From: an uncultured virus (IMG/VR IMGVR_UViG_3300049139_000197)
Taxonomy: Duplodnaviria > Heunggongvirae > Uroviricota > Caudoviricetes
DNA: 64,000 nt
IMG/VR virus record: IMGVR_UViG_3300049139_000197
Direction: 5' to 3' (one strand)
Below, one piece after another: positions 1 through 64,000 of the stretch. Position 1 is the stretch's first letter. Every line of letters starts with the position of its first letter. The notes under the pieces are model-generated. The model was given only the letters and a program-made list of their open reading frames with translations. It was not told the origin of the DNA and did no database searches. The translations under genes were made by a program, and so were the position numbers.

Positions 1-112
1 GCCCTGCCCGAGGCCGCACCGGCAGGGGGGTGGCTGTCGATGCGGCCTCGGGCAGGGCCAGAGGGGGTGGGGGCCCAGCCGTGTCGGCTCGGTCCGGGCC
101 CCCGGGGGGGGA

Positions 113-502
113 TCAGTCGGTGTGAATCGATCCGGATGCGTTGGATGCGTGCTGGTGAAGGTCGGGGTCGGCGAGGTCATACACGAGGAGTTCGCCGTGG
201 AGTTGGGTGTTCTTCTGCCGGTCGAGCGGCAGGTGCCGCAGGGCCGGGTTCGAGTCGGGGTTGGTGAGGCGGGCGACGAGCTGGCCGATGGCGGTCAGGA
301 CGTCGGTGCCGTCGGGGGAACCGGCGAGGGTGACGATGAGGAGCTGGGTCTGTTCGGTGGTGAGGCGTTCCAGGGCGAGGAGTCGCAGGCCGTCGCGGAT
401 GAGGTCGATGCCGGCGTGGACGTCTTCCAGGTCCTGGAGGAGGCCACCGAGTTCGGTTCCGTCGAGCGGGGGCACGGCGCTGGCCGGAGTGTGGACGTCC
501 AT
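113..502 (-). CDS. hypothetical protein
   Basis: Starts MDVHTPAS; ATG overlaps the upstream stop (TGATG); GC3-rich codons. Confidence 0.7.
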   Translation of the reverse strand: MDVHTPASAVPPLDGTELGGLLQDLEDVHAGIDLIRDGLRLLALERLTTEQTQLLIVTLAGSPDGTDVLTAIGQLVARLTNPDSNPALRHLPLDRQKNTQLHGELLVYDLADPDLHQHASNASGSIHTD

Positions 503-1038
503 CAGAGTTCGCCGTCCCACTCGCCGGTCATCTCCTCGTAGGCTTCGGCGGCTTCGCCGGGGCGGTCGGAGGAGAGGACGTCGTCCAGGAGGCTGATGGG
601 GTCGATGCTGTCGAACAGGTCGGTGACGTCGGCGTACAGGTCGGGGTCGTTCTGGGCGACCGCGGCCGCGGACCACTCCCCCGAGGCGATGGCCTCGCCG
701 TTACCGGCCTGCGCTCGCGCCTTCAGCTCGGCGAGGCGCCAAGCCATGCTGGCTTCGTCGGCGCCGATGAGCTCGTCGATGGCCGGCTGCATCTGCTGCA
801 CTGCGGCGCGCAGCTTGTCGTCCTCGACGCTCTCACTGGCCATGTAGGCGTTGATCGAGTCGACGGCGTCGGCGATGGCCTCGGCGGTCTTCGCGGTGAC
901 GTGGATCGTGTGGCCGGTGTCGGCGGGGCCGATCCGGATGGGGACGCTGCTGGTGTCGCCCTGGTCGCGGACGCAGGCGAGGAGGAGAAGCGCTTCGGCG
1001 AGGTGGGCGATGGCCCGCTGGGTCTGGTCGTCGTTCAT
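502..1038 (-). CDS. hypothetical protein (acidic, 178 aa)
   Basis: Translationally coupled to both neighbours; typical composition. Confidence 0.75.
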   Translation of the reverse strand: MNDDQTQRAIAHLAEALLLLACVRDQGDTSSVPIRIGPADTGHTIHVTAKTAEAIADAVDSINAYMASESVEDDKLRAAVQQMQPAIDELIGADEASMAWRLAELKARAQAGNGEAIASGEWSAAAVAQNDPDLYADVTDLFDSIDPISLLDDVLSSDRPGEAAEAYEEMTGEWDGEL

Positions 1039-1235
1039 GCCTGCACCGCCTTGACGACGAACTGGTCGGTGGTGAGGTCCATGACGACGGTGGCGGGGAT
1101 GCCCTCGGCGCGGCGCCGGGCCGCGAACTCCTCCGCCGGCCAGCTGCCACGCGGGGCGCCAGCGGGGAACGTCTCAAGGACGGTGGTGTCAGAGGTGGGG
1201 GCGACGGTCAGGACTTGTGTGCGATCCTGGCTCAT
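1035..1235 (-). CDS. small hypothetical protein
   Basis: 66 aa; AGGAGG RBS upstream; ATGA overlap with the next gene. Confidence 0.7.
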   Translation of the reverse strand: MSQDRTQVLTVAPTSDTTVLETFPAGAPRGSWPAEEFAARRRAEGIPATVVMDLTTDQFVVKAVQA

Positions 1236-1333
1236 AGCGGATCACGCCTCCTGGTTGGTCAGGAATGGCTGTTCTGCGAGGCCCTGGGCATTTGGTGCAG
1301 CCACACCGCCGCCTGGGGCCGTTTGCTTTGTGG

Positions 1334-1537
1334 CTAGGCCACGGCCGATTCGCGGAGGAACTCAGCGACGGCAGACTCAGGGATCCGGAGGCCACGGCGG
1401 CGGATCGTGCCCTGACCGATGTGGTGGGAGCGCAGCCGGCCAGATCCGGCGAGCCGGTAGACCGTCGTCACGTGCACCTTCAGGCGCTGCGCCACTTCGC
1501 CAGCCTTCAGCAGGTCATCCGTCTTCTTAGCCTCCAT
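1334..1537 (-). CDS. excisionase-like helix-turn-helix DNA-binding protein
   Basis: LLKAGEVAQRLKVHVTTVYRL...GRL...LRIPESAVAEFL, the typical HTH_17/Xis pattern; AAGGAG RBS. Confidence 0.8.
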   Translation of the reverse strand: MEAKKTDDLLKAGEVAQRLKVHVTTVYRLAGSGRLRSHHIGQGTIRRRGLRIPESAVAEFLRESAVA

Positions 1538-1582
1538 CTGCGTCTCCTTGTCTGTTTGTGGTACCAGCCCCTTGCTGGTACA

Positions 1583-1629
1583 TCTCTATAGAACTGCTCC
1601 TCTCTATAGAAGTCAAGCTCTCCATAGAA
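1583..1629. promoter_or_regulatory. three TCTC(T/C)ATAGAA operator-like repeats at 18-bp period
   Basis: Copies at 1583, 1601 and 1619 upstream of the Xis-like gene; a fourth copy at 2558-2568. Confidence 0.7.
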
Positions 1630-1648
1630 GCAGGATGAGCAATGGCGC

Positions 1649-1680
1649 AAAAAAGCCCCCACCGGCGTCCGGTGAGGGCT
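1649..1680 (-). terminator. intrinsic terminator after the GntR gene
   Basis: GCCCCCACCGG/CCGGTGAGGGC stem followed by a U tract on the minus strand. Confidence 0.7.
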
Positions 1681-1697
1681 GAGGGGGCCTGTCAGGG

Positions 1698-2456
1698 CTA
1701 GGAGGTGAAGTCGTACTCCAGCACGTACTTCGAGGAGCTCATCGTCATCTCGTTGATCTCGACGACCTGGCCCTGCTCATCGACAGCCGTGCGGGCCACG
1801 AGAATCACGGGCGTGGCGGGCGGAAGCCGCAAGGCTTGGGCCTCGGACGGCATCGGCATGCGGACTCGGATCTCTTCACGGAACCGGGCCGGCTTGTAGC
1901 CCAACTCTGCAAGGCGCGCGTAGGTTCCGCCTGGACCCGTATCGGGCTCAGTGATCCGAGACCCAGCAACCAGGCTGGCCGGCAGGTACGAGACTGCCCG
2001 ATTGACCGGCTCCCCATCGACGACAAAGGTCCGACTGCGTCGCCAAACGCGAGCCCCTTCGGGGAGTCCCATAGCAACGGCGATTCGCTGCGGCACGTCC
2101 ACCTCGACCACCTCGAGGTCCACCGTCTCCAGTGGTCGATCCTCGATGTCGGCTGCCCAAATCGACTTGCCACTGCCCCATTGGCTTTGTGAGAGCCGAG
2201 AGACGGCATTTCGCCTGATGGGCCGGAACAACCGGACGTAGATCCCAGATCCCCTGCGGGGCTCCGTCAAACCTTCATCGCGCAAGACGGCCAGCGCTTG
2301 CCTAGCCGTGTTGCGCGCTACGCCGTAGTCGCTCATGAGCTGGTTCTCGCCAGGGATCTTTGCCCCGGGCGGGAACTCGCCCGATTCGATGGCGCGCCGC
2401 AGTTCGTCCGCGATCTGCTGGTATCGCGGACGCGCGGGCTGCGGCTCCGTGGGCAA
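1698..2456 (-). CDS. GntR/HutC-family transcriptional regulator (KorSA-like, UTRA domain)
   Basis: PRYQQIADELRRAI..G..PGAKIPGENQL...YGVARNTARQAL..L..EGL..RRGSG HTH plus a UTRA-like C-terminus. Confidence 0.92.
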   Translation of the reverse strand: MPTEPQPARPRYQQIADELRRAIESGEFPPGAKIPGENQLMSDYGVARNTARQALAVLRDEGLTEPRRGSGIYVRLFRPIRRNAVSRLSQSQWGSGKSIWAADIEDRPLETVDLEVVEVDVPQRIAVAMGLPEGARVWRRSRTFVVDGEPVNRAVSYLPASLVAGSRITEPDTGPGGTYARLAELGYKPARFREEIRVRMPMPSEAQALRLPPATPVILVARTAVDEQGQVVEINEMTMSSSKYVLEYDFTS

Positions 2457-2557
2457 AGGTCCTCCTCGGACGTGGGTGCGGTTCTCTAGACAACAACGCT
2501 ATCGCTGTCTTGGCGTTGGCTCAGGTCGGGGTTCCACCGGAAGCAGGGGTGATAACT

Positions 2558-2568
2558 TCTCTATAGAA
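2558..2568. promoter_or_regulatory. operator-like TCTCTATAGAA copy upstream of the GntR gene
   Basis: Identical to the 1583 and 1601 repeats. Confidence 0.6.
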
Positions 2569-2901
2569 CTGTATCCTGAGGGTCAGGATCAAGTACCCAG
2601 CACTCGGGAAGGCGTCGAGGCGAGATCATGGCCGAGTGGGACTCCAATCCTTGATCGCCTACACGTACGACAGAGATCAGTTAGCACCTGACGGCAAGGA
2701 GCATGCGGATGCGTAGCCCGCCGATAAGGCGGGCGGCCGGCCGGTTCACCACAAACCGCCGACCGCCCTTTCGGCCGCTGACCTGCGAAGTCGCGCGGCC
2801 TTGACCGACCAACCCATACCAGGAAGGCAGTCACAGGTGACTCTACTTGTTTGCGATGCTCTCGCGCTGCCTCCGGTTCTTCGGACCCGGGGAGCAGCAC
2901 G

Positions 2902-3198
2902 TTGAAGAAACCCGACCCGAGGACGGTCGACGCCATCCCCCCAGTCGTCACCTTCGCTACTGGCGCCGAGCTCCTCGTACGACTCGGCAAGGCGAAGAAC
3001 ATGACCCGGGAGGGCGTCCGCCGTCTGGCCAAGCATCCCGACTGGCCGTTCGGCCCGGACCGCCCGTACCCGTACTGGCCGTTGGCCAACGCGGAGGCGA
3101 TGGAGACCGGCCCGTTCCTGAAGTTCGTCGACGACCATCCGATCGTCGGCCGCGGGCCGGACAAGGCGCCGCGCCGCGGCAACACGAGCACGTCGTAA
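2902..3198 (+). CDS. hypothetical protein, possibly DNA-binding
   Basis: TTG start after GGGGAG; GC3-rich; start uncertain. Confidence 0.6.
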   Translation: MKKPDPRTVDAIPPVVTFATGAELLVRLGKAKNMTREGVRRLAKHPDWPFGPDRPYPYWPLANAEAMETGPFLKFVDDHPIVGRGPDKAPRRGNTSTS

Positions 3199-3431
3199 TG
3201 GTCACCGGGCCCGAGATCGCAGCCTCGGTGTCCCGGCGCGCGGAACGGCCGGCCCGTGAGGAGTTCGCAGCTTCTCCAGGCCGGCCGTTCAGGCAAGTCA
3301 CAGCGGGTGTCAGCCCGCTGCATCAGAAGTCCCAACTCGCGAGAGCAGGTACCCGTCGTGTTTAGGGTAGCCGTACCACTCAGCCTTACCGCAAGTAGCC
3401 TCCGCATGATCCTCCGCACGGAGGCCAAGGC

Positions 3432-4421
3432 GTGAACATTGAGCGTGGCCCCCGAAAAGAGCGCGGCTTCGTCATCATCGACAACGCGTTGGCCCAGAAC
3501 AACCGTCTCTCGTTCGGTGCGCGGGGTCTGGCTGAGTACCTGCTGAGTCTGCCGCCTGGAACGAAGGTGGATATCCGCTCGCTGGCTGCGGACAACCCGG
3601 AAGGCCGGGATGCGATCGCGGGCTACATGAACGAGCTGGAGACGGAACGGTACCTGGTACGTACGCGTGCACAGGGCGAGCGCGGCCGGTTCGTCACGAC
3701 GACGACCATCCACGAGGAGCCACAGGACCCGTCCACGCTGCCGGCCAGCCTCCCGAAGCCGTGGAGCAAGGCGAAGAAGGCTGGCCGGTCTCACTTGGCG
3801 GCCGTCCCGGAAACTTCGGAGACTCAGGAGTTTTCGCAGGTGGGACCGAATCCCGCTCCGCCGGACTTCGGTGGACCGAACTTCGGTCGACCGGCTCCCG
3901 GCGGACCGGATGTCGGCGAGGCGGGAGTTAACCCCTACGGGGTTAAAGAACCGGGGGAAAGTACCTCCTCCTCCCTCGTACGCGAGGAGACGGTGGCCGA
4001 TTCAGTGGCTGAGGACCTGGGAGGGGGAGGAGGTGATGCTCCGCAGCAGCAAGAGCAAGAAGCAGCTGCGGCTGCCTTCGTGGACCGCCTGCCCTATCGG
4101 GGACGGATTCCGGGCCCTCGGCAGCGCGCCCACCTGATCGACCGCGTACGGGCGGCTCTGGCGGCTGGCTGGACCGACTGGGCACTGCGGGCGCAGCTGA
4201 CAGATGAGACGGACTCCGCTAAGTCTCTGGCGGCTGTGTACAGGCACCGCTTGGAGCCCGAGCACCTTCCCGCCCCTCCTCCGCTGCCGAGCCCTCGGAG
4301 TGGCGATCAGGCGGCTCCGCAGCATGTGCGGAAGGCGAAGTGTCCCGAGTGTCACAGGCCGCTGCGAAACTCCACCGAGGACGCCCTGTGCTCCGACTGC
4401 CGAGAGGACGTGACCGCGTGA
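3432..4421 (+). CDS. phage replication initiator / replisome-organiser-like HTH protein with C-terminal Zn finger
   Basis: F.IIDNALAQNNRLSFGARGLAEYLLSLP...GRDAIAGYMNELETERYL winged-helix N-terminus; CPEC...CSDC at the C-terminus. Confidence 0.7.
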   Translation: MNIERGPRKERGFVIIDNALAQNNRLSFGARGLAEYLLSLPPGTKVDIRSLAADNPEGRDAIAGYMNELETERYLVRTRAQGERGRFVTTTTIHEEPQDPSTLPASLPKPWSKAKKAGRSHLAAVPETSETQEFSQVGPNPAPPDFGGPNFGRPAPGGPDVGEAGVNPYGVKEPGESTSSSLVREETVADSVAEDLGGGGGDAPQQQEQEAAAAAFVDRLPYRGRIPGPRQRAHLIDRVRAALAAGWTDWALRAQLTDETDSAKSLAAVYRHRLEPEHLPAPPPLPSPRSGDQAAPQHVRKAKCPECHRPLRNSTEDALCSDCREDVTA

Positions 4422-5104
4422 CCAGCCATGGGCGAGTTCTGTGCTCGACGCACCGTCTGTACGGCATGGAGTGCGTGGAGTTCGAGGCGCTTCGGGCCCG
4501 CGCGGCAGGATGCTGCGAGGCGTGCGGCGTGCTTGAGGAGGAGGCTGGCCTAGGACGGCTGATCATCGACCATGATCATCGGTACGGGCGGGAAGCGGTG
4601 CGTGGCCTTATCTGCTCGTCGTGCAACAGCCAACTGAGCGTGCTGGAGAACTACCACCCGTACAAGGAGCTGGCTGCCGACCGCCAGTTCGAGACGTACC
4701 TGTCCCGGGCGTGGTTCGCCCAGGTCGCTAGGTTCGTCAAGCTGGCTGGCCGGCTGCCCTACCCGCCCGATCAGGACGTGCGGCGTCTGATGGAAGCGGC
4801 ACTGCGCACCCAAAGTCTGGTACGCCTTCAAAAGGCGGTACAGCAGCATCCGGAGCTGGATGTCATCCGGTTTGGCGGCCCAGGGGATCTTCGGATTTCA
4901 GTGCGGGCGACGTATCGGACGGCAACGCCGAGTCGGTACGTGGTGCGGGCGACCTTGCCTCGACTCCAGGGAGCGACGTTCACCTTCCGCGACATGTCTA
5001 TCGAGCGCCAAGGCAGCCCGGTAGAGACGTATACGGATCTGACAGTTGGTTTGCGGGCCTTGCGGCAGCGGCTCCGTGAGGATGCCCGAGTCGGGTCTGC
5101 CTGA
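4418..5104 (+). CDS. recombination endonuclease VII domain protein
   Basis: YGM...CEACG...LIIDHDH..G..VRGLICSSCN motif; GTGA overlap with the upstream gene. Confidence 0.8.
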   Translation: MTSHGRVLCSTHRLYGMECVEFEALRARAAGCCEACGVLEEEAGLGRLIIDHDHRYGREAVRGLICSSCNSQLSVLENYHPYKELAADRQFETYLSRAWFAQVARFVKLAGRLPYPPDQDVRRLMEAALRTQSLVRLQKAVQQHPELDVIRFGGPGDLRISVRATYRTATPSRYVVRATLPRLQGATFTFRDMSIERQGSPVETYTDLTVGLRALRQRLREDARVGSA

Positions 5105-5145
5105 CTGACTGCTCCCGACGTAGCGCTGAGCGTGGACCTTGAAAG

Positions 5146-5177
5146 GCATTGCCATGCAATGCTCATGCGGGTACTTT
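5146..5177 (+). promoter_or_regulatory. conserved promoter/operator copy 1 (TTGCCA-17-TACTTT)
   Basis: GCATTGCCATGCAATGC near-palindrome overlapping a sigma70-type -35 box. Confidence 0.75.
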
Positions 5178-5315
5178 GGAACCCCGGATGGGGAAGCCGA
5201 GCCCAGCAAGCCGAGACCTCCCCATCCGGGGGACTCCACGGTGCCCTCCCATGGGAAGGTCCGCCTGCGCAGTCTGGACCGTCCAGCCGCAGGAACCTTC
5301 CCAACGGGGGCCACC

Positions 5316-5501
5316 ATGACCAGTTCCGCTACCCAGAACGGCCAGATCCCGACCGACCCGACCACCGCCCTGCTCCTGGCACTTGCCCTAGCAGGCGTCG
5401 CCACTCAGCTCACAGCCGACCAGGCCCAAGCCGTCATTGCCGCTGGATGCATCGCCGAGTTCGTCCTGATGATCCTGCACGTTGCCCGAGGAGGGAGGTA
5501 G
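5316..5501 (+). CDS. small membrane protein
   Basis: 61 aa with two hydrophobic segments; downstream of the promoter motif. Confidence 0.5.
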   Translation: MTSSATQNGQIPTDPTTALLLALALAGVATQLTADQAQAVIAAGCIAEFVLMILHVARGGR

Positions 5502-5573
5502 CACCACCGCCCCGGCCCGGCCGCTCTTCCCCATGGCGGCCGGCCCCCATTCGGATGTTGGAAGGAGAGCGTC

Positions 5574-5768
5574 ATGCAAGCAACTCTGGAGGCCCGAACC
5601 GGCACCGAGGCCAGCCTGGACCTCAACCACATCTACTGCTGCTCCCCGGACGTTTCACTCTGCGGGCTGGACATCAGCCAGCATCCCGAAGTCGACACCG
5701 ACGACGACATGTGTGTGGTGTGCGAGGACCTTGAGGACGGCCCCTGCGCCTGCATCGATCCCAGTTGA
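5574..5768 (+). CDS. small Cys-rich hypothetical protein
   Basis: AAGGAG RBS; H.YCC..LCG..CVVC motif. Confidence 0.65.
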   Translation: MQATLEARTGTEASLDLNHIYCCSPDVSLCGLDISQHPEVDTDDDMCVVCEDLEDGPCACIDPS

Positions 5769-5780
5769 CGCTTCCAGGCG

Positions 5781-5814
5781 CGGCGCCCCCAGGTCTTCGG
5801 TCCTGGGGGCGCCG
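5781..5814. terminator. bidirectional hairpin
   Basis: CGGCGCCCCCAGG/CCTGGGGGCGCCG stem between convergent genes. Confidence 0.65.
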
Positions 5815-5829
5815 TCGCGTCTTCCGGCT

Positions 5830-6111
5830 TCAGTCGAGGGCGCCGACGCCCTGCGTGGTGGCCTGCACCAAATCCGGGTTGGCGCCATCGGCCGGCACCA
5901 CGATCCGGATCAGGTTCAGGTCGTGCAGGCGCAGCATCGCCCCGTACAGGCCGAGCTGCTTCTCCGTCCACGCCTCCCGTGCCGGGTCTTCCTCCGGGGC
6001 GCCGGCGTCGAACGTGGGCGGGTGGATGGTATGGAAGAAACTGGAAGGTGCGACAGGCTCCTTCGACTGCGAGATCAGCTCAAGGAGGCGTCGTTCGTCA
6101 TCGGACAGCAT
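5830..6111 (-). CDS. hypothetical protein
   Basis: MLSDDERRLLELI..., protein-like composition. Confidence 0.6.
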   Translation of the reverse strand: MLSDDERRLLELISQSKEPVAPSSFFHTIHPPTFDAGAPEEDPAREAWTEKQLGLYGAMLRLHDLNLIRIVVPADGANPDLVQATTQGVGALD

Positions 6112-6249
6112 GACCGCAGGGTAGAGGCACCCACCGACAGTTGCTGCGCCCTCGGGTCTTCGGGCCTGGGGGCGTTCGTGTTTCCCGGCGTGGCCGGTGT
6201 GGTCGCGGGTACGATCCGCCCACACCAGCACCACCCCGGGGGGAACCGC

Positions 6250-6810
6250 ATGCGCTACACCACCGTCATCACCGCCGCACTGCTCTGCGCCCTCACCGCC
6301 TGCGGCAGTAGCAGCGACGATGGCAAGCCGACTGTCACCAAAGCCTCTGACACCCCAAGCCCGACGCCGACGCCCTCGCCGAGCGAAGAGCAGCTGGAAT
6401 TCAAGCTCGGCGACACTGCGAACATCACCACGGCCGAGGGCGCTTTCACCGCCGCCGCCCTCTCCTACCGAGACACAGGCATCCACAGCAGCGTCCCCGA
6501 CCTGCTGGAGAGCGGGCAGAAGTGGGCGATCGTGGAAGCCAAATACTGCAACAAGGGCAAGGAAACGGTGACGGTCTCGCCGTTCCCGTGGTCCCTGGCC
6601 TACGAGGACGGCGCGCGGGTGGAGGCAACCCACCTGAGCGGAGCCGATCTGCCGCCACCGCTGTACCCGATGGACGCCAAGGTGAAGGCGGGGGACTGTG
6701 TACGGGGCAACATCACGTTTCAGGTGCCCACCGACGGCCGGCCGGATCGGGTGTTCTACTCGCCGGAGGTGTTGGATGAGCCAGTGGAGTGGCAGGTGAC
6801 GAAGGGGTGA
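6250..6810 (+). CDS. lipoprotein, DUF4352-like (possible superinfection-exclusion protein)
   Basis: Lipobox LTAC, Pro/Thr linker, Ig-like fold pattern (KLGDT...KAGDCVRGNITFQVP). Confidence 0.75.
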   Translation: MRYTTVITAALLCALTACGSSSDDGKPTVTKASDTPSPTPTPSPSEEQLEFKLGDTANITTAEGAFTAAALSYRDTGIHSSVPDLLESGQKWAIVEAKYCNKGKETVTVSPFPWSLAYEDGARVEATHLSGADLPPPLYPMDAKVKAGDCVRGNITFQVPTDGRPDRVFYSPEVLDEPVEWQVTKG

Positions 6811-6835
6811 CGGGCGCGCCTTGAGCGACCGCGCG

Positions 6836-6867
6836 CGGCGCCCCTGGGCCACGGCCTGGGGGCGCCG
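6836..6867. terminator. bidirectional hairpin
   Basis: Inverted repeat between convergent lipoprotein genes; shares an arm with the 5781 hairpin. Confidence 0.6.
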
Positions 6868-6885
6868 TCGTGTGGGCCGGTGTGA

Positions 6886-7164
6886 CTACGGTTTCCCGGC
6901 GTCCTCAAGGAGCTTGTCCGGGTCGACCTTGCCGTCCTTCACCAACCCGCTGTCCTCCAAGCCCTGCGACAGGCGTAGCACGTCGTAGTCGTCCGGCTTC
7001 ACGCCCTCACACGCCTCGGGCTTGCTGTTGTCACCCTCGGCCCGGTCCTTCAACGCGGCCGCGCAGTCCGCGGTGATCTCCTCGTACGACTTCTCCGACG
7101 AGCAGCCGGCCACACCCCCCACAGCGAACAGGACGGCGAGCAGAGCGGTGGTGGTGCGGCGCAT
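6886..7164 (-). CDS. lipoprotein
   Basis: Signal peptide with VAGC lipobox. Confidence 0.75.
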   Translation of the reverse strand: MRRTTTALLAVLFAVGGVAGCSSEKSYEEITADCAAALKDRAEGDNSKPEACEGVKPDDYDVLRLSQGLEDSGLVKDGKVDPDKLLEDAGKP

Positions 7165-7250
7165 GGGATCCCCCGAGTGGTTCGAGCCTGTCCGGGGGCA
7201 TTCTGCGCCGCGTGGAGGGCGCCTGGAGGCGATGTGGCCGGACTGTGACG

Positions 7251-7706
7251 CTAGTCCGCTTCGGCCAGCATCTCGTCCAGAACCCGCCCGTCCTCCTCCA
7301 CCATCCCCAGCGCTGCGAACGTCGTCCCCGCTCTGTTCAGCAACTCCGCTGTCGAAGAGCAGCCCGGGAACCGGTACGCCAAGCGCTGCACCTCGGGCAA
7401 AGCCGGCTCGATGCGCTGTAGTGCGTCCAGGTACGCCTGCTCCTTCTCCATCTGCTCGGCCGCCTTGCGGCGCTTGCGGTCCAAGTCATCCAGCTTGGCC
7501 TTCACCTGCTTGCGTTCACCTGCCATGGACGCTCGGGCCATATCGGCGCAGTCCGCGAAGTCCAGTCCCGGCCAGTCGGCGTGTACGGCACGGATCCGTT
7601 CTACGAAGCGGAGGCAGGCTTCTTCAGGGAGGACGGCGCGGATCTGCTGGCTGAACTGGGCCAGGTGGGATTCGAACGCGTTGCCGGTAGGCGGGTTGGT
7701 CGTCAT
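7251..7706 (-). CDS. hypothetical coiled-coil protein
   Basis: 151-aa ORF with helical composition. Confidence 0.65.
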   Translation of the reverse strand: MTTNPPTGNAFESHLAQFSQQIRAVLPEEACLRFVERIRAVHADWPGLDFADCADMARASMAGERKQVKAKLDDLDRKRRKAAEQMEKEQAYLDALQRIEPALPEVQRLAYRFPGCSSTAELLNRAGTTFAALGMVEEDGRVLDEMLAEAD

Positions 7707-8177
7707 GCCTGGTTAACGAGAGAGCTGGTGGGCGGGAAGAGTGAACGTCACGCACCTCGACGTTCGAGGCTCCGCTACGCGGCGCTGCCGCGGTGCCCGG
7801 CTTCGTCTGGGTCCCCCATTGGTCGTGTCAGCCCGTCGTCCTCCACCGGCCGGCGCTCCGGCTGCGTATCGTCCAGCCGGTAGTAGTGCCGGCAGTCGTC
7901 ACACCGGTACTCGGCCAGGCCCGCATCGATCGTCAGCACCTCCCCCTTCGGGCATCGCCCGTCCCCGCGGCCCGCGCATTCCTGTTCCCAGGTGTCCCCC
8001 ATGGGTTGACGGTGCGTTGCGGTCGGTCTTGGTCGGCAGGGGTCTGACGGGGCGCGCAGGCGCCCGGCGGCGGCATACCGCCCCACGAGGCAGCGGCAGC
8101 CACCCCAGAACCCCACACACGGCCCCGCTGGCGCTGCAAGACTGACCAGCACGCCGACAACGACCCGAAGGGCCCGT

Positions 8178-8444
8178 ATGGACACCAACCAGTCCGGCAT
8201 CCCAACCGGCCCCATCGACCGCGAACCCCGCGACCATCCCACCGGCCACTACCCGACCGCCGCCGACCAAGAGGCCATCCTGCGCAGCACCCTCCAGGGC
8301 GCCGGGGTGGAGCTGGGCGAGTACGACGAGCGGATCGTGGCCTGGTTCGCGCAGTTCGCCGATTGGGGCACGTTCGCCGTGGTGACGTCGTGGGTGCAGC
8401 GGGCCAGCCAGGGCAGCAGCGGCGGCGGGGGAACGGGTTCCTGA
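8178..8444 (+). CDS. hypothetical protein
   Basis: 88 aa; GAAGGG RBS. Confidence 0.65.
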   Translation: MDTNQSGIPTGPIDREPRDHPTGHYPTAADQEAILRSTLQGAGVELGEYDERIVAWFAQFADWGTFAVVTSWVQRASQGSSGGGGTGS

Positions 8445-8595
8445 TTCGCTGTCATCCTCATGGTGTCCCGAGGCTCGGGACTCCTGAAGCGCCCCTGTGA
8501 GCCGACCGTTTCCGGTGAGGGGAAGTGCTGGGGAAGCCTCCGGTCGTCACGCCGGGGGCTTCTTCACGTCCTGGGTCCCCCTCGGGGCTGTATAA

Positions 8596-8627
8596 GCATT
8601 GCCATGCAATGCCTATACGGGTACTCT
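8596..8627 (+). promoter_or_regulatory. conserved promoter/operator copy 2 (TTGCCA-17-TACTCT)
   Basis: GCATTGCCATGCAATGCCTATACGGGTACT at the head of the 8.7-11.7 kb operon. Confidence 0.8.
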
Positions 8628-8724
8628 GAAGCCCTACCCACCCCCTGCGCGCACAGCCGGGGGAACACCGCACCCAAACCGCGGGACCCTACCCAACTAC
8701 GCCCCAACACCCGGGAGCCGCCCC

Positions 8725-9237
8725 ATGCCCGAGCACATTTCCACGCCCCTCACCCCCGAGCACGAGCACCAGATCCGCACCCTCGACCTCGAACCCCTCA
8801 TGCCCGACCGGTCCGCCGGCATCATCTCCGGCCACCTTGCGACACTCCTAGGTGAGATCGACCGACTGCGCGACGAACTTGCTGAGACGAAGGCCCTCAA
8901 CGACCCGCGACTGCGCGGACTCCTCGTCAAGACCGCACCCGACAGGGACCTGTACATCCAGTGGTCCACCGTCTGCGACATGCCTGGTGGTGTGTTCAGC
9001 CGGGAGACCGCCCTGAAGTACGGCTTCCCTCGCTCGAAGGTCGACCACGCCGACACGCACGGCAGCAGCTCTCGCATCGGCGACGGAGCCTGGGACGACA
9101 AGGGGTTCGTCGCGGAGCAGCGTGGCTGGCTGCGTCGTGACCGGCTGGGCGACTACGCCGTCGAGTACCTGCACGGCGACCGTGAGGCCGCATACGCGCT
9201 GCTGGAGCCCTTCGAGGACGACAAGCCCGCCGCCTGA
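8725..9237 (+). CDS. hypothetical protein
   Basis: GGGAG RBS; strong GC3 bias. Confidence 0.7.
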   Translation: MPEHISTPLTPEHEHQIRTLDLEPLMPDRSAGIISGHLATLLGEIDRLRDELAETKALNDPRLRGLLVKTAPDRDLYIQWSTVCDMPGGVFSRETALKYGFPRSKVDHADTHGSSSRIGDGAWDDKGFVAEQRGWLRRDRLGDYAVEYLHGDREAAYALLEPFEDDKPAA

Positions 9238-9354
9238 TGCCCCCGGTGTCGTTCGACATTCCCGCGCCGCTCGCCGGCCCCGCTATCGCCGCGTTCATCA
9301 CCGCCGTCTGCTTCCTCGCCCTCGTCAACTGGACCCACCCGGAGGACTAACCCC

Positions 9355-9582
9355 ATGCCCGACCAGCCCGCCGACGAACTCCGGGCCGCAGCTGAGACAC
9401 TGCGCCGCCTCGCAACCAACGCCACACCCGGCCACATCGCCGCCATGCACCCCGGCATCGGCACCGCCCTCGCCGACTGGCTCGATTCGGAAGCCGACCA
9501 CGGCAACAGCATCGACCCGGCCGCGCTCACCCTCGCACGACGCATCAGCGCCGTCGGTGCGCAGCAGCCGAAGGAGACCTGA
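9355..9582 (+). CDS. hypothetical protein (Ead/Ea22-like N-terminus)
   Basis: GGAGG RBS; LRRLATNATPG motif. Confidence 0.6.
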   Translation: MPDQPADELRAAAETLRRLATNATPGHIAAMHPGIGTALADWLDSEADHGNSIDPAALTLARRISAVGAQQPKET

Positions 9583-9585
9583 ACC

Positions 9586-9999
9586 GTGGCCCACCAGACC
9601 GACACGACCCCCCAGACCGACAGGACCCGCCTCACCGACCAGCAGATCGACGAGTACGAGGCCCTCATCAACGCCGCATCCCCCAGTCCCTGGCGACGCT
9701 GGAGAACCGGCACACCAGCCGAGATCGTGGACCCCGACGACACCTCCACCGGTCGCATCTGGACCGGACCCGACGCCGACTTCATCATCGCCTCTCGCTC
9801 CATGGCACCCCAACTGGTCCGGCAGGTAAAGGATCTCCGAGGCCTGGTTCGCGACTTCCTCGACCCGGACCCGTGCTCGTTCGACCACCACGGTTATTGC
9901 CAGACACACGGCTACCTGGGCGGCGAATCGGCGAGCTGCCCGCACGGCCGCGCCCGGAAGATGCTCGCCGCCCTCGAGAACAAGGAGCCCACCACGTGA
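9586..9999 (+). CDS. Ead/Ea22-like phage protein
   Basis: AASPSPW...DADFIIASR motif; Cys/His-rich C-terminus. Confidence 0.6.
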   Translation: MAHQTDTTPQTDRTRLTDQQIDEYEALINAASPSPWRRWRTGTPAEIVDPDDTSTGRIWTGPDADFIIASRSMAPQLVRQVKDLRGLVRDFLDPDPCSFDHHGYCQTHGYLGGESASCPHGRARKMLAALENKEPTT

Positions 10000-10385
10000 G
10001 CGTCACGCACCACCCCGCCCCCATCGTCGATGAACACTGGCAAGGCGAAGAACTTGCCACCGACGACACTCACCGGTACGTGTGGATCTGGCAGGGCTTC
10101 AACATTCGCCTCCTCGCCATCCCCCACGGCGAGGCCGGCCAGTGGGGGTACGACCACGCCTGGTGCTACCCCCACGACCCCGAAACCGTTCGGGAAGCAG
10201 TCGCCGAGTGGGACCCGGACATCGAGGACGAGCCTGCGGGCTGGCACAAGCGCCCTACCGTCCCCATACGCCGCGCGCCGCGCCGCGACGAGGCCCCGAG
10301 CTACAACCGGCCCCGCTGCCTGCATGGCTGCTACGTGCACGACGGCTGCCGCACCATCAACTGCCCCGACCAGGAGGAACGGTGA
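9996..10385 (+). CDS. hypothetical protein
   Basis: GTGA coupling; AAGGAG RBS. Confidence 0.65.
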   Translation: MSVTHHPAPIVDEHWQGEELATDDTHRYVWIWQGFNIRLLAIPHGEAGQWGYDHAWCYPHDPETVREAVAEWDPDIEDEPAGWHKRPTVPIRRAPRRDEAPSYNRPRCLHGCYVHDGCRTINCPDQEER

Positions 10386-10816
10386 CCGAGAAGCCGACGC
10401 CGTGCAGCATCCCGAACCCCTGCGAAGACGGCGAACTCTGCGCCGCCCACGAAGAGGAGCAAGCCCACGCCGACGGCGAGCACGAATTCTGCGGCATCAC
10501 CTGCGAGATCCAGATGCCGTCCGCGCCCATGTACAACTCGATCGTCGCCCACGGCATCCCCGGCACCGCCGGCATGCTCAACGAACTCCTGCGCCGCGCC
10601 GCAGCCGGCCTGCTACCTACCGCCGAGGAGCGCGCGCCTGGTCCTGACGTCGTGGCGTACCAGCGTCCCGACCAGCCGAACGTGCTGTGGTGTCGCAAGC
10701 ACGGAGCCCGCTGGTGGGGCCTGACGCCACTGACGTCAGATGACCTGCCGGACGGTGGCCTGTGCGGCGAGTGCGGCGTGGACGTCCTCATTGCGCAGCA
10801 GGCGAAGGAGGCCTGA
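10382..10816 (+). CDS. hypothetical Cys-rich protein
   Basis: GTGA coupling; GGAGG RBS. Confidence 0.65.
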   Translation: MTEKPTPCSIPNPCEDGELCAAHEEEQAHADGEHEFCGITCEIQMPSAPMYNSIVAHGIPGTAGMLNELLRRAAAGLLPTAEERAPGPDVVAYQRPDQPNVLWCRKHGARWWGLTPLTSDDLPDGGLCGECGVDVLIAQQAKEA

Positions 10817-10818
10817 CC

Positions 10819-11574
10819 GTGGGAGCAGCACTCCACCTCGCGCACGCCCAGGAGACGCCCGCACGAAAGCGGAAGAGGAAGGGTGGCGGCGGCGGGGGCG
10901 ATGGCTACGACGCCCTCGTGGCACGCGTCTACCAAGACCAGCGCATGACCCCCGAAGCCCGCGAACTGATCCTCCTCCTCGCCTGGCTGACCGTACGCGA
11001 CCCCAACCGGTACGACACAGACGGTAACCTCATCAACTGGAGGAAACGCGCCTCAAAGATCCTCGGCGAGTACGGGCCCGGACCCCGCAAACAGTCCCGT
11101 CTCGCTGACCTGCTGTACGCCGACCGGCCCCGCTACGAAGCCGAACGTGACGGGTGGGAGCAGCGTCAGTGCGCCGCACCCATGATCCGACGATCCGGCC
11201 TGTGCGGACAGCACGCCGTCGGCCACGACTACACCGTCGACCAGGAGACGGGGTGGCGGACCGCGGTCTGGTACTGCCGCCGTCACGAGTCCTGGGGGCG
11301 TGACCTTCGCACGCAGCGTCTCGCCAACCCGGGTCCGGAGCCGATTCCGAACGCTGGCGGGCTGGTCGCCTCGTACCTGCTGGTCGAGGGCCAGGAACAG
11401 GCGTGGGCGCGCTTGTACAAGGAGGCGGCTGTGTGGAAGTACGACCGGCACTGGGAGCCTCCGAAGGCGTACGGGGTCGTGGCCGACAACTGGCCAGTAC
11501 CGGGCAGGGACCCGGTGCCGCAGCGTGCTCGGCTCCGACTCGTCCTCGGCGGGGCCGACCTGGAGGACGCGTGA
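10819..11574 (+). CDS. hypothetical protein
   Basis: AAGGAGG RBS before GTG; GC3 bias. Confidence 0.7.
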   Translation: MGAALHLAHAQETPARKRKRKGGGGGGDGYDALVARVYQDQRMTPEARELILLLAWLTVRDPNRYDTDGNLINWRKRASKILGEYGPGPRKQSRLADLLYADRPRYEAERDGWEQRQCAAPMIRRSGLCGQHAVGHDYTVDQETGWRTAVWYCRRHESWGRDLRTQRLANPGPEPIPNAGGLVASYLLVEGQEQAWARLYKEAAVWKYDRHWEPPKAYGVVADNWPVPGRDPVPQRARLRLVLGGADLEDA

Positions 11575-11712
11575 GGCGTCCGATTTCGAAGCGGGACCTG
11601 TTGCGCCGCATCGAAGCCCTCGAAGCTCGCCTGGACAAGCCCACGCCGGCCCCGCTCGACGGACAACAGGCCATCGACCTCGACGACGAGGAAGCCGACG
11701 GGGCCCTGTTCC

Positions 11713-12786
11713 CTATGCCGCCGCGGTCCCGGTAGGTCTCGGTAAGGCCTCCGGTGCGCTGTCGTCGACCGTGCGGTCCGGGGACAAGGTGTATTGGTGG
11801 ATCAGCTCGTTCAGTGTGCGCACCCCCCACCGGGCTTTCAGCACCGCGATCTCCTCCTCCAGCTTCCGCTTCGACATCCCCAGCTTGCGGGCCGTCGCTG
11901 CCTGCGACTCTCCCGCACACAGGTAGCGCATGATGCCCCGCTGCTGCCGGTCCGTACGCACCCCGTCCGGACCGGTCACCGTGTCCACCCCGCCCCGTGT
12001 ACGGAGTTCCCCCGCCCACGGCTGCGCCCACTGCCACGACGTCTCAAACCCCTTCGCCAGCACCGCGACCACGGCCGGGTCTTTCACCAGCCACGCCGCG
12101 TGCGGCAACGAGCCGGCCACGATGTGATCCGATATGAACGCATACTCCCGGTCCACGATGACCATGCGTTCGAAGTCCCCCACCAGCGTCGCGTACCGGG
12201 CAGGCCGTCCCGTGGTGCGGGTCGACATGGTGCGCGCGTACTCCGCCGTCAAGGCATGGTCCCGCACCGTGTCCCGGTAGAGGGTGCGTATCTCCACCCC
12301 CCGGTCCAGTGCGGCACTGTCGCGGGCTATCGCCATCTCGAGGAGCTCCCGCTTACGCGGCCCGCCGGGCTGCGCGGCGAGGATCTCCCTGCGGGCATCG
12401 CCGATGACGTCCTGGAGGCGGGCGTTCACCGTCTCCGGGTCGGACAGGTACACGCTCGCCGCGCCCGCCCGCAGCTGCACCTGCCGGTACTCGCGGATCA
12501 GGTCACGGGACAGGTCCGGCATGCTGGCGACGAGGTCGATACGGCGGCGTGCTTCCTCAAGTTCGAGGGTCACCTTGGCGCGCAGGGCCTGCTGCGGGTC
12601 GCGGGCCACCGGGCGGTGTTCATCGCTGATGAGGCCCCAGTGCAGCAATTCCGTACGGGCATTGGGATGGTCGGCTTGCATTTGGTCGGCAAGGTCCCAT
12701 TCCTGTCGGGCAATTGCCCCGTACAAGCGGGTTGCTGCGGGGGACAAAGGCCCGTCGCTGTCACTCTCGGCGAAAACCGTGGCCAA
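11713..12786 (-). CDS. LuxR-type HTH transcriptional regulator with TrmB-like central sensor domain
   Basis: LDRGVEIRTLY...RMVIVDREYAF...FETSWQWAQP core plus C-terminal GESQAATARKLGMSKRKLEEEIAVLK HTH, typical of Streptomyces TrmB/LuxR regulators. Confidence 0.85.
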   Translation of the reverse strand: MATVFAESDSDGPLSPAATRLYGAIARQEWDLADQMQADHPNARTELLHWGLISDEHRPVARDPQQALRAKVTLELEEARRRIDLVASMPDLSRDLIREYRQVQLRAGAASVYLSDPETVNARLQDVIGDARREILAAQPGGPRKRELLEMAIARDSAALDRGVEIRTLYRDTVRDHALTAEYARTMSTRTTGRPARYATLVGDFERMVIVDREYAFISDHIVAGSLPHAAWLVKDPAVVAVLAKGFETSWQWAQPWAGELRTRGGVDTVTGPDGVRTDRQQRGIMRYLCAGESQAATARKLGMSKRKLEEEIAVLKARWGVRTLNELIHQYTLSPDRTVDDSAPEALPRPTGTAAA

Positions 12787-13062
12787 CGCTTATCCCTTCG
12801 ACACCACACCATAGATCAACTGCGGGTTCCCGCACCGCGCACACCCGCACCCACCAGCCGTTGAATACCCCGCCACGCTACGGCAGATTTGCCGTGGGGC
12901 GTCCCCCGAAGCTCGTACACCAGACCCTCCCCCCAAGCCGCACGCGTCTACTGCCAGAACACGCGTACAGCGAAAGGGGGTTCGCAGCAGGGTCCGACTA
13001 CGACAACCGGGTCAGACGCCCCGTTATCGTTCTCATAAACGAATGAAAGGGGACCGCCGACC

Positions 13063-13269
13063 GTGAACCGACCACTACGGGGAATCCTCGCCGGCCTCGC
13101 CCTCGCCACCGCCGCGGCCGCCGGAACACTCACCACCAACACCCTCAGCGCCCCACCCGACACCGCCTGGGGCGCCTCCGACAACAGCCACGACACCGCC
13201 TGGGGAACACCCCCCGTCGACGGCACCAGCATCCCGTCCGTCACCCCGCTCGACACCGCCTGGGGCTGA
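13063..13269 (+). CDS. secreted precursor peptide with three DTAWG repeats
   Basis: GAAAGGGG RBS; basic then hydrophobic signal peptide; DTAWG x3, the last at the C-terminus. Confidence 0.8.
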   Translation: MNRPLRGILAGLALATAAAAGTLTTNTLSAPPDTAWGASDNSHDTAWGTPPVDGTSIPSVTPLDTAWG

Positions 13270-13372
13270 CCACCCCACCCGTGAGCCGGCCCGGCAGGCG
13301 TGCCCCCAGCACCCCGCCGGGCCTCCTTTTGCCCGGGGGAACGTTCGGCCGGAACCGCGGGACGGTAGAGAC

Positions 13373-13651
13373 ATGGCCCGATACCGCAAGAAGCCCGTAG
13401 AGATCGACGCCGTCCGCGTCACGGACACCCTCAAGGCAGCCAAGCACGCCTGGGACGAACTCCCCCACTGGATCACCCAGGCCTACGACAACGGAACCAT
13501 CCTCTTCCTCGACGACGCCGTCTCCATCAGCACCCTCGAAGGTCAGATGCGCGGCGACCGCGACGACTGGATCGTGCGAGGAGTCCAAGGCGAGCTGTAC
13601 CCGGTGAAGCCCGACATCTTCGAAGCCACATACGAGCCCGCTTCTGCGTAA
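13373..13651 (+). CDS. conserved phage protein (PGDYG-like)
   Basis: YRKKPVEIDA...ISTLEGQM...DWIVRGVQGELYPVKPDIFEATYE. Confidence 0.85.
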   Translation: MARYRKKPVEIDAVRVTDTLKAAKHAWDELPHWITQAYDNGTILFLDDAVSISTLEGQMRGDRDDWIVRGVQGELYPVKPDIFEATYEPASA

Positions 13652-13891
13652 GCGTCTGTCAGTACCTCGTGGCAGGCTCCTGGTAGCGCATCGGCTCGCC
13701 TCCTGACGGTGAGGGGCGGGCCTCGCGCGTGTTCGGGGCCGGTTGTCAGTGGGGCGTGCCATCCTGGGTGTGGCGGTACCCGGGTCTCCTGACGGCCCGG
13801 CCGATCGGACCGCCCGCGCTGGCCTGATCCACCAGCGCCCCACCTTCCGCCCCTGTCCCGCATCCCCCGTCGGGACAGGGGCGGTCGTGCG

Positions 13892-14233
13892 TCACCCCTC
13901 CAGGAACCCCAGCTCCGCATCCGGCCGGCAGTGCCCACACGCGGCCACCCCCTCCGACAACGCCCGCAGCGCTGCGGCCCGGTCCACGCCCTTCGCCCTC
14001 TTCCCCGCCATGTGGCACTCCCCGACGTGTACGGCGATCGGCAGGGCATCCCGGTTCAGCCCGTAGTCCAGTACCCACTCCGGCGCCGGCGGCCTGCGCT
14101 CCTCACCCGTGCGCTTCTCCGCCAGGCGACGCTCCTCCTCGGCGATCCAGCGGCGGGTCCGCTCGAGGTCGGCGGCCTGGACGCGTTCCAGGAAGCGCAG
14201 CATTTCGAGACGGGACGGCGGACGATCGTTCAC
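13892..14233 (-). CDS. DUF6233-like protein
   Basis: VHVGECHMAG...ALSEGVAACGHCRPDAELG motif. Confidence 0.75.
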   Translation of the reverse strand: MNDRPPSRLEMLRFLERVQAADLERTRRWIAEEERRLAEKRTGEERRPPAPEWVLDYGLNRDALPIAVHVGECHMAGKRAKGVDRAAALRALSEGVAACGHCRPDAELGFLEG

Positions 14234-14241
14234 GTGTTCGA
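14226..14241 (-). promoter_or_regulatory. LexA (SOS) box
   Basis: TCGAAC-ACGT-GAACGA fits the actinobacterial TCGAAC-N4-GNNCGA consensus; adjacent TAGACT -10 element. Confidence 0.7.
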
Positions 14242-14350
14242 GTCTACGGACACACAAAAAGAGCCCGCCACCTGCACGAAGCAGATGACGGGCCACAACC
14301 CCATCGCCAAGCGGTAGCCCCCCTCGATGACGGACCACCCACGCTACGCC

Positions 14351-14995
14351 TCACCCCACATACGGGGGAAGCACCCCAGCAACACGGGCAGCCAGTGCCG
14401 CAGCCCTCGCCGGATCCCTCCCATCAGGCGCGGCCGCCAGTGTCGGCACCAGCCAGTCCGGGCCCAGCACCCACACCGGACCCGACCACGCATCCGCACG
14501 CGCCTCCAGCCGGCCGCCCGGGATCGGGGAGCCGTGCACCACCAGCAACGGCCACACCGACCCCGCTGGCACCCCCACGGCCTGGGCGACACGGGACGCG
14601 TACCGGGCCACGGCCTCTATTTGCCCGTGCCGGTCCTCCGCCCCGCAGTGCACACGACCCCGCAAGAGAACGGTCTGCCGCTGGGCGTGCCAGCGTTTCG
14701 TGTCCAGCACCACCACTGCCGTGCCGCACGGGGAGACGAGGACGTGGTCGAGGTTGGCCCTCGAGCCGGGTAACGCCCGGTCGTGGAACACCCGCCAGCC
14801 CTGGACCTCGAGCGCGCCAAGCATCCCAGCAGTGACGGCCTCCGCCTCGGCGCCGAGGCTCCAGCGGGCCGCCACAGCCTCCCTGCGCCGCGCCCCGGCA
14901 TCCAGGCCCAGCCAGGCCAGGACACGCCACCACAGGCCCTCACGAGGCGCACGAAGCCGTGCAGCCTGACGAGCCGCCGAGTTGTCCGCGGTCAC
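14351..14995 (-). CDS. NERD nuclease-related domain protein
   Basis: GAEAE...GWRVFHDRALPGSRANLDHVLV.P...VVLDTKRW. Confidence 0.85.
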   Translation of the reverse strand: MTADNSAARQAARLRAPREGLWWRVLAWLGLDAGARRREAVAARWSLGAEAEAVTAGMLGALEVQGWRVFHDRALPGSRANLDHVLVSPCGTAVVVLDTKRWHAQRQTVLLRGRVHCGAEDRHGQIEAVARYASRVAQAVGVPAGSVWPLLVVHGSPIPGGRLEARADAWSGPVWVLGPDWLVPTLAAAPDGRDPARAAALAARVAGVLPPYVG

Positions 14996-15459
14996 CGGCC
15001 GGCCTCCGCCATCAGGTCGTTGTAGCCGTCCAACGTGGCCATCAGCACGTCCGCAGCCACACCCACCAAGACCACCGCGTCATGCCGCTCCGCCGCCACC
15101 TGGCGCCACTTCGCGACCAGAGCCTTCGCCTGCGCCACCTGCCGCTCCGCGGCCTCGGCCCGATACCGCAACGCCTCCGGGTCGTCGTCCTCCGGCCGGT
15201 AGTCGGGAGCCAGCATCCGCTCGTACCGCGGACGCCACTCCTGGCAACGCTCACACGACACCGAGGTCCCCGTCGGCAGCGGACCCTGCCGCATCGAACC
15301 CCCACACAGCGACATGCCCGTCGCCCACGCCCCGAACGCCGGCAGCCACTCGTACACCGACCAGTGCGTCTCGTCCGATTCGTATTCGGCGACGGGCCGC
15401 AGGTAGCGGCGCGACCGGTCCAGGCCCTGCTCATCGCCGAGGTGAACGTTGACGCTCAT
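14992..15459 (-). CDS. hypothetical protein
   Basis: Coupled gene in the minus-strand operon. Confidence 0.65.
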   Translation of the reverse strand: MSVNVHLGDEQGLDRSRRYLRPVAEYESDETHWSVYEWLPAFGAWATGMSLCGGSMRQGPLPTGTSVSCERCQEWRPRYERMLAPDYRPEDDDPEALRYRAEAAERQVAQAKALVAKWRQVAAERHDAVVLVGVAADVLMATLDGYNDLMAEAGR

Positions 15460-15893
15460 GCCTCACGCCCCCGGCTGATGGTGACGTCCAGGCGCATGTC
15501 CTGCCCGTGCTCCGCGACCACCAGGTCTCGGATCGTCTCAGCCCACTGGACGGCGTTCTCATCGGTCGGCGCCTGCACCACGATCCGCACATCCCGCACC
15601 CCTGGCGTTGCCTGCCTCTCCTCTACCCGACCCTCCTGACGCGCGCGCCATTCCTGGTAGTAGGCCCAGCCCAACAGGTCCGCCGTACCGCCCTGCACCT
15701 CACCGCCCAATACGACGCCGAGGGCACCCCGAAGGCCGACCAGCTCACCACGCACGTGCTCCACGATGGCCACCTGCGCCTCCGGGCCCTTGCTCTTGGT
15801 CAGCTCCTCGAGCCGCTGGTGCCGGCGGTGCCACTCCGCGGCAAGGGCGTCTGCCACAACGTCGGTCGCTTCGGTCGCTGTCTGGTCGGTCAT
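15456..15893 (-). CDS. hypothetical protein
   Basis: GAAGGAG RBS before MTDQTATE. Confidence 0.65.
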   Translation of the reverse strand: MTDQTATEATDVVADALAAEWHRRHQRLEELTKSKGPEAQVAIVEHVRGELVGLRGALGVVLGGEVQGGTADLLGWAYYQEWRARQEGRVEERQATPGVRDVRIVVQAPTDENAVQWAETIRDLVVAEHGQDMRLDVTISRGREA

Positions 15894-16092
15894 GCTGCTC
15901 CTTCGAAGGTGGTGGGGTTCCAGGTGTCGGGTCCGGGGATGGTGCGCACCTTGCGGCCCTTGTGCCGGGACGGCCAGATACGGCCCACCGGCCGGCGGGA
16001 CCGCGTGCACTCGGGGCTGCCGTGCTTGGACAGGCGGCCACGCGAGCTCATCGCCACGTCCTGCTGGCAGTCGGGGCACGTGATGCGGATCG

Positions 16093-16494
16093 TCACCGGG
16101 ACCCCTGGAAGGTCCACCAGCCGTCATAGCCCTCGGGCAGGACCGGGTAGTTGGCGAGCATCGGCTGAAGCACAGCGAGGTGCTGCTGCTGAACGTCGAG
16201 GGTGACGTTCCCCCAGTACGACGTGCCATCCCAGCGGCCGTGGCAGTCGCCGCCATACCGGCCGTCGGTGTAGCGCTCGAGGAACTGGACTGCGTCGACG
16301 GGCTCAGGGTCGTCAATGAGGGTGTGGAGGTCTCCGATGCAGGCGACGGGCTCAGTCTTGCGGCCGCGGAACCAGACCGCATCGACGGTGTACCAGGCCC
16401 AGGTGTTGCCAGGCTGGCGTTCGGTCCGGCGGAAGGAGGAGAGGTCGACGGCGTAGGGCTTGCGGGAGATCAGGAACTTGGTCTCGCGGATCAT
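16093..16494 (-). CDS. hypothetical protein
   Basis: MIRETKF start with ATGA coupling. Confidence 0.65.
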   Translation of the reverse strand: MIRETKFLISRKPYAVDLSSFRRTERQPGNTWAWYTVDAVWFRGRKTEPVACIGDLHTLIDDPEPVDAVQFLERYTDGRYGGDCHGRWDGTSYWGNVTLDVQQQHLAVLQPMLANYPVLPEGYDGWWTFQGSR

Positions 16495-16736
16495 GCGGTC
16501 TTCCTTGTCTTCGAGGGGGCGGGTCGGGCGTGCGCGCGCCGTGGCCGGCCACGGCGCACCAGCCGGGCCGCGTGCTCCACGGCCAGGGCCACGGCGACGG
16601 AGATGGCTGTGCAGACGATGACCGCGCCGGGGCTGAGAATCCGAGCTTGGGTGAGGGTGAGCCACGCCCAGGCGGTGCCGCAGGCTATGGCGCCGACGAG
16701 GACACTGGAGGCGAGGAGCGGGGGTATGTGGTGCAC
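16491..16736 (-). CDS. small membrane protein
   Basis: Two hydrophobic segments; GGGAGG RBS. Confidence 0.55.
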   Translation of the reverse strand: MHHIPPLLASSVLVGAIACGTAWAWLTLTQARILSPGAVIVCTAISVAVALAVEHAARLVRRGRPRRAHARPAPSKTRKTA

Positions 16737-16797
16737 GAGCCCTCCCGGGCATTGATCGGTCTTACCCGCCGATGGCGGTGTCTAAGATGTCCGTTTC

Positions 16798-17151
16798 TCA
16801 GGGAGCGCGGTAGCCGCGGTTCGCGTCCGCCGGCACCGCAACGTCGCCCAGCGACAGCAGCCCCAGAGCCATCGCGATCGCCACCGCATGCGTGCGGTCC
16901 ACCGCGCGCAGCTTCCGCCGGACCTTCACCATGCGCGTCTTCACCGTGTCCTCCGTCAAACCCATGGCGCGGGCGATAGCCCGGTTGGTGTGGCCGTTCG
17001 CGGCGAGGAGCAGCGTCTGGCGTTCCCGGGTGGTGATGTAGGCGCGGGGCTGGTCGTCGTCGCGTACGAGGTGGGGGTAGGCGCGAAGGTCGAGGACGGG
17101 GACGGGCCCGCCACCCTGAGGCGACGGGCCCACCTGAACCGGGGCGCTCAC
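16798..17151 (-). CDS. stand-alone LuxR-family HTH regulator
   Basis: ITTRERQTLLLAANGHTNRAIARAMGLTEDTVKTRM..VRRKL...DRTHAVA. Confidence 0.85.
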   Translation of the reverse strand: MSAPVQVGPSPQGGGPVPVLDLRAYPHLVRDDDQPRAYITTRERQTLLLAANGHTNRAIARAMGLTEDTVKTRMVKVRRKLRAVDRTHAVAIAMALGLLSLGDVAVPADANRGYRAP

Positions 17152-17558
17152 AGATGACCGCCATGAGTTCCGAAGCCGTCCAGCAACTCGTGCAGCCACC
17201 GGTACTCGTGGCTCGTGGCCCAAGCCCGCACCCGCGCCACCTGGCCCTCCAACTCGGCGACGCGGTCCAGGAGGAACCTCACGTCGTCGCGGGCGTGCGC
17301 GGTGAACGCTGCGTCGGCTTGGACCTGCGCCCAGTCCTCTTCGGCCGTCCACTCCTTGTGGGTCGGGTCGTTGTCGAGGGGCTCGTCCTCGAGACGGCAG
17401 ATCTCGCGGCGAGCCCGGTAGCCGCAGCCGGTCTCCTTCAGATCGGCGGCCACGTCGATCCTGCTGCCGGACTCGTAGACACCCCACGGGCCAGGAGTGG
17501 CGGCCTGCTCACGGGCGCGGATCTCGTCGAGCCGGGTGGTGTCGGGTGTGGTGGTCAT
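17148..17558 (-). CDS. Ead/Ea22-like phage protein
   Basis: LDEIRAREQAATPGPW...DAAFTAHARDDVRFLL. Confidence 0.65.
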   Translation of the reverse strand: MTTTPDTTRLDEIRAREQAATPGPWGVYESGSRIDVAADLKETGCGYRARREICRLEDEPLDNDPTHKEWTAEEDWAQVQADAAFTAHARDDVRFLLDRVAELEGQVARVRAWATSHEYRWLHELLDGFGTHGGHL

Positions 17559-17572
17559 GCTGGGGTCCCCCT

Positions 17573-18115
17573 TCAGGCGGGCAGGTAGTAGAGCTGGATG
17601 GCGTGCTCGTCGCCCTCCGCGGCGTGCAGGTTCACGGTCCACGGGCGTTCGGCGTCCTCGGGCTCCCACTCGAACACCGCCCACCGGGCCTGAATCGCCT
17701 GATAGTTCACCGACTCGACGTCCAGGCCGGAGTCCCGGTCATACGCCGCGGCGGCCGCAATGGCCTTCTCCCGGTCGGCGGTGAGCAGGATCAGGTCCTC
17801 CCCGTCCTCACCGATCGTCGACATCGGAACGCCCTCCCACACGCCGAGCATGTCGCCGGCGGTGGGTTGGAAGGGCCCCATCGGCAGCTCAGGCACCGGC
17901 ACGATGTCGTCCAGGTACTGGAGGCCCTGGTAGTCGTGACGGGCGTGCAGGTTGTAGCGGGTGCCGTCGAGACGGATCCACACTGCTGCGCCGGTCTGGG
18001 TGGGGTCGACGTGGGTGATGATGCCGGGCTGTTTGGGTCCGTTGGGGAGGTCGCGGTGGTAGGTGAGCGTGACGCGGCGGCCGGCGACGGCTTTCTCCGT
18101 CAGGGTGATGGTCAT
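17573..18115 (-). CDS. hypothetical protein
   Basis: TGATG coupling; GC3 bias. Confidence 0.65.
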   Translation of the reverse strand: MTITLTEKAVAGRRVTLTYHRDLPNGPKQPGIITHVDPTQTGAAVWIRLDGTRYNLHARHDYQGLQYLDDIVPVPELPMGPFQPTAGDMLGVWEGVPMSTIGEDGEDLILLTADREKAIAAAAAYDRDSGLDVESVNYQAIQARWAVFEWEPEDAERPWTVNLHAAEGDEHAIQLYYLPA

Positions 18116-18336
18116 CAGTCGTCGTCCTCGCAGTCGTCGGAGCCGTGCACCTTGACCTTCGACTTCTTCGACTTGGACTTGCCGCCGCCCTTGCCGTCGA
18201 CGAACCCGACGGCGGCGACGGTCACCGTGGTGGTGCCGGCGGCGTCGCAGTCTTCGGTGTCGGAGCATGCGGTCAGGCCGAACACGGCCAGGGTCAGGGC
18301 AGTGAGGGCGGCGGCGATGCGCCTGGTGGTCTTCAT
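18115..18336 (-). CDS. small lipoprotein
   Basis: MKTTRRIAAAL...LTAC lipobox; GAAGGAG RBS. Confidence 0.7.
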   Translation of the reverse strand: MKTTRRIAAALTALTLAVFGLTACSDTEDCDAAGTTTVTVAAVGFVDGKGGGKSKSKKSKVKVHGSDDCEDDD

Positions 18337-18827
18337 GCGGTGGGGTTCTCCTTCGTCTGAAGCGGGCAGGGCTCCATGGCGTACTCGCCGAGCGGCAACC
18401 GACGGCAGGAGCAGGACGTCTCCTCGCGGATGTGCGAGCAGACCTCGAGGTCGGTCTTCTCGTCGCCGTCGTCGGTGAAGTACTCGTCGCACTCCCGCTC
18501 GAGGCAGTCGATACCGCCGACCCAGACCTGCACCGGCTGGTGCTCCGCATCCGGGTTGGGCACCAGGCCGCGCTTCGGACGGGTGTGGTCGCGGCCCTCG
18601 CAGCGGTCCCACGGCACCATGTCGCCGAGTTCGGCGGAGCAGGCCGGGCAGGCGGTCCCGGCCGGAGCGGACAGGCACAGGACGCCGTCGTCGTAGGGCT
18701 GGTGGCCCAGCGTCATCCACTCGTCCCAGGCGTCGGTGCCACGCTCGGGGATGGGTTTGTGCGGGCAGTGCTCGGTCTCGGTGTCCCAGTAGAACTGGGC
18801 GGGCTCGTGCTCGTGGATCGCGGTCAT
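18333..18827 (-). CDS. hypothetical Cys-rich protein
   Basis: AAGGAG RBS; coupled to neighbours. Confidence 0.65.
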   Translation of the reverse strand: MTAIHEHEPAQFYWDTETEHCPHKPIPERGTDAWDEWMTLGHQPYDDGVLCLSAPAGTACPACSAELGDMVPWDRCEGRDHTRPKRGLVPNPDAEHQPVQVWVGGIDCLERECDEYFTDDGDEKTDLEVCSHIREETSCSCRRLPLGEYAMEPCPLQTKENPTA

Positions 18828-19315
18828 GCGGTGGTGTTCTCCTTGGTCTTGGAGCGGCGGGTGAACGGGAGCCGGCCAGAGGGGCGCCCGAACAGCGAGC
18901 GCCGAGCCGGGACGTTGGAGGGCTTGGGGGCGGGCTGTACGGCCGCAGGCGGCTCAGCGACGGCCGGTACGGGCTCGGGAGTATCGACAGCCCCGGCGGG
19001 GTGCCACAGCTCCACCCACACGCCGTCACGCCGCCACACCAGCACCACCCGGTCCGTGGCGTCGACGTCGAACAGCGGGCGCAGATCCCCCGGGAACGGC
19101 AGGTTCACGTGGAAGTCCCGGGCGAACATGCGCAGCGCCCACCCCGCACGCCGACCCGGAACCTGGGCAGACAGCAGCGGTGAACTGTCCGGGGTGACGC
19201 TCTCCACCCAGGAAGGCGCGGTGGCGTCGAGGCCCTTCTCGCGGGCGAACAGCTGCCACGACTGGGTGGCGTGCTCTCTGGCCGCGGCCAGCATGTCGGT
19301 GGTGGTGTCGGTCAT
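18824..19315 (-). CDS. hypothetical protein
   Basis: AAGGA RBS before MTDTTTD. Confidence 0.65.
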   Translation of the reverse strand: MTDTTTDMLAAAREHATQSWQLFAREKGLDATAPSWVESVTPDSSPLLSAQVPGRRAGWALRMFARDFHVNLPFPGDLRPLFDVDATDRVVLVWRRDGVWVELWHPAGAVDTPEPVPAVAEPPAAVQPAPKPSNVPARRSLFGRPSGRLPFTRRSKTKENTTA

Positions 19316-19455
19316 GCGGGCGTCCTTGAGTTGAGGGCGAGGACGGAGGCGGTGCGCAGGTTCATGGGCTGGCCTTTCGGCTGGGTGGATCGGTGGTGAT
19401 GGGGCGCCCCACCCCGCTGGGGGTGGGGCGTCTGCGGTCACTGCGGGGAATCGGC

Positions 19456-19812
19456 TCACTGGCCAGATGTCAAAGCGCCAGCAGCAGCCGCGGCCTGCCA
19501 CATCCGCTCCCTCTGCGCTGCGCGCTCCTGCCGGATGCGGTCCTGCTCGCTGGCGTCGACCTGCTTCCAGGTAGTCGTGTGGTGCCCGTGCTTGACGGCC
19601 GTGGAGATGCCGGTGATCACGCCGCTCTCCGGGTCCTGCACGACGACCTGATACTCCGGGGCCTCACCGTCCGTCGTGTAGGTCGTGGCGGCTATCCGCT
19701 GCCGGACCTGACGGCCAGTGATGATCGCCGGTCGGCTGGTGTGGCCGTTTTCGAACTGGATGGTTTCGGAGTAGGTGGCGTAGTCGTCGATCTCTATGGC
19801 GCGGGTGGTCAT
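19456..19812 (-). CDS. hypothetical protein
   Basis: 118-aa ORF; TAAGG upstream. Confidence 0.65.
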   Translation of the reverse strand: MTTRAIEIDDYATYSETIQFENGHTSRPAIITGRQVRQRIAATTYTTDGEAPEYQVVVQDPESGVITGISTAVKHGHHTTTWKQVDASEQDRIRQERAAQRERMWQAAAAAGALTSGQ

Positions 19813-19904
19813 GATGGGGGCCTTAAAGGTGTCGGTGGGGCGGGTGCCGCGCCAGGGGGTGCGCGGCCAGGGATGCCCCGGGCAGGGCCAGGGCAGACGC
19901 TCCG

Positions 19905-20126
19905 TCAGGCAGGCAACCGGGCAGCCAGGGCGCGCAGGTCGCCCAAGGTCAGACCCGTACGGACACCGTCGCCGTAGATCCCGCTAGTGGCCTGAACCAC
20001 GAGCAGGTCGTCCGGCTGGCCGGCGAACACCTTCACAACGTGCGCGAGAGCATCGACCGGCGTGGCCGGTGCAGGACCGTACTGGGCCTGTACGTCACTC
20101 CGGATGCGGTTCATGGCCTGGGACAT
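19905..20126 (-). CDS. hypothetical protein
   Basis: GAAGGAG RBS. Confidence 0.65.
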   Translation of the reverse strand: MSQAMNRIRSDVQAQYGPAPATPVDALAHVVKVFAGQPDDLLVVQATSGIYGDGVRTGLTLGDLRALAARLPA

Positions 20127-20138
20127 GGCTGGCTCCTT

Positions 20139-20321
20139 CTAGCGGCGCTTGACGGTGATGCGCAGGGCGTTCCCGTGGGTGGGGCGCAGGTCGTTGCGGA
20201 GCTGCTGACAGACGTCGTCGACCTGGTGGCCGGTGGCGGTGCGGTATCCGAGGAGGTCGACCGTGCGCCCGTCGGAGATGAGGGTGGCGGTGATGCCGTA
20301 AAGGACGGGGCTGGTGGCCAT
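20139..20321 (-). CDS. hypothetical protein
   Basis: AGGAGG RBS before MATSPVL. Confidence 0.6.
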   Translation of the reverse strand: MATSPVLYGITATLISDGRTVDLLGYRTATGHQVDDVCQQLRNDLRPTHGNALRITVKRR

Positions 20322-20388
20322 GGTCGGTTCCTCCTGGATTGCGGGTCGGTGCCGGTAGTGGTCGTCGAGGGGCGTAGGGGGCCGCGGT

Positions 20389-20580
20389 TCAGGCGTCCGG
20401 GTCGGGCACGATGCGGTAGTCGCCGGCGTGGTAGCCGTGGTCGGCCCACTGGGCGGCGTCGGTGACGGCTGCGTCCTGGAGGAGAGCCCGGACCGCGGGT
20501 TCGTCGGAGTCGGGCACGTTGGTGTGGACGGTGCCGGGAACGGTGTAGCCATTCGGGTCGACCAGGCGCAGGTTGGTCAC
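20389..20580 (-). CDS. hypothetical protein
   Basis: 63 aa; GC3 bias. Confidence 0.6.
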   Translation of the reverse strand: MTNLRLVDPNGYTVPGTVHTNVPDSDEPAVRALLQDAAVTDAAQWADHGYHAGDYRIVPDPDA

Positions 20581-20649
20581 GGGTCCCCCAGGGATGGAAG
20601 TGCGGTAGATGACCGGGCCCGGCCTGCGACGGCCGGGCCCGTGGGTGGG

Positions 20650-20970
20650 CTAGAAGTGCGGGTCGCGACGCGGGCACTTCTCGTGGTGCTCGTCGGAGAT
20701 CCACTTCAGCGAGGCGACGGGCGAGCCGCAGTCGGGGCACTCGGCGGGGAAAACGCAGATCGTGTCAAGGAAGTCGGGGTCGGCGATGCGCACGATCCGG
20801 AGGGGCAGTCCGTCGCGGTCGGCGGCGTGCCACTCGTCGATGCGGGCGCCGTTGTCGCGCTCCCAGTCGATGAGCCGCTCGGTGGTCTCTACGGTGTCGA
20901 CGCCCCAGAGGCTGCCGTGGTTGTCGAAGTTGACGACGTTGGTCCAGTCGATGCCGGTCACGGTCTTCAA
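20650..20970 (-). CDS. hypothetical protein with Zn-ribbon
   Basis: TTG start after GGGGAG; CPDC...C motif; first gene after the promoter motif. Confidence 0.6.
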   Translation of the reverse strand: MKTVTGIDWTNVVNFDNHGSLWGVDTVETTERLIDWERDNGARIDEWHAADRDGLPLRIVRIADPDFLDTICVFPAECPDCGSPVASLKWISDEHHEKCPRRDPHF

Positions 20971-21006
20971 GGTGTCTCCCCTGCTGGTCTCCCTGGCGAT
21001 ATCTCC

Positions 21007-21038
21007 ACAGTACCCGTATAGGCATTGCATGGCAATGC
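21007..21038 (-). promoter_or_regulatory. conserved promoter/operator copy 3 (TTGCCA-17-TACTGT)
   Basis: Reverse-complement copy of the 8596 motif. Confidence 0.8.
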
Positions 21039-21112
21039 TCATGACGGTTCCGGGCATGCGAAAGGGGCCCAACTCCGAAGAGTCAGACCCCTCAGCACAC
21101 GGACACCGCCGG

Positions 21113-21679
21113 CTATGCAACGACAGCGAACGACCCCGTCCCACGAACCGGCACCGGCCTCCCCTCAGCCCGAGCCCGCGCCTTGATCCGCTCCCACGAC
21201 CGCTTCAACACCGCTGGGTCCATACCCAACCGGGCCGCCAGCACGTCATAGGCCAGGCCACGGCGCAGCCCCACCTCTATCGCCAGACGCCGCTCCTCCC
21301 GCGTCAACGCCACCGTCCCCCGGCTGTCCGACGCGATAGCCCGGTTCACCGCAACCAAGTCCACCCCGGCCACATCCCGGCGCATCTGCGGCGCGAGATC
21401 CCGCACAGCCTTCTCCGACCGCGTCGTCCACGACGGCGGAATCCCCTCCCCGTGCTCGTCGAACGTCACCCACGCCAGCGCGTCGGTCATCGTCCGGTCC
21501 GGGTCAGCAATAGCCGCCAGCACCACGGCCAGCGCCTCCAGTTCATGCCGGCTCAAACCCGACAGGCGGTTCCTGATGTCGTCCGCGGAGCCCTCATGCA
21601 CGTCGACGACGAGGCCGGCCGCCTCGGGCATCAGCGCCTCCACCATGTCGCCGCGCTGCTCAGCGTTCAGCTCGCTCAT
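21113..21679 (-). CDS. hypothetical protein with C-terminal HTH
   Basis: LTREERRLAI...GLAYDVLAARLGM, sigma-region-4-like. Confidence 0.7.
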   Translation of the reverse strand: MSELNAEQRGDMVEALMPEAAGLVVDVHEGSADDIRNRLSGLSRHELEALAVVLAAIADPDRTMTDALAWVTFDEHGEGIPPSWTTRSEKAVRDLAPQMRRDVAGVDLVAVNRAIASDSRGTVALTREERRLAIEVGLRRGLAYDVLAARLGMDPAVLKRSWERIKARARAEGRPVPVRGTGSFAVVA

Positions 21680-22143
21680 GCCGCTACCCCCGCGTCTTCC
21701 GTCGCAGACTCTGCCGCGGCCTGGGCGCGCTCGGCCTCGAAGTACCGCAGCACACGGCGCATCAACTCGTACGACACACTCATCGCCTGCGCCAGCTCAC
21801 GCATACCGGCCCCCGCGGCACGCCGCTCCTCGATGAACTCCTGCGCCTCCAGACACCGGACGAACGCGGTCTCCCGGGACCGTGTCAGACCGCGGCGTTC
21901 GCCCTCGGACAGGCCGCCCCAGACGCCGACGTACTGGCCCGTGTCCAACGCCCAGTCCAGGCAGCGAAGCCGTACCGGGCACCGGTTGCACACGCTCTTG
22001 GCCTGCTCGGTCTGGATAGTGATAGCCGCCCCATGGCCTTCGGGGAAGAACAGGTTCGGGTCGGTCTGGCGGCACAGGCCGTATTCCATCCAGCCGGTGT
22101 CGGGCGCGGCGGGCTTCGTGGGGCGGCGGGTGTCGGTGCTCAT
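21676..22143 (-). CDS. whiB: WhiB-family transcriptional regulator
   Basis: W...GLCRQTDPNLFFP...AKSVCNRCPVRLRCLDWAL...GVWGGLSEGER. Confidence 0.92.
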   Translation of the reverse strand: MSTDTRRPTKPAAPDTGWMEYGLCRQTDPNLFFPEGHGAAITIQTEQAKSVCNRCPVRLRCLDWALDTGQYVGVWGGLSEGERRGLTRSRETAFVRCLEAQEFIEERRAAGAGMRELAQAMSVSYELMRRVLRYFEAERAQAAAESATEDAGVAA

Positions 22144-22742
22144 GCGGGGTCTCCGGGAAGGGTGGGCCAGGTCGCCTTGTCGAGGGCGGCCCGGTGGGTC
22201 TTGGGGAGGTCGGTGATGGGGTGGCCGAGCCAGTCGCGGCCGGCGGCCATGAGCGCGACGGCGTCGGCGGCGTTGTCGTTGCCTTCGGTGGCCCAGGCGG
22301 GGAAGCGTCGGGTGACGGCGTCGATGACGGCGCCCTTGGCGGCGTTGCCCTTGCCAGTGGCGTAGAGGGCGCGGGCGTTGGGGGTAAGGAGGCCGACGGG
22401 GATGTAGCTGCTGGTGAGGTAGAAGTAGATCTCCCACCAGAACCAGCCGCGTTCGTGCGCCCCGCCTCCGCTGCGTGAGGGTGCGGGAAGTTCCATGACT
22501 GCGAGGTCGGGGCAGCCGATGGCTGTGCGGACCTGGGCGAGGAGGTCGCGCATGGCGCGGATGCGTTCGTTGTGGGGGAGTTGGGTGATGCCGGGGTCTT
22601 TGGCGCGGGCCTTCTTGTAGCCGATGACGTTGACCCATCCGTCGCTGGAGGCGATTCCGGTGCCGGTGAGCGACGGGTCGATCCCGACGACGACGGGCTG
22701 TCCGAGGCCGGGTTGGGGGGGGGGGGGGGCGAGGGCGGTCAC
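22140..22742 (-). CDS. RuvC-like Holliday junction resolvase (actinophage type)
   Basis: VVGIDPSLTGTGIA...LAVME...YATGKGNAAK...DNAADAVAL. Confidence 0.85.
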   Translation of the reverse strand: MTALAPPPPQPGLGQPVVVGIDPSLTGTGIASSDGWVNVIGYKKARAKDPGITQLPHNERIRAMRDLLAQVRTAIGCPDLAVMELPAPSRSGGGAHERGWFWWEIYFYLTSSYIPVGLLTPNARALYATGKGNAAKGAVIDAVTRRFPAWATEGNDNAADAVALMAAGRDWLGHPITDLPKTHRAALDKATWPTLPGDPA

Positions 22743-22956
22743 AGTGGGAGCTCCTGGACGGGTGTGGGGCCGTGGGGGCCGGTTCGGAGGTAGGTGGCGA
22801 AGCCGGGGCCGTGCCCGAGATGGATCGCGGTGCAGAACCCGCAGCGGTAGGTGTTGAAGCGGGGGCCGCCTTGGCCGCGTATTTGTCGGGCTCGGCGGCG
22901 TGCTGCGCGTCGGCTGGGGAAGCGGGCTTTGCCGTGGCAGGCCCGCAGGTAGGCGT

Positions 22957-23322
22957 TCAATCCGGGTCCTCGTCGTCGATCCGGCTCTGGGTGACGGCGA
23001 TGGTGATGGGGACGGCTCCGTCGGCATCTGCGCGGCAGAACACCCACTGGTGGATGTCGGGGTCGATGTGGACGTGTTCGTGGTGGGCGAGTTCGACGTA
23101 TTTGCCGTCGGGGAGGAGGAGGTTGCATTCGACGGCGAAGGGGGTTTTGGGGAGGTGGCCGATGCGGAGGAGGTCGCCGTTCCAGATGCGGAGGCCGGGG
23201 TGCTTGGTGACGGCGGCGCCGAGCTGGTTGTCGCCGTGCTGGGCGGCGGCGAGGGCTTGGACGTTGGCGTGGTGGAGGGCTGCGGCGAGGGCGGCGATGT
23301 AGCCGGGCGTGTGCTCAGGCAT
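22957..23322 (-). CDS. hypothetical protein
   Basis: Coupled ORF; GC3 bias. Confidence 0.6.
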   Translation of the reverse strand: MPEHTPGYIAALAAALHHANVQALAAAQHGDNQLGAAVTKHPGLRIWNGDLLRIGHLPKTPFAVECNLLLPDGKYVELAHHEHVHIDPDIHQWVFCRADADGAVPITIAVTQSRIDDEDPD

Positions 23323-23878
23323 CGGTGTCGCCGTCCAGGGCTGCACGGAGGCGAGTGGCGGGGATGCTGTGGGACCAGTCGGTGCCCTCGTAGTCGTCCA
23401 GGACCTCCAGTGCTGCGGCGATCCGGGCCTCGGCCTGCTGACGGAACTCGTGCGGGGTGGGCCGCTGGCGTCGCTGGATGGTGACCGTGTACGAGTCCTG
23501 CGGGTTCTGGCCGTCGCGGAGGTCCAGGGCGACGGACGGGGCGGTCACTTCGGTCTCGAGGTAGTTCTGCGCGCCGTAGCTGTCGAGCATGGTCCGCATG
23601 GAGGCCACGAGGGTCAGCAAAATCTCGCGGGCGGGTTCGGTCTCGAGGGTGACGACGCCGTTCTCGACGGTGAGGGCCTTGAGCATGGTGCCGTCGGCGA
23701 GGATCTCGGCGGCGAGGTCTCCGAGGCCGTCCATGGCGTGGTCGGCCGCTGCGCTGAAGTCGGGGCGGCGGCCGGTGCGGCGCCATTCGGTCCAGGAGGC
23801 GGCGAGGGCGTTCTGGATGGCGGTGTGGGCCTGCTTCCAGCGTCGGTCGCGCTGCTCTTGGGTGAGGGTGTCGGTCAC
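23315..23878 (-). CDS. hypothetical protein
   Basis: GAAGGAG RBS before GTG. Confidence 0.65.
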   Translation of the reverse strand: MTDTLTQEQRDRRWKQAHTAIQNALAASWTEWRRTGRRPDFSAAADHAMDGLGDLAAEILADGTMLKALTVENGVVTLETEPAREILLTLVASMRTMLDSYGAQNYLETEVTAPSVALDLRDGQNPQDSYTVTIQRRQRPTPHEFRQQAEARIAAALEVLDDYEGTDWSHSIPATRLRAALDGDTDA

Positions 23879-24591
23879 GGCTGGGGGTGCTCCTTCGGGG
23901 TCTCTGCGTCGGCACGGGCGGTGAGGGCGTCGGTGTCGACGGTCGGGATGGGCTGGGTGTCGGCGGCTGATGCGGTGGCGCGGTTGAGGGCGGCCGGGGC
24001 GACGGGGATGGTTTCGGTGATCTGGTCGCCCAGCAGGTCGGGGCGGGCCCAGGTGGGTCCGGTGTGGAGACCGAGGGCCTCGAGCTCGTCGCGCGTCATC
24101 TTGGGTATGTGGCCGAACGTGGCGTGGGGTTCGTTGCACCGGTCGGCGTCAACGCGAGCCGCGGCCGCCGTGGACGGGGAGTCGAGGACGTATTCGTGGG
24201 TGGCGCCCATGGGGCAGATGGCTTGCCAGGTGAGGGTGCGGGTCGTGTGGTCGTAGTGGAGGAGGCTGCCGTCCTTCAGCGGCCGCGTGGCGGTGTTGTC
24301 GTGGTGGTCGAGCCAGTCGCGGATGCGGTGGACGGGGAGGCCGGCGAGGCGGGCGGCGTGGGTGGCGTAGATCTGGGCGTTGGTGACGAAGTCACGCCGC
24401 CGGGTCAGGGGGCCCGGATTGGGTGGGGCGGGTTTGACCAGGGGCAGCTCGGGGGTGGTGCTGGTGGTCTTCTTGGCCGCTGTCTTGCGGGGTGACCGGG
24501 TGGCCGGTGCCTTACGTGCCGGGGCCTTCTTGGTGGGGTCCTTGGAGGCCGGCTTGCTGCTCTGCGTCTGCTTGCGGGTGCTGGTGGCCAT
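23875..24591 (-). CDS. hypothetical protein with Lys/Ala-rich (histone-like) N-terminus
   Basis: GGAGG RBS; KKAPARKAPA repeats. Confidence 0.7.
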   Translation of the reverse strand: MATSTRKQTQSSKPASKDPTKKAPARKAPATRSPRKTAAKKTTSTTPELPLVKPAPPNPGPLTRRRDFVTNAQIYATHAARLAGLPVHRIRDWLDHHDNTATRPLKDGSLLHYDHTTRTLTWQAICPMGATHEYVLDSPSTAAAARVDADRCNEPHATFGHIPKMTRDELEALGLHTGPTWARPDLLGDQITETIPVAPAALNRATASAADTQPIPTVDTDALTARADAETPKEHPQP

Positions 24592-24696
24592 GTCCGGCCT
24601 CCGTCCTGGGATGGGGCTTGGTGGTGCTCCGCTGTTGGTGCTGGTGGAGGGTGAGGGTGGTGGCGCCGACGGCGAGTGCGATGCCGTCGGGCCAGG

Positions 24697-25365
24697 TCAC
24701 CCGAGTCCTGCGTAGGGGCGGTTGGTGCGCAGCTGCCGGAACGCCGTGTGCTCGAAGGAGCTGTAGCGGCGGGTGCGGAGGTCCTTGTACGTGTCGGCGC
24801 ACATCAACGGCTGGCGGCCGTAGGCGTCGCGGGGGCATGTGGCGGGGTGGGAGAGGCCGACGCCGTGGGCGGTCTCGTGCCAGATCACGTTCATGCGGAC
24901 CGGCTCGCTGAAGCGGCGGGTCGGCGACCAGTAGTCGGAGTTGATGAAGACGTACGCCCCGTCGGCGGCCCGCTGGCTGTTGCCGCAGGCTCCGGCGAAG
25001 GAGGCGTTGGGGCGGGCCGGGTCGGGCTTGGACATGTACCGGTAGGAGATGACGTGCCCGCGGACGCAGACGCCGCGGGTGACGGGCACGATCCGGGTGG
25101 TGACGGTGAACTTGACGCCCAGGTGCGAGGTGAGTTCGGCGGCGGTGTTGCGCAGGTACGGGGTGAGCTTGGTGCGGGAGGCGGTGTCGTGGAAGGCGAT
25201 CTGCCAGGGCTTGGTGTCGATGTGGGTGATGCGCGGGGCGTTGATCTTCCAGCCGTTGCCGGAGTAGGCGGGCCCGGTGAGGCTGTGCGCGTCGGACGGG
25301 TTGGCGAGGATGGCGCCGGCGGTGAGGGTGAGAGCGAACGCGGTGGAGGTGATGCGGCGGTTCAT
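24697..25365 (-). CDS. secreted zinc metallopeptidase (metzincin/matrixin-like)
   Basis: Signal peptide; HETAHGVGLSH (HExxHxxGxxH) and a downstream PLM Met-turn. Confidence 0.8.
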   Translation of the reverse strand: MNRRITSTAFALTLTAGAILANPSDAHSLTGPAYSGNGWKINAPRITHIDTKPWQIAFHDTASRTKLTPYLRNTAAELTSHLGVKFTVTTRIVPVTRGVCVRGHVISYRYMSKPDPARPNASFAGACGNSQRAADGAYVFINSDYWSPTRRFSEPVRMNVIWHETAHGVGLSHPATCPRDAYGRQPLMCADTYKDLRTRRYSSFEHTAFRQLRTNRPYAGLG

Positions 25366-25709
25366 GCGGCGTGTCCCTTCCGGGCCTGGCGGCGGTGGGT
25401 GGTGTGGAGGATGCTGGTTTCGCGGCCCTGCTTGCGGGCCTGCCGCTTCTGGGCGTCCTCGGTCTGGGCGGCGATGGTGGCGATGTGGCTGTTCATCAGG
25501 CCGATGACGGTGTTGGCGTAGCCGACGATGTAGAGGTCGGTGGACTCGCGGCCGTCGGAGGGGGTGTTGAGCATCTCTTCGGCGCGGCGCTTGAGGAGGT
25601 GGACGTCTTCGCCGGCCTGGTGCTCGTCGTAGGCGTCGGCGACGCCGAGGGCGTAGAAGGGGTCGTTCGCGAAGGGGCTGACGGCGTTGGCGATGGTCAT
25701 GGTGGTCAT
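25362..25709 (-). CDS. hypothetical protein
   Basis: AAAGGAG RBS. Confidence 0.7.
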   Translation of the reverse strand: MTTMTIANAVSPFANDPFYALGVADAYDEHQAGEDVHLLKRRAEEMLNTPSDGRESTDLYIVGYANTVIGLMNSHIATIAAQTEDAQKRQARKQGRETSILHTTHRRQARKGHAA

Positions 25710-25729
25710 CGGGAAGCTCCTTTAGGGGG

Positions 25730-26038
25730 TTAGGCGACGGCGCCGACGCAGTCGGCGTCCAGCTGATCGGTCACCAGGGCGGGGGCGTGGACGACGACGG
25801 GGGCGCCGCTGGTGCGGTCGGTGCGCGTGGTGAGGGTCCAGTGGGTGAGCCCGTTGCCGTCGTCCTGGTGGGTGATGCGGCCGCCGAGGGCGAGGTACCA
25901 GGCCTCCAGGTCGGTGAGGCCGGTGGTGAAGACGTGGGCGATGCCGTTGTGTTCGGCGATGCGGTAGTAGAAGAGGGCGTTCGTGTCGGCTGCGGCTTCG
26001 GCTTTGATGGCGGGGCTGAGGGGTCGGATGGGCTGCAT
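25730..26038 (-). CDS. hypothetical protein
   Basis: GGGGAG RBS. Confidence 0.65.
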   Translation of the reverse strand: MQPIRPLSPAIKAEAAADTNALFYYRIAEHNGIAHVFTTGLTDLEAWYLALGGRITHQDDGNGLTHWTLTTRTDRTSGAPVVVHAPALVTDQLDADCVGAVA

Positions 26039-26113
26039 GCGGGTCTCCCCTGGGGTTGTTCACCCGGCCGCGCAGAGCGGTGGTCGTGCGCGGCCGGGGA
26101 GCCGATGGGCGGG

Positions 26114-26371
26114 TCAGGCGGACTTCGCCTTGCGGCGCTTACAGACGCGATCGGCCAGCCACAGCACCACTAGGCGGCGGTCCTCGGCGATCGGCATGCC
26201 GTCGCGGTCCCACAGGCGGGCCTCTGGCTCAGCTACGTCTCCCAGCCAGTCGGAGGGCGGCGCCTGGCAGAGGCAGGTACGCAGGTCTTCGGCCTCGTCG
26301 CGCCACAGGGCAGGCAGGACGTTCAGGCGCACCCAGTCGGCGTCAGCGGTGGTCATCACGGAGGACTCCAT
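26114..26371 (-). CDS. hypothetical protein
   Basis: 85-aa ORF within the operon. Confidence 0.55.
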   Translation of the reverse strand: MESSVMTTADADWVRLNVLPALWRDEAEDLRTCLCQAPPSDWLGDVAEPEARLWDRDGMPIAEDRRLVVLWLADRVCKRRKAKSA

Positions 26372-26375
26372 GGGT

Positions 26376-26705
26376 TCAGGCGGTTTCGCGGTGGTGGTCG
26401 GCGCAGGTGGGGCACTGGTGGCGGCCGAGGTTGTAGCCCTCGCCGTGCTCGATGACGTGCGCGTCTTCGTTGTTGGCGTCGAAGATGACGGGGCAGGTGC
26501 AGGAGCAGGCGCACTTGCGGAGGTCGCCTTCCGGGAGTCCGGTGAGGTCGGCGATGCGGCCCATGAGCTGCGGATAGTCGATGGGTCCGGCCTTGTCCGC
26601 GTGTCGCATCAGCCGGTCCAGGTGCTCCTGCTGGGCCTCGGTGAGGGTGTTGTAGTCGGCGGTGCCGGGTTCGAGGCGTACGGAGGCGTGCGTCATCACG
26701 GCCAT
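26376..26705 (-). CDS. hypothetical Cys-rich protein
   Basis: GGAG RBS; CACSCTC...CPTC. Confidence 0.65.
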   Translation of the reverse strand: MAVMTHASVRLEPGTADYNTLTEAQQEHLDRLMRHADKAGPIDYPQLMGRIADLTGLPEGDLRKCACSCTCPVIFDANNEDAHVIEHGEGYNLGRHQCPTCADHHRETA

Positions 26706-26775
26706 GGGGTGCTCCGGGGAGTCAGAAACGGCTCGTCAGGCCCTTGTTGAGGGGTCTGTCGTTGTCGTGATGACC

Positions 26776-26807
26776 ACAGTACCCGTATAGGCATTGCATG
26801 GCAATGC
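26776..26807 (-). promoter_or_regulatory. conserved promoter/operator copy 4 (TTGCCA-17-TACTGT)
   Basis: Same sequence as copy 3 across the motif; preceded by a hairpin at 26832-26862. Confidence 0.8.
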
Positions 26808-26878
26808 TTCTAACGGTGCGGGAGTGAGAAAGCCCCGGCCCGGATGGATCCCGGGTCGGGGCTGAGGGGTGCTGCCGT

Positions 26879-27121
26879 CTACGCGTGGCCGGCCTCGCGG
26901 CGGTCGATCTCCTTCGCGTGCACCTCGAGCAGATCAGTCCACGAGGCGACGTCGTCTCTGCCGGCGCGCTCCACTGGGACGTTGTGCTTGAGGGCCCACC
27001 GCTTCAGGGTGCGGGGCTTCACCTCGTACTGCTCACCGCATTCGGCGAACAGCGCGCTGGCTTCCTTCAGGGACACGAGGTCCGGGGCGAAGACGTAGGG
27101 GCTGTGGACGGTGATGGCCAC
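26879..27121 (-). CDS. small HTH-like DNA-binding protein
   Basis: LVSLKEASALF...VKPRTLKRWA; GGGAGG RBS. Confidence 0.65.
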   Translation of the reverse strand: MAITVHSPYVFAPDLVSLKEASALFAECGEQYEVKPRTLKRWALKHNVPVERAGRDDVASWTDLLEVHAKEIDRREAGHA

Positions 27122-27242
27122 GGTGGCCTCCCATGGTCAGCGGCCATCGTTCGCAGCTCCGGCGGCCGACAACGGGGGGACGTGAGTCCCAGTTGTGGTG
27201 AACCTGTGAAGTTGTTGCTGGGTATGACTCGTGTGCCCCGGA

Positions 27243-27806
27243 TCAGGTTGCACGAACCCGAACAGATTTTTGCTGTCCAGCGATGTGCGAGTGGGCGAGC
27301 TGGGCCAGGGTGAAACGGTTGGACAGGCCGTCCTTGTCGAGGCAGTTCCCGTTGGTGCACAGCGCGCGCTGGTCTGCATCGTTGGGCCACATGATGCTGA
27401 GGGTCCGGCACTTGGGGCAGCGGATCGGCCGGACGGCCTTGATGTCGCCCATGGCGATGGCGTGTTCCAGGCGCTGCCGGTAGATCAGAGTGTCGCGGCG
27501 CTGCTGAATGTCCTCGGGCGCGTTCTGCGTGTTCGCCAGACACCAGGCATAGACGGCCTCCACGTGGGGCGGCAACGGTTCGGCGCCAGGGTTGGTCTCG
27601 CGGGTGTAGTCGGCGAGCTCGCGCACGGTGGCGTCGATGTGGTCGACGACCGTCAGGTTCAGGGGGGCGCCGGGGTGGGTGGCGGTGCCGCGGGGCTCGG
27701 AGGCGATGTAGGAGTGCCCGGCCGGCCCGGTGACCGGGCGCTCCCGGAAGCAGTGAACGAGTTCGGCGAGGAGTTGTGCTGCGGTGTCGTCCTCTGTGGT
27801 GCGCAT
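27243..27806 (-). CDS. hypothetical protein with Zn finger
   Basis: CPKC...CTNGNC; GC3 bias. Confidence 0.65.
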   Translation of the reverse strand: MRTTEDDTAAQLLAELVHCFRERPVTGPAGHSYIASEPRGTATHPGAPLNLTVVDHIDATVRELADYTRETNPGAEPLPPHVEAVYAWCLANTQNAPEDIQQRRDTLIYRQRLEHAIAMGDIKAVRPIRCPKCRTLSIMWPNDADQRALCTNGNCLDKDGLSNRFTLAQLAHSHIAGQQKSVRVRAT

Positions 27807-28038
27807 CTCGTCCCCGTCCCCTAGGCCGCGGCCGCCCGGGGGCGCGGGGCGTCCAGCAGTTGTGCAGGGGCGCGCGCCGGGGGCCGGAGTTGTCACTTCC
27901 GGGTGATTCCGGACGCCCCATACTGGCACGTGAGTGGCTGGAGTTGAACGCTTCGGAGTAAACGATCAGCAGTGTGTGATTGGACGTTCCTGACATGGTC
28001 TGAGCCAACGGATGGGAATCCCTGGCATATGCGGACAG

Positions 28039-28434
28039 TCAGAGCAGGCCCGGTGCCGTCTTCATTCCCGCCAGCAGGCCGGCCAGCTTGTGCCGCTGCT
28101 GTTCGCTGATGATGTCCTGCGCCTCGGCGCCCTCGAGGAGCCGTTCCACCAGGCGCAGCGTGAGCGTGTACCCCTCGGTGGTGTCGGGGTCGGTGAGTGT
28201 GCGGCCGATCGAGTTGAACGCGGCTTCCATCTCGTCGGCGAACTGCTCGGCCAGCGTGCGCTGAGAGTTCGGGACGTCACTGGGTGGCTGGTGGTCGTTC
28301 ATCGCCTTCCACCTGCCCCTTGCGGCTGCGGCTGCTTTCCGGTGGGTGGTTCGCTTGCTGATATCGATTACGGCCGCCCCGTCGGGTGTGGTCAGCACCC
28401 GGGGGTTGGGGGTGGCCGGCTCTGCTGCGGACAT
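28039..28434 (-). CDS. hypothetical protein
   Basis: C-terminal half is protein-like; start uncertain. Confidence 0.5.
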   Translation of the reverse strand: MSAAEPATPNPRVLTTPDGAAVIDISKRTTHRKAAAAARGRWKAMNDHQPPSDVPNSQRTLAEQFADEMEAAFNSIGRTLTDPDTTEGYTLTLRLVERLLEGAEAQDIISEQQRHKLAGLLAGMKTAPGLL

Positions 28435-29114
28435 AGGGGTGGCCCCCGCTCCTCCGGCAGAATTTGGGAAGGTTCTCGTACGCCTGCCCGTCGGCGGGCA
28501 GGCCCGTCCCCGGGTGCGGCTGCCAGTCCGAACCGCGGGTGTACGCCACTGTGACACCTACGCACGTGCGTTTGTAAGGACGTGTGCAGTTTTCACGCTT
28601 CTCTAACGGGTCACGGTGTACAGATCCGGCCGGATCGGATACCGACGGTAACCCTGAAGCGCTTTCCGGCATCCGGGGCGCTCATCGGCTGGCCGGACGG
28701 CCGACTGGGGCATGAGAAAACCCCCACCGGCCGGGGGGCGTGTTTTGCCGACAACGACCCAGGCCTGTGGAGGCTTCGAGACCTCGCGGGCATGCCCGCC
28801 AGATGACGGTGATTGTAGTCCTGGACGTTGCACTGCGGTAGGAGGACGACCGCATCCTGTTGTGCGGGGCTGCCGCGTGCTCGGCTGGGTGCGGCCGCCC
28901 TGATGGCCGGGGCGGGGGTTCCTGGAGGGCCGCGAACCACGCAGGCCCCGGCCCGGCCGGGCGGCCGCCTCCCAGCGTGTGGGGGGTCAGCGGCACCATT
29001 CGAGTTCCCGCTTCCGTGTGACGGAAAGGGGTTACACCGAACGGTCACACGATCGGCGGACGAAAAACCCCGACAACGCTCGCAAAAACGACTGGAATTG
29101 ATCGCAAACTACAA

Positions 29115-29152
29115 CGGCCCCACATCCCCTGCCGACAGGGGATGTGGGGCCG
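29115..29152 (-). terminator. strong hairpin downstream of parB
   Basis: CGGCCCCACATCCCCTG-ccga-CAGGGGATGTGGGGCCG perfect stem. Confidence 0.75.
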
Positions 29153-29162
29153 CGGCGTCAGG

Positions 29163-30308
29163 TCAAGCCGTTGAGACGGTCTGCCTGGCGCGATGCTGGG
29201 TCAGCACCTCGTACAGCCTTTCCAGCTCTTCCGGGGGCATCTTGTGGATCAGACACTGGCCAGCAAACACCCCGTCCTCATAGGGGAATCGTGTGGCCGG
29301 CCGGTCCAGCACATCCGCCTCCGGACTAGCAGCAACCGGCTGGGACGGCTGAGCAGGCACTGCGGGCGCATCCTGCTGGCCCGGCTCTCGCGCAGGCGCC
29401 TCACGCACTTCGGGCGCCTGCGGGGACGGTTCTGCGGGGCGGGCGGGTGGAGACTGCGTTACGGGCTCTGGGGCCGGGTCGTGTTTTACGGCCGTAAAAC
29501 TCTCCGGCCGAACGGCTGGCGCGGCCGGCGGCACGAGAGCCTCCGGTGCAGATGCCGCGGGGGGAGCAGTCGCTTGGGTCTTGCTGGCCCTGCGCGCGGC
29601 TGCACGAGCCGCTGCCGCGGCCGCCCGCCGCTCCTGCTCCTCCTCCCACCACGCCAACTGCTCAGCAGGCCCCCACGCCTTGTCCCGGGACAGCTTGCCC
29701 AGCGACCGGGCCGCATCAAGAGGGATGGCCTTCGTGCGGACCAGGTCCTGCACTTCGCGGGCAAGGTGGGTGAGCAGGACCCGTTGTGTGACCCAGCCGT
29801 CGACTCGGTCGAAGTGCTGGGCGACGGCACGGTTGGAGCCGAACTCGGCAACGAGGGCCTGCACGGCGTAGGCCTCTTCGACGGGGTCGAAGTTCTGCCG
29901 GTCGACGTTCTCGGAGACGACCGCTTCCAGGAACGTCTTGCGGTCGGTGGCGACGTTGTCGTCGGCGACGCAGTTGAGACTGTGCAGACCGACCAGGGTC
30001 GCGGCTCGGAAGCGCCGTTCGCCGGATACGAGAACGTAGTCGACATCGCTGATGCGGTCGGCGTGGTCTGGCCACAGCTTCAGGTAGGCGCCGCGGCTGA
30101 CGACTGGGCAGGCCTGGATCTGTCGGCGGGCCAGGCTCTTGCCGAAGTCAATCAGCTGGTCTTCGGTGCCGAAGTCTTTACGCGGGTTGACCAGGTTGGC
30201 GGCAAGCCGGCCGAGGGGTACTCGGTAGAGGCGGCCGTCGGCGCGAGTGTCGACGACGGTGGTGTCTTCGTCGTCGCCGAAGAAGTCGTCGAAGTCGTCC
30301 CGCGCCAT
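29163..30308 (-). CDS. parB: ParB-family partition protein
   Basis: NPRKDF...LARRQIQ...YVLVSGERRFRAA...ENVDRQNFDPVEEA, plus HTH; coupled to parA. Confidence 0.9.
   Translation of the reverse strand: MARDDFDDFFGDDEDTTVVDTRADGRLYRVPLGRLAANLVNPRKDFGTEDQLIDFGKSLARRQIQACPVVSRGAYLKLWPDHADRISDVDYVLVSGERRFRAATLVGLHSLNCVADDNVATDRKTFLEAVVSENVDRQNFDPVEEAYAVQALVAEFGSNRAVAQHFDRVDGWVTQRVLLTHLAREVQDLVRTKAIPLDAARSLGKLSRDKAWGPAEQLAWWEEEQERRAAAAAARAAARRASKTQATAPPAASAPEALVPPAAPAVRPESFTAVKHDPAPEPVTQSPPARPAEPSPQAPEVREAPAREPGQQDAPAVPAQPSQPVAASPEADVLDRPATRFPYEDGVFAGQCLIHKMPPEELERLYEVLTQHRARQTVSTA
29483..29500. promoter_or_regulatory. parS-like palindrome GTTTTACGGCCGTAAAAC (inside parB)
   Basis: Perfect 18-bp palindrome that occurs three times around parAB. 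Confidence 0.75.
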
Positions 30309-31036
30309 CACCGGGCTCCTGCGTGCTTCTGTCGGCGCAGCTGGTGCTCGAGGGCCAGGGCCATGAAGTCCTGCTTGGCGTTGGCGGCGCTGCGGTTGGG
30401 CTCGTACTGGGTGCAGAACCGTCCGCTGGTGATGCCGCGGGCGTGCGGCTTGTAGTGGCGGATGGTCGTGTTGTAGAGCTCCCAGCCGACCTTCTTCACC
30501 ATGTTCTGGGTCTTCTCGAGGTCGGCTTCCGTGTCGCGAGGGTCCCAGTTGCTGATGAGGACGCCGTAGGGGATCTGCCGGGGCAGGACGACCCGTTGGA
30601 TGGTGGTCTTGGTGGGGGTGAAGCCGGCGCCTTCGGCTTCGAGGGGGACGATGACGTCGTCGGCGATGTCGAGGATGGCTCGTAGAGAGTCGCCGACGGT
30701 TCCGTCTCCCAGAGGGTCGATGGACTCGTCGGACACCTTGCCTTTGAGCGGCATGAAGCCGGGGGTGTCGACGATGATGATGTCGGCCTTGGCGCGGCGA
30801 AGACGCCGAAGGTTGTCGACGTTGTCGCTGGCGTCGACGACTCGGAAGGGGACGGGGCGTCCGGCCTTCTCGACCTTGTCGGCCCATTCGATGCTGGTGC
30901 CCTGTGGGTCTATTGAGACGACCGCTACGGACTGGTCTCCGCCGAGGATCTCCGCGTAGACGGCGGCTAGGTTGACCGTGATGGTCGACTTGCCGACCCC
31001 GCCCTTCTGGTTCAAGAGCACGGTGATGTAGGGCAT
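30308..31036 (-). CDS. parA: ParA-family partition ATPase
   Basis: NQKGGVGKSTITVNLA Walker A; IDPQG; IIVDTPG. Confidence 0.95.
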   Translation of the reverse strand: MPYITVLLNQKGGVGKSTITVNLAAVYAEILGGDQSVAVVSIDPQGTSIEWADKVEKAGRPVPFRVVDASDNVDNLRRLRRAKADIIIVDTPGFMPLKGKVSDESIDPLGDGTVGDSLRAILDIADDVIVPLEAEGAGFTPTKTTIQRVVLPRQIPYGVLISNWDPRDTEADLEKTQNMVKKVGWELYNTTIRHYKPHARGITSGRFCTQYEPNRSAANAKQDFMALALEHQLRRQKHAGAR

Positions 31037-31135
31037 GTTCGTTCTCCGATTACTTCCCGAGGTTCCGGTACTTCGGACGGGGAGCATCCTGCCAGATGGT
31101 GTGCTGGTGGTCGGAGAGGTGTCCCGAGGCGTCGC

Positions 31136-31227
31136 GTGTTTTACGGCCGTAAAACACGGCTGGGGCTGGCGCCATGGGCGCGCCGAGGGTCCCGGAGCGA
31201 GGTGGGAGTTTTACGGCCGTAAAACTC
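31136..31227. promoter_or_regulatory. two parS-like palindromes upstream of parA
   Basis: GTGTTTTACGGCCGTAAAACAC (31136-31157) and GAGTTTTACGGCCGTAAAACTC (31206-31227). Confidence 0.8.
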
Positions 31228-31602
31228 AGTCGTCGTCCTCGAGGTCGTCGTCGCTCTCGTAGGGCTGCCCGTCGGTGTACTGAGGCTCGCGGAACAGGTC
31301 GCCGCGTTCCCACAAGGGGCGGACGCGTATGGCCTCGGCGGGGGTTGTGGTGGTGGGCATGGGGTTCCCCTCTCAGTCCTGTACGGCCAGTGCGCCGAGC
31401 TGGAGCGCCCAGCGGGCGTAGGCGTTGAGCCAGGCCTGCTCTCGTGCTTCTTCCTCGCGGTGCCAGTCGGGCGGGTAGGTGAGGCCGGGGATGGTGTCGG
31501 GCTGGGTGTCGGGGTAGTCGGCGAGGGTGAGCATGGGCGGCTCCGTTCGTGCGCGGTGATCGCTCACACGGTGCACCAGAACCAGCCCGGTGTTCCCCCG
31601 GC

Positions 31603-32022
31603 TCAGGACTGGGCGAGCAGCGTCCGAATCCACTCAGCGTCAGACTCGGCGACGTGCGCCCCGGCGGACCGTTCGACGTACAGGCGGATCGGCTGCCCGT
31701 CACCGTCACGCTCGGAGCCGACGCGGACGTGCCAGGGCTGGGATCCGGCGTCGGCGGGCGTGTGACCGTCGGGGCAGTGGGGGCAGTCCCCGGCCAGGGC
31801 TTCCTCGGGGTCGTCCCAGACGATGACCGTGTGGCCGCCGTGCCCGTGGACCGCTTCGGCATGAGCCAGGTCGTCCCAGAAGACGGTGGAGGGGCGTTCG
31901 CCGCGCCAGCGGATGGACAGGGTCCCGTCAGGCCACAGGACGCCGTCAGCGACGCGGCCAGTACCAGATGCGCCCGTGATGTCGACGGTGCGCTGGAGGT
32001 GGAAGCGGCGGGGCTGGGTCAT
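31603..32022 (-). CDS. conserved actinophage hypothetical protein
   Basis: RRFHLQR..DITGASGTGRVADGVLWPDG...VHGHGG motif. Confidence 0.7.
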   Translation of the reverse strand: MTQPRRFHLQRTVDITGASGTGRVADGVLWPDGTLSIRWRGERPSTVFWDDLAHAEAVHGHGGHTVIVWDDPEEALAGDCPHCPDGHTPADAGSQPWHVRVGSERDGDGQPIRLYVERSAGAHVAESDAEWIRTLLAQS

Positions 32023-32303
32023 CGGGCGTCTCCTAGCGGCAGAAGGGTCATGGTTCCGGTGCACTTCCGGTGGGCGATGTAGCGGCTATAGGGCTGCTCG
32101 CATTTGAAGCAGCCGGGGCCTTCGAGGGTGAGGAGGTTCTCGTGGTCGAGGAGTCCGATGCCGGGGTCTTCGCCGCGGTTGAGGCGACGGATCGCGTCGT
32201 CGCTGACGCGGTACATGGTGAGGATGGTCCACAGGTGTTCGCCGGGTCCGGGGTCGGTGAGCTGGGCGCCGATCTTGGTGGGGGGTACGGGAACCTGCGT
32301 CAT
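32019..32303 (-). CDS. hypothetical protein
   Basis: AAGGAG RBS; ATGA coupling. Confidence 0.6.
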   Translation of the reverse strand: MTQVPVPPTKIGAQLTDPGPGEHLWTILTMYRVSDDAIRRLNRGEDPGIGLLDHENLLTLEGPGCFKCEQPYSRYIAHRKCTGTMTLLPLGDAR

Positions 32304-32365
32304 GGCTGCTCCTTGAGGGCGTGTGGGTTTACGGTCTCGCGGATCCGGCGGGGCGTTCCCCCGGC

Positions 32366-33151
32366 TCAGGCGACGTCGAAGGCTCGGCGGGGTTCGGTGA
32401 GGTCGGCGGCTTCGCGACGCTTGCGGGCGATCGCTGCGGCGATGGACGCCTCGAGGCTCCCGGGCTCGGGACCGGTCTTCTGGTCGAGCTCGGCCCACAT
32501 GGCTTCGCGGTGCTCGGACTCGGGCTGCCGCTTGGCGCGGAGGGCTGCTTCCTGAGCCCTTATGGCCTCAAGGACGCGGGGGTCTTTCGGCTGGTGTTCG
32601 GGGCGGTGGGTGAGTGCGGCTTCGAGGGTGGCCCGGTATCCGGGGGATGCGGTCTCGCGAGTCTTCACGGGCCCAGCCGGCTGACCCTGCTCAGTGTCTG
32701 CGGCGGCGGCCGCAGTAGCGCCGGTGAGGTTGCCGACGGGCAAGACGCGGATGGTACGGACGATGGGGCGGCCCATCTTGTCGTTGATCTGCTTGGCGAG
32801 CTGCCCGCCGAGAATCCGCAACTGGGCGGCGTAGGCGTGGGAGGCGGGGCGCAGGTCGAGCCGGCCGCGGGTCTCGTCGTAGGCGGCGGGTTCGACGCAG
32901 CCGACGTACTGGGGGCACAGCTGCGGCCACTGGTCGATGACGCTGCCGCCGCTGATGCTCGCCTCCCAGCCCTGTTCGCCGGTGAGTTTGGTGAGGATGC
33001 TGCCGAGGCCTTGGGGGTCGCGGCCTTCCCCGCGGGCCGGCCGGGGTCCGCGGCGGGTCTTCTTGGTGGGCTGGGTGGGGGTGCTCTTGGCGTTGGCGCG
33101 GGCGTTGGCGAGCGCCTGGCGGGCGAGGTCGGCCCCAGAGAACTCGGTCAT
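32366..33151 (-). CDS. DciA / DUF721-like protein
   Basis: GADLARQAL...GRDPQGLGSIL...GW...VIDQWP...L.L...SHAYAAQLR...LAKQIN pattern. Confidence 0.7.
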   Translation of the reverse strand: MTEFSGADLARQALANARANAKSTPTQPTKKTRRGPRPARGEGRDPQGLGSILTKLTGEQGWEASISGGSVIDQWPQLCPQYVGCVEPAAYDETRGRLDLRPASHAYAAQLRILGGQLAKQINDKMGRPIVRTIRVLPVGNLTGATAAAAADTEQGQPAGPVKTRETASPGYRATLEAALTHRPEHQPKDPRVLEAIRAQEAALRAKRQPESEHREAMWAELDQKTGPEPGSLEASIAAAIARKRREAADLTEPRRAFDVA

Positions 33152-33407
33152 GCCTGGTCTCCTTCAGGGCGCGGCTTGTCGTAGGCGCTGAGCTGGGTCC
33201 GTGGCTCCCGTCCGGCGCGTCCTTCGTCCCAGCCCCAGCGGTAGAGCTCTGCTGCCTGGTCGCTCAGGTCGTTCCAGTCCGGGGTCCGGCACAGGATGCA
33301 CAGGCGCACACTGATCGGCTGTCCGCCGAGGAGGCGGACCTCGTAGGCGTGATCACAGACGTTGAGTGCTACTCGCTCGGGGTTCTGGTTCTCCACGGCG
33401 GTTCTCC

Positions 33408-34898
33408 TCAGAAGGCGGGGGCGTAGGTGGCGTTGCGGGCGGCGATGGCCTCGAGCGCGAGGGCCTGGTCGACGAGCTGGTGGGTGTACAGGCGGCGGGC
33501 CTCGAGTTCCGGGAGGCCGGCGGCGATGGCGCCGGTGATGACCGTGGGGTCGGCGAGGGCTTCGGCGCGGCAGGCCGCTACGAGTTCGCGGTCCAGGTCC
33601 TCGAGGGCGGTGTCTTCTCCGGCGGCGATCTCGTGGCATGCGGTGTCGTCGATGGGGCCGGCGGCGATCTGCCGGGTGCGCTGGAGGGCTTCGCGCATCA
33701 GGTCCCGCACGTCCACGGTGCTCGGGCCCTGAACGTCGTGCTGGCTCGTCTCGGCGTGGCGGGCCTGCTCCTGGACGCGGGACTCCTGCCACGCCAGGAC
33801 CGCGGTCTGACGGCGGTCGGGGGTGGTGTAGAGCCGGTGGAGGTTGCTGAGCCGGTCGGCGAGCAGCCCGGACGGGCGACGAACTTCAGCGGCGAGGATG
33901 GGGCGCTCCTGCTCGGCGATCGCCTGCACCTCGAGAGCAGTCCACCCAGCATCAGCAACATGCCGGACGATCCACGCCAGGCGCGGCACTGCCGCCTTCC
34001 CGAGCCACGGCACCATTTGCTTCAGCTCACGGGCGAGCTGGTAGCGGCGGCCGACCTTGTTCAGCTTGCGCGGCCCGCTCTTTGACGACTTGGGGGTGGG
34101 GGACTTGGCTTCCCCGCTTGCGAGCTTTGCCTCAGAGGGAGAGTGAGTACCAGCTGTAGAAGAGCCAGTTGAGGTACCACCCTGCATTGGGGTGCAAAGC
34201 CGTTCGGCCGAAGAAGACTTGCGGCGGGGCCGGCGGCGGGCCTTCCTGGCGGCCTTCTTCGCGAGCTTCCCCAGGGTGCTGCGGTGCTCCTCGGCGGCCC
34301 CTACCGGGCGGCGCGTTGCACCCTCACCGACCGTGCGGATCCCGAGTGCCTCATCGAACTCGACGGGGATGACACGCTCGAAGACCGACGCGCGGCCGCC
34401 GACGCCCTGGATGCGGGTGCCCTTGGAGCGGTACACGAGCAGCCCGGCCTCACGCAGCATGCCGAGGTGGTACTGCACGGTGCGCTCGGCGACCTTCAAC
34501 TTACGGGCGAGGTAGGCGACACCGGGCCGGCACTCCTTCAGCGCGGAGATCTCCTGCGCGATGGCGATGGTCGTCGGGCCCCACTTCGGGCCGTGAGCGC
34601 GGGAGGGGGTGTAGAGGCCGGATCCGGCGACCCAGTGGACGGCTTGCATCCAGGAGTGGGCGCAGGTGGCGATGCGGCCGGTCGTGGCGTGCAGCCACTG
34701 GGCGGCTGCGAACACCTGGAGGCTGCCGCCACGACCGTGACCGTCACTGTAGTCGTACGCGTGTTCGGTTTCGGGGGTGGGTGTGTGCGTGTCGTGTGTC
34801 GGCTGGGGGCAGTGGGTGTCGTCCGTCTTGGGGGAGATAAGCCGCGAATCGCCCGTACGAGGGGAGGGAAGCTGACAACTAAGGGTGCGCTCAGGCAC
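33408..34898 (-). CDS. putative plasmid-type replication initiator (winged HTH)
   Basis: CRPGVAYLARKLKVAERTVQYHLGMLREAGLL HTH; lies upstream of the DciA-like gene and parAB; start uncertain. Confidence 0.6.
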   Translation of the reverse strand: MPERTLSCQLPSPRTGDSRLISPKTDDTHCPQPTHDTHTPTPETEHAYDYSDGHGRGGSLQVFAAAQWLHATTGRIATCAHSWMQAVHWVAGSGLYTPSRAHGPKWGPTTIAIAQEISALKECRPGVAYLARKLKVAERTVQYHLGMLREAGLLVYRSKGTRIQGVGGRASVFERVIPVEFDEALGIRTVGEGATRRPVGAAEEHRSTLGKLAKKAARKARRRPRRKSSSAERLCTPMQGGTSTGSSTAGTHSPSEAKLASGEAKSPTPKSSKSGPRKLNKVGRRYQLARELKQMVPWLGKAAVPRLAWIVRHVADAGWTALEVQAIAEQERPILAAEVRRPSGLLADRLSNLHRLYTTPDRRQTAVLAWQESRVQEQARHAETSQHDVQGPSTVDVRDLMREALQRTRQIAAGPIDDTACHEIAAGEDTALEDLDRELVAACRAEALADPTVITGAIAAGLPELEARRLYTHQLVDQALALEAIAARNATYAPAF

Positions 34899-35149
34899 TA
34901 TGGATCCCGTCTTCTTCGTGAGGGCACAAAAGGGCCCCCAACTCGGGTGGTCTTGGTTCTGGCGAACCTTTGAAAGTCGCTCACCGGGGTGGCACCCGAT
35001 GGGCCTTAGCTCGGTCCTGGCAGACCGGGCCGTGGTACGAGGCCGTGAACTCCGGCCGGTGGGTGGCACCACCAAACGGACTCAGCGGCCAGGCGGTTGA
35101 GGAAGCTCCCCTGGCAGGGGGAGCGGGAACCTCCCGCCCCAGCTACTCG

Positions 35150-35579
35150 CTACGTCATCTGCTTCCTCTCGGGTGGATCGCTCTTGGCCGTCCGCCAGGC
35201 GCCCAGACTGGTAACGCCCTGATTCACGGAGTCGGCACGGTCAGCAGCCGCCAGAAGCGCCATCGCAAGGCGACGGGCATCGGTGGGGCGCATGGGGATG
35301 AAGTCCAACTGGCGCTCCCAGTCGTCCTTCACGTAGGGGTCCGGTTGGGCGACGTACACGCAGTCGCTGGTCTCTGAATCGTCCACGGCCCGCACGAGCC
35401 AAAGGGGAGGCGTGGTGGCGAAGGGCGCGTCCTGCACGATGCGCCACTCGTGTCCGGCCATGCCGTGCTCGGGCGGGTTGATGACATCGGGCTTGGGTCG
35501 TTCCGCGCTGTCGGCGACGGCGACCAAGCGGCGCAGCTCGTTGCGGATGTCGGCCAGGGACAGGTCTTCGACGCTCATC
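35150..35579 (-). CDS. hypothetical protein
   Basis: MSVEDL start after GGGAGG; ends DARRLAMALLAAAD. Confidence 0.6.
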
Positions 35580-35967
35580 GCTCGCCTCCCGTCCATCCGT
35601 AGCCCTCAGCGAGGAGGCGGATCGTGGCACACGGGTAGTACGGGTAGTCACCCGTTACCTCGCACACCGCGCAGGCGTCTGCCATCTCGCTGGTCATCTC
35701 AACCGGCTTGTGGAGCTCCAGCAGCTTCCGGTCGGCGGCGCAGCGACGCAGGACCGCCTCTGGGCTGTTGTGGATGATGTGCTCTGCGATCTCGTCGCTC
35801 AGCGCCTGGAACCAGACGACGCCATCGTCCGAGACACGCACCACGTCCGTGTCGACCGGCCGAACCCAGCGGGGGCCGTAGGAGCGAGCGGCTTCTTGGG
35901 CGGCTTCCTCGCGTGCGGTGATGGCGCGGTCCAGCCAGGCGAGGAGGTCCTCGCCCTGGGCGGTCAC
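35575..35967 (-). CDS. DUF6221-like phage protein
   Basis: LLAWLDRAI...HIIHNSPEAVLRRCAADRKLL.LH...YPCATIRLLA. Confidence 0.75.
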   Translation of the reverse strand: MTAQGEDLLAWLDRAITAREEAAQEAARSYGPRWVRPVDTDVVRVSDDGVVWFQALSDEIAEHIIHNSPEAVLRRCAADRKLLELHKPVEMTSEMADACAVCEVTGDYPYYPCATIRLLAEGYGWTGGER

Positions 35968-36302
35968 GCGACTGAGGAGATAGAAGGGACAGTGGCCGAA
36001 ACGCTCAACACCGGTGTGATCTTCACGGTGGAGATTCGGGTCTCACTGTCTGAACCGGGAACACCCCGGGTACTCTGGGCCATGTCGGCACCTCTACTTC
36101 GCAAGGGTCGTGGTGTCGGCCCGGCCTCGCACCAGGTGTTACCAGCACCTGGACCACTGCGGGGCCGTTCCTTTTTTGTCTTGTGGCGGCAGACGACCGA
36201 ATCTGAGTGCTCGTCTGGCGCAGGCACCAGCCTACCCGTTGACCTCACCATGTGTCCCACCTTCTTCCCTGGTGTCTCAGTACGACTTATCGCACCGGAA
36301 GT

Positions 36303-36728
36303 TCAGTGCTCTCGGCCCTGCTCACCGTCCGCCGGATGTACCGACTCCGGCGCCACCAACCTCCGCGACCGGGCCACCGAACCGCCCATCGCCACATAGC
36401 CAATCTCCGCATACTGGCCCGCCACCCGGTCCATCTCATCCCGGTACAGGCGAGGCGACGCCGACCGACGGCCCGCATGCAGACCCACCGCCAGAGCCCG
36501 GTCCCAGATCTGCTGCACCACCGCCGGATCCACCCCAGGGAACAGATCCTGCGGCAGCCGGTCCGGACGGCCCACCGTCTCCAACTGGCCGTTCGCCAAC
36601 AGGCCCGCGAGGAACTGGCCCGACGACATCGCCCGGCCCGTGAACACCGAGTCAGCGCGCATCACCTGGAACCCGGCAGCCTCATCAGCGGACGGAACAG
36701 GGGCCGGGGCGGGGGTCGTGTCGGTCAT
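36303..36728 (-). CDS. hypothetical protein
   Basis: GAAGGAG RBS before MTDTTPA. Confidence 0.65.
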   Translation of the reverse strand: MTDTTPAPAPVPSADEAAGFQVMRADSVFTGRAMSSGQFLAGLLANGQLETVGRPDRLPQDLFPGVDPAVVQQIWDRALAVGLHAGRRSASPRLYRDEMDRVAGQYAEIGYVAMGGSVARSRRLVAPESVHPADGEQGREH

Positions 36729-36981
36729 GCGCGGTTCTCCTTCGAAGGCTGTTCGTTGTGGCACGTACAGGGGCAGTCCGTCTCGCCCTGCTCGCAGCAG
36801 GACACCCAGGAGCCGGACACGAAGTGCTTGCCGACCACGTGAACGCCACGGTCCTTCAGGACGGAACACGTCACGCGGTTCAGCCTGCTGGTCATTCGGT
36901 CCGTACGCGGCAACTCAAACGGTGGCCGCCCACAGCACGAGGTGAGGCCAGAGCCGTCAGGCGGGGATGCATGCACCGTGC

Positions 36982-37827
36982 TCACGCAGCGGCCTCCAGG
37001 TGGGCGTTGGTGTCGGGGAACAGGTCATGCACTTCGGCGAGGTCGGTCAGCTCCGCTTCCCACAGGGCGAGCTGGCCGTCGATGTCGGTGAACCGGTCAC
37101 GGCGCGGCCGCGGAACCCGCACCGGCTCATACGGGCCCGGCTCCGGCAGTGCAGGCCGCGATGAGGTGACGGGCGCCGGGTCGGGCTCCGGCGGGGTAGG
37201 CATCCGCGTGGGCGGCGGGATCGCCGGCACACCACCCTCATCCGCCACCACCGCGACGCCGTCCAGAAGCCCCCGCTCAGCCGCGGCCGCCAGCAGCTGC
37301 CCCCGCGTCGCCGTGCGCGGCAGGCCCAGCAGCGTCACCAGATTCGACCGCTGCCAATTCGCCGTCCGCACGTCCACCCCGGCCCGCTCCGCCACCTCGT
37401 AGGGGTCCCACACCGAGGCGAACGCCCTGAGGACGGCCTGCTTCTGCGGAGTCGCGAACCGACGGTCGGGAGCAGCCGGCGCAGCATGCCGCGCCGCAAT
37501 CAGCGCCTTATGCCGCGCCAACGCCGTCTCACCACCCCAGATCCCATCCGGCTCCGCCAACCGGCCGTCCGCCGTGATGGAGTTCGCGTACGCCGCGCAC
37601 TGCACCATCACCGCACAGCCGAAGCACACATCGATCGCAGCCGCCTGCCGGGCCTCCCGCTCCTTCTGCGGCTCACTGCCCTCCCGGTCCACCCCCGACC
37701 ACGCATCCAGCGTCAGATCGAGGTTCCCCGCCGCGCGCAGCGGCTCGTCCACGTCGGGGGCACACCCGCGGTACCTGAACCGGGGGTGCTCCTCCCATGC
37801 CTTCCTGAGAGCGATCGAATCGGTCAT
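36982..37827 (-). CDS. divergent WhiB-like protein fused to an HTH region
   Basis: C...AAIDVCFGCAVMVQC...GIWGGET followed by EVAERAGVDVRTANWQ. Confidence 0.7.
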   Translation of the reverse strand: MTDSIALRKAWEEHPRFRYRGCAPDVDEPLRAAGNLDLTLDAWSGVDREGSEPQKEREARQAAAIDVCFGCAVMVQCAAYANSITADGRLAEPDGIWGGETALARHKALIAARHAAPAAPDRRFATPQKQAVLRAFASVWDPYEVAERAGVDVRTANWQRSNLVTLLGLPRTATRGQLLAAAAERGLLDGVAVVADEGGVPAIPPPTRMPTPPEPDPAPVTSSRPALPEPGPYEPVRVPRPRRDRFTDIDGQLALWEAELTDLAEVHDLFPDTNAHLEAAA

Positions 37828-38177
37828 CGGGGGCCTCCTCCCGTGGTGGGCTCTATTCGGGTCGAGCGGGCAAGGACTTCGTCGTCCGGCGCGTGGCCAG
37901 CGGTCGCAGGAGGGGCGGCCTGGCGGATCTCGCGGTCCAGGCGGCGCCGGAACTCCAACACCTGGGCATGCAGCGCGGCGTTATCCCGCGACTCACAGCC
38001 AGCCATCAGCCGCTGCGCCGTCGCCTCACGCTCCAGACGACGACACCGGCGATGCATCACCACGCAGACGACAGCGGATACGGAAACCGCCGCGGCGAGC
38101 GCCGCGGCGGCAGTGAACGTTCGAACAGGCACGACACTCACCTCTCTCTGGGAAGGGATGTGCGGACAGGACCGGCG

Positions 38178-38426
38178 TCAGGACCGGTACAAGGAACTCG
38201 TACGCGCCGCCACGTTCTCGGCGGCCTCCGCGGCGTCCAGGGCCGCGTTGTCGTGCGCCTCCTGCTGCGCCGTCGACAACGCCCGCCACGACGCCAGCAC
38301 CTCAGGCCGGCGCGAGTACGCCGACGGACGCCGCCGCTCCCACCACACGGCCAGCACAGTGCCGACAACGGAAACCATCAGGATCGCCGGGATCACCCAG
38401 CGCTGCGGGTCAGAGAAATCGGGCAT
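38178..38426 (-). CDS. small membrane protein
   Basis: One hydrophobic segment; GGAG RBS. Confidence 0.55.
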   Translation of the reverse strand: MPDFSDPQRWVIPAILMVSVVGTVLAVWWERRRPSAYSRRPEVLASWRALSTAQQEAHDNAALDAAEAAENVAARTSSLYRS

Positions 38427-38522
38427 GACGGAGCTCCGTTCGGCGACAGCCGTAGAAGTGGTGGAACGAGGCGCCCCAAGACGGGCACTTCGGTGGGCCC
38501 GCGCGGGCGGACCCGGGTGTTT

Positions 38523-39579
38523 TCAGGCGGCAGCCGCGTCCGTGTCAGTGGCGCGGGCCGGGATGCCGTGAGCAGCGGCGAAGACGTGCTGTGCGAGCAG
38601 GCACGGGACGGCGTTGCCGATCTGCTCGAACTGCTTCGTCCTGCTCCCGCGCCACGGATGGCCCGCCGGGAAGGACTGCAGAAGGGCCGCGTCCTGGACG
38701 GACAGGCGGATCGTGTCCCGGCGGCCGCCCCGGTAGGCGGGAAGGTCATCCGCGTCCACGATGCGCGTGCAGTCGATCCAACGGCCCGCGTCCCGCTCCC
38801 CGTACAGCGTCGCCCGGGCACCGGAGCCGCCAACACACGACGGGTCCGGCCCGCCCGCAGCCGTACCCACCGCGACAGTGAGAGCCGGACGGTGAGTCAT
38901 ACCCCAGCCGATCGCATCGGCCATCGACACCCACGGCAGCAGCCCGAGCGCGCCCTGGCCTTGCGGGTCTCCCTTCCGGTAGCGCTGGTGCGTCGGCTCC
39001 GGCAGCTTCACCTCACGGTCCAGCGACGCCATCAGGAACGCGCGCACCCGAGTCTGCGGAACTCCGTACTCCTCAGCCGACAACCGGCCAGGCCACCGCG
39101 CTGTAGCCCTCCGCGTGCAGGATCTCGGCGAATGCCTCCCAGACCGGCAGCACCGTCGCCACCTGCTCCAGCACGATCGTCTGGAACGGGCGCCCGGCAT
39201 CCAAAGCCTGGAGAGCCCACCGCAGCGGCTCCAGCACCAGACCGGTCCGGTCATCGTCGAAGCCCTCCAGGGCCAGCGCGATGCTCTGCCGGGCAACCAG
39301 CTGCTGCGCCAGGTCCAGGACCGTGTCCAGGGCCTTCCGGCCGCGCCCCTTCCCGCCCACAGAGAACGGCTGGCAAGGAGGGGACCCGGCCAGGTCGGTC
39401 GCCTCCGGGAAGTCGTTGGGACCGTACGCGCGCACGTCCCCTTCCACTGTTCCGAGACCGGCCGCGCGCCGGGTCTCGCAGGCCGAACGGTCCCGCTCGA
39501 TCCCGACAACCTCCAGCCCGAGTTGCCGGGCGCCCACGTCCAGGCCGCCCGGACCAGCGAACAAGTCGACGGTGGTCAT
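38523..39579 (-). pseudogene. C5 DNA cytosine methyltransferase with an internal frameshift near 39090
   Basis: DLFAGPGG, SPPCQPFS and LEQV in one frame; YGVPQTRVR and QIGNAVP in another. Confidence 0.8.
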
Positions 39580-41000
39580 GCCGCCACCTGCCACTCCTGG
39601 AACGGCACTCCGGCGGCGGCGCACACCGCGTGCGCGGCCAGCAGCGGCGGAACAGCGTTGCCGACCTGCTCGAACTGCTTCGTTCTCGTGCCCTGCCACG
39701 GGTACGAGGCAGGGAAGGACTGGAGAACTGACGCCTCCGGCACCGTGATGCGCACCGTGTCCGGACTGGAGAACTGCGACTCACCCTTCGGGGACCGGTC
39801 ACGATGCCCAGGAGCAGCAACACGGTTGGTGGCGCACACCGTGGTAGCGGGCCGGGTGTGAATCCACTCGTACTCGTTGCGCGCATGCCCGAAGTGCAGG
39901 GTTGCGGCTGGCTCCTCGATCGTGCGTACCGTGGCGTTGGCGCGGGCGTTGTGCTTGAGAACCCACTGCCCCCCCGATTTGCTGGTAAGGGCGGGGGCGG
40001 GTGCGGAGTGCGGGTCAGTCGTCTGACGGGAGCCGTCCGGCTTCTGATCCCGGTTGGTGTGCAGAATCCACGAACGGGCCTTCTCCGTCAGCGCCCACGA
40101 CGGCTCATCCACCGGGAAGTTATTGCCCCCCGGCGTCTTCCTGTCTCCCCGGGTGTTCACCACGTCCCGGCGATCCAGACCCAGCGCCTGGGCCATCGTC
40201 ACCCACGGCTGCCGCGGATCCTCGAACAACCCCTCCCCGCCACCCGCGTGCTTGCCGTGCGTGGCGGCCGGAGGACCGGCCTTCCGCACCGCCGACGCTA
40301 TGAGCACCGCGCGCTCCCGGGTCTGCGGCACCCCGTAGTCAGCGGCATTCAGCTTCCCCACCCACACCGACCAGCCGAACCGGCGCAGCTCCAGCGCGTA
40401 CACCTGCCACAGCGGAAGCACCGACGGAACCTGCTCGAACGCCGCCCACGCCAGCGGAACCCCGCCCGCCGTGTCACCGGTCAGGAGGGCATACAGGTAG
40501 CGGGCCGGCTCCAGCACCAGAACGGTCAGGAACGTGTCCTGCTGCGCGGCCGCCTCCACCCGGGCCTCAGTCCACCGCTTCCCCTCCGCGCGACCCTCGT
40601 TCTTCTCCCGCTGCTCAGCCAGAGCCAGCGGATAGATCTGGTCACGGAGCTCCTGACGGCAGTCGTCGCCACGCATCATCCGCTGAACACCCGTGGCCAA
40701 TAGCTTCATCACACGGTTCCCGAAGCCGTCACCAGCCGCGGAGAACTTCGTGCACGGCGGGGAGGCGATCAGCCCCCACACCCTCCCGACGACCGGACCC
40801 AACACGAAGCACGACACGTCCACCCGGATCGTCGTGTGACCGGCCGCCGCCCGGGTCCGGCACGCAGCCTCGTCCCACTCCAGACCCACATCGCGCAGAC
40901 CTAGGAAGCGGCGTATCCCCTCCGACCATCCGCCCGGGCCCGCAAACAGGTCCAGGACGATGCCCTTCTGCTGCGGCGCCCAGGCCGCGGCGAAGGCCAT
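39576..41000 (-). CDS. C5 DNA cytosine methyltransferase
   Basis: DLFAGPGG, ASPPCTKFS, FEQV, YGVPQTRER, QSFP...QVGNAVP. Confidence 0.93.
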   Translation of the reverse strand: MAFAAAWAPQQKGIVLDLFAGPGGWSEGIRRFLGLRDVGLEWDEAACRTRAAAGHTTIRVDVSCFVLGPVVGRVWGLIASPPCTKFSAAGDGFGNRVMKLLATGVQRMMRGDDCRQELRDQIYPLALAEQREKNEGRAEGKRWTEARVEAAAQQDTFLTVLVLEPARYLYALLTGDTAGGVPLAWAAFEQVPSVLPLWQVYALELRRFGWSVWVGKLNAADYGVPQTRERAVLIASAVRKAGPPAATHGKHAGGGEGLFEDPRQPWVTMAQALGLDRRDVVNTRGDRKTPGGNNFPVDEPSWALTEKARSWILHTNRDQKPDGSRQTTDPHSAPAPALTSKSGGQWVLKHNARANATVRTIEEPAATLHFGHARNEYEWIHTRPATTVCATNRVAAPGHRDRSPKGESQFSSPDTVRITVPEASVLQSFPASYPWQGTRTKQFEQVGNAVPPLLAAHAVCAAAGVPFQEWQVAA

Positions 41001-41854
41001 CAGGCGGCCTGCCCTTCCCCGGCGCCGCCCTGAGCGGACTGAATCTCGGCAATACGGTCGTCCAGGACCTTCCGCAGCGTGGTCACGGCACCCCGCTTGC
41101 CCGTGAACTCCTCGTCCAAGACCTTGTGAGCGTCGCCGTCCGCCTTGATCTGCTCCAGGACGCCCACGGGACCGCCCCAGCAGTCCGTCGTCTGCGCCAT
41201 CAACTTGGACAGATGCTCGCTCGGGCCCGCCGGAACAGGACTCGGCCGATCCTGCCGAGCAGGCCGCGCGTTGCCCGTGACGTAGCCGTCATCCTCAGCG
41301 GTCTTCGGGTGCTCGGTCTGCGCCTCCCGCAGATCCGACTTCGCCCACAGATCCAGCGCCGCACCGAACCGCATCGCCGCGTTCCGCAGCGCGTCCCCGA
41401 TCGCCTCCTTCACGGCGTTCGGGCCCTTCTTGCCCTGCGAGTCGCCGTACCCGAGCCGCGTGTGGCCGCACACCGTCAGCCGGATCCACAGCCCACCGTT
41501 CTCGTCGAACTGCGGAAGACCCCGCTGGTCGAACGCGACCGGCTCCCATGACCACAGCGGATCGGCGTCGAGCAGCCGGTTCGTCAGCTCCGCGTGGCCG
41601 ACGTAGTCCAGGTGGAGGTGGTAGACGCTGACGTAGTTCCCGCAGGTCTTGCACTCCGACTTCGCGTGCCGGGGGTTCTCGCAGACCTTGTTCCGGGAGT
41701 CGCGGCACTGGGGGCACTTCAGCCGCGGAAGCTGCTGGATCTGCTCGTCGGGGAAGGCGGCGCGCAGAACAGCGAGCTTCGCGGCCTGGTTTTGGGTGTG
41801 CGAGGTCTGGCCCTCCGCCATCGTGCCGGCGGGGGCCTCCGTGGCATGCGCCAT
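41000..41854 (-). CDS. Rad52/Rad22-like single-strand annealing protein
   Basis: LDYVGHAELTNRL...WSWE...IRLTVCG.TR...KEAIGDALRNAAMRFG. Confidence 0.75.
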   Translation of the reverse strand: MAHATEAPAGTMAEGQTSHTQNQAAKLAVLRAAFPDEQIQQLPRLKCPQCRDSRNKVCENPRHAKSECKTCGNYVSVYHLHLDYVGHAELTNRLLDADPLWSWEPVAFDQRGLPQFDENGGLWIRLTVCGHTRLGYGDSQGKKGPNAVKEAIGDALRNAAMRFGAALDLWAKSDLREAQTEHPKTAEDDGYVTGNARPARQDRPSPVPAGPSEHLSKLMAQTTDCWGGPVGVLEQIKADGDAHKVLDEEFTGKRGAVTTLRKVLDDRIAEIQSAQGGAGEGQAA

Positions 41855-41947
41855 TGAGGTCTCTTCTCCTATGAGAGTTGTGCGATGTACGGGGGTGTCA
41901 GGCCGGCCCAGTGTCGGCATCCAGACCAGCCCACACCCACAAGCCGA

Positions 41948-42427
41948 TCAGTCCAGCGGGCGCTCCACGCCCAGCTCCTCCAGCAGCCACTCGATAACGA
42001 TCGACGACAGTGTGATCCGGTACCCGGCCTCCGAGATCGCGGCAGGCAGCGCCTTGCGCACCTCATCCCGCAGGCTCTCCGGCAGCGTCACCGTCAGCGT
42101 CGTCTTCGAGTAGCCAGCACTGCCCCGCACTTGAACCACACGCGGCGGCACGAAATCCCCGGCCAGGAACGCCCGGAGGCCCTCCGTTGCCGAGTTCGAC
42201 AGCACGGTGCCCGTGGCCTGAGCCGCTTCCACGATGCGTTCCTTCAGGCGGCGGTCCATCGTCAGCGGCAGCGACACCACATCTGTTTGCGTGGGCCCGG
42301 ACTCCCGGATCAACGTCCACCCGCCGGGCGCGATGACCGCCTCGACGTCCAAGGCGGCTTCCTCATGTCCTTCGGAGCGCAGCAGCTGGGCGGCGGTCTT
42401 CAGGCGGTCACGGTGCGGACGGGCCAC
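41948..42427 (-). CDS. tandem ribbon-helix-helix DNA-binding protein
   Basis: Two strand-helix-helix units (SLPLTMDRRLKERI...LRAFL; TLTVTLPESLRDEV...IEWLL); GAAAGGA RBS before GTG. Confidence 0.6.
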   Translation of the reverse strand: MARPHRDRLKTAAQLLRSEGHEEAALDVEAVIAPGGWTLIRESGPTQTDVVSLPLTMDRRLKERIVEAAQATGTVLSNSATEGLRAFLAGDFVPPRVVQVRGSAGYSKTTLTVTLPESLRDEVRKALPAAISEAGYRITLSSIVIEWLLEELGVERPLD

Positions 42428-42579
42428 GAGGCGGGGTCCTTTCGGTCGGCGCCCTACCGTCCGGGGCCAGGCCGGGCGGGCGCGTGGGGGCATTGCCCAC
42501 CAGTGTCCTCCAATCAGCATTGCCACGTCATGCCGAACTCGGTATGGCCGTGTCGGGACGGGGTGTCCCTGTGACCACA

Positions 42580-42627
42580 ACAGTACAACCAAAGGCATTG
42601 CCATGGCAATGCTTTAGGGTCTACGGT
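42580..42627. promoter_or_regulatory. bidirectional promoter with perfect palindrome GCATTGCCATGGCAATGC (42595-42612)
   Basis: TTGCCA-18-TACGGT on the plus strand and TTGCCA-18-TACTGT on the minus strand. Confidence 0.75.
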
Positions 42628-42656
42628 GGAACCACCGCACCAGCAAGGGGGACCCG

Positions 42657-43055
42657 ATGAAGCTGACGGCGAAGCAGACCACCACCAAGACCCTGATCGA
42701 CCTGTACCGCAGCATTGACCGCCAGCAGGTCGTGACCCTCACATACCGCGATGCCGACGGGACCGAGACCATCCGCACCGTGGAGCCCTGGTCGCTGCGC
42801 ACCACCAAGTCCGGCCGCATCCAGCTCCGCGCCGGCTGCCGCCTCCGCGGCGACGCCCGCTCCTTCTACGTCGACCAGGTCGTCTCCTACACGACCCACC
42901 GGATCGGCTTCGTCCTGGAGCAGCCGGAGGCAACGACCCCCGCCGGACGCGGCATCGTGGTCCGCAGCGAAAGCCAGCTCATCGCCCGCGAACTCGGCCG
43001 CGACTACCTCCCCCGCACCGCCGTCACCCGCTCCACCACCGCACTCGCCGCCTAG
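42657..43055 (+). CDS. stand-alone WYL domain protein
   Basis: SIDRQQVVTLTYRDADG.ETIRTVEPW.L...L.A.C.LRGDARSFYVDQV. Confidence 0.8.
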   Translation: MKLTAKQTTTKTLIDLYRSIDRQQVVTLTYRDADGTETIRTVEPWSLRTTKSGRIQLRAGCRLRGDARSFYVDQVVSYTTHRIGFVLEQPEATTPAGRGIVVRSESQLIARELGRDYLPRTAVTRSTTALAA

Positions 43056-43063
43056 GAGAACCC

Positions 43064-43414
43064 GTGAGCCAGCAGCCGCACATGCTCATCACCCCCGAGC
43101 GCGGCAAAGAACTCCGCCGCGCAGCCACCCACCACGCCGCGATGATCCTCATCACCGCCCTGCGCGCGGGCTGGGACCCTGACCACTACTTCCCGAACGA
43201 CGCCGAGCGGGAGCTGGTCCTCGAAGAGGTAGAACGCATTGGGTTGGAGTTGAAGGCCCGCGCCCTGGCCGGAACCGTGCAGCGCTGCGGTCACTGCAAC
43301 TTTCCGTACCGGGTAAAGGCCGACGGCACCATGCACCGCCACACGGGGGTCGACCCTGCTGGCTTTTCCACCCGTGAGGCGTGCCCGGGCGTTGGCCAGC
43401 CGCCCGCTGTCTGA
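43064..43414 (+). CDS. hypothetical protein
   Basis: AGGAG RBS; hairpin at 43431-43456 follows. Confidence 0.65.
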   Translation: MSQQPHMLITPERGKELRRAATHHAAMILITALRAGWDPDHYFPNDAERELVLEEVERIGLELKARALAGTVQRCGHCNFPYRVKADGTMHRHTGVDPAGFSTREACPGVGQPPAV

Positions 43415-43538
43415 CCCCGGAAACATCGAAGGCCACCTCCCGAACCGGGGGTGGCCTGCCCATGAGGGTTACGCAAGGCTCAGCCTACAAAATCATGTTG
43501 CCATCGCACCACCCCTTCCACGGAACACACTGGATCTC

Positions 43539-43742
43539 ATGGCGATACAGCGTCAGGAAGCCCTGCCGGAGGTGGAGTCCGGGCCGCGCCGACGGGTGTG
43601 GTGCAAGGCCCCCGGCTGCCGGATCGAGTTGACCGACCCCATCTCGCGACAGCGCGGTCTGGGACCGGAGCACGACCCCGAGCCCCGTCACGGTAGCCGT
43701 GTGCGGTTCGACATCGACCAAGACGCCATACCCGGCCTGTGA
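43539..43742 (+). CDS. DUF6011-like small protein
   Basis: C...CRIELTDPISRQRGLGPE. Confidence 0.6.
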   Translation: MAIQRQEALPEVESGPRRRVWCKAPGCRIELTDPISRQRGLGPEHDPEPRHGSRVRFDIDQDAIPGL

Positions 43743-43772
43743 CATGCCCGTCGTCCTGTAGAAGGGAACCCC

Positions 43773-44051
43773 ATGAACGACACCCAGTCCCTGCGTGCCG
43801 CCCTCGCCGCCTCCGCGGCGGCTGAGGAGGCTTCCCCCTCGCGGGTGTGGGCGCCCGTCGACCACCCCGGGCCGTGCCGGCCGCCGTTCCTGGCGCGCAC
43901 CCGGGACTGCGACTGCTCCCGCTGCTGCGCCGCCGCCCCACACGAGCCCGGCTGCTCCCAGCCGGAAACACCCGAGTGCACCTGTCCGCCCGACGGCGAG
44001 TACCACCTGTCCGACTGCCCCGAAGTTGAAGGAGAAGCCGATGCCTGCTGA
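43773..44051 (+). CDS. Cys-rich hypothetical protein
   Basis: GAAGGG RBS. Confidence 0.5.
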   Translation: MNDTQSLRAALAASAAAEEASPSRVWAPVDHPGPCRPPFLARTRDCDCSRCCAAAPHEPGCSQPETPECTCPPDGEYHLSDCPEVEGEADAC

Positions 44052-44505
44052 GTTCACTGCCGAGGAGATCCGTGTGTGCCACGAGGCCCTGGAGTTCGAC
44101 CACGAGTGCATCGTGTGCACCACGCTGGGTCAGGACACGGAGCGGCCGGATGAGGCGATCCCCGGCACCGACTACTGACCAGCCTCACCTGCTGGCGCCT
44201 CTCCCACGTCAGGGAGGGGCGCCGGTTGCGTATCGAGGACACGCCGCAGGGGAGCGGGGGGAACGCGGGCGCGGATCGGTCGTAGCGTGTGCTCAGGATC
44301 GGCGAACGCACGCAGCACACCCCCAGGCACTCTCACCTGCAAGTTTCAGCAAAACCTCGGGACCCCCAGCCCCCGATAGCCCGTTGTGGTGCACGACCCG
44401 GACCCAGCACCGCCCCTCGCCCACGCGACCTCCCCTGAGTGGGAGGGGCCCGAGGTTTTACCCAGAATCTTGATCTAGAGACCGGGGCAGGCATACTGAG
44501 GGCTC

Positions 44506-45363
44506 ATGGACCCCCTCACGCTCCTGGACGACTGGCTCACCACGGCGCTCCTGCGCTCCTCCAGCCGCATCGAATACCAGCGTGAGGTCACCCGCTGGCT
44601 GACCTGGTGCGTGGCGCAGCGTCCCCCGGTCAACCCCTATGACTGCGGCATCGAGCATGTGGCCGCCTGGGCCGGCACGTTCCTCACCGAGCAGCTCGGC
44701 GGCCGGCCCTTCGACGGCCCTTCAGCTCTCGCCCATGTTGCCGAGCACCACCGCGCCTCAGCGTTGACCCACGACCGGCGCATCACCGCACTCACCCAGT
44801 ACTACGAGGCGTGCAAGGACCGCGGCGCCATCCGCCTGGTCCCCGACCTCACGATGCTCCGCTCCGGGGTCGACCGCGACGCCACCCCACCCCGCCGGCT
44901 CACCCCCATGGAACGCGCCGTGTTCCTCACCTGCATCGGCATGTGGGGACCCGACCGCGCCCGCCACTACCGCCGCGACCGCCTCATCGCCTACCTCCTC
45001 CTTGAAGGCCTACGGCCAGCCGAAGTCGCCCGCGTCGACATGCGCCACCTCTACGACCTCGGCGACGGCACCTGGGAAGTCCGCGCCCCCGACTACGAAT
45101 ACGAGAACGTCGGCAAGAAGCACGTCCTCGAGCCGCTCACCGCGGCCGCACTCAAGGACTACCTGCCCCACCGCATCCGGCCAGCCGACAACGTCCACAC
45201 CCTCATCACCGTCCAGGGCGGACGCCCGATCGAGTCCGGCTACCCCAACCTCATCATCCGGCAGATGGCCGCCACCCACCCGATCCTTGCGGAACGCACC
45301 CCACCCGTCACCGCCGACACCCTCGCCCACACCGGCTACTGGGACGCCCCGCCAGCCGGATAG
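44506..45363 (+). CDS. tyrosine recombinase-like protein, C-terminally truncated
   Basis: SAM-like N-terminus, RDRLIAYLLLEGLRPAEV box I; box II degenerate (TADTLAHT) and followed by a stop. Confidence 0.75.
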   Translation: MDPLTLLDDWLTTALLRSSSRIEYQREVTRWLTWCVAQRPPVNPYDCGIEHVAAWAGTFLTEQLGGRPFDGPSALAHVAEHHRASALTHDRRITALTQYYEACKDRGAIRLVPDLTMLRSGVDRDATPPRRLTPMERAVFLTCIGMWGPDRARHYRRDRLIAYLLLEGLRPAEVARVDMRHLYDLGDGTWEVRAPDYEYENVGKKHVLEPLTAAALKDYLPHRIRPADNVHTLITVQGGRPIESGYPNLIIRQMAATHPILAERTPPVTADTLAHTGYWDAPPAG

Positions 45364-45372
45364 CCTGCGACC

Positions 45373-45591
45373 ATGACCAGGCGCACCGTCATCACCTGCA
45401 CCCGCTGCTCCACACCGGCCGAGATCCCGTATGACGGCCACCATGGACCACTGTGGGACGCCGGGTGGCGGTGGATCGGCTCTCAGAACCTCTTCTCCTG
45501 CCCTGCATGCCCGCCCGCCATCGTGGTCACCGAGGACGGCCGACACCAGCTCGGGCCGGGAACGGGAAAGGCATGTGACCCGCCGGTATAG
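45373..45591 (+). CDS. small Zn-finger protein
   Basis: CTRC...CPAC. Confidence 0.55.
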   Translation: MTRRTVITCTRCSTPAEIPYDGHHGPLWDAGWRWIGSQNLFSCPACPPAIVVTEDGRHQLGPGTGKACDPPV

Positions 45592-45627
45592 CCTTCGCCG
45601 GACGCCAGGGTTGGGCAGGATCCACAC

Positions 45628-45951
45628 ATGACCTGCGAAGACGAACCCACCCGCTTGACCTGGCAGATCCAACTCCACGAACCACACAGCGGCGTATGGC
45701 TCAGCCGAGACTACGGCCGTGCCACCACCACAGCCGCCCCGGCAGACATCGCCCGCGCCGTCCTCGCCAGCTACCTGGCCGCCACCCCGCCCCGCTACGG
45801 GGAAACGTTCCGCGCCATCGCCCGACCCGACGGCGGCCCGGCCGTCACCGTGACCGCCACCGACCTCGACCCCGACGCCGTCACCACAGACCCGGCCGTC
45901 CGCCAGGCGCTCCCCCTGTACCTGCGGGACGCGCTCCCGACCGGCGGCTAG
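45628..45951 (+). CDS. hypothetical protein
   Basis: AGGA RBS; GC3 bias. Confidence 0.6.
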   Translation: MTCEDEPTRLTWQIQLHEPHSGVWLSRDYGRATTTAAPADIARAVLASYLAATPPRYGETFRAIARPDGGPAVTVTATDLDPDAVTTDPAVRQALPLYLRDALPTGG

Positions 45952-47021
45952 TCGTCCGTGCTGGGCAGGCGTTCGGCGATCCGCGCGGCGATGCGGTATC
46001 CGGGGCTGTTGTCGAGACGGCCGCGCCTCCGGTCGTAACGGCGGGTGGTGCGCGGGTCTTTGTGGTCGGCGAAGTCCTGGACGTGGTGGAGCTTGGCGTC
46101 GGGGGCGTCCAGGGCGTGGGTGACGGCGTCGTGCTTGAGGACGTGAGGGTGGAAGGTGGCGGCGTTGGCGATGCCGGCCTTCTTGGCGAGGCGTCGTACG
46201 AGTCGCCAGACGTAGGCGGGGTCGAGTGGGTTGCCGGTGCGGGTCTGGAACAGGGGGCCCGTGGTGCGGCCGTTGAGGTAGACGTCGATGGCGTGCCCGG
46301 TGGAGGGCGGCACCGCCTTGGGCTTGCGGCGGCCACCCTTCAGACGGACGTTGAGGATGCGGTGGCCCTTGTCGTGGCCGAGGTCTTCCACGCGGGCGGC
46401 GAGGGCGGAGTCGAGGCGCAGCGCCATGGAGTACATGGACAGCAGCAGGGCATAGGCACGCGGGCCGTCCGCGTACGCGACGGTGAGGAGCAGCGCGGAC
46501 TCTTCTTCGGTGCTGCCTTGGGTGTCGGAGCCGTCCTGGTCGAGCTCGGGGCGGGCGACGAGGTCGAAGGGGTCCATCTCGGCGGCGCGGGCGCGGACGG
46601 CGTAGGTGTAGAAGGAGGAGCAGGCGGAGAGCAGGTTGGCGCGGGCGGCGTCGGAGCGCGGCGGGCCGGTGGGTGCCTTCTCCCCTCGGTGGCCTCCCTT
46701 CACCGGTTGCAGGGTGGGCGCGGTTTCGAGGTGGCGGGAGAACGCTTCGGCCAGCGGGAAGCGAGCCTGGAGCGGGTGGGTGTTGGTCTCGCGGGCGTAG
46801 GTGTCCCACACGCGGTATTGGCGGACGTAGGTGCGGCGGGTGTTCACCGTCTTCTGCCGGGCGATCCAGGCGCCGACGAGTCCGGGGTAGAGGTCGCCTG
46901 CCGGGTAGTGGTCGGCGAGTTCGGTGGCGAAGTCGAGGGCTTCGGGTGGCCAGTCGTCGGCTGCGCTGCGGGTGCGCGCGGCGAGCTGGCCGGGGCGCGC
47001 ACGGGGGACGAGCTCGGTCAC
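45948..47021 (-). CDS. tyrosine recombinase (XerC/D-like)
   Basis: ALRLDSAL, LKGG, HPHVLKH, VQDFADHKDPRTTRRYD. Confidence 0.9.
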   Translation of the reverse strand: MTELVPRARPGQLAARTRSAADDWPPEALDFATELADHYPAGDLYPGLVGAWIARQKTVNTRRTYVRQYRVWDTYARETNTHPLQARFPLAEAFSRHLETAPTLQPVKGGHRGEKAPTGPPRSDAARANLLSACSSFYTYAVRARAAEMDPFDLVARPELDQDGSDTQGSTEEESALLLTVAYADGPRAYALLLSMYSMALRLDSALAARVEDLGHDKGHRILNVRLKGGRRKPKAVPPSTGHAIDVYLNGRTTGPLFQTRTGNPLDPAYVWRLVRRLAKKAGIANAATFHPHVLKHDAVTHALDAPDAKLHHVQDFADHKDPRTTRRYDRRRGRLDNSPGYRIAARIAERLPSTDD

Positions 47022-47563
47022 GCCGGTCCGTCCGGGTTTCCGTGCACCATGCGGTTGGTGATGCGCTGGATCTGCTGTTCGTCCAGACCCTCGTCCCGCA
47101 TGGCCTGTTCGGCCGCCCGCGCCTTCTCCTGGACCTGTTCCAGCTGACGGTGCCGCTTCCGTTCCTCGCTGGCGGCCTCGATCTCCGCCAAGAGGGCCTT
47201 GCCCTCATCCTCCGTCACTGGCTCGCCATCGATCAGGTAGGAGGTGAAGCCACTGATGTACTTCGGGGATGAGTCCACGAAGGTGCCAGGCGTGATCTTC
47301 TCGCCGCACAGCGGGCACTCGAACCATGTGTCGGTGTGCTCGTCATCGCAGTCGGGGCACCAGTACGGTTCGCTCTCCCGCAGGACCAGGGTGGGGTACC
47401 TGTCCGGGGCGGGCCCATCCGCTCCGTAGGCGTGGCGGTGCCCGGCGTGGTCGGTGTAGGTCCACCGGGGGTCCGGCTGGGGCAGGGCCGTGGTGACCTC
47501 GATCCGTTCTGTCTCGATCTCCAGGGTGCGCCCCTCGTGGTGCAGCTCCATGACGGTGGCCAC
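47018..47563 (-). CDS. hypothetical Zn-finger protein
   Basis: CPDC...CPLCG; coupled to the recombinase. Confidence 0.65.
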   Translation of the reverse strand: MATVMELHHEGRTLEIETERIEVTTALPQPDPRWTYTDHAGHRHAYGADGPAPDRYPTLVLRESEPYWCPDCDDEHTDTWFECPLCGEKITPGTFVDSSPKYISGFTSYLIDGEPVTEDEGKALLAEIEAASEERKRHRQLEQVQEKARAAEQAMRDEGLDEQQIQRITNRMVHGNPDGPA

Positions 47564-47603
47564 GGCGTCTCCCTCCGCGCTTCGGTCCCCCGCCCGTGCG
47601 GGA

Positions 47604-47631
47604 GGTCCACATAACAGTAATTATCTAGTAC
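47604..47631. other. dif-like recombination site (11-6-11)
   Basis: GGTCCACATAA-CAGTAA-TTATCTAGTAC, an AT-rich island near the recombinases. Confidence 0.6.
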
Positions 47632-47739
47632 GTGGGGCGGTGTGATCCCTCGGCAGGCCGATCAGAGGTGTGCCGGGGCGATTAACACACGTTATGCGCT
47701 GCGCAGGCAGCCATCCTGCGCGTGCCGCTTCCGCGCGGG

Positions 47740-47946
47740 TCAACGGGAGCCACGAGGTGACCGACCGGAGTTCGCGATCAGAAGTCCACCGCCGGCCGCC
47801 ATGAGCCCGCCCACGCCCGTGCCGATCCCCAGACCGGGAGCGTCGAACAGGACGGCCTGACCCACGGCCATAGCGAGCAGGGTGCCCGCGACGAGGCCGC
47901 AGATGGTCGCGGCCACGACGCGCCACGTGATGCGCAGTTCCGTCAC
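47740..47946 (-). CDS. small membrane protein
   Basis: Two hydrophobic segments; GGGAG RBS. Confidence 0.55.
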   Translation of the reverse strand: MTELRITWRVVAATICGLVAGTLLAMAVGQAVLFDAPGLGIGTGVGGLMAAGGGLLIANSGRSPRGSR

Positions 47947-48397
47947 TGAGGGACTCCCAGGTCGACTGATGGAACATTATCGAGAGTGAAGCGCATCGGT
48001 TCCCCGGCTGGCTGTGACGAGGCGGCGCCCCAGGCGTTCTCAGGTCATGAACGAACTGGCACAGCAGGTACAGCAGGCGTACGACCGTGGCGGGCGGAGT
48101 GAGGCGCGCCAAGTGCTCGTCGACACCTGCCTTGAGCGGGACTGGTCGAAGGACGAACTCGGTGAGGCCTTCGATCTCTACAGGAGCTACCCCACGGCGT
48201 AGGTTCCGCAGCAGCATCTCTCTGGCCTCGGCTTCGTCCGGGGCCAGAGTCGTCTGCGGAGACTCAGGTGAGCTTATCGCGTGTGACAGACCGTCAGATT
48301 CTTCGTCAGGAGCGATTCTCCGCTCAGGCCCTCGCGCGCGGATGCCGGGGCATCATATCCATTGCATAGCGTTCGCGATGCATGTAGCGTATGCGTC

Positions 48398-48835
48398 ATG
48401 AGGAAGAAGTTCGCCGAGATCAGCGACGCCGAGGGCAACAAGGACGTGGTCTTCGAGATCACGCCCGACCTCGCCGACGCGTTCATCGCCGCCATCCGCA
48501 ACGTGGTCGGTGTCGAGCCTCCGAGCCACGCCGAGTCATTCACGGACCTGATCGCCACCATTTCCCAGACCTCCCGCGTCATCCAGCACCTGGAGGAGTT
48601 CCGGGAGTTGGCCATGGTGGCTGCGGACAAGACCAGCCCGCACGCCGACCGCAAGGGCATCGCGATGGCCGCTGCCATGCCGCCCTCTCGGCTGTATCGG
48701 GTGCTGGAGAAGCACGGTCGACCGAAGAATCGTGCCAAGGCCTACGACGACGCGGTGCACCAGGCCATCGACGAGGGCGTGCAGGGCATCGGCGCCGTAC
48801 TGGACCGTGCCACCGAGATCGCCGACGAGAAGTGA
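48398..48835 (+). CDS. hypothetical protein, possible HTH
   Basis: RKGIAMAAAMPPSRLYRVL; leaderless-type promoter upstream. Confidence 0.7.
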   Translation: MRKKFAEISDAEGNKDVVFEITPDLADAFIAAIRNVVGVEPPSHAESFTDLIATISQTSRVIQHLEEFRELAMVAADKTSPHADRKGIAMAAAMPPSRLYRVLEKHGRPKNRAKAYDDAVHQAIDEGVQGIGAVLDRATEIADEK

Positions 48836-49181
48836 GGACGACGACCGTGAGCGACGACGACAATTACGAGGACTTCGAGAACACCGACGTCCCGGACGAC
48901 TACTGCCCCTTCCACCCGGGAGGCGGCTGCGCCCCCGACGACCACTTCCCGGCCGAACAGGCCACCGACCAGTACCGACTCATGACCTACGAGGGCTGAG
49001 GACGCCGACCATGCTGCCGAACACGCTGAGCGTCCTGTCCCTCGTGATCAGCATCAGCGCCCTGCTGTTCGCACGCCGGGGCTACCTGCGGGAAAAGGCC
49101 CGGCTGAGGGCGCTGGAAGCCCGCTACCCGCACCTTGCCGCCCGCGCCACCGAGAAGTGAGGACACCGGCCTCCGAACGCA

Positions 49182-49218
49182 ACGGTGCCCCGGCTGAGGA
49201 AAGCAGCCGGGGCACCGT
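49182..49218. terminator. bidirectional hairpin
   Basis: ACGGTGCCCCGGCTG/CAGCCGGGGCACCGT. Confidence 0.7.
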
Positions 49219-49236
49219 CATGCACGCTACCGGCCC

Positions 49237-49671
49237 CTACGCCCGGCCCAACGACCAGCCCTGCACATCAGCGATCCGAGTCCGCCACAACGGCCGCTCC
49301 GGCCCATACGGCGCGATCCCCTGCATGCTGCTCGTGTAGTTCGTGATGAACTTCGCGTCCCGCAGATGCAGATGGTCCGACCGAGACTTGCCGTGCGCCG
49401 CCAGCTCCTCCTCCACGACGCCGACCAGCCGGGAGATCGAATCAGCGTCCCCGCCGATGGTGGCCAGCCACGCCTTCAGCTCGTTCCGCCATCGCCTGTG
49501 GCCGATCAGCTCGCCCGTGACCAGCACCCCACCCACCTGCAAAGTCACGCTCAGCGCTGACCTGTCGGTGTCGTCGCTGTCGAGCATGGCCACGATCGAC
49601 ATGAGGTAAATGTCCCTGACGGGATCAGGGATCACCACATGGCTGTGCGGCTCAGACGTCTCTTCGCTCAC
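49237..49671 (-). CDS. GvpU-like protein
   Basis: VTLQVGGVLVTGELI...HLHLRDAK...LWRTRIADVQGWSLG pattern. Confidence 0.55.
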   Translation of the reverse strand: MSEETSEPHSHVVIPDPVRDIYLMSIVAMLDSDDTDRSALSVTLQVGGVLVTGELIGHRRWRNELKAWLATIGGDADSISRLVGVVEEELAAHGKSRSDHLHLRDAKFITNYTSSMQGIAPYGPERPLWRTRIADVQGWSLGRA

Positions 49672-50027
49672 CGTTCACCGTCCCCGCCTGTTCGGTGGCT
49701 GCTGGAGCATGAGCGCCAGCGCCTTGAACGGTCAACGGTATCGGGAGCCACCGACAACCCAGGGAGCTACTTCTTGGCCGCCCGCCACTCCTCCAGCTCC
49801 CGCATGCAGACCACGCACAGAGGGCACCCACCCGGCCCGTACCGGTGGCACGGCTCCTGACACCCCCGACACGGTCCCACCAGATTTGGTGGGCACTCAG
49901 GCGCAGGAGGCTTCGGTCTACCAGACACAGGCGTACTCATGCCCGTCATCGTACGAGCGTGCGGAGGGAACGACCGGGCCGGGCGCCGGGACACTGGGCG
50001 CACCGCCTTCCCGAACGGAGCTCACCC

Positions 50028-50762
50028 GTGCCCGACACCACCGCCCCAGAGCCCACCTTCCGCAGCGATGTCACCGTCCAGCTGGTCAAGCACACCGCCT
50101 CCGACGCGGACGTCCTCTTCGCCGCCCGCGTCTCCACCGCCGGCGAGCAGTCCCTAGACGAGCTGGACAAGGACCCCGAGCGTTCCAAGGGCCTGATCAA
50201 CTACCTGATGCGGGACCGGCACGGATCCCCCTTCGAGCACAACTCGATGACCTTCTTCATCGGCGCCCCGATCTTCGTCTTCCGCGAGTTCATGCGGCAC
50301 CGCGTCGGCTGGTCGTACAACGAGGAGTCCGGCCGCTACCGGGAGCTGGAGCCCGTCTTCTACTGGCCGGGCCCGGACCGGAAGCTCATACAGCAGGGCA
50401 AGCCGGGCAGGTACGAGTTCGTCGACGGTCCGCCCGGCCTGCGGGACTACGCGCGGCTGCACATGGAGGTGTCGTACCGGCAGGCGTACGGGGCGTACCT
50501 GGAGATGCTGGCCGCCGGCGTGGCACGGGAGGTGGCCCGGTCCGTGCTGCCGGTGGGCCTGTACTCGTCGATGTACGCCACCTGCAACGCCCGCTCGCTG
50601 ATGCACTTCCTCGGTCTGCGCACCACCCACCCCGACGCCAAGGTGGCCAGCTTCCCACAGCGCGAAATCGAGATGGTCGGCGAGAAGATGGAAGCCGAGT
50701 GGGCCCGGCTCATGCCGCTCACCTACGCCGCGTTCAACGCGAACGGGCGCATGGCGCCGTAG
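50028..50762 (+). CDS. thyX: FAD-dependent thymidylate synthase
   Basis: HGSPFEH, REFMRHRVGWSYNEESGRY, AREVARSVLP, NARSLMHFLGLR. Confidence 0.95.
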   Translation: MPDTTAPEPTFRSDVTVQLVKHTASDADVLFAARVSTAGEQSLDELDKDPERSKGLINYLMRDRHGSPFEHNSMTFFIGAPIFVFREFMRHRVGWSYNEESGRYRELEPVFYWPGPDRKLIQQGKPGRYEFVDGPPGLRDYARLHMEVSYRQAYGAYLEMLAAGVAREVARSVLPVGLYSSMYATCNARSLMHFLGLRTTHPDAKVASFPQREIEMVGEKMEAEWARLMPLTYAAFNANGRMAP

Positions 50763-50768
50763 CCGGGG

Positions 50769-51776
50769 TCAGGCGGTGGTCTGGTCGTCGATCAGGCCCA
50801 GCTGCTCCAGCGCGGCCGCCAGCGACGCCTGCGCCGTTCCGTCCGACCACGAGCCGTTCACTACCGGACGCCCAACCGGGGCGGCGCCGAAGAAACCGGC
50901 CGTGTTCGTGGCGCCATCAAGGCGGTGCAGAGGGGTACCTCCGCCGTCGCGGACCTCTACGCGGGAGTTGTGGACCAGGACGGGTGCCACGAAGTTGGCC
51001 CCGTCGAGGAAGGCGTCGCCCTGCTCGATGTTCTGGACGCGGGTGAGTAGGTCGTTCACGAAGCCGTCGATGGCCTGCACGGTGGCGGTCGTCGCGAATG
51101 TCGCGGTCGCGTACGCCCGGTCGCCGTGCGGGTCCGTGGCCGAACTGTGGTCGGAGACGGCAGAGGCCGCGGTGCCGGCCGTCTCTGCTCCGATGTCCTC
51201 TGGGGCGATGGCGTCGCTGCCGCCGGTGGCGTGCGTGGTCTTGTGCGCGGTGGGAGTGCGGGCGTTGGTGGTGGTGGGGTCGGTGGAGCGGAGCGCCACA
51301 TCGTCCCCGGCGCCTGCCGCGCCCAGCGGCGGCTGCGGCCCGGCAGGCCCCGCGGGGCCGGTCTCGCCCTGCACGCCCTGGGGCCCGGCAGGACCGGCAG
51401 GCCCCGGCAGGTACACGATGGTGCCCTGCCCGCTCTGAGTATCCGAGAGGTCTGCGCGCAGGTCCCCCACCCAGTACGGGCCGCCTGTCTCCGGCACCAC
51501 GATGTAGGTGAGGATCGGGGTGCCGTCCAAGGCGCGGCCCTCCTGCACTGCCCACAGCGTGTCCCCCGACACCGACTCGATCAGCGCGTTCGGCGTCAGG
51601 GTGACCGTCCAGTCCCCGTCTGTCTCGGGCTGGATTGGTACGGGGCGCACGAGTTCGCCCTTGAGCGTGGGGACGTAGCCGATCGCGGTCTTGCCGGTCA
51701 CGTCGACCAGCGTCGCCACCATCTCCACCCGCTGCGCGTTGGCGGCCCCGATCAGTTTCCCGTTCACCGTGGTCAT
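50769..51776 (-). CDS. minor tail/tail fibre protein with short collagen-like segment
   Basis: G-X-Y repeats; ARTPTAHKTTH and ATDPHGDRAYA motifs; end of the late operon. Confidence 0.7.
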   Translation of the reverse strand: MTTVNGKLIGAANAQRVEMVATLVDVTGKTAIGYVPTLKGELVRPVPIQPETDGDWTVTLTPNALIESVSGDTLWAVQEGRALDGTPILTYIVVPETGGPYWVGDLRADLSDTQSGQGTIVYLPGPAGPAGPQGVQGETGPAGPAGPQPPLGAAGAGDDVALRSTDPTTTNARTPTAHKTTHATGGSDAIAPEDIGAETAGTAASAVSDHSSATDPHGDRAYATATFATTATVQAIDGFVNDLLTRVQNIEQGDAFLDGANFVAPVLVHNSRVEVRDGGGTPLHRLDGATNTAGFFGAAPVGRPVVNGSWSDGTAQASLAAALEQLGLIDDQTTA

Positions 51777-51785
51777 CAGGGTCTC

Positions 51786-52520
51786 CTAGTCGCGGCGGCG
51801 GTCGGTCAGGCCCAGCGGCAGCAGGCTGGACGAACTGGGGCTGTCGCTCGGGTCTGGCTGCTGGCTCGGGCTTGGGGATGGTTCCGGCTCGGGAGTCGGC
51901 TCGGCGGTACTGGTCTGGGTGCAGTGGTAGCGGGGACGGTCCGGGTCGAATTCGTCGACGGGCACGCAGCGGTACGTGTTGCCGTCTTGGTCCGTGTATG
52001 TCCACTCCGACGGCGGCGCCCCGTTCCTGCCGTCCGTACCGTCCTTGCCGTCTTGGCCCGGGGCGCCGGTGGCGTCCTGTCCAGGGGCTCCGGACGGGCC
52101 TGCCGGGCCGGGCACGGTGGAGTCCGCTCCCGGCGCACCAGAGGGGCCAGCCGGTCCGGGCGGGCCCGGACTCGGGGTGATCGTGGGCGCAGCCTTACCT
52201 GCCGCTCCGGTCGGCCCAGGCGGGCCGGGAGGACCCGACGGTCCGGGTGCCCCGATCACCGTCTCGCCCGGCTCCCCGCGGCTTCCCGGCGGCCCAGCAA
52301 CTGGGGTTCCGCCCAACTCCTGGACCTGCCGGGCGAGAGCGTCGCGTGCGTCGTTCGCCTCCGACAGGTCCCGGGAGAGGACCAGGAACCCGGTCAGGAT
52401 CGCGCCCAGGGCGGCGGCCGCGAACACCGCGGCGAGAAGCGACAGGTAGTTGCCCCGGCGACGTCGCTTGCGGGCATCGGCTCGGGTCTCGGACCGCTTC
52501 ACTGGGCTGGCCGTGGTCAT
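51786..52520 (-). CDS. membrane-anchored collagen-like protein
   Basis: TM helix, coiled coil, long GPP/GAP repeats. Confidence 0.75.
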   Translation of the reverse strand: MTTASPVKRSETRADARKRRRRGNYLSLLAAVFAAAALGAILTGFLVLSRDLSEANDARDALARQVQELGGTPVAGPPGSRGEPGETVIGAPGPSGPPGPPGPTGAAGKAAPTITPSPGPPGPAGPSGAPGADSTVPGPAGPSGAPGQDATGAPGQDGKDGTDGRNGAPPSEWTYTDQDGNTYRCVPVDEFDPDRPRYHCTQTSTAEPTPEPEPSPSPSQQPDPSDSPSSSSLLPLGLTDRRRD

Positions 52521-52831
52521 GCCTTGCCCCCCGCCATGAACAGCACGACGGGCAGCACCAGCCCCAGCAGAGGGATGACGACGGACGCGACCAGCCACCG
52601 CCGGGTCTGGGTGACCCGGTCGGCGTCGGCCTGCCGCTGTGCCTGCATGGCGTCCACGACCTTCACGAGATCGGCAATGTCCTTCGCGATGGCTGCCTTC
52701 TCCACGGCGTACACGTCCGCGCTGACCAGCCGTCCAAGGTGGACTTGGATCTGGGACATGTCGTCGCGGAAGTCGCTGCGCATGGTCTCGATGAGCCGCC
52801 ACAGCTCGCCGTTGGTCGGCTCATCGGCCAT
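52517..52831 (-). CDS. membrane protein (lysis cassette)
   Basis: Coiled coil plus C-terminal TM helix. Confidence 0.7.
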   Translation of the reverse strand: MADEPTNGELWRLIETMRSDFRDDMSQIQVHLGRLVSADVYAVEKAAIAKDIADLVKVVDAMQAQRQADADRVTQTRRWLVASVVIPLLGLVLPVVLFMAGGKA

Positions 52832-52864
52832 CAGGTGCTCCGGTGGGGGGTGTTAAGAGGGGAG

Positions 52865-53254
52865 TCACACGACAGCGGACGGACCGGACGCCTTGGCCAG
52901 CGGGCTGGACTGCTCGATCCGCAGCGCGGGCACCGGAGCGGTGACCTCGCGGCGGACGAAGAAAGCGACGGCGCCTTCCACGAGCAGCATCCACAGGGCC
53001 TGTTGTTCTGCGGTCATCTCCAGTCCGAAGCCCATGAACAGGGCGAGCGCGGCCTGCGCGAAGTTCACGATGGCGGCGAAGGCGGCGCCGGTCTTGAGGA
53101 CGAACGCTGAGGCGACTGCGACACCGCAGGACAGGAACGTCATGATGAGCGCCTGGGTGTCGGCGTCGACGTTGAGTCCGTAGGCGGAGCTGAGCTTGAG
53201 GGCGACGGCGATGAACGCAAGGATCGTCACCGGCTCCCGGCCGAAGATAAGCAT
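52865..53254 (-). CDS. holin-like membrane protein
   Basis: IFGREPV start, about four TM segments, follows the endolysin. Confidence 0.75.
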   Translation of the reverse strand: MLIFGREPVTILAFIAVALKLSSAYGLNVDADTQALIMTFLSCGVAVASAFVLKTGAAFAAIVNFAQAALALFMGFGLEMTAEQQALWMLLVEGAVAFFVRREVTAPVPALRIEQSSPLAKASGPSAVV

Positions 53255-53330
53255 GAGTGTTCTCGATTCTCAGCGGGCTGCACCAGTTGGCGACAGCCGT
53301 TGACGGTTCCCGGTATGGGGTGAGGGCGGG

Positions 53331-54380
53331 TCAGTCGGCGAGGCGTTCGGCGAGCTTGACGGCGACCTTCTCCGCGATCTGCTCGGCGAGCGCAGGGTTA
53401 GAGGCGACGGCGGAGGCCAGGGTGGCGATGTCCGCGTCGCTCATGTCGACCGTGCCTGCGGCGCCTTCCAGGTTCCGGAGGCGGGCGACAGCCTCACGCA
53501 CGCCTTCGACGGTCGTTTGGAGCGTGTACTTCGCGGTCCACGTGTCGTTCGCGACGGTCTTCCCGTCGGTCCCGTAGTAGTCGGGGTTGTTGTACGGCGG
53601 CCGGGCCGCAGGGATCTCGTCGGCCCACCAGATGCGGCGAAGGTCGCCGTTCTCCAGCACGCCGCCGCCCGCGATGAGCTTCGCCACCACGGCGTCGGCG
53701 ACCTTCCGAACGTCGCTGTCGGTCAGGGCCATGTCGTCGTCGTTTCCTTCCCACTGTCCCGCCGGGAGCGCCAGGCACGCGGCCAGGTCGCGGCGGAAGT
53801 TGGTCATGTCGATGCCGCGCGGGTCGACCTTCCAGTCGGACCACTCCAGGTGGCCGATGCCGCTCTTCGCGCTCCAGCCGTGCGCGCGGCAGATCCCGGC
53901 GGTGGCCTTGACGATGGCGACGTACTGGACGCGGGGCCACGGGTCCTTGCCGTCGCCCTCGTTCTCGCACTCCCAGCCGTAGAAGCGGGCGTTGCCGTCC
54001 ACGGCGCCCGGGGACCCGTCGTGCTTCTGCGTGGCTGGCGGGCGGTCGCCGTAGGACTCGTCGATGACGGCTTGGAGGACGCGGCCGTCGCCGCCGCCGG
54101 CGTGGTTGGCCCGGCCGTTGGCGGTCAGGTGAACCACGCCGTCCTTGGTGATGCAGCCGGTGGAGAGTGGCCCGGGCAGGGCGCTGTGGCCGTCGTAGAT
54201 GAGGTTGACGACGTCTGTGCGCGGTCCGGTGACGGTGTGATGGATCATCACGCCGTGCACGGGCCCCCAGGCGCCACGGTGGTTGCGGTTGTGGGTGCGC
54301 CAGCTGCGGACCTCGTGGACGGTCACGCCCTCCGCTCGGAGGGCTTCCACCAGCCTCGACGCGGACAGGGGTGCGGCCAT
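53331..54380 (-). CDS. endolysin, N-acetylmuramoyl-L-alanine amidase
   Basis: GVMIHHT...LPGPL...GRANHAG...GWECEN...IGHLEW...DP. Confidence 0.9.
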   Translation of the reverse strand: MAAPLSASRLVEALRAEGVTVHEVRSWRTHNRNHRGAWGPVHGVMIHHTVTGPRTDVVNLIYDGHSALPGPLSTGCITKDGVVHLTANGRANHAGGGDGRVLQAVIDESYGDRPPATQKHDGSPGAVDGNARFYGWECENEGDGKDPWPRVQYVAIVKATAGICRAHGWSAKSGIGHLEWSDWKVDPRGIDMTNFRRDLAACLALPAGQWEGNDDDMALTDSDVRKVADAVVAKLIAGGGVLENGDLRRIWWADEIPAARPPYNNPDYYGTDGKTVANDTWTAKYTLQTTVEGVREAVARLRNLEGAAGTVDMSDADIATLASAVASNPALAEQIAEKVAVKLAERLAD

Positions 54381-54766
54381 CAGTCCTCCTTGGGCGGGGG
54401 GCTGACACGGGGGACTTGGAGGCGGTCCCAGGCGACCTGGTCGGGGATGCCGGACACGTCGCCGCCCTCCTTGGGGCGCAGCTTCTTCTGCCAGGCGGCG
54501 AAGGCGTCGCGGTGGGCGTTCGTCCAGTCCGGGCCGAGGTAGCGGCCGTCGGTGCACTCTTCCTGCTCGAGACGGCGGGCCATCGCGGAGACGATGCTGG
54601 AGTGGCGGCCGCCGTGGAAGAACTCTGCGCCCGGGTACGGCTCGTACGCGGTGGCGCTGCCCTCGGCGCCGACGTCGGCCGCAGCAACGGCGGGAGCAGG
54701 GGCCGGGCCTGACTCGGGCGGGGTGTTCTCGGCGGGTTCGTCGGGCGTGTTCTTGGAACGGTTCAT
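54380..54766 (-). CDS. peptidoglycan-binding domain protein
   Basis: YEPYPGAEFF..GRHSSIVSAMARRL...GPDW...AWQKKL...GIP...WDRLQVP. Confidence 0.75.
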   Translation of the reverse strand: MNRSKNTPDEPAENTPPESGPAPAPAVAAADVGAEGSATAYEPYPGAEFFHGGRHSSIVSAMARRLEQEECTDGRYLGPDWTNAHRDAFAAWQKKLRPKEGGDVSGIPDQVAWDRLQVPRVSPPPKED

Positions 54767-54926
54767 GGGCGCAGTAGTCCTTTCGCACGCCCCGGCAAGA
54801 TGGTTGCGCCGCGCAGTGGCGCGCGGGTCCCTCGGGGTGCGGGCGCGGACTGGCGCCTCGGGCGGAGGGTCGCCCGCGATCAGCGTACGGGCGGCCAGGG
54901 CGAACGTTCCCCCGGCCGCTGGCGGA

Positions 54927-55157
54927 TCAGCTTCCGGCAGGTGGGATGGTGGTCACGGTGTAGACCTGCTCGTGTCGTTCGGCGGAAGTGGACACAATGT
55001 CCGGGACGTTGTCGAGCAGCCACTGCTCGATGGCGTGGGTGAGTGCGATTTCGTCGATCGGGATGTACTCGGACTGAACGTTCACGTGTATGTACGCGGT
55101 GGCGTCTTCTCGAGAGCTCTGCCCGGTGATCTTTTGGTAGGGGAAGTCTGCTGCCAT
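54927..55157 (-). CDS. hypothetical protein
   Basis: Immediately follows the tail gene. Confidence 0.65.
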   Translation of the reverse strand: MAADFPYQKITGQSSREDATAYIHVNVQSEYIPIDEIALTHAIEQWLLDNVPDIVSTSAERHEQVYTVTTIPPAGS

Positions 55158-55160
55158 GGG

Positions 55161-57050
55161 TTAGGCCACTTTCTCGAGTCGCAGGTGGGAGTCGGTGTGC
55201 AGGGTGGTTGAAGTCGCGCCGGAGGTGCCTTGCGCCCAGGCCAGGGCGATGTTTCCGGCGGATGCACCGACGCGGAAGAGGGCCCGCACCTGTACGCCGA
55301 AGACGCTGGTGGAGATGCCGCCGTAGGTGCGGTTGGTGGCGACGTCGCTGGATTCGGTGCGGACCGTGTAGCCCCAGGTGCTGACGATGTCTGTCTGGAT
55401 GGTGTTGGAGGCGCTGGAGGACACGACGGTGGTGCCGTTGCCGATGCCGTGCCACTCCCCCAGCGTGCCGCTGGGGACACTCCAGCCCATTTGGAAATCT
55501 CCGGGCCCGCTGTACTTCAGGAAGCCGTCCAGGGCGTAGACGGCGTTCGCGTCGACCGGGAAGGTCAGTTGGGTGTCGGCGGACGGGGTGTTGGTGTTGG
55601 TGCGGGTGCCGTCGCTGGTGCGCCGCTTCGTCTGGCGCTGTCCCACGCCGGCGACGGTGAGGTTGCCGTCCTTGTCGACGGCGAACTTTTCCGAGCCTCC
55701 CACCGCCAGGCGCAGCATGGCACCGGTCTGCCCCGCGTCGGCCACCACGAGCAGCGCTGGGTCGCTGGAGGCGGGTGAGAAGACTTGCAGGCGCCCCTTG
55801 GTGATCTGGGCGAGCCCTTCGAACATGCCCAGAAGGTTGCTTTTGGTGGAGTCGGTGGTGTTCATGTAGCCGACGACGCCCCGGTCGTTGCGTAGCTCAA
55901 GGCGTCCCCCGATGACGGTGGACGCGGCGCTGGCGCGCAGCCGCTCGATCACTGCAAAGTCGTTGCCCATGAAGGTCCGCCAGCGCATGTCGGAGAATGT
56001 GCTGCCGGAGAACGTGCCGGTGTTCAGACCGAGATCGGCGGCACCGGCCGTGGTCTCCACGACGTTGATGTAGGCCTCGTTGGTCTGCGCGGCGTTGGTG
56101 AGACGCAGGTTGGGATAGGCGTGGTTGGGGTCCAGGACCATCTTTGCGCCGCCGGAACCAACCAGTGCCAGTCCCTGGGCGGACAGTTCAGCGACAGTGC
56201 GGGTGGCGCTGTACACGAGGATCTTGTTTTGGTCGCCCTCGTTGAGGGTGATGCGTTCGCCGCTGGTGTCGGTCTGGAAGAGGGATCCGTTGATCGTGCT
56301 TCCGGTGATGTTGCCGGTGAACACGGCCGATCCGTCGGCTGCGTCGAACCTGATGACCAGTGCCCCGGATGTGTTGTAGACGCGCAGCCCGTCCTCGTTG
56401 AGCTCCACCCGGGCACCTGCCGGGTCCCCAGCGACCAGTCGGGTGACCAGTTGGAGGATCGCCTCAAGCTTGTCTGCGGTGACCGCCCCGGCCTGGATCG
56501 CCGCGGCGGTGACGGATCCTGCTGTCAGGTCTGGCCCGTCGACCTTCAGGGGTGTTGCCGTGGTTTCTACGGATGGGGGTCCGGCGTTGCCGGAGCTGTT
56601 CACGGCGGTTAGCGCCACATAGTGGGCCTGGTACGGCAGGGGGGTGACGGGCAGTACGCCGCCGTCGCCGGAGCGGGTGATGGTGCCCGTGAAGGTGGCG
56701 GCGGACGGGGTGAAGCCGCTGCTGGTGGAGATGTGCACGGCGACATGGTCGAAGTCTGCGGGCAACGGGGTGCCGTCGGCGAGCAGGCCGTCCCACACGA
56801 TGCGCAACCCGCCGATGGATGGCGTGATCACCGGGGCAGTAGGAGCACCGGGCGGGGGCCCGTCCACGGCGATTAGGCCGAGGGTGCCGTCGGCTTGCAT
56901 GCCGATTCGGCCCCGCAACGTGCCGGTGCCGTCTCGGAACTCCAGGGTGGCGTTCTCGATGCTGCCGCCGTGGGCGTAGCGTTGTCCTTTCTTCACTTGC
57001 GCCAAGGCCCGCTTCAGTGCGGCGACCTCGGCCGGAATGCTCCTGGCCAT
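55161..57050 (-). CDS. minor tail protein / receptor-binding protein
   Basis: 629 aa, beta-rich; GAVTADKL motif; position in the tail module. Confidence 0.8.
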   Translation of the reverse strand: MARSIPAEVAALKRALAQVKKGQRYAHGGSIENATLEFRDGTGTLRGRIGMQADGTLGLIAVDGPPPGAPTAPVITPSIGGLRIVWDGLLADGTPLPADFDHVAVHISTSSGFTPSAATFTGTITRSGDGGVLPVTPLPYQAHYVALTAVNSSGNAGPPSVETTATPLKVDGPDLTAGSVTAAAIQAGAVTADKLEAILQLVTRLVAGDPAGARVELNEDGLRVYNTSGALVIRFDAADGSAVFTGNITGSTINGSLFQTDTSGERITLNEGDQNKILVYSATRTVAELSAQGLALVGSGGAKMVLDPNHAYPNLRLTNAAQTNEAYINVVETTAGAADLGLNTGTFSGSTFSDMRWRTFMGNDFAVIERLRASAASTVIGGRLELRNDRGVVGYMNTTDSTKSNLLGMFEGLAQITKGRLQVFSPASSDPALLVVADAGQTGAMLRLAVGGSEKFAVDKDGNLTVAGVGQRQTKRRTSDGTRTNTNTPSADTQLTFPVDANAVYALDGFLKYSGPGDFQMGWSVPSGTLGEWHGIGNGTTVVSSSASNTIQTDIVSTWGYTVRTESSDVATNRTYGGISTSVFGVQVRALFRVGASAGNIALAWAQGTSGATSTTLHTDSHLRLEKVA

Positions 57051-58147
57051 CAGATGTCTCCTGGGGATCCGTAGTGGAAGGCGTCAGCACGCCTGAGGGT
57101 GAGGACTGCCTGGTCGTCGTGTTCGCCGGGCTGGTAGGCGTCGGCGATGATGCGGGCCCACCCGGTCCACGAGGTCCACTGGTTGTGCACGGCGATGGGT
57201 ACGTCGTCGCCGATCTGCCAGGACCCCAGGGGCGCGTTGGGGTGGTCGCGGACGGTGATGGAGGTGACCTCGCCCATGATCTGGAGGCGTTTGCGTTCGG
57301 CGGCCGCGCGCCGGCCGAGGACGTCGTTTCCGTTGACGGTGGGCAGGGCGAGGGGGGCTTCCATGCGCAGGCCGCCGTCTCGGACGGAGTCCTCTGCGCG
57401 ACGCATGGCGGTGCCCTCTCCGGAGCCGGTCGCGATGATGGTGTTGGCGAAGTCGTCGCCGGAGTAGTTCACCGGCGGCGCGTCGATGATGTTCACGCCG
57501 GTGCGGAAGCTGATGTCGGTGCGGCGCGCGCCCAGCCGCGGGTAGCCGAGAGCCAGGCGTTTTCGGACGGTGCCGTTGGACTGGTAGGAGCAGGTGTTGG
57601 TGTATTCCGGTGAGCCGTCCTCGCTGACGAGGTCATCCAGGTGGTCGGCGAGCGTCGGCGTCTCGTACCAGTAGCTGGCCCATGGTTCGGCGGGGGTGCC
57701 GACGGTGGCGCTGGAGGTGGTCGAGTCGACGACGACGCCCAGGTTTCCGTCGGGTTGTTCCTGCGCGTAGGCCCACAGGTCGCGGATCACGGTGCAGGGG
57801 TCGGTGTAGACGTAGGGGCCGCGGCCGCCGAGCTGGCCGTGCGTGTCGTGGCGCTTGTTCAGGTACGAGGACCAGCCGGCGGCTTCGATGCGGTACTCGT
57901 CGTCTTCCGCGGTGACGTCCCAGATGAGGCCGCCCCAGCGGAGCAGCCCGTCGGCTTCGGCGTAGATCAGCGCGATGTGGGGCAGCAGGAGGCTGGCGTT
58001 GGCCTTCACGAAGTGCGGCTTGAGGGTGCCGGTGAGGCTGCCGGGCCCGTTGAGTTCGTTGCCGAACTCCACCCCGGACAGCGGCAGCGCAGGGTGCAGT
58101 TGCGTGCCGGTCAGGGCGTGCTGGGTCCAGTACCGCCACCGTGTCAC
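57050..58147 (-). CDS. minor tail protein
   Basis: ELNGPGSL...WGGLIW..., siphovirus Tal-like position. Confidence 0.8.
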   Translation of the reverse strand: MTRWRYWTQHALTGTQLHPALPLSGVEFGNELNGPGSLTGTLKPHFVKANASLLLPHIALIYAEADGLLRWGGLIWDVTAEDDEYRIEAAGWSSYLNKRHDTHGQLGGRGPYVYTDPCTVIRDLWAYAQEQPDGNLGVVVDSTTSSATVGTPAEPWASYWYETPTLADHLDDLVSEDGSPEYTNTCSYQSNGTVRKRLALGYPRLGARRTDISFRTGVNIIDAPPVNYSGDDFANTIIATGSGEGTAMRRAEDSVRDGGLRMEAPLALPTVNGNDVLGRRAAAERKRLQIMGEVTSITVRDHPNAPLGSWQIGDDVPIAVHNQWTSWTGWARIIADAYQPGEHDDQAVLTLRRADAFHYGSPGDI

Positions 58148-59094
58148 AGGGCGGCCTCTTCGAACTCCACGTCGGCGATGAACGTGGTCGCCCCGTCGGC
58201 CCCGATCTTCCCGGCGTTGCCGGAGGTGCAGCGCATGCGTGGCCGCAGCGTCTGGGTGGTGCCGCGCATGGCGGCGCCGGCGGTGTCGGTCAGGGACAGG
58301 GTGTCGGCGGTGATGAAGGTCTGGCGGCGTACACCGGTGCCCTGGTTGTCGTCGATGTTGACGGACTGGGCGGCTTCCTTCGTGCCGAGCTGGAAGGTGT
58401 AGCCGCCGAACACGAACCCGTCGTCCAGGCGGATCCCGGCGGCGGTCATTACGACCTTGACCTTGCCGGCCCAGGCGGGGATGGGGATGGACCAGTTCAC
58501 GGCGGAGGGGAAGTTCTGCCAGGTGCCGGAGGTGCCGCTGATCTGGGTGAGGGCGCCGGAGTAGAAGTGCTGGTAGAGGGTGCGTTCCCGGCGCGGGTTG
58601 GCTATCTTCCGCAGGTCCGTGATCATGGCGTTGGTGATGGTGGCCGTGGACGCGGGGATGTTGATCCGGGCCAGGGGGATCGCCGAGTACCCGGAGGGAA
58701 CGGTGGTGGCCGAGGAGCTGACGTTCGGGATGACCTCGAAGAACACGATCGGGTCCGTAGCCGGGTCCCGGTCGCCCTCGTACTCGGGATCCTCCACCCG
58801 CAGCACCAGCATGTCGGAGCGGCCCACCCCGCCGGTCGCGGAGATACCGACAGTGTCGGATCCGATGTTGTAGGCGTTGTAGTAGCCCTGGACCGGCGAC
58901 ACCTTACCGGCGATGACCGCGGACCCGTCACCGACCTGCACCCCGGCGCCCGGGGTGGACAGCGCGGTGACCTTCATGTCCAGGCCGGTGGTAACGCCCT
59001 GGTTGTCCCGCGCCAAATCTTTGATCATCATGCGGAACTGCTGCGCCGAATGCTCGGCGTTTTTCGTCGCGATCGGTACCGGGTGCAGGGCCAT
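58144..59094 (-). CDS. minor tail protein
   Basis: PLARINIPASTATITNAMITDLR actinophage motif. Confidence 0.8.
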   Translation of the reverse strand: MALHPVPIATKNAEHSAQQFRMMIKDLARDNQGVTTGLDMKVTALSTPGAGVQVGDGSAVIAGKVSPVQGYYNAYNIGSDTVGISATGGVGRSDMLVLRVEDPEYEGDRDPATDPIVFFEVIPNVSSSATTVPSGYSAIPLARINIPASTATITNAMITDLRKIANPRRERTLYQHFYSGALTQISGTSGTWQNFPSAVNWSIPIPAWAGKVKVVMTAAGIRLDDGFVFGGYTFQLGTKEAAQSVNIDDNQGTGVRRQTFITADTLSLTDTAGAAMRGTTQTLRPRMRCTSGNAGKIGADGATTFIADVEFEEAAL

Positions 59095-59106
59095 GGCTCG
59101 TCTCCT

Positions 59107-60003
59107 TCAGAGGGCCTTGTAGGCCGGCCACCAGGTGACGGCCAGGGTGCTGGTCAGGGTGGGGTCGGTTGCGGTCCAGTGGATTTCGTTGACCCCGGGC
59201 AGGAAGCGGAAGGTGTCGATGCGGGAGGTAGGGGCGAGTGGGGCTCCGCCACCGTTGTCGCGCAGCACGGTGCGCCATCCGGGCCGGGTGTCGATCTCGA
59301 TCCACTCCCCCGCGGCCAGAGAGGCCTGCACGGTCAGCGTCCGGCCGGTAGCGACGTGCGTGATGGTGGGGTTGGCGCACGGGCCGTTGATCCGCATCAG
59401 CGGCCACGTGGGGGCGGTGCCTTCCACGGTCAGGAACCCGGGTCGGCCGACCGCTCCAGCGGTGTCGGCGATGGTGAACGGAAACATCAGCGGGAACGTC
59501 ATGCCGCCTTCGGTGAGCCCGCCCAGGGGGATCGACGTGCCCTGCGCCGTGTCCGCGTAGAACAGGTGGTCTGCGGCGGTGAACTCGATGTCGAGGGGGA
59601 TCCAGCCGTGCTTGGCCGTCGTCAGGTCCGCTTCCATTTGCCGGACGCGGCCGCGCAGCACGCGGGCGGGCCGGCCGGGGAACTTCAGCCGCAAGTCCAG
59701 CGTGGCGCCACCGGACAGACGGATCGTGTCGTCGCTGGTGGCTTCCTCCAGCGCGGCGAGCACGTCAAGGGCTCCAGCCTCGTTGCCAGGGACCTTGATG
59801 CCGGCGGGGATGCGCACGGTCCGGCCCGTGTAGTAGTCGGCACCCAGCCACAAACCGTCCTCGCCAGGAGGTTCGACGTCGGCGGTGCGCTGCTTGGCCC
59901 GACCCAGGCCCTCAATGTTGGCCAGGACGACTGATGTGCCGCGTCCGATGAGGACGCCAGCGAGTTCGTGCTGCCCGTCATCGAGTTCGATGGGTGTACT
60001 CAC
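59107..60003 (-). CDS. distal tail protein (Dit-like)
   Basis: Directly after the tape measure; GPCANPTI...LPGVNEI. Confidence 0.8.
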   Translation of the reverse strand: MSTPIELDDGQHELAGVLIGRGTSVVLANIEGLGRAKQRTADVEPPGEDGLWLGADYYTGRTVRIPAGIKVPGNEAGALDVLAALEEATSDDTIRLSGGATLDLRLKFPGRPARVLRGRVRQMEADLTTAKHGWIPLDIEFTAADHLFYADTAQGTSIPLGGLTEGGMTFPLMFPFTIADTAGAVGRPGFLTVEGTAPTWPLMRINGPCANPTITHVATGRTLTVQASLAAGEWIEIDTRPGWRTVLRDNGGGAPLAPTSRIDTFRFLPGVNEIHWTATDPTLTSTLAVTWWPAYKAL

Positions 60004-63000
60004 CGGCTGCCTCCCGCGCTGCCTGCGAAGGCTCCGCCGCGCGCCAGGCGGCGCAGCTGGTAGGACTGGCGGGCTTCGATGTCCCGGGCCAGGTCGCGGT
60101 CGGAGCGCCGGTCTCCGATGTGGAAGTGCGAGGCGCCCACCATGGGGCCTTGCTCGCGGATGATGACGACGCGGGAGCTCTGCGCATCGGTCAGTCCCAC
60201 CCCGAACCTGGTTGCGACGTCACGCAACACCGGCAGGGCGGAGCGGCGCTTGCTGGGAGCCAAGGGCAGGAAGGCTTCCCCCTGGGTCTCCGGCTCCGCG
60301 AACCGGATGATTCCCGCTTGGGTGGCGTAGATCCCGGCTCGCAGGCCGCCGTCTGCGTAGGCCTGGAATTTGTTGGCCTTGCCCAGGTCCTGAAGGAACT
60401 TGCTGGCTCGGGAGCCGAGGGACGTGTGGATCTGCGCTTTCGCCTTGTTGGCGATGGCGATGATTTCGTCTTCGCCCAGGCCGGTGGTGGCGGCCACGTC
60501 GTGGATGCCGGTCTTGTTCGTCTTGATCGCGGCGATGATCTGCACCAGCGACTGCACCTGGTCGGCGGTGAGCGCACTGTTCGCGGTCTTCGCCTCAGCG
60601 TTGGCTTTCTTCGCCTTCTTCGGATCCTTCACCGCGGCGTCGGCGAGTTGCTGCGCGGCCTCGTCGTTCTGCTCCGCCAACTGGGCGGCGAGGTCGCCGT
60701 AGCCCATCGCAGCGAGCTTCGTGAGGTCGTCCGCGAACTCCCGGTTCATCTTGTTGGCGTCGCCCAACTGCCTGGTGTAGTCCGTCAGCGACGCTTTGGC
60801 AGTCTTTTGCAGGTTGCGGAGAGCGGCGGCCATCTCGTTGATGTACTTGGTGGAGCCGTTGGCCATCTTGTCGGCGAGTTTCATGCCGTCCTCGCCCATC
60901 GCCGCCAGCGCCTGGGCGACGTCACCACCGACCCGGTCGGCGACCTGCTCGAGGTCCTTGTTCCACGCCAGGGTGGCCTTCGAAGCGGACTTCAGCTTCT
61001 TCTCGACCGCGCCGATGTCGAAGTACTCGACCTCCTTGGTCTGCCACTTCCCCTTGACCTTGGTCTTGACCTTCTTGGTCTTGTTGCCCGCGGAGGTGAT
61101 GTCGCTGCCGGAGTAGAGGGAGCCGGTCTGGGGGTCGTAGCGCCAGTCGGTGACGTTGCCGTCAGCGTTCCACTGGATCGCGGCCGGATCACCGCCCAGT
61201 CGGCGCACGATCTCCTCAGTGATCGCACGGGAGCGCACGCGCTTTGACCTGGCGAAAGGCACGTAGCCCTCGCCCTGAGTCTCCGGCTCACCCCACACCC
61301 GCCACGATCCGGCCGGGGCGATCTGGGCGACGTGGTTCTCGGACCCCATGGCGAAGTGGCGGACGCCGCCGCGCTGGATGCCGCCGTTGGCGTAGTAGTC
61401 GACCACGGCACCGTCGGCGTGAGCGGACACCCCGCCCTCGCCTTGGGCCGGGCGGCCGGTCGTGTTGTAGATGGCGTGGGTGACCCGGGTGGTGGTGATG
61501 GTGATGGACTTGGACTTCAGGGCGTCCACATGCGCCTTGATGGCCCTGGCAGTGGCCGATGCCTGGTCCCGCGCCGACAGGGTGATGCTCTTGGACTTCA
61601 GGCCGTCCCGGGCCCGCTGCACGTCCGCCAGCCGGTCCTTCGCGGCCTTGGTCTCGGCGACCACCTTGAAGCGGCCGTCCTTCATTCGGGTCACCTTGAA
61701 GCCGAGGTCCTCCAGAAGGCTGACCGCGTCCTTGGTGAGCGCCTTCACCGTGACCGACTTGCTATTCGGGGTGCGCTGGATCGCGGCGATGACCGAGTCC
61801 AGGCCGGCGATGGCGTCCTCGGTGCGCATCTCCAGGACGGTGGACTTCTTGGCAGGGATCTTCAGATAGGACTGGGCGAGTGCCTCCGCCTGCGATTTCG
61901 TCAGCCCCATGGCCGTGGCGGCCTTCACGAAGGCTTCCTGGCCGCGCGTCATGATGCCCTGGACGTACTCCCACGACCGGCCCTGTTCGCGTGCCGAGGT
62001 CGCGGCGGCGTCCGTGTTGGTGGCGAGTTCGGACAGGACCTTCTCGGCCTCGCGGGCCTTCTCCGACCCTAGGTCGAGGTCACCGTCGCGCATTTTCAGC
62101 GCGCTGGCGTGGTCCTTGGTGGCTTCTGTGGCGTCGTCGATGGACTGCTCGAACGCCGACATTGCGGAGCCGGCGGCCCGGTTCACCTCATTCAACGCGG
62201 TGATCGCCTGGCGTAGCCCGTCAGCGGACTGCTTCTGCGCGTCCAGCTTCGCCGACGTCTGCTGCGCCGCCTCACCGAACAGGCCCATGGACTGGGCGGC
62301 CAACTCCTGCTCGAACTTTGCGTCTGCCAGGGCCGACTTGTAGTCGTCCATCTGGCCGCGGATTTGATCGGCGGAGAAACCCTGGGCCTTCAGTTTCTGG
62401 CTGAGGGTGTCCAGGGCCTTCGCCGCGAGGTCGGCCTGCCCGTTCTTGACGAGGTTGGCGAGTGCCTTGTCGACCGCGTCGATGTTCTCCTTGGCTTCCT
62501 TGACCGGCGTGGAGTCGGTGCCGAAGAAGGACACGATGGACTGCTGGACCTGGTCCAGGCCCTTGGGGTCGACGACTTTCTGAAGGCTGTCCGCCAGCCC
62601 GGACAGGTCCTTACCGAAGGAGCGTGCCGCCTCGCCGGTCACCCGGCCGGTGTCGCCGAGGGTGCGCAGCGACGTGGTGAGCTTGTCGACGTCCGGCGGG
62701 GCCTTCTTGCCCATGTCGGATAGCTGCGACAGGGCGATGAGGAGGATGCCGATACCGGAGGCGATGAGGGTGGCCTTGGCGGCGGTGCCGAGGGTGCCGA
62801 ACGCGGCGGCGAGGCCGGCCATGCCGCCGCCCGCCCCGGCCGAGGCGACACGCAGAGCGGCGAGGCGGGCGCCCAGGGCGGCGATGCCCCCAGCGATGGC
62901 GGCCGCACCAGCCCCGGCGAGCTGTACGAGCTTCAGGCCGGCGGCGACCTGGATGATGATGCCGACGAGCTCGGGCGGGAGTGCGGCGACGAGTTGGGCC

Positions 63001-64000
63001 GCGGCGGTGACGAGGGTGAGCAGGCCGGGTCCGGCCTCGGCGGAGGCTTGCAACAGCGTCACGACGGCGTCGGAGATAGCGGACAGTGCTTCCCGTGCTG
63101 CTGGGCCGTTTTCGCGGGCGTAGTCCATGAATGCGGCGATCGGCCCGTCCTGGAAGGCTCCACCTTCGGACAGGACCCGCAGGAAGTGGACGACGCCGTC
63201 GGTCATCTCGTCCAGCTTCCGGCCGGAGAAGTCGGCGAACCGATCGGCCATGGCGTCGAAGCCGGGCGTGGTGATGGCGCCGCCAGCAACGTCGACAAGG
63301 CGCCCTAGCTGCTTGGAAGCCGATTGAACATGCGGGGTAAGCCTGGGGATGAGCGTGTCAAGAACGGTTATCCCGTCGGTGACCGGGTCCATCGTGAACC
63401 CGGCCATCTCGTCCGACCAGTCGCGGAAGTCCTTCTTCAGCGTGCTCAGGGAGACTGCCGCCCGTTGGGTGGCCTCGGGCATGTCGAGAAGTATTTGCCG
63501 GTACTCCTCGGACGCCGTCATGGCCTCCTTGGATGATTTGCCATGCTGCGTTACCGCGTCTCGATACTTCTTGTCGGCGTCTGCGGCCTGCGATAGTGGT
63601 TCGATCTGACCGGCGATGGCGATCCCGAACGCTGCGGCTGTGGTGCCGCCTGTGGCAAACAGGCCCGGCAACGGGGCCAGAGCAGTGGACAGGCCAGCTA
63701 CAAGGGGGACGGCCGCGGGAGCGAGCAGCAGCAGCCCTTTGAGCATCTGCGACCCGGAAGACCCGCCGCCGCTGTTCGACAGGCCTCCGACACGGCCCCG
63801 CAGATCACCCAGCCTGCCCGTTACGCGGGTGAGGGAGCCGTCGAGGTCGTCGAGGTCGCTGCGGAAGGTGCGGGTGCTGCCGGACAGGTTGTCCAGGCGG
63901 GTCTGGCCGAGTCCGGCGGCCCGGTTGAGGGAGCGCATGCCGGCGGTGGCCGCGAGGGACTGGTTACGCAGTACGTCCAGCTGATTGCCGGCGTCCCGCG
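60000..64000 (-). CDS. tape measure protein (5' part outside the window)
   Basis: >1300 aa, Ala/Gly-rich and helical, with TM segments and ADGG / EPETQGE C-terminal motifs. Confidence 0.9.
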   Translation of the reverse strand, partial: RDAGNQLDVLRNQSLAATAGMRSLNRAAGLGQTRLDNLSGSTRTFRSDLDDLDGSLTRVTGRLGDLRGRVGGLSNSGGGSSGSQMLKGLLLLAPAAVPLVAGLSTALAPLPGLFATGGTTAAAFGIAIAGQIEPLSQAADADKKYRDAVTQHGKSSKEAMTASEEYRQILLDMPEATQRAAVSLSTLKKDFRDWSDEMAGFTMDPVTDGITVLDTLIPRLTPHVQSASKQLGRLVDVAGGAITTPGFDAMADRFADFSGRKLDEMTDGVVHFLRVLSEGGAFQDGPIAAFMDYARENGPAAREALSAISDAVVTLLQASAEAGPGLLTLVTAAAQLVAALPPELVGIIIQVAAGLKLVQLAGAGAAAIAGGIAALGARLAALRVASAGAGGGMAGLAAAFGTLGTAAKATLIASGIGILLIALSQLSDMGKKAPPDVDKLTTSLRTLGDTGRVTGEAARSFGKDLSGLADSLQKVVDPKGLDQVQQSIVSFFGTDSTPVKEAKENIDAVDKALANLVKNGQADLAAKALDTLSQKLKAQGFSADQIRGQMDDYKSALADAKFEQELAAQSMGLFGEAAQQTSAKLDAQKQSADGLRQAITALNEVNRAAGSAMSAFEQSIDDATEATKDHASALKMRDGDLDLGSEKAREAEKVLSELATNTDAAATSAREQGRSWEYVQGIMTRGQEAFVKAATAMGLTKSQAEALAQSYLKIPAKKSTVLEMRTEDAIAGLDSVIAAIQRTPNSKSVTVKALTKDAVSLLEDLGFKVTRMKDGRFKVVAETKAAKDRLADVQRARDGLKSKSITLSARDQASATARAIKAHVDALKSKSITITTTRVTHAIYNTTGRPAQGEGGVSAHADGAVVDYYANGGIQRGGVRHFAMGSENHVAQIAPAGSWRVWGEPETQGEGYVPFARSKRVRSRAITEEIVRRLGGDPAAIQWNADGNVTDWRYDPQTGSLYSGSDITSAGNKTKKVKTKVKGKWQTKEVEYFDIGAVEKKLKSASKATLAWNKDLEQVADRVGGDVAQALAAMGEDGMKLADKMANGSTKYINEMAAALRNLQKTAKASLTDYTRQLGDANKMNREFADDLTKLAAMGYGDLAAQLAEQNDEAAQQLADAAVKDPKKAKKANAEAKTANSALTADQVQSLVQIIAAIKTNKTGIHDVAATTGLGEDEIIAIANKAKAQIHTSLGSRASKFLQDLGKANKFQAYADGGLRAGIYATQAGIIRFAEPETQGEAFLPLAPSKRRSALPVLRDVATRFGVGLTDAQSSRVVIIREQGPMVGASHFHIGDRRSDRDLARDIEARQSYQLRRLARGGAFAGSAGGSR

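Follow-up and report, generated by a model that had tools for sequence, protein, structure and literature searches.

In the stretch of DNA analysed here (64,000 nucleotides, referred to as the window), two genes stand head-to-head across a gap of 276 bp, close to the roughly 275 bp estimated in a first-pass annotation that had described them as a peptide signalling system. One gene (11713..12786, minus strand) encodes a regulator of 357 aa with a TTG start, and the other (13063..13269, plus strand) a predicted pre-pro-peptide of 68 aa with a GTG start. Both are open reading frame calls with coding-type GC3 values (0.85 for the regulator, 0.86 for the peptide). The same window encodes ParA, a tyrosine recombinase, ThyX, holin/endolysin and tail proteins, which indicate a phage-plasmid context, and as relatives reside on plasmids of 88-93 kb, pSAM1 among them, the phage-plasmid carrier that had been assumed is borne out. 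The sequencing runs listed are 17 rows of DNA from soil metagenomes with no RNA run among them, and a search for expression of the pSAM1 pair by coordinates and locus tags in those supplements of PMC8410849 that were searched gave nothing usable. Against phages, blastn with the region matched only an unrelated downstream gene, and tblastn with the peptide gave no match.

The peptide gene is preceded by a Shine-Dalgarno-like run (AAAGGGGA, 9 nt 5' of the start), and its first 30 residues (13063..13152, plus strand) read in translation like a signal peptide, with a basic n-region and a hydrophobic core in the order of two Arg, an Ala/Leu/Gly/Thr-rich stretch of about 16 residues, and TLSA, which agrees with the ribosome binding site and signal peptide first noted for this ORF. 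This N-terminus is kept in the alignment of homologues (A1). The most obvious cleavage point lies between LSA and PP and has a Pro directly after it, which is unfavourable for signal peptidase I and counts against the signalling module discussed below. Three DTAWG units follow on the plus strand, at 13159..13173 (residues 33-37), 13192..13206 (residues 44-48) and 13252..13266 (residues 64-68), the last at the exact C-terminus with the stop codon directly after it, and these positions agree to the base with those given earlier. Exact matches to the motif DNA GACACCGCCTGGGG start at 13159, 13192 and 13252, and there is no other in the 64-kb window, where 0.13 occurrences are expected by chance and none of 100 shuffles gave three. 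In the 16 homologues of the ORF the motifs are conserved and the spacers vary, and the D, T, W and G of the C-terminal unit are the same in 17/17 aligned sequences (A1). As the motif copies differ at synonymous codons (for example GCC/GCA and GGC/GGA/GGT), selection acts on the peptide rather than on the DNA. The A and the G variant of the motif can both be present inside one precursor among the homologues. Downstream of the gene, a G+C-rich stem-loop followed by TCCTTTTG (13288..13331, plus strand) might conceivably be the terminator of a monocistronic peptide transcript; its fold z-score is only -1.24, and it was missed by a consensus scan for promoters and terminators, which found nothing at the locus.

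The AlphaFold2 model of the regulator (pLDDT 84.5) comprises a winged helix (residues ~16-61), a long helix (64-106), a PLD-like alpha/beta domain (111-253) and, at the C-terminus, a four-helix LuxR-type HTH (helices 280-339). Foldseek matched it to TrmBL2 (5bpi, E 2.5e-11), TrmB (3qph, 1.4e-8) and the PLD-family nuclease Nuc (1byr, 5.6e-7), while the Pfam matches were all sub-threshold (TrmB C-domain, E 1.5e-3; HTH_28, E 0.027) and NCBIfam contributed a weak match to the C-terminus of TIGR03541 (E 0.014). The domains are more readily recognised in chromosomal paralogues, which score 25.5-25.7 bits against TrmB (PF01978, cut-off 25.6), and GerE (PF00196) exceeds its cut-off of 23.5 bits in all four chromosomal paralogues scanned (27.1-38.1 bits). 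The 357-aa sequence has no match to the catalytic HxK(x)4D (HKD) motif, and in the model a linker and the four-helix HTH follow residue 253, with no sugar-binding beta barrel. At the level of the model, it is confirmed that the regulator is composed of a TrmB/TrmBL2-like winged helix, a long helix, a non-catalytic PLD-like domain and a LuxR-type HTH, which agrees with its earlier description as a TrmB-type protein with a C-terminal LuxR-type HTH. No TPR family was found in it by Pfam or NCBIfam, and judged by its modelled fold, which resembles TrmBL2, TrmB and PLD-family proteins, it is a non-TPR protein outside the RRNPP group, as had been proposed. The sensor-type domain sits between two DNA-binding domains, which counts for a signalling module. 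A predicted complex of the regulator with peptide residues 31-68 reached ipSAE values of 0.02 and 0.01, which speak neither for nor against binding. At E<=1e-3, the regulator has 270 homologues among the 8000 candidates scored, and 1055 clusters at 50% identity with the same threshold.

The divergent control region between the two genes (12787..13062, 276 bp) is unusually conserved among phage-plasmid relatives (alignment A4, 22 loci), and its invariant blocks include GCTGCGA, CTGGCAG and TACG.GC..CGGGGGACGCCC. Just 5' of the regulator's ribosome binding site, A4 reveals two adjoining 14-bp palindromes of the form TGCG-N6-CGCA (12821..12849, minus strand), which are candidate operators; the pattern is matched at 12821-12834, unit 1 occurs in the window with one mismatch, and elsewhere in the window such operator-like patterns are not above chance. 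The left half of a distant inverted repeat is an invariant 8-mer at 12896..12903 (regulator-sense sequence GACGCCCC), and its partner arm (13015..13022) adjoins the likely promoter of the peptide gene. The two arms are 100% complementary over 8 nt and RNAalifold proposes their pairing, but as both blocks never vary in A4, this long-range pairing is uninformative. Between them lies a hairpin of 56 nt (12927..12982, minus strand and thus regulator-sense), the apical loop of which is invariant and contains CTGGCAG, while the stems vary with compensatory changes. Its folding window has a z-score of -4.32, the same hairpin is the minimum free energy structure in 19/20 sequences, and the opposite strand folds less stably. 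A covariance model of the hairpin (R1) matched in 26/29 sources, every time on the regulator-sense strand. Of the predicted pairs, 88.6% are paired and 14/17 have double changes, which none of 500 shuffles equalled; these counts use the covariance-model alignment, in which the stems are in register, unlike in the MAFFT alignment, and which leans towards the hairpin because it is fitted to its structure. Rfam had no match to the control region and only two chance-level matches inside the regulator ORF. A 34-aa intergenic ORF (12816-12920, minus strand) was rejected, its start being out of frame in two of the aligned loci (L002 and L006, read by eye). New in this analysis are the strong conservation of the intergenic region and its hairpin, in which compensatory changes accompany a loop with an unvarying CTGGCAG.

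The first-pass annotation had suggested searching for homologues of the regulator with adjacent small ORFs that combine a signal peptide with D-x-x-W-G repeats, and had named the absence of a conserved peptide neighbour as an argument against its proposal. Small neighbouring ORFs with a signal-peptide-like N-terminus and C-terminal D-x-x-W units are present, in phages, plasmids and chromosomes, and the pairing persists across a divergence of the regulator to about 25% identity. A divergent ORF for a putatively secreted peptide with D-T-x-W-G is found in 11/11 orthologous loci taken from genomes or from viral contigs, and in 16/17 metagenome loci of the ortholog clade with at least about 480 nt of upstream DNA, the 17th being cut by an assembly artefact. 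The pair is carried also by pSAM1 (SAM23877_RS36290 and RS36295) and four further plasmids. In phage Chymera, gp29 is a regulator of 29% identity, the adjoining gp30 has two DPGWG units, and the pair adjoins an integrase and an immunity repressor; in two viral contigs, the peptides are of the DSTWF type. Among chromosomal paralog loci, 52/74 have a peptide, 47 of them detected by an automatic filter and 5 by eye, with motifs such as DAGWQ, DMGWQ and DxTWGP. This filter, a loose one, gave matches at 60/87 loci in the 1.6-kb upstream-divergent zone and 37 matches in all remaining sequence, nearly all of these visibly non-genic, which corresponds to an estimated enrichment of about 15-fold per strand-Mb. 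The module's neighbour genes differ from locus to locus. Judged by sequence comparison, so conserved a linkage proves a functional coupling, while the direction of action between the partners is not given by linkage. Not all regulators of the family are paired: beside paralogous regulators, only 3/22 regions in two genomes have a peptide, which counts against a signalling module, and no member of an 11-member chromosomal clade has one. Chromosomal cassettes have a third gene, absent from the phage version, whose product of about 105 aa is ferredoxin-like, and the ancestral mechanism may need more than two parts. This protein has the fold of a ferredoxin-like sandwich of a generic kind, Foldseek gave no specific match for it (best E 2e-3), and its Atlas matches are unnamed actinobacterial clusters only. 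At one chromosomal locus (L077), the module is flanked by a tryptophan halogenase gene and by small ORFs that resemble lanthipeptides.

In every case the motif unit is C-terminal, with at most one residue beyond the five-residue unit (DITWGP, DTAWGS), and Asp stands three residues ahead of Trp in 56/60. The orthologous phage-plasmid loci have DTAWG, DTGWG, DTTWG, DTWWG, DTHWG and DSGWG, position 3 of DTxWG thus being A, G, W, T or H among close relatives, and the motif class tracks the regulator clade, in agreement with the expected co-variation of peptide and regulator. Regulators of the W class have K at position 151, those of the T class R and those of the H class E; in the A/G class the residue differs between sequences and is usually hydrophobic or small (A, G, I, L, M, V), with Q and T also seen. 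With 27 related sequences, this apparent tracking is only a lead. As D, W and the last motif residue are almost fixed over a long divergence and the A and G variants coexist, specificity has diversified far less than it has in arbitrium or Rap-Phr.

With the gene anatomy, the fold, the conserved linkage, selection on the motif at the level of the protein, and a conserved control region that contains the hairpin established, there is about an even chance that this gene pair is a receptor-propeptide signalling module belonging to a Streptomyces phage-plasmid of about 90 kb, with a logic like that of arbitrium and unrelated parts. The original signalling interpretation stands in its anatomy and its comparative prediction, and export, cleavage, re-import, sensing and a role in lysis-lysogeny are what we infer, just as processing, peptide binding and output. 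The 68-aa precursor would be exported by the Sec pathway and lose its signal peptide, and extracellular proteases would cut the pro-region to short Trp peptides built on D-T-A-W-G, one cut being sufficient to free the C-terminal unit. The peptides could then build up with the density of cells that carry the element, be taken up, presumably via an oligopeptide permease, and bind to the regulator dimer at its non-catalytic PLD-like domain. Bound peptide would shift the occupancy of the regulator at conserved sites of the control region and thereby alter how the regulator gene and the peptide gene, and probably also a structured RNA from that region, are transcribed; in this way the element may decide, for example, between induction and maintenance. 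Against such a module it counts that in the 64-kb window no transporter or protease gene is linked to it and no recognisable lysis-lysogeny genes lie beside it.

The same pair could also be explained by a secreted Trp-rich effector that is controlled by the regulator and acts outside the cell, its target being, for example, the envelope, hyphal development, neighbouring cells or phage adsorption, while the regulator senses something else. Divergent pairs of a transcription factor and its target gene are common, the control region has operator-like palindromes, and the family senses other inputs, given that a peptide gene is missing beside most paralogous regulators; a near-invariant motif would also be expected of a fixed external target. 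Such an effector is nevertheless rather unlikely, as the repeated short unit, the unconserved spacers, the C-terminal end and the existence of single-unit versions are known pro-pheromone architecture, the mature region is too short and too low in complexity for a folded effector, and motif position 3 differs between close relatives.

Quite improbable is a modified Trp peptide of the ComX or RiPP type that is sensed by a membrane sensor or is itself bioactive, the regulator only switching on its gene. The invariant Trp near the C-terminus is indeed reminiscent of ComX pheromones, precursors with several cores are typical of RiPPs, and the halogenase and lanthipeptide-like ORFs at L077 would fit, but no modifying enzyme, prenyltransferase or histidine kinase was found among the window ORFs by Pfam or PHROGs, the module's neighbours are not conserved across loci, and Sec-type leaders are unusual in RiPP precursors. 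Finally, the genes might be unrelated neighbours or the small ORF not real, since it is short and rich in Ala, Thr, Pro and Gly like many spurious ORFs of high-GC DNA. This is strongly disfavoured and hardly credible in view of the GC3 of 0.86, the 16 homologues with motif-specific conservation, the synonymous variation within conserved motifs, and the linkage to the regulator across phages, plasmids and chromosomes.

A literature search on motif strings and topic found no published account of such a regulator-peptide system. By its sequence, the receptor-propeptide module looks like a peptide cell-to-cell signalling system in a phylum with none described. Peptide communication between cells and between phages is known essentially from Firmicutes, and Actinomycetota are thought to use small molecules (PMC10075063). 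As a tentative extension, possible rather than probable, Streptomyces and relatives may share a phylum-specific peptide "language" with a new receptor class (a TrmB/PLD-like sensor with a LuxR HTH) across chromosomes, plasmids, phage-plasmids and phages, in which D-x-x-W peptides would serve to count carriers or to eavesdrop on host cassettes for the choice between dormancy and spread, with an output via structured RNA and with position 3 as the dialect residue. If true, arbitrium-like decision making would extend to actinophages and phage-plasmids, Streptomyces as the main antibiotic-producing genus would have a new regulatory layer, and orthogonal peptide-responsive switches could be obtained from it. 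The question is directly testable with pSAM1 (S. ambofaciens ATCC 23877) and phage Chymera (S. venezuelae).

Among known systems, the ComX pheromones of Bacillus are short peptides from the C-terminus in which an invariant Trp is surrounded by variable sequence, and the Trp near the C-terminus of the peptide here is likewise invariant. ComX has no Sec signal, needs the prenyltransferase ComQ and is sensed by the kinase ComP, whereas no ComQ-like prenyltransferase or ComP-like kinase is present among the window ORFs. With the archaeal TrmB and TrmBL2, its best structural matches, the regulator model shares the winged helix, the long dimerisation helix and the PLD-like domain, but in place of the C-terminal sugar-binding barrel of TrmB it has a LuxR-type HTH; we know of no peptide ligand of a TrmB protein. 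Like the RRNPP systems (Rap-Phr, PlcR-PapR, NprR-NprX, Rgg-SHP), the module is a two-gene cassette of receptor and propeptide on chromosomes, plasmids and phages, and some Phr precursors also have several tandem copies of a pentapeptide. Unlike RRNPP receptors, the regulator has no TPR domain and no relation to them in sequence or fold, and RRNPP systems are described from Firmicutes, while the known signals of Actinomycetota are small molecules (PMC10075063).

A close analogy in logic is arbitrium, the AimR-AimP-AimX system of SPbeta-like phages of Bacillus (abstracts of PMC13220667 and PMC12472986). It differs in that its receptor is a TPR protein and its genes are in tandem, whereas the receptor here is TrmB/PLD-like with two HTH domains, the genes are divergent, the peptide has a repeated unit with an invariant Trp at its core, the host belongs to the Actinomycetota, the motif varies little, and the related cassettes are mostly chromosomal. 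As in arbitrium, a temperate mobile element has a cytoplasmic DNA-binding receptor (here a putative one) beside a small gene for a pro-peptide with predicted Sec export, the active part is at the C-terminus of the pro-peptide (here presumed from the position of the motif), and the pair of Chymera adjoins the integrase and the repressor. Also the conserved and apparently structured non-coding element next to the pair, with its covarying hairpin and invariant blocks, may be regarded as loosely similar to aimX.

The small gene of the module (13063-13269, plus strand) starts with a GTG nine bases after a AAAGGGGA run and codes for 68 residues, of which residues 1-30 resemble a Sec signal with two arginines, a core of Ala, Leu, Gly and Thr, and then TLSA. 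Beyond it, DTAWG occupies residues 33-37, 44-48 and 64-68, the third copy directly preceding the stop codon. The 14-base word encoding this unit is present in the 64 kb at 13159, 13192 and 13252 and nowhere else, with 0.13 occurrences expected by chance and three reached in none of 100 shuffles. The regulator gene (11713-12786, minus strand, TTG start, 357 aa) lies divergently at a measured distance of 276 bp, and third-position G+C is of the coding type in both ORFs (0.85 and 0.86). The first-pass annotation had described just this head-to-head layout and the signal-like ORF with three DTAWG copies, the last one C-terminal, and its coordinates were confirmed. Sixteen homologues of the small ORF are present in the protein collection, one of them an 'exported protein' of the plasmid pSAM1; in the alignment, spacers of varying sequence and length separate a conserved signal region and conserved D-T-x-W-G units, and none of the 17 aligned sequences departs from D, T, W and G in the C-terminal unit. 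Within and between precursors the unit copies differ at synonymous sites (Ala GCC/GCA; Gly GGC/GGA/GGT/GGG; Thr ACC/ACG/ACT), which argues for selection on the peptide, and judged from these sequences the perfect DNA identity of the window's three copies is not itself the constrained feature.

Profile matches of the regulator all remained below threshold (TrmB C-terminal domain, E 1.5e-3; HTH_28, E 0.027), as did a match to the C-terminus of an autoinducer-binding LuxR model (E 0.014). An AlphaFold2 model (85 sequences, pLDDT 84.5, pTM 0.51) predicts a winged helix (residues 16-61), a 43-residue helix (64-106), an alpha/beta domain of the phospholipase D (PLD)-like type (111-253) and, past a disordered linker, a four-helix HTH (280-339), the latter in agreement with the LuxR-type HTH proposed earlier. 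With the first three parts, Foldseek retrieved TrmBL2 (E 2.5e-11), TrmB (1.4e-8) and phospholipase-D-family nucleases (5.6e-7), and the catalytic HKD motif, sought in the regulator sequence, is absent. These fold parts and the missing motif point to a one-component regulator, in which a predicted non-catalytic PLD-like domain is flanked by two DNA-binding domains; whereas TrmB has a sugar-binding barrel, the regulator of the window has a LuxR-type HTH in its place. The earlier suggestion of a non-RRNPP receptor is thus borne out by the TrmB/PLD-like fold. The family is large, with 1055, 426 and 27 clusters at 50% identity for E<=1e-3, <=1e-10 and <=1e-30, respectively, and matches at E<=1e-10 number 11, 12 and 16 in three Streptomycetaceae genomes, most, not all, spanning nearly the whole query length. 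A Trp-peptide partner was found in 3 of 22 paralogue regions in two genomes, only one or two per genome, and one of these three partners is a new precursor with four DPGW(H/S) units (locus L136:2041-2256, minus strand).

The window, with a G+C content of 68.8%, belongs to a temperate phage that doubles as a plasmid. Its genes include those for a tape measure, tail proteins, a holin and an endolysin, as well as a single-strand annealing protein, two C5 methyltransferases, ThyX, a tyrosine recombinase, ParA, a WhiB-like protein and a GntR/UTRA regulator (1698-2456). The latter has no obvious tie to the module, nor do the genes of a PGDYG-like small protein (phrog_419, 13373-13651), a DUF6233 protein (13892-14338), a NERD nuclease-related protein (14351-14995) and a WYL-domain protein (42657-43055). 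Regulator homologues are found on contigs and plasmids of 88-93 kb, including pSAM1 of Streptomyces ambofaciens ATCC 23877, which PMC8410849 describes as circular and about 89 kb in size. The first-pass annotation had proposed to test whether small ORFs adjacent to such homologues have a signal peptide and D-x-x-W-G repeats; in all 11 orthologous loci fetched with the regulator alignment from genomes and viral contigs (43-88% identity), a divergent ORF upstream starts like a signal peptide and carries D-T-x-W-G two or three times, with the last copy C-terminal. The 35 metagenome loci include 17 that fall into the phage-plasmid clade and reach about 480 nt or more upstream; 16 of these hold a complete peptide gene, and in the remaining one (L114) it is interrupted after two units by a poly-proline assembly artefact. 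Inspection of plasmid loci revealed this layout in five, with DTAWG, DTTWG or DSAWG as the unit; pSAM1, whose record is also viral locus L081, is among them. On the linear plasmids L093 (1092-1361, minus) and L094 (1115-1492, minus) the ORF upstream of the regulator ends with DSAWGC and has no evident signal peptide. These two linear plasmids carry a DUF4344 metallopeptidase gene immediately downstream of the regulator. Unit variants of the phage-plasmid clade are DTAWG, DTGWG, DSGWG, DTTWG, DTWWG and DTHWG, with DTWQG as the last unit in L110.

The pairing extends to distant relatives. In the isolated temperate Streptomyces phage Chymera (L089, NC_073457, 2122-3397), the regulator gp29 shows 29% identity. 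Its divergent neighbour gp30 (59 aa) has two DPGWG units, one right behind the predicted AQA cleavage site and the other at the C-terminus. Both genes adjoin integrase gp32 and immunity repressor gp33, and Chymera, a tractable phage, thus has the module inside its lysogeny region. Two viral contigs have DSTWF, twice each. Among 74 chromosomal paralog loci (26-35% identity; Streptomyces, Kitasatospora, Actinacidiphila, Streptacidiphilus, Streptosporangium, Actinocrinis and others), 47 passed automatic filtering, which required that the upstream-divergent zone contain a small ORF with a signal-like start and, at its end, a W followed by one or two residues, and five more (L019, L020, L044, L067, L078) were recognized by eye. 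The peptides of these loci carry DAGWQ, in tandem up to four times with a linker of the VTPA type, DMGWQ, DLGWQ, GAGWQ and DMIWQ, or DITWGP, DVTWGH, DVTWGP and DLTWGP. When the same loose filter was applied to 87 loci as a chance control, the expected zone matched in 60, and all other sequence gave 37 matches, nearly all visibly non-genic and one a true peptide further off, an enrichment that is estimated from these counts at roughly 15-fold per strand-megabase. At L077 (1773-2566, 5025-6659), the DVTWGH module is flanked by two small ORFs of lanthipeptide-like type and a gene for a tryptophan halogenase, a placement that may be accidental or may point to modified Trp. An HMM search detected a gene of about 105 codons between regulator and peptide gene in 52 of these 74 chromosomal loci (for example L017:2802-3110 and L058:3235-3543, both minus, with proteins starting MYLVH), plus one weak extra match elsewhere on the other strand in L057 (E 2.8e-5). 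This gene is absent from the window and every phage-plasmid locus searched, its protein has no Pfam or NCBIfam family, and its model (pLDDT 87.9) is a generic ferredoxin-like sandwich with no specific structural relative.

Across 22 aligned phage-plasmid loci, the intergenic region (12787-13062) is more conserved than the flanking genes and contains invariant blocks, two adjacent TGCG-N6-CGCA palindromes (12821-12849) just before the ribosome-binding site of the regulator, and an invariant complementary pair of 8-mers (12896-12903 and 13015-13022) 111 nt apart. A hairpin of about 56 nt (12927-12982, minus, regulator-sense strand) has an invariant apical loop with CTGGCAG and stems that vary between loci yet remain paired; it is the minimum-energy structure in 19 of 20 sequences (z-scores -0.1 to -4.3), and the opposite strand folds much more poorly because many of the pairs are G-U. 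A covariance model built from two sequences matches 26 of 29 sources (E<=0.04), every time on the regulator-sense strand; a wider search gave no match in five chromosomal loci, L085, L108 and the more distant plasmid loci L093-L095, and only chance-level values for Chymera and viral contig L086 (E 0.5 and 0.95). In the model-fitted alignment, which favours the structure, 88.6% of the cells pair, compensatory changes occur in 14 of 17 pairs, and the margin is large, with 57 double-change cells as compared to 18 +/- 3.9 in shuffled alignments, none of 500 reaching the observed number, and no more than 15 with slid partners. The region has no match in Rfam and could be densely packed with operators or encode a structured RNA of a new kind; the hairpin itself may act as RNA, either as a leader of the regulator mRNA or as a small RNA of its own, as structured single-stranded DNA, or as a site for a protein. 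The DAGWQ codons of L017, L034 and L058 read GGCTGGCAG and thus contain the CTGGCAG of the loop (12951-12957), which is probably coincidence.

In a quick maximum-likelihood tree of 94 regulators, a mobile-element clade (20 rows) stands apart from a chromosomal clade (74 rows), motif class tracks regulator clade, and one chromosomal clade of 11 members has no peptide. Shared ancestry explains much of this match, which therefore speaks for co-inheritance, not yet for co-evolution. Position 3 of the unit switches between close phage-plasmid relatives, DTWWG (L005, L006) being interleaved with DTAWG (L081, L004), and single precursors can mix A and G versions. A column scan against motif class found regulator position 151 (helix 146-161 of the PLD-like domain; about 12334-12336) to be Lys with DTWWG, Arg with DTTWG and Glu with DTHWG. 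With DT(A/G)WG it varies and is usually a hydrophobic or small residue (A, G, I, L, M or V), Q and T being seen as well; in 27 related sequences with uncontrolled phylogeny, this class-tracking residue is only a lead.

The best-supported reading, to which we give about even chances, is that the pair is a receptor-propeptide signalling module, and we infer its every biochemical step: the precursor would be exported, short D-x-x-W peptides would be freed by proteolysis and taken up, and binding to the PLD-like domain would change regulator occupancy of the conserved control region. Low motif diversification, the lack of a peptide beside most paralogous regulators and the third gene of the chromosomal cassettes all count against a classical pheromone system, and the main rival, in which the peptide is merely the regulated product and acts externally, is a serious though clearly less probable explanation. 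That the product is a modified-Trp pheromone or a RiPP, on which the tryptophan halogenase neighbourhood would bear, appears improbable.

Searches by motif strings and by topic found no paper describing such a pair, and according to a large RRNPP survey, Actinomycetota typically use small molecules as signals (PMC10075063). The module is not a member of the arbitrium/RRNPP cassettes, because the regulator was tested for a TPR receptor domain and has none, and it is alike to them in logic. Like known pro-pheromones, it has a unit at the exact C-terminus, single-unit as well as multi-unit precursors with unconstrained spacers, and, in Chymera, a unit that comes right after the signal cleavage site.
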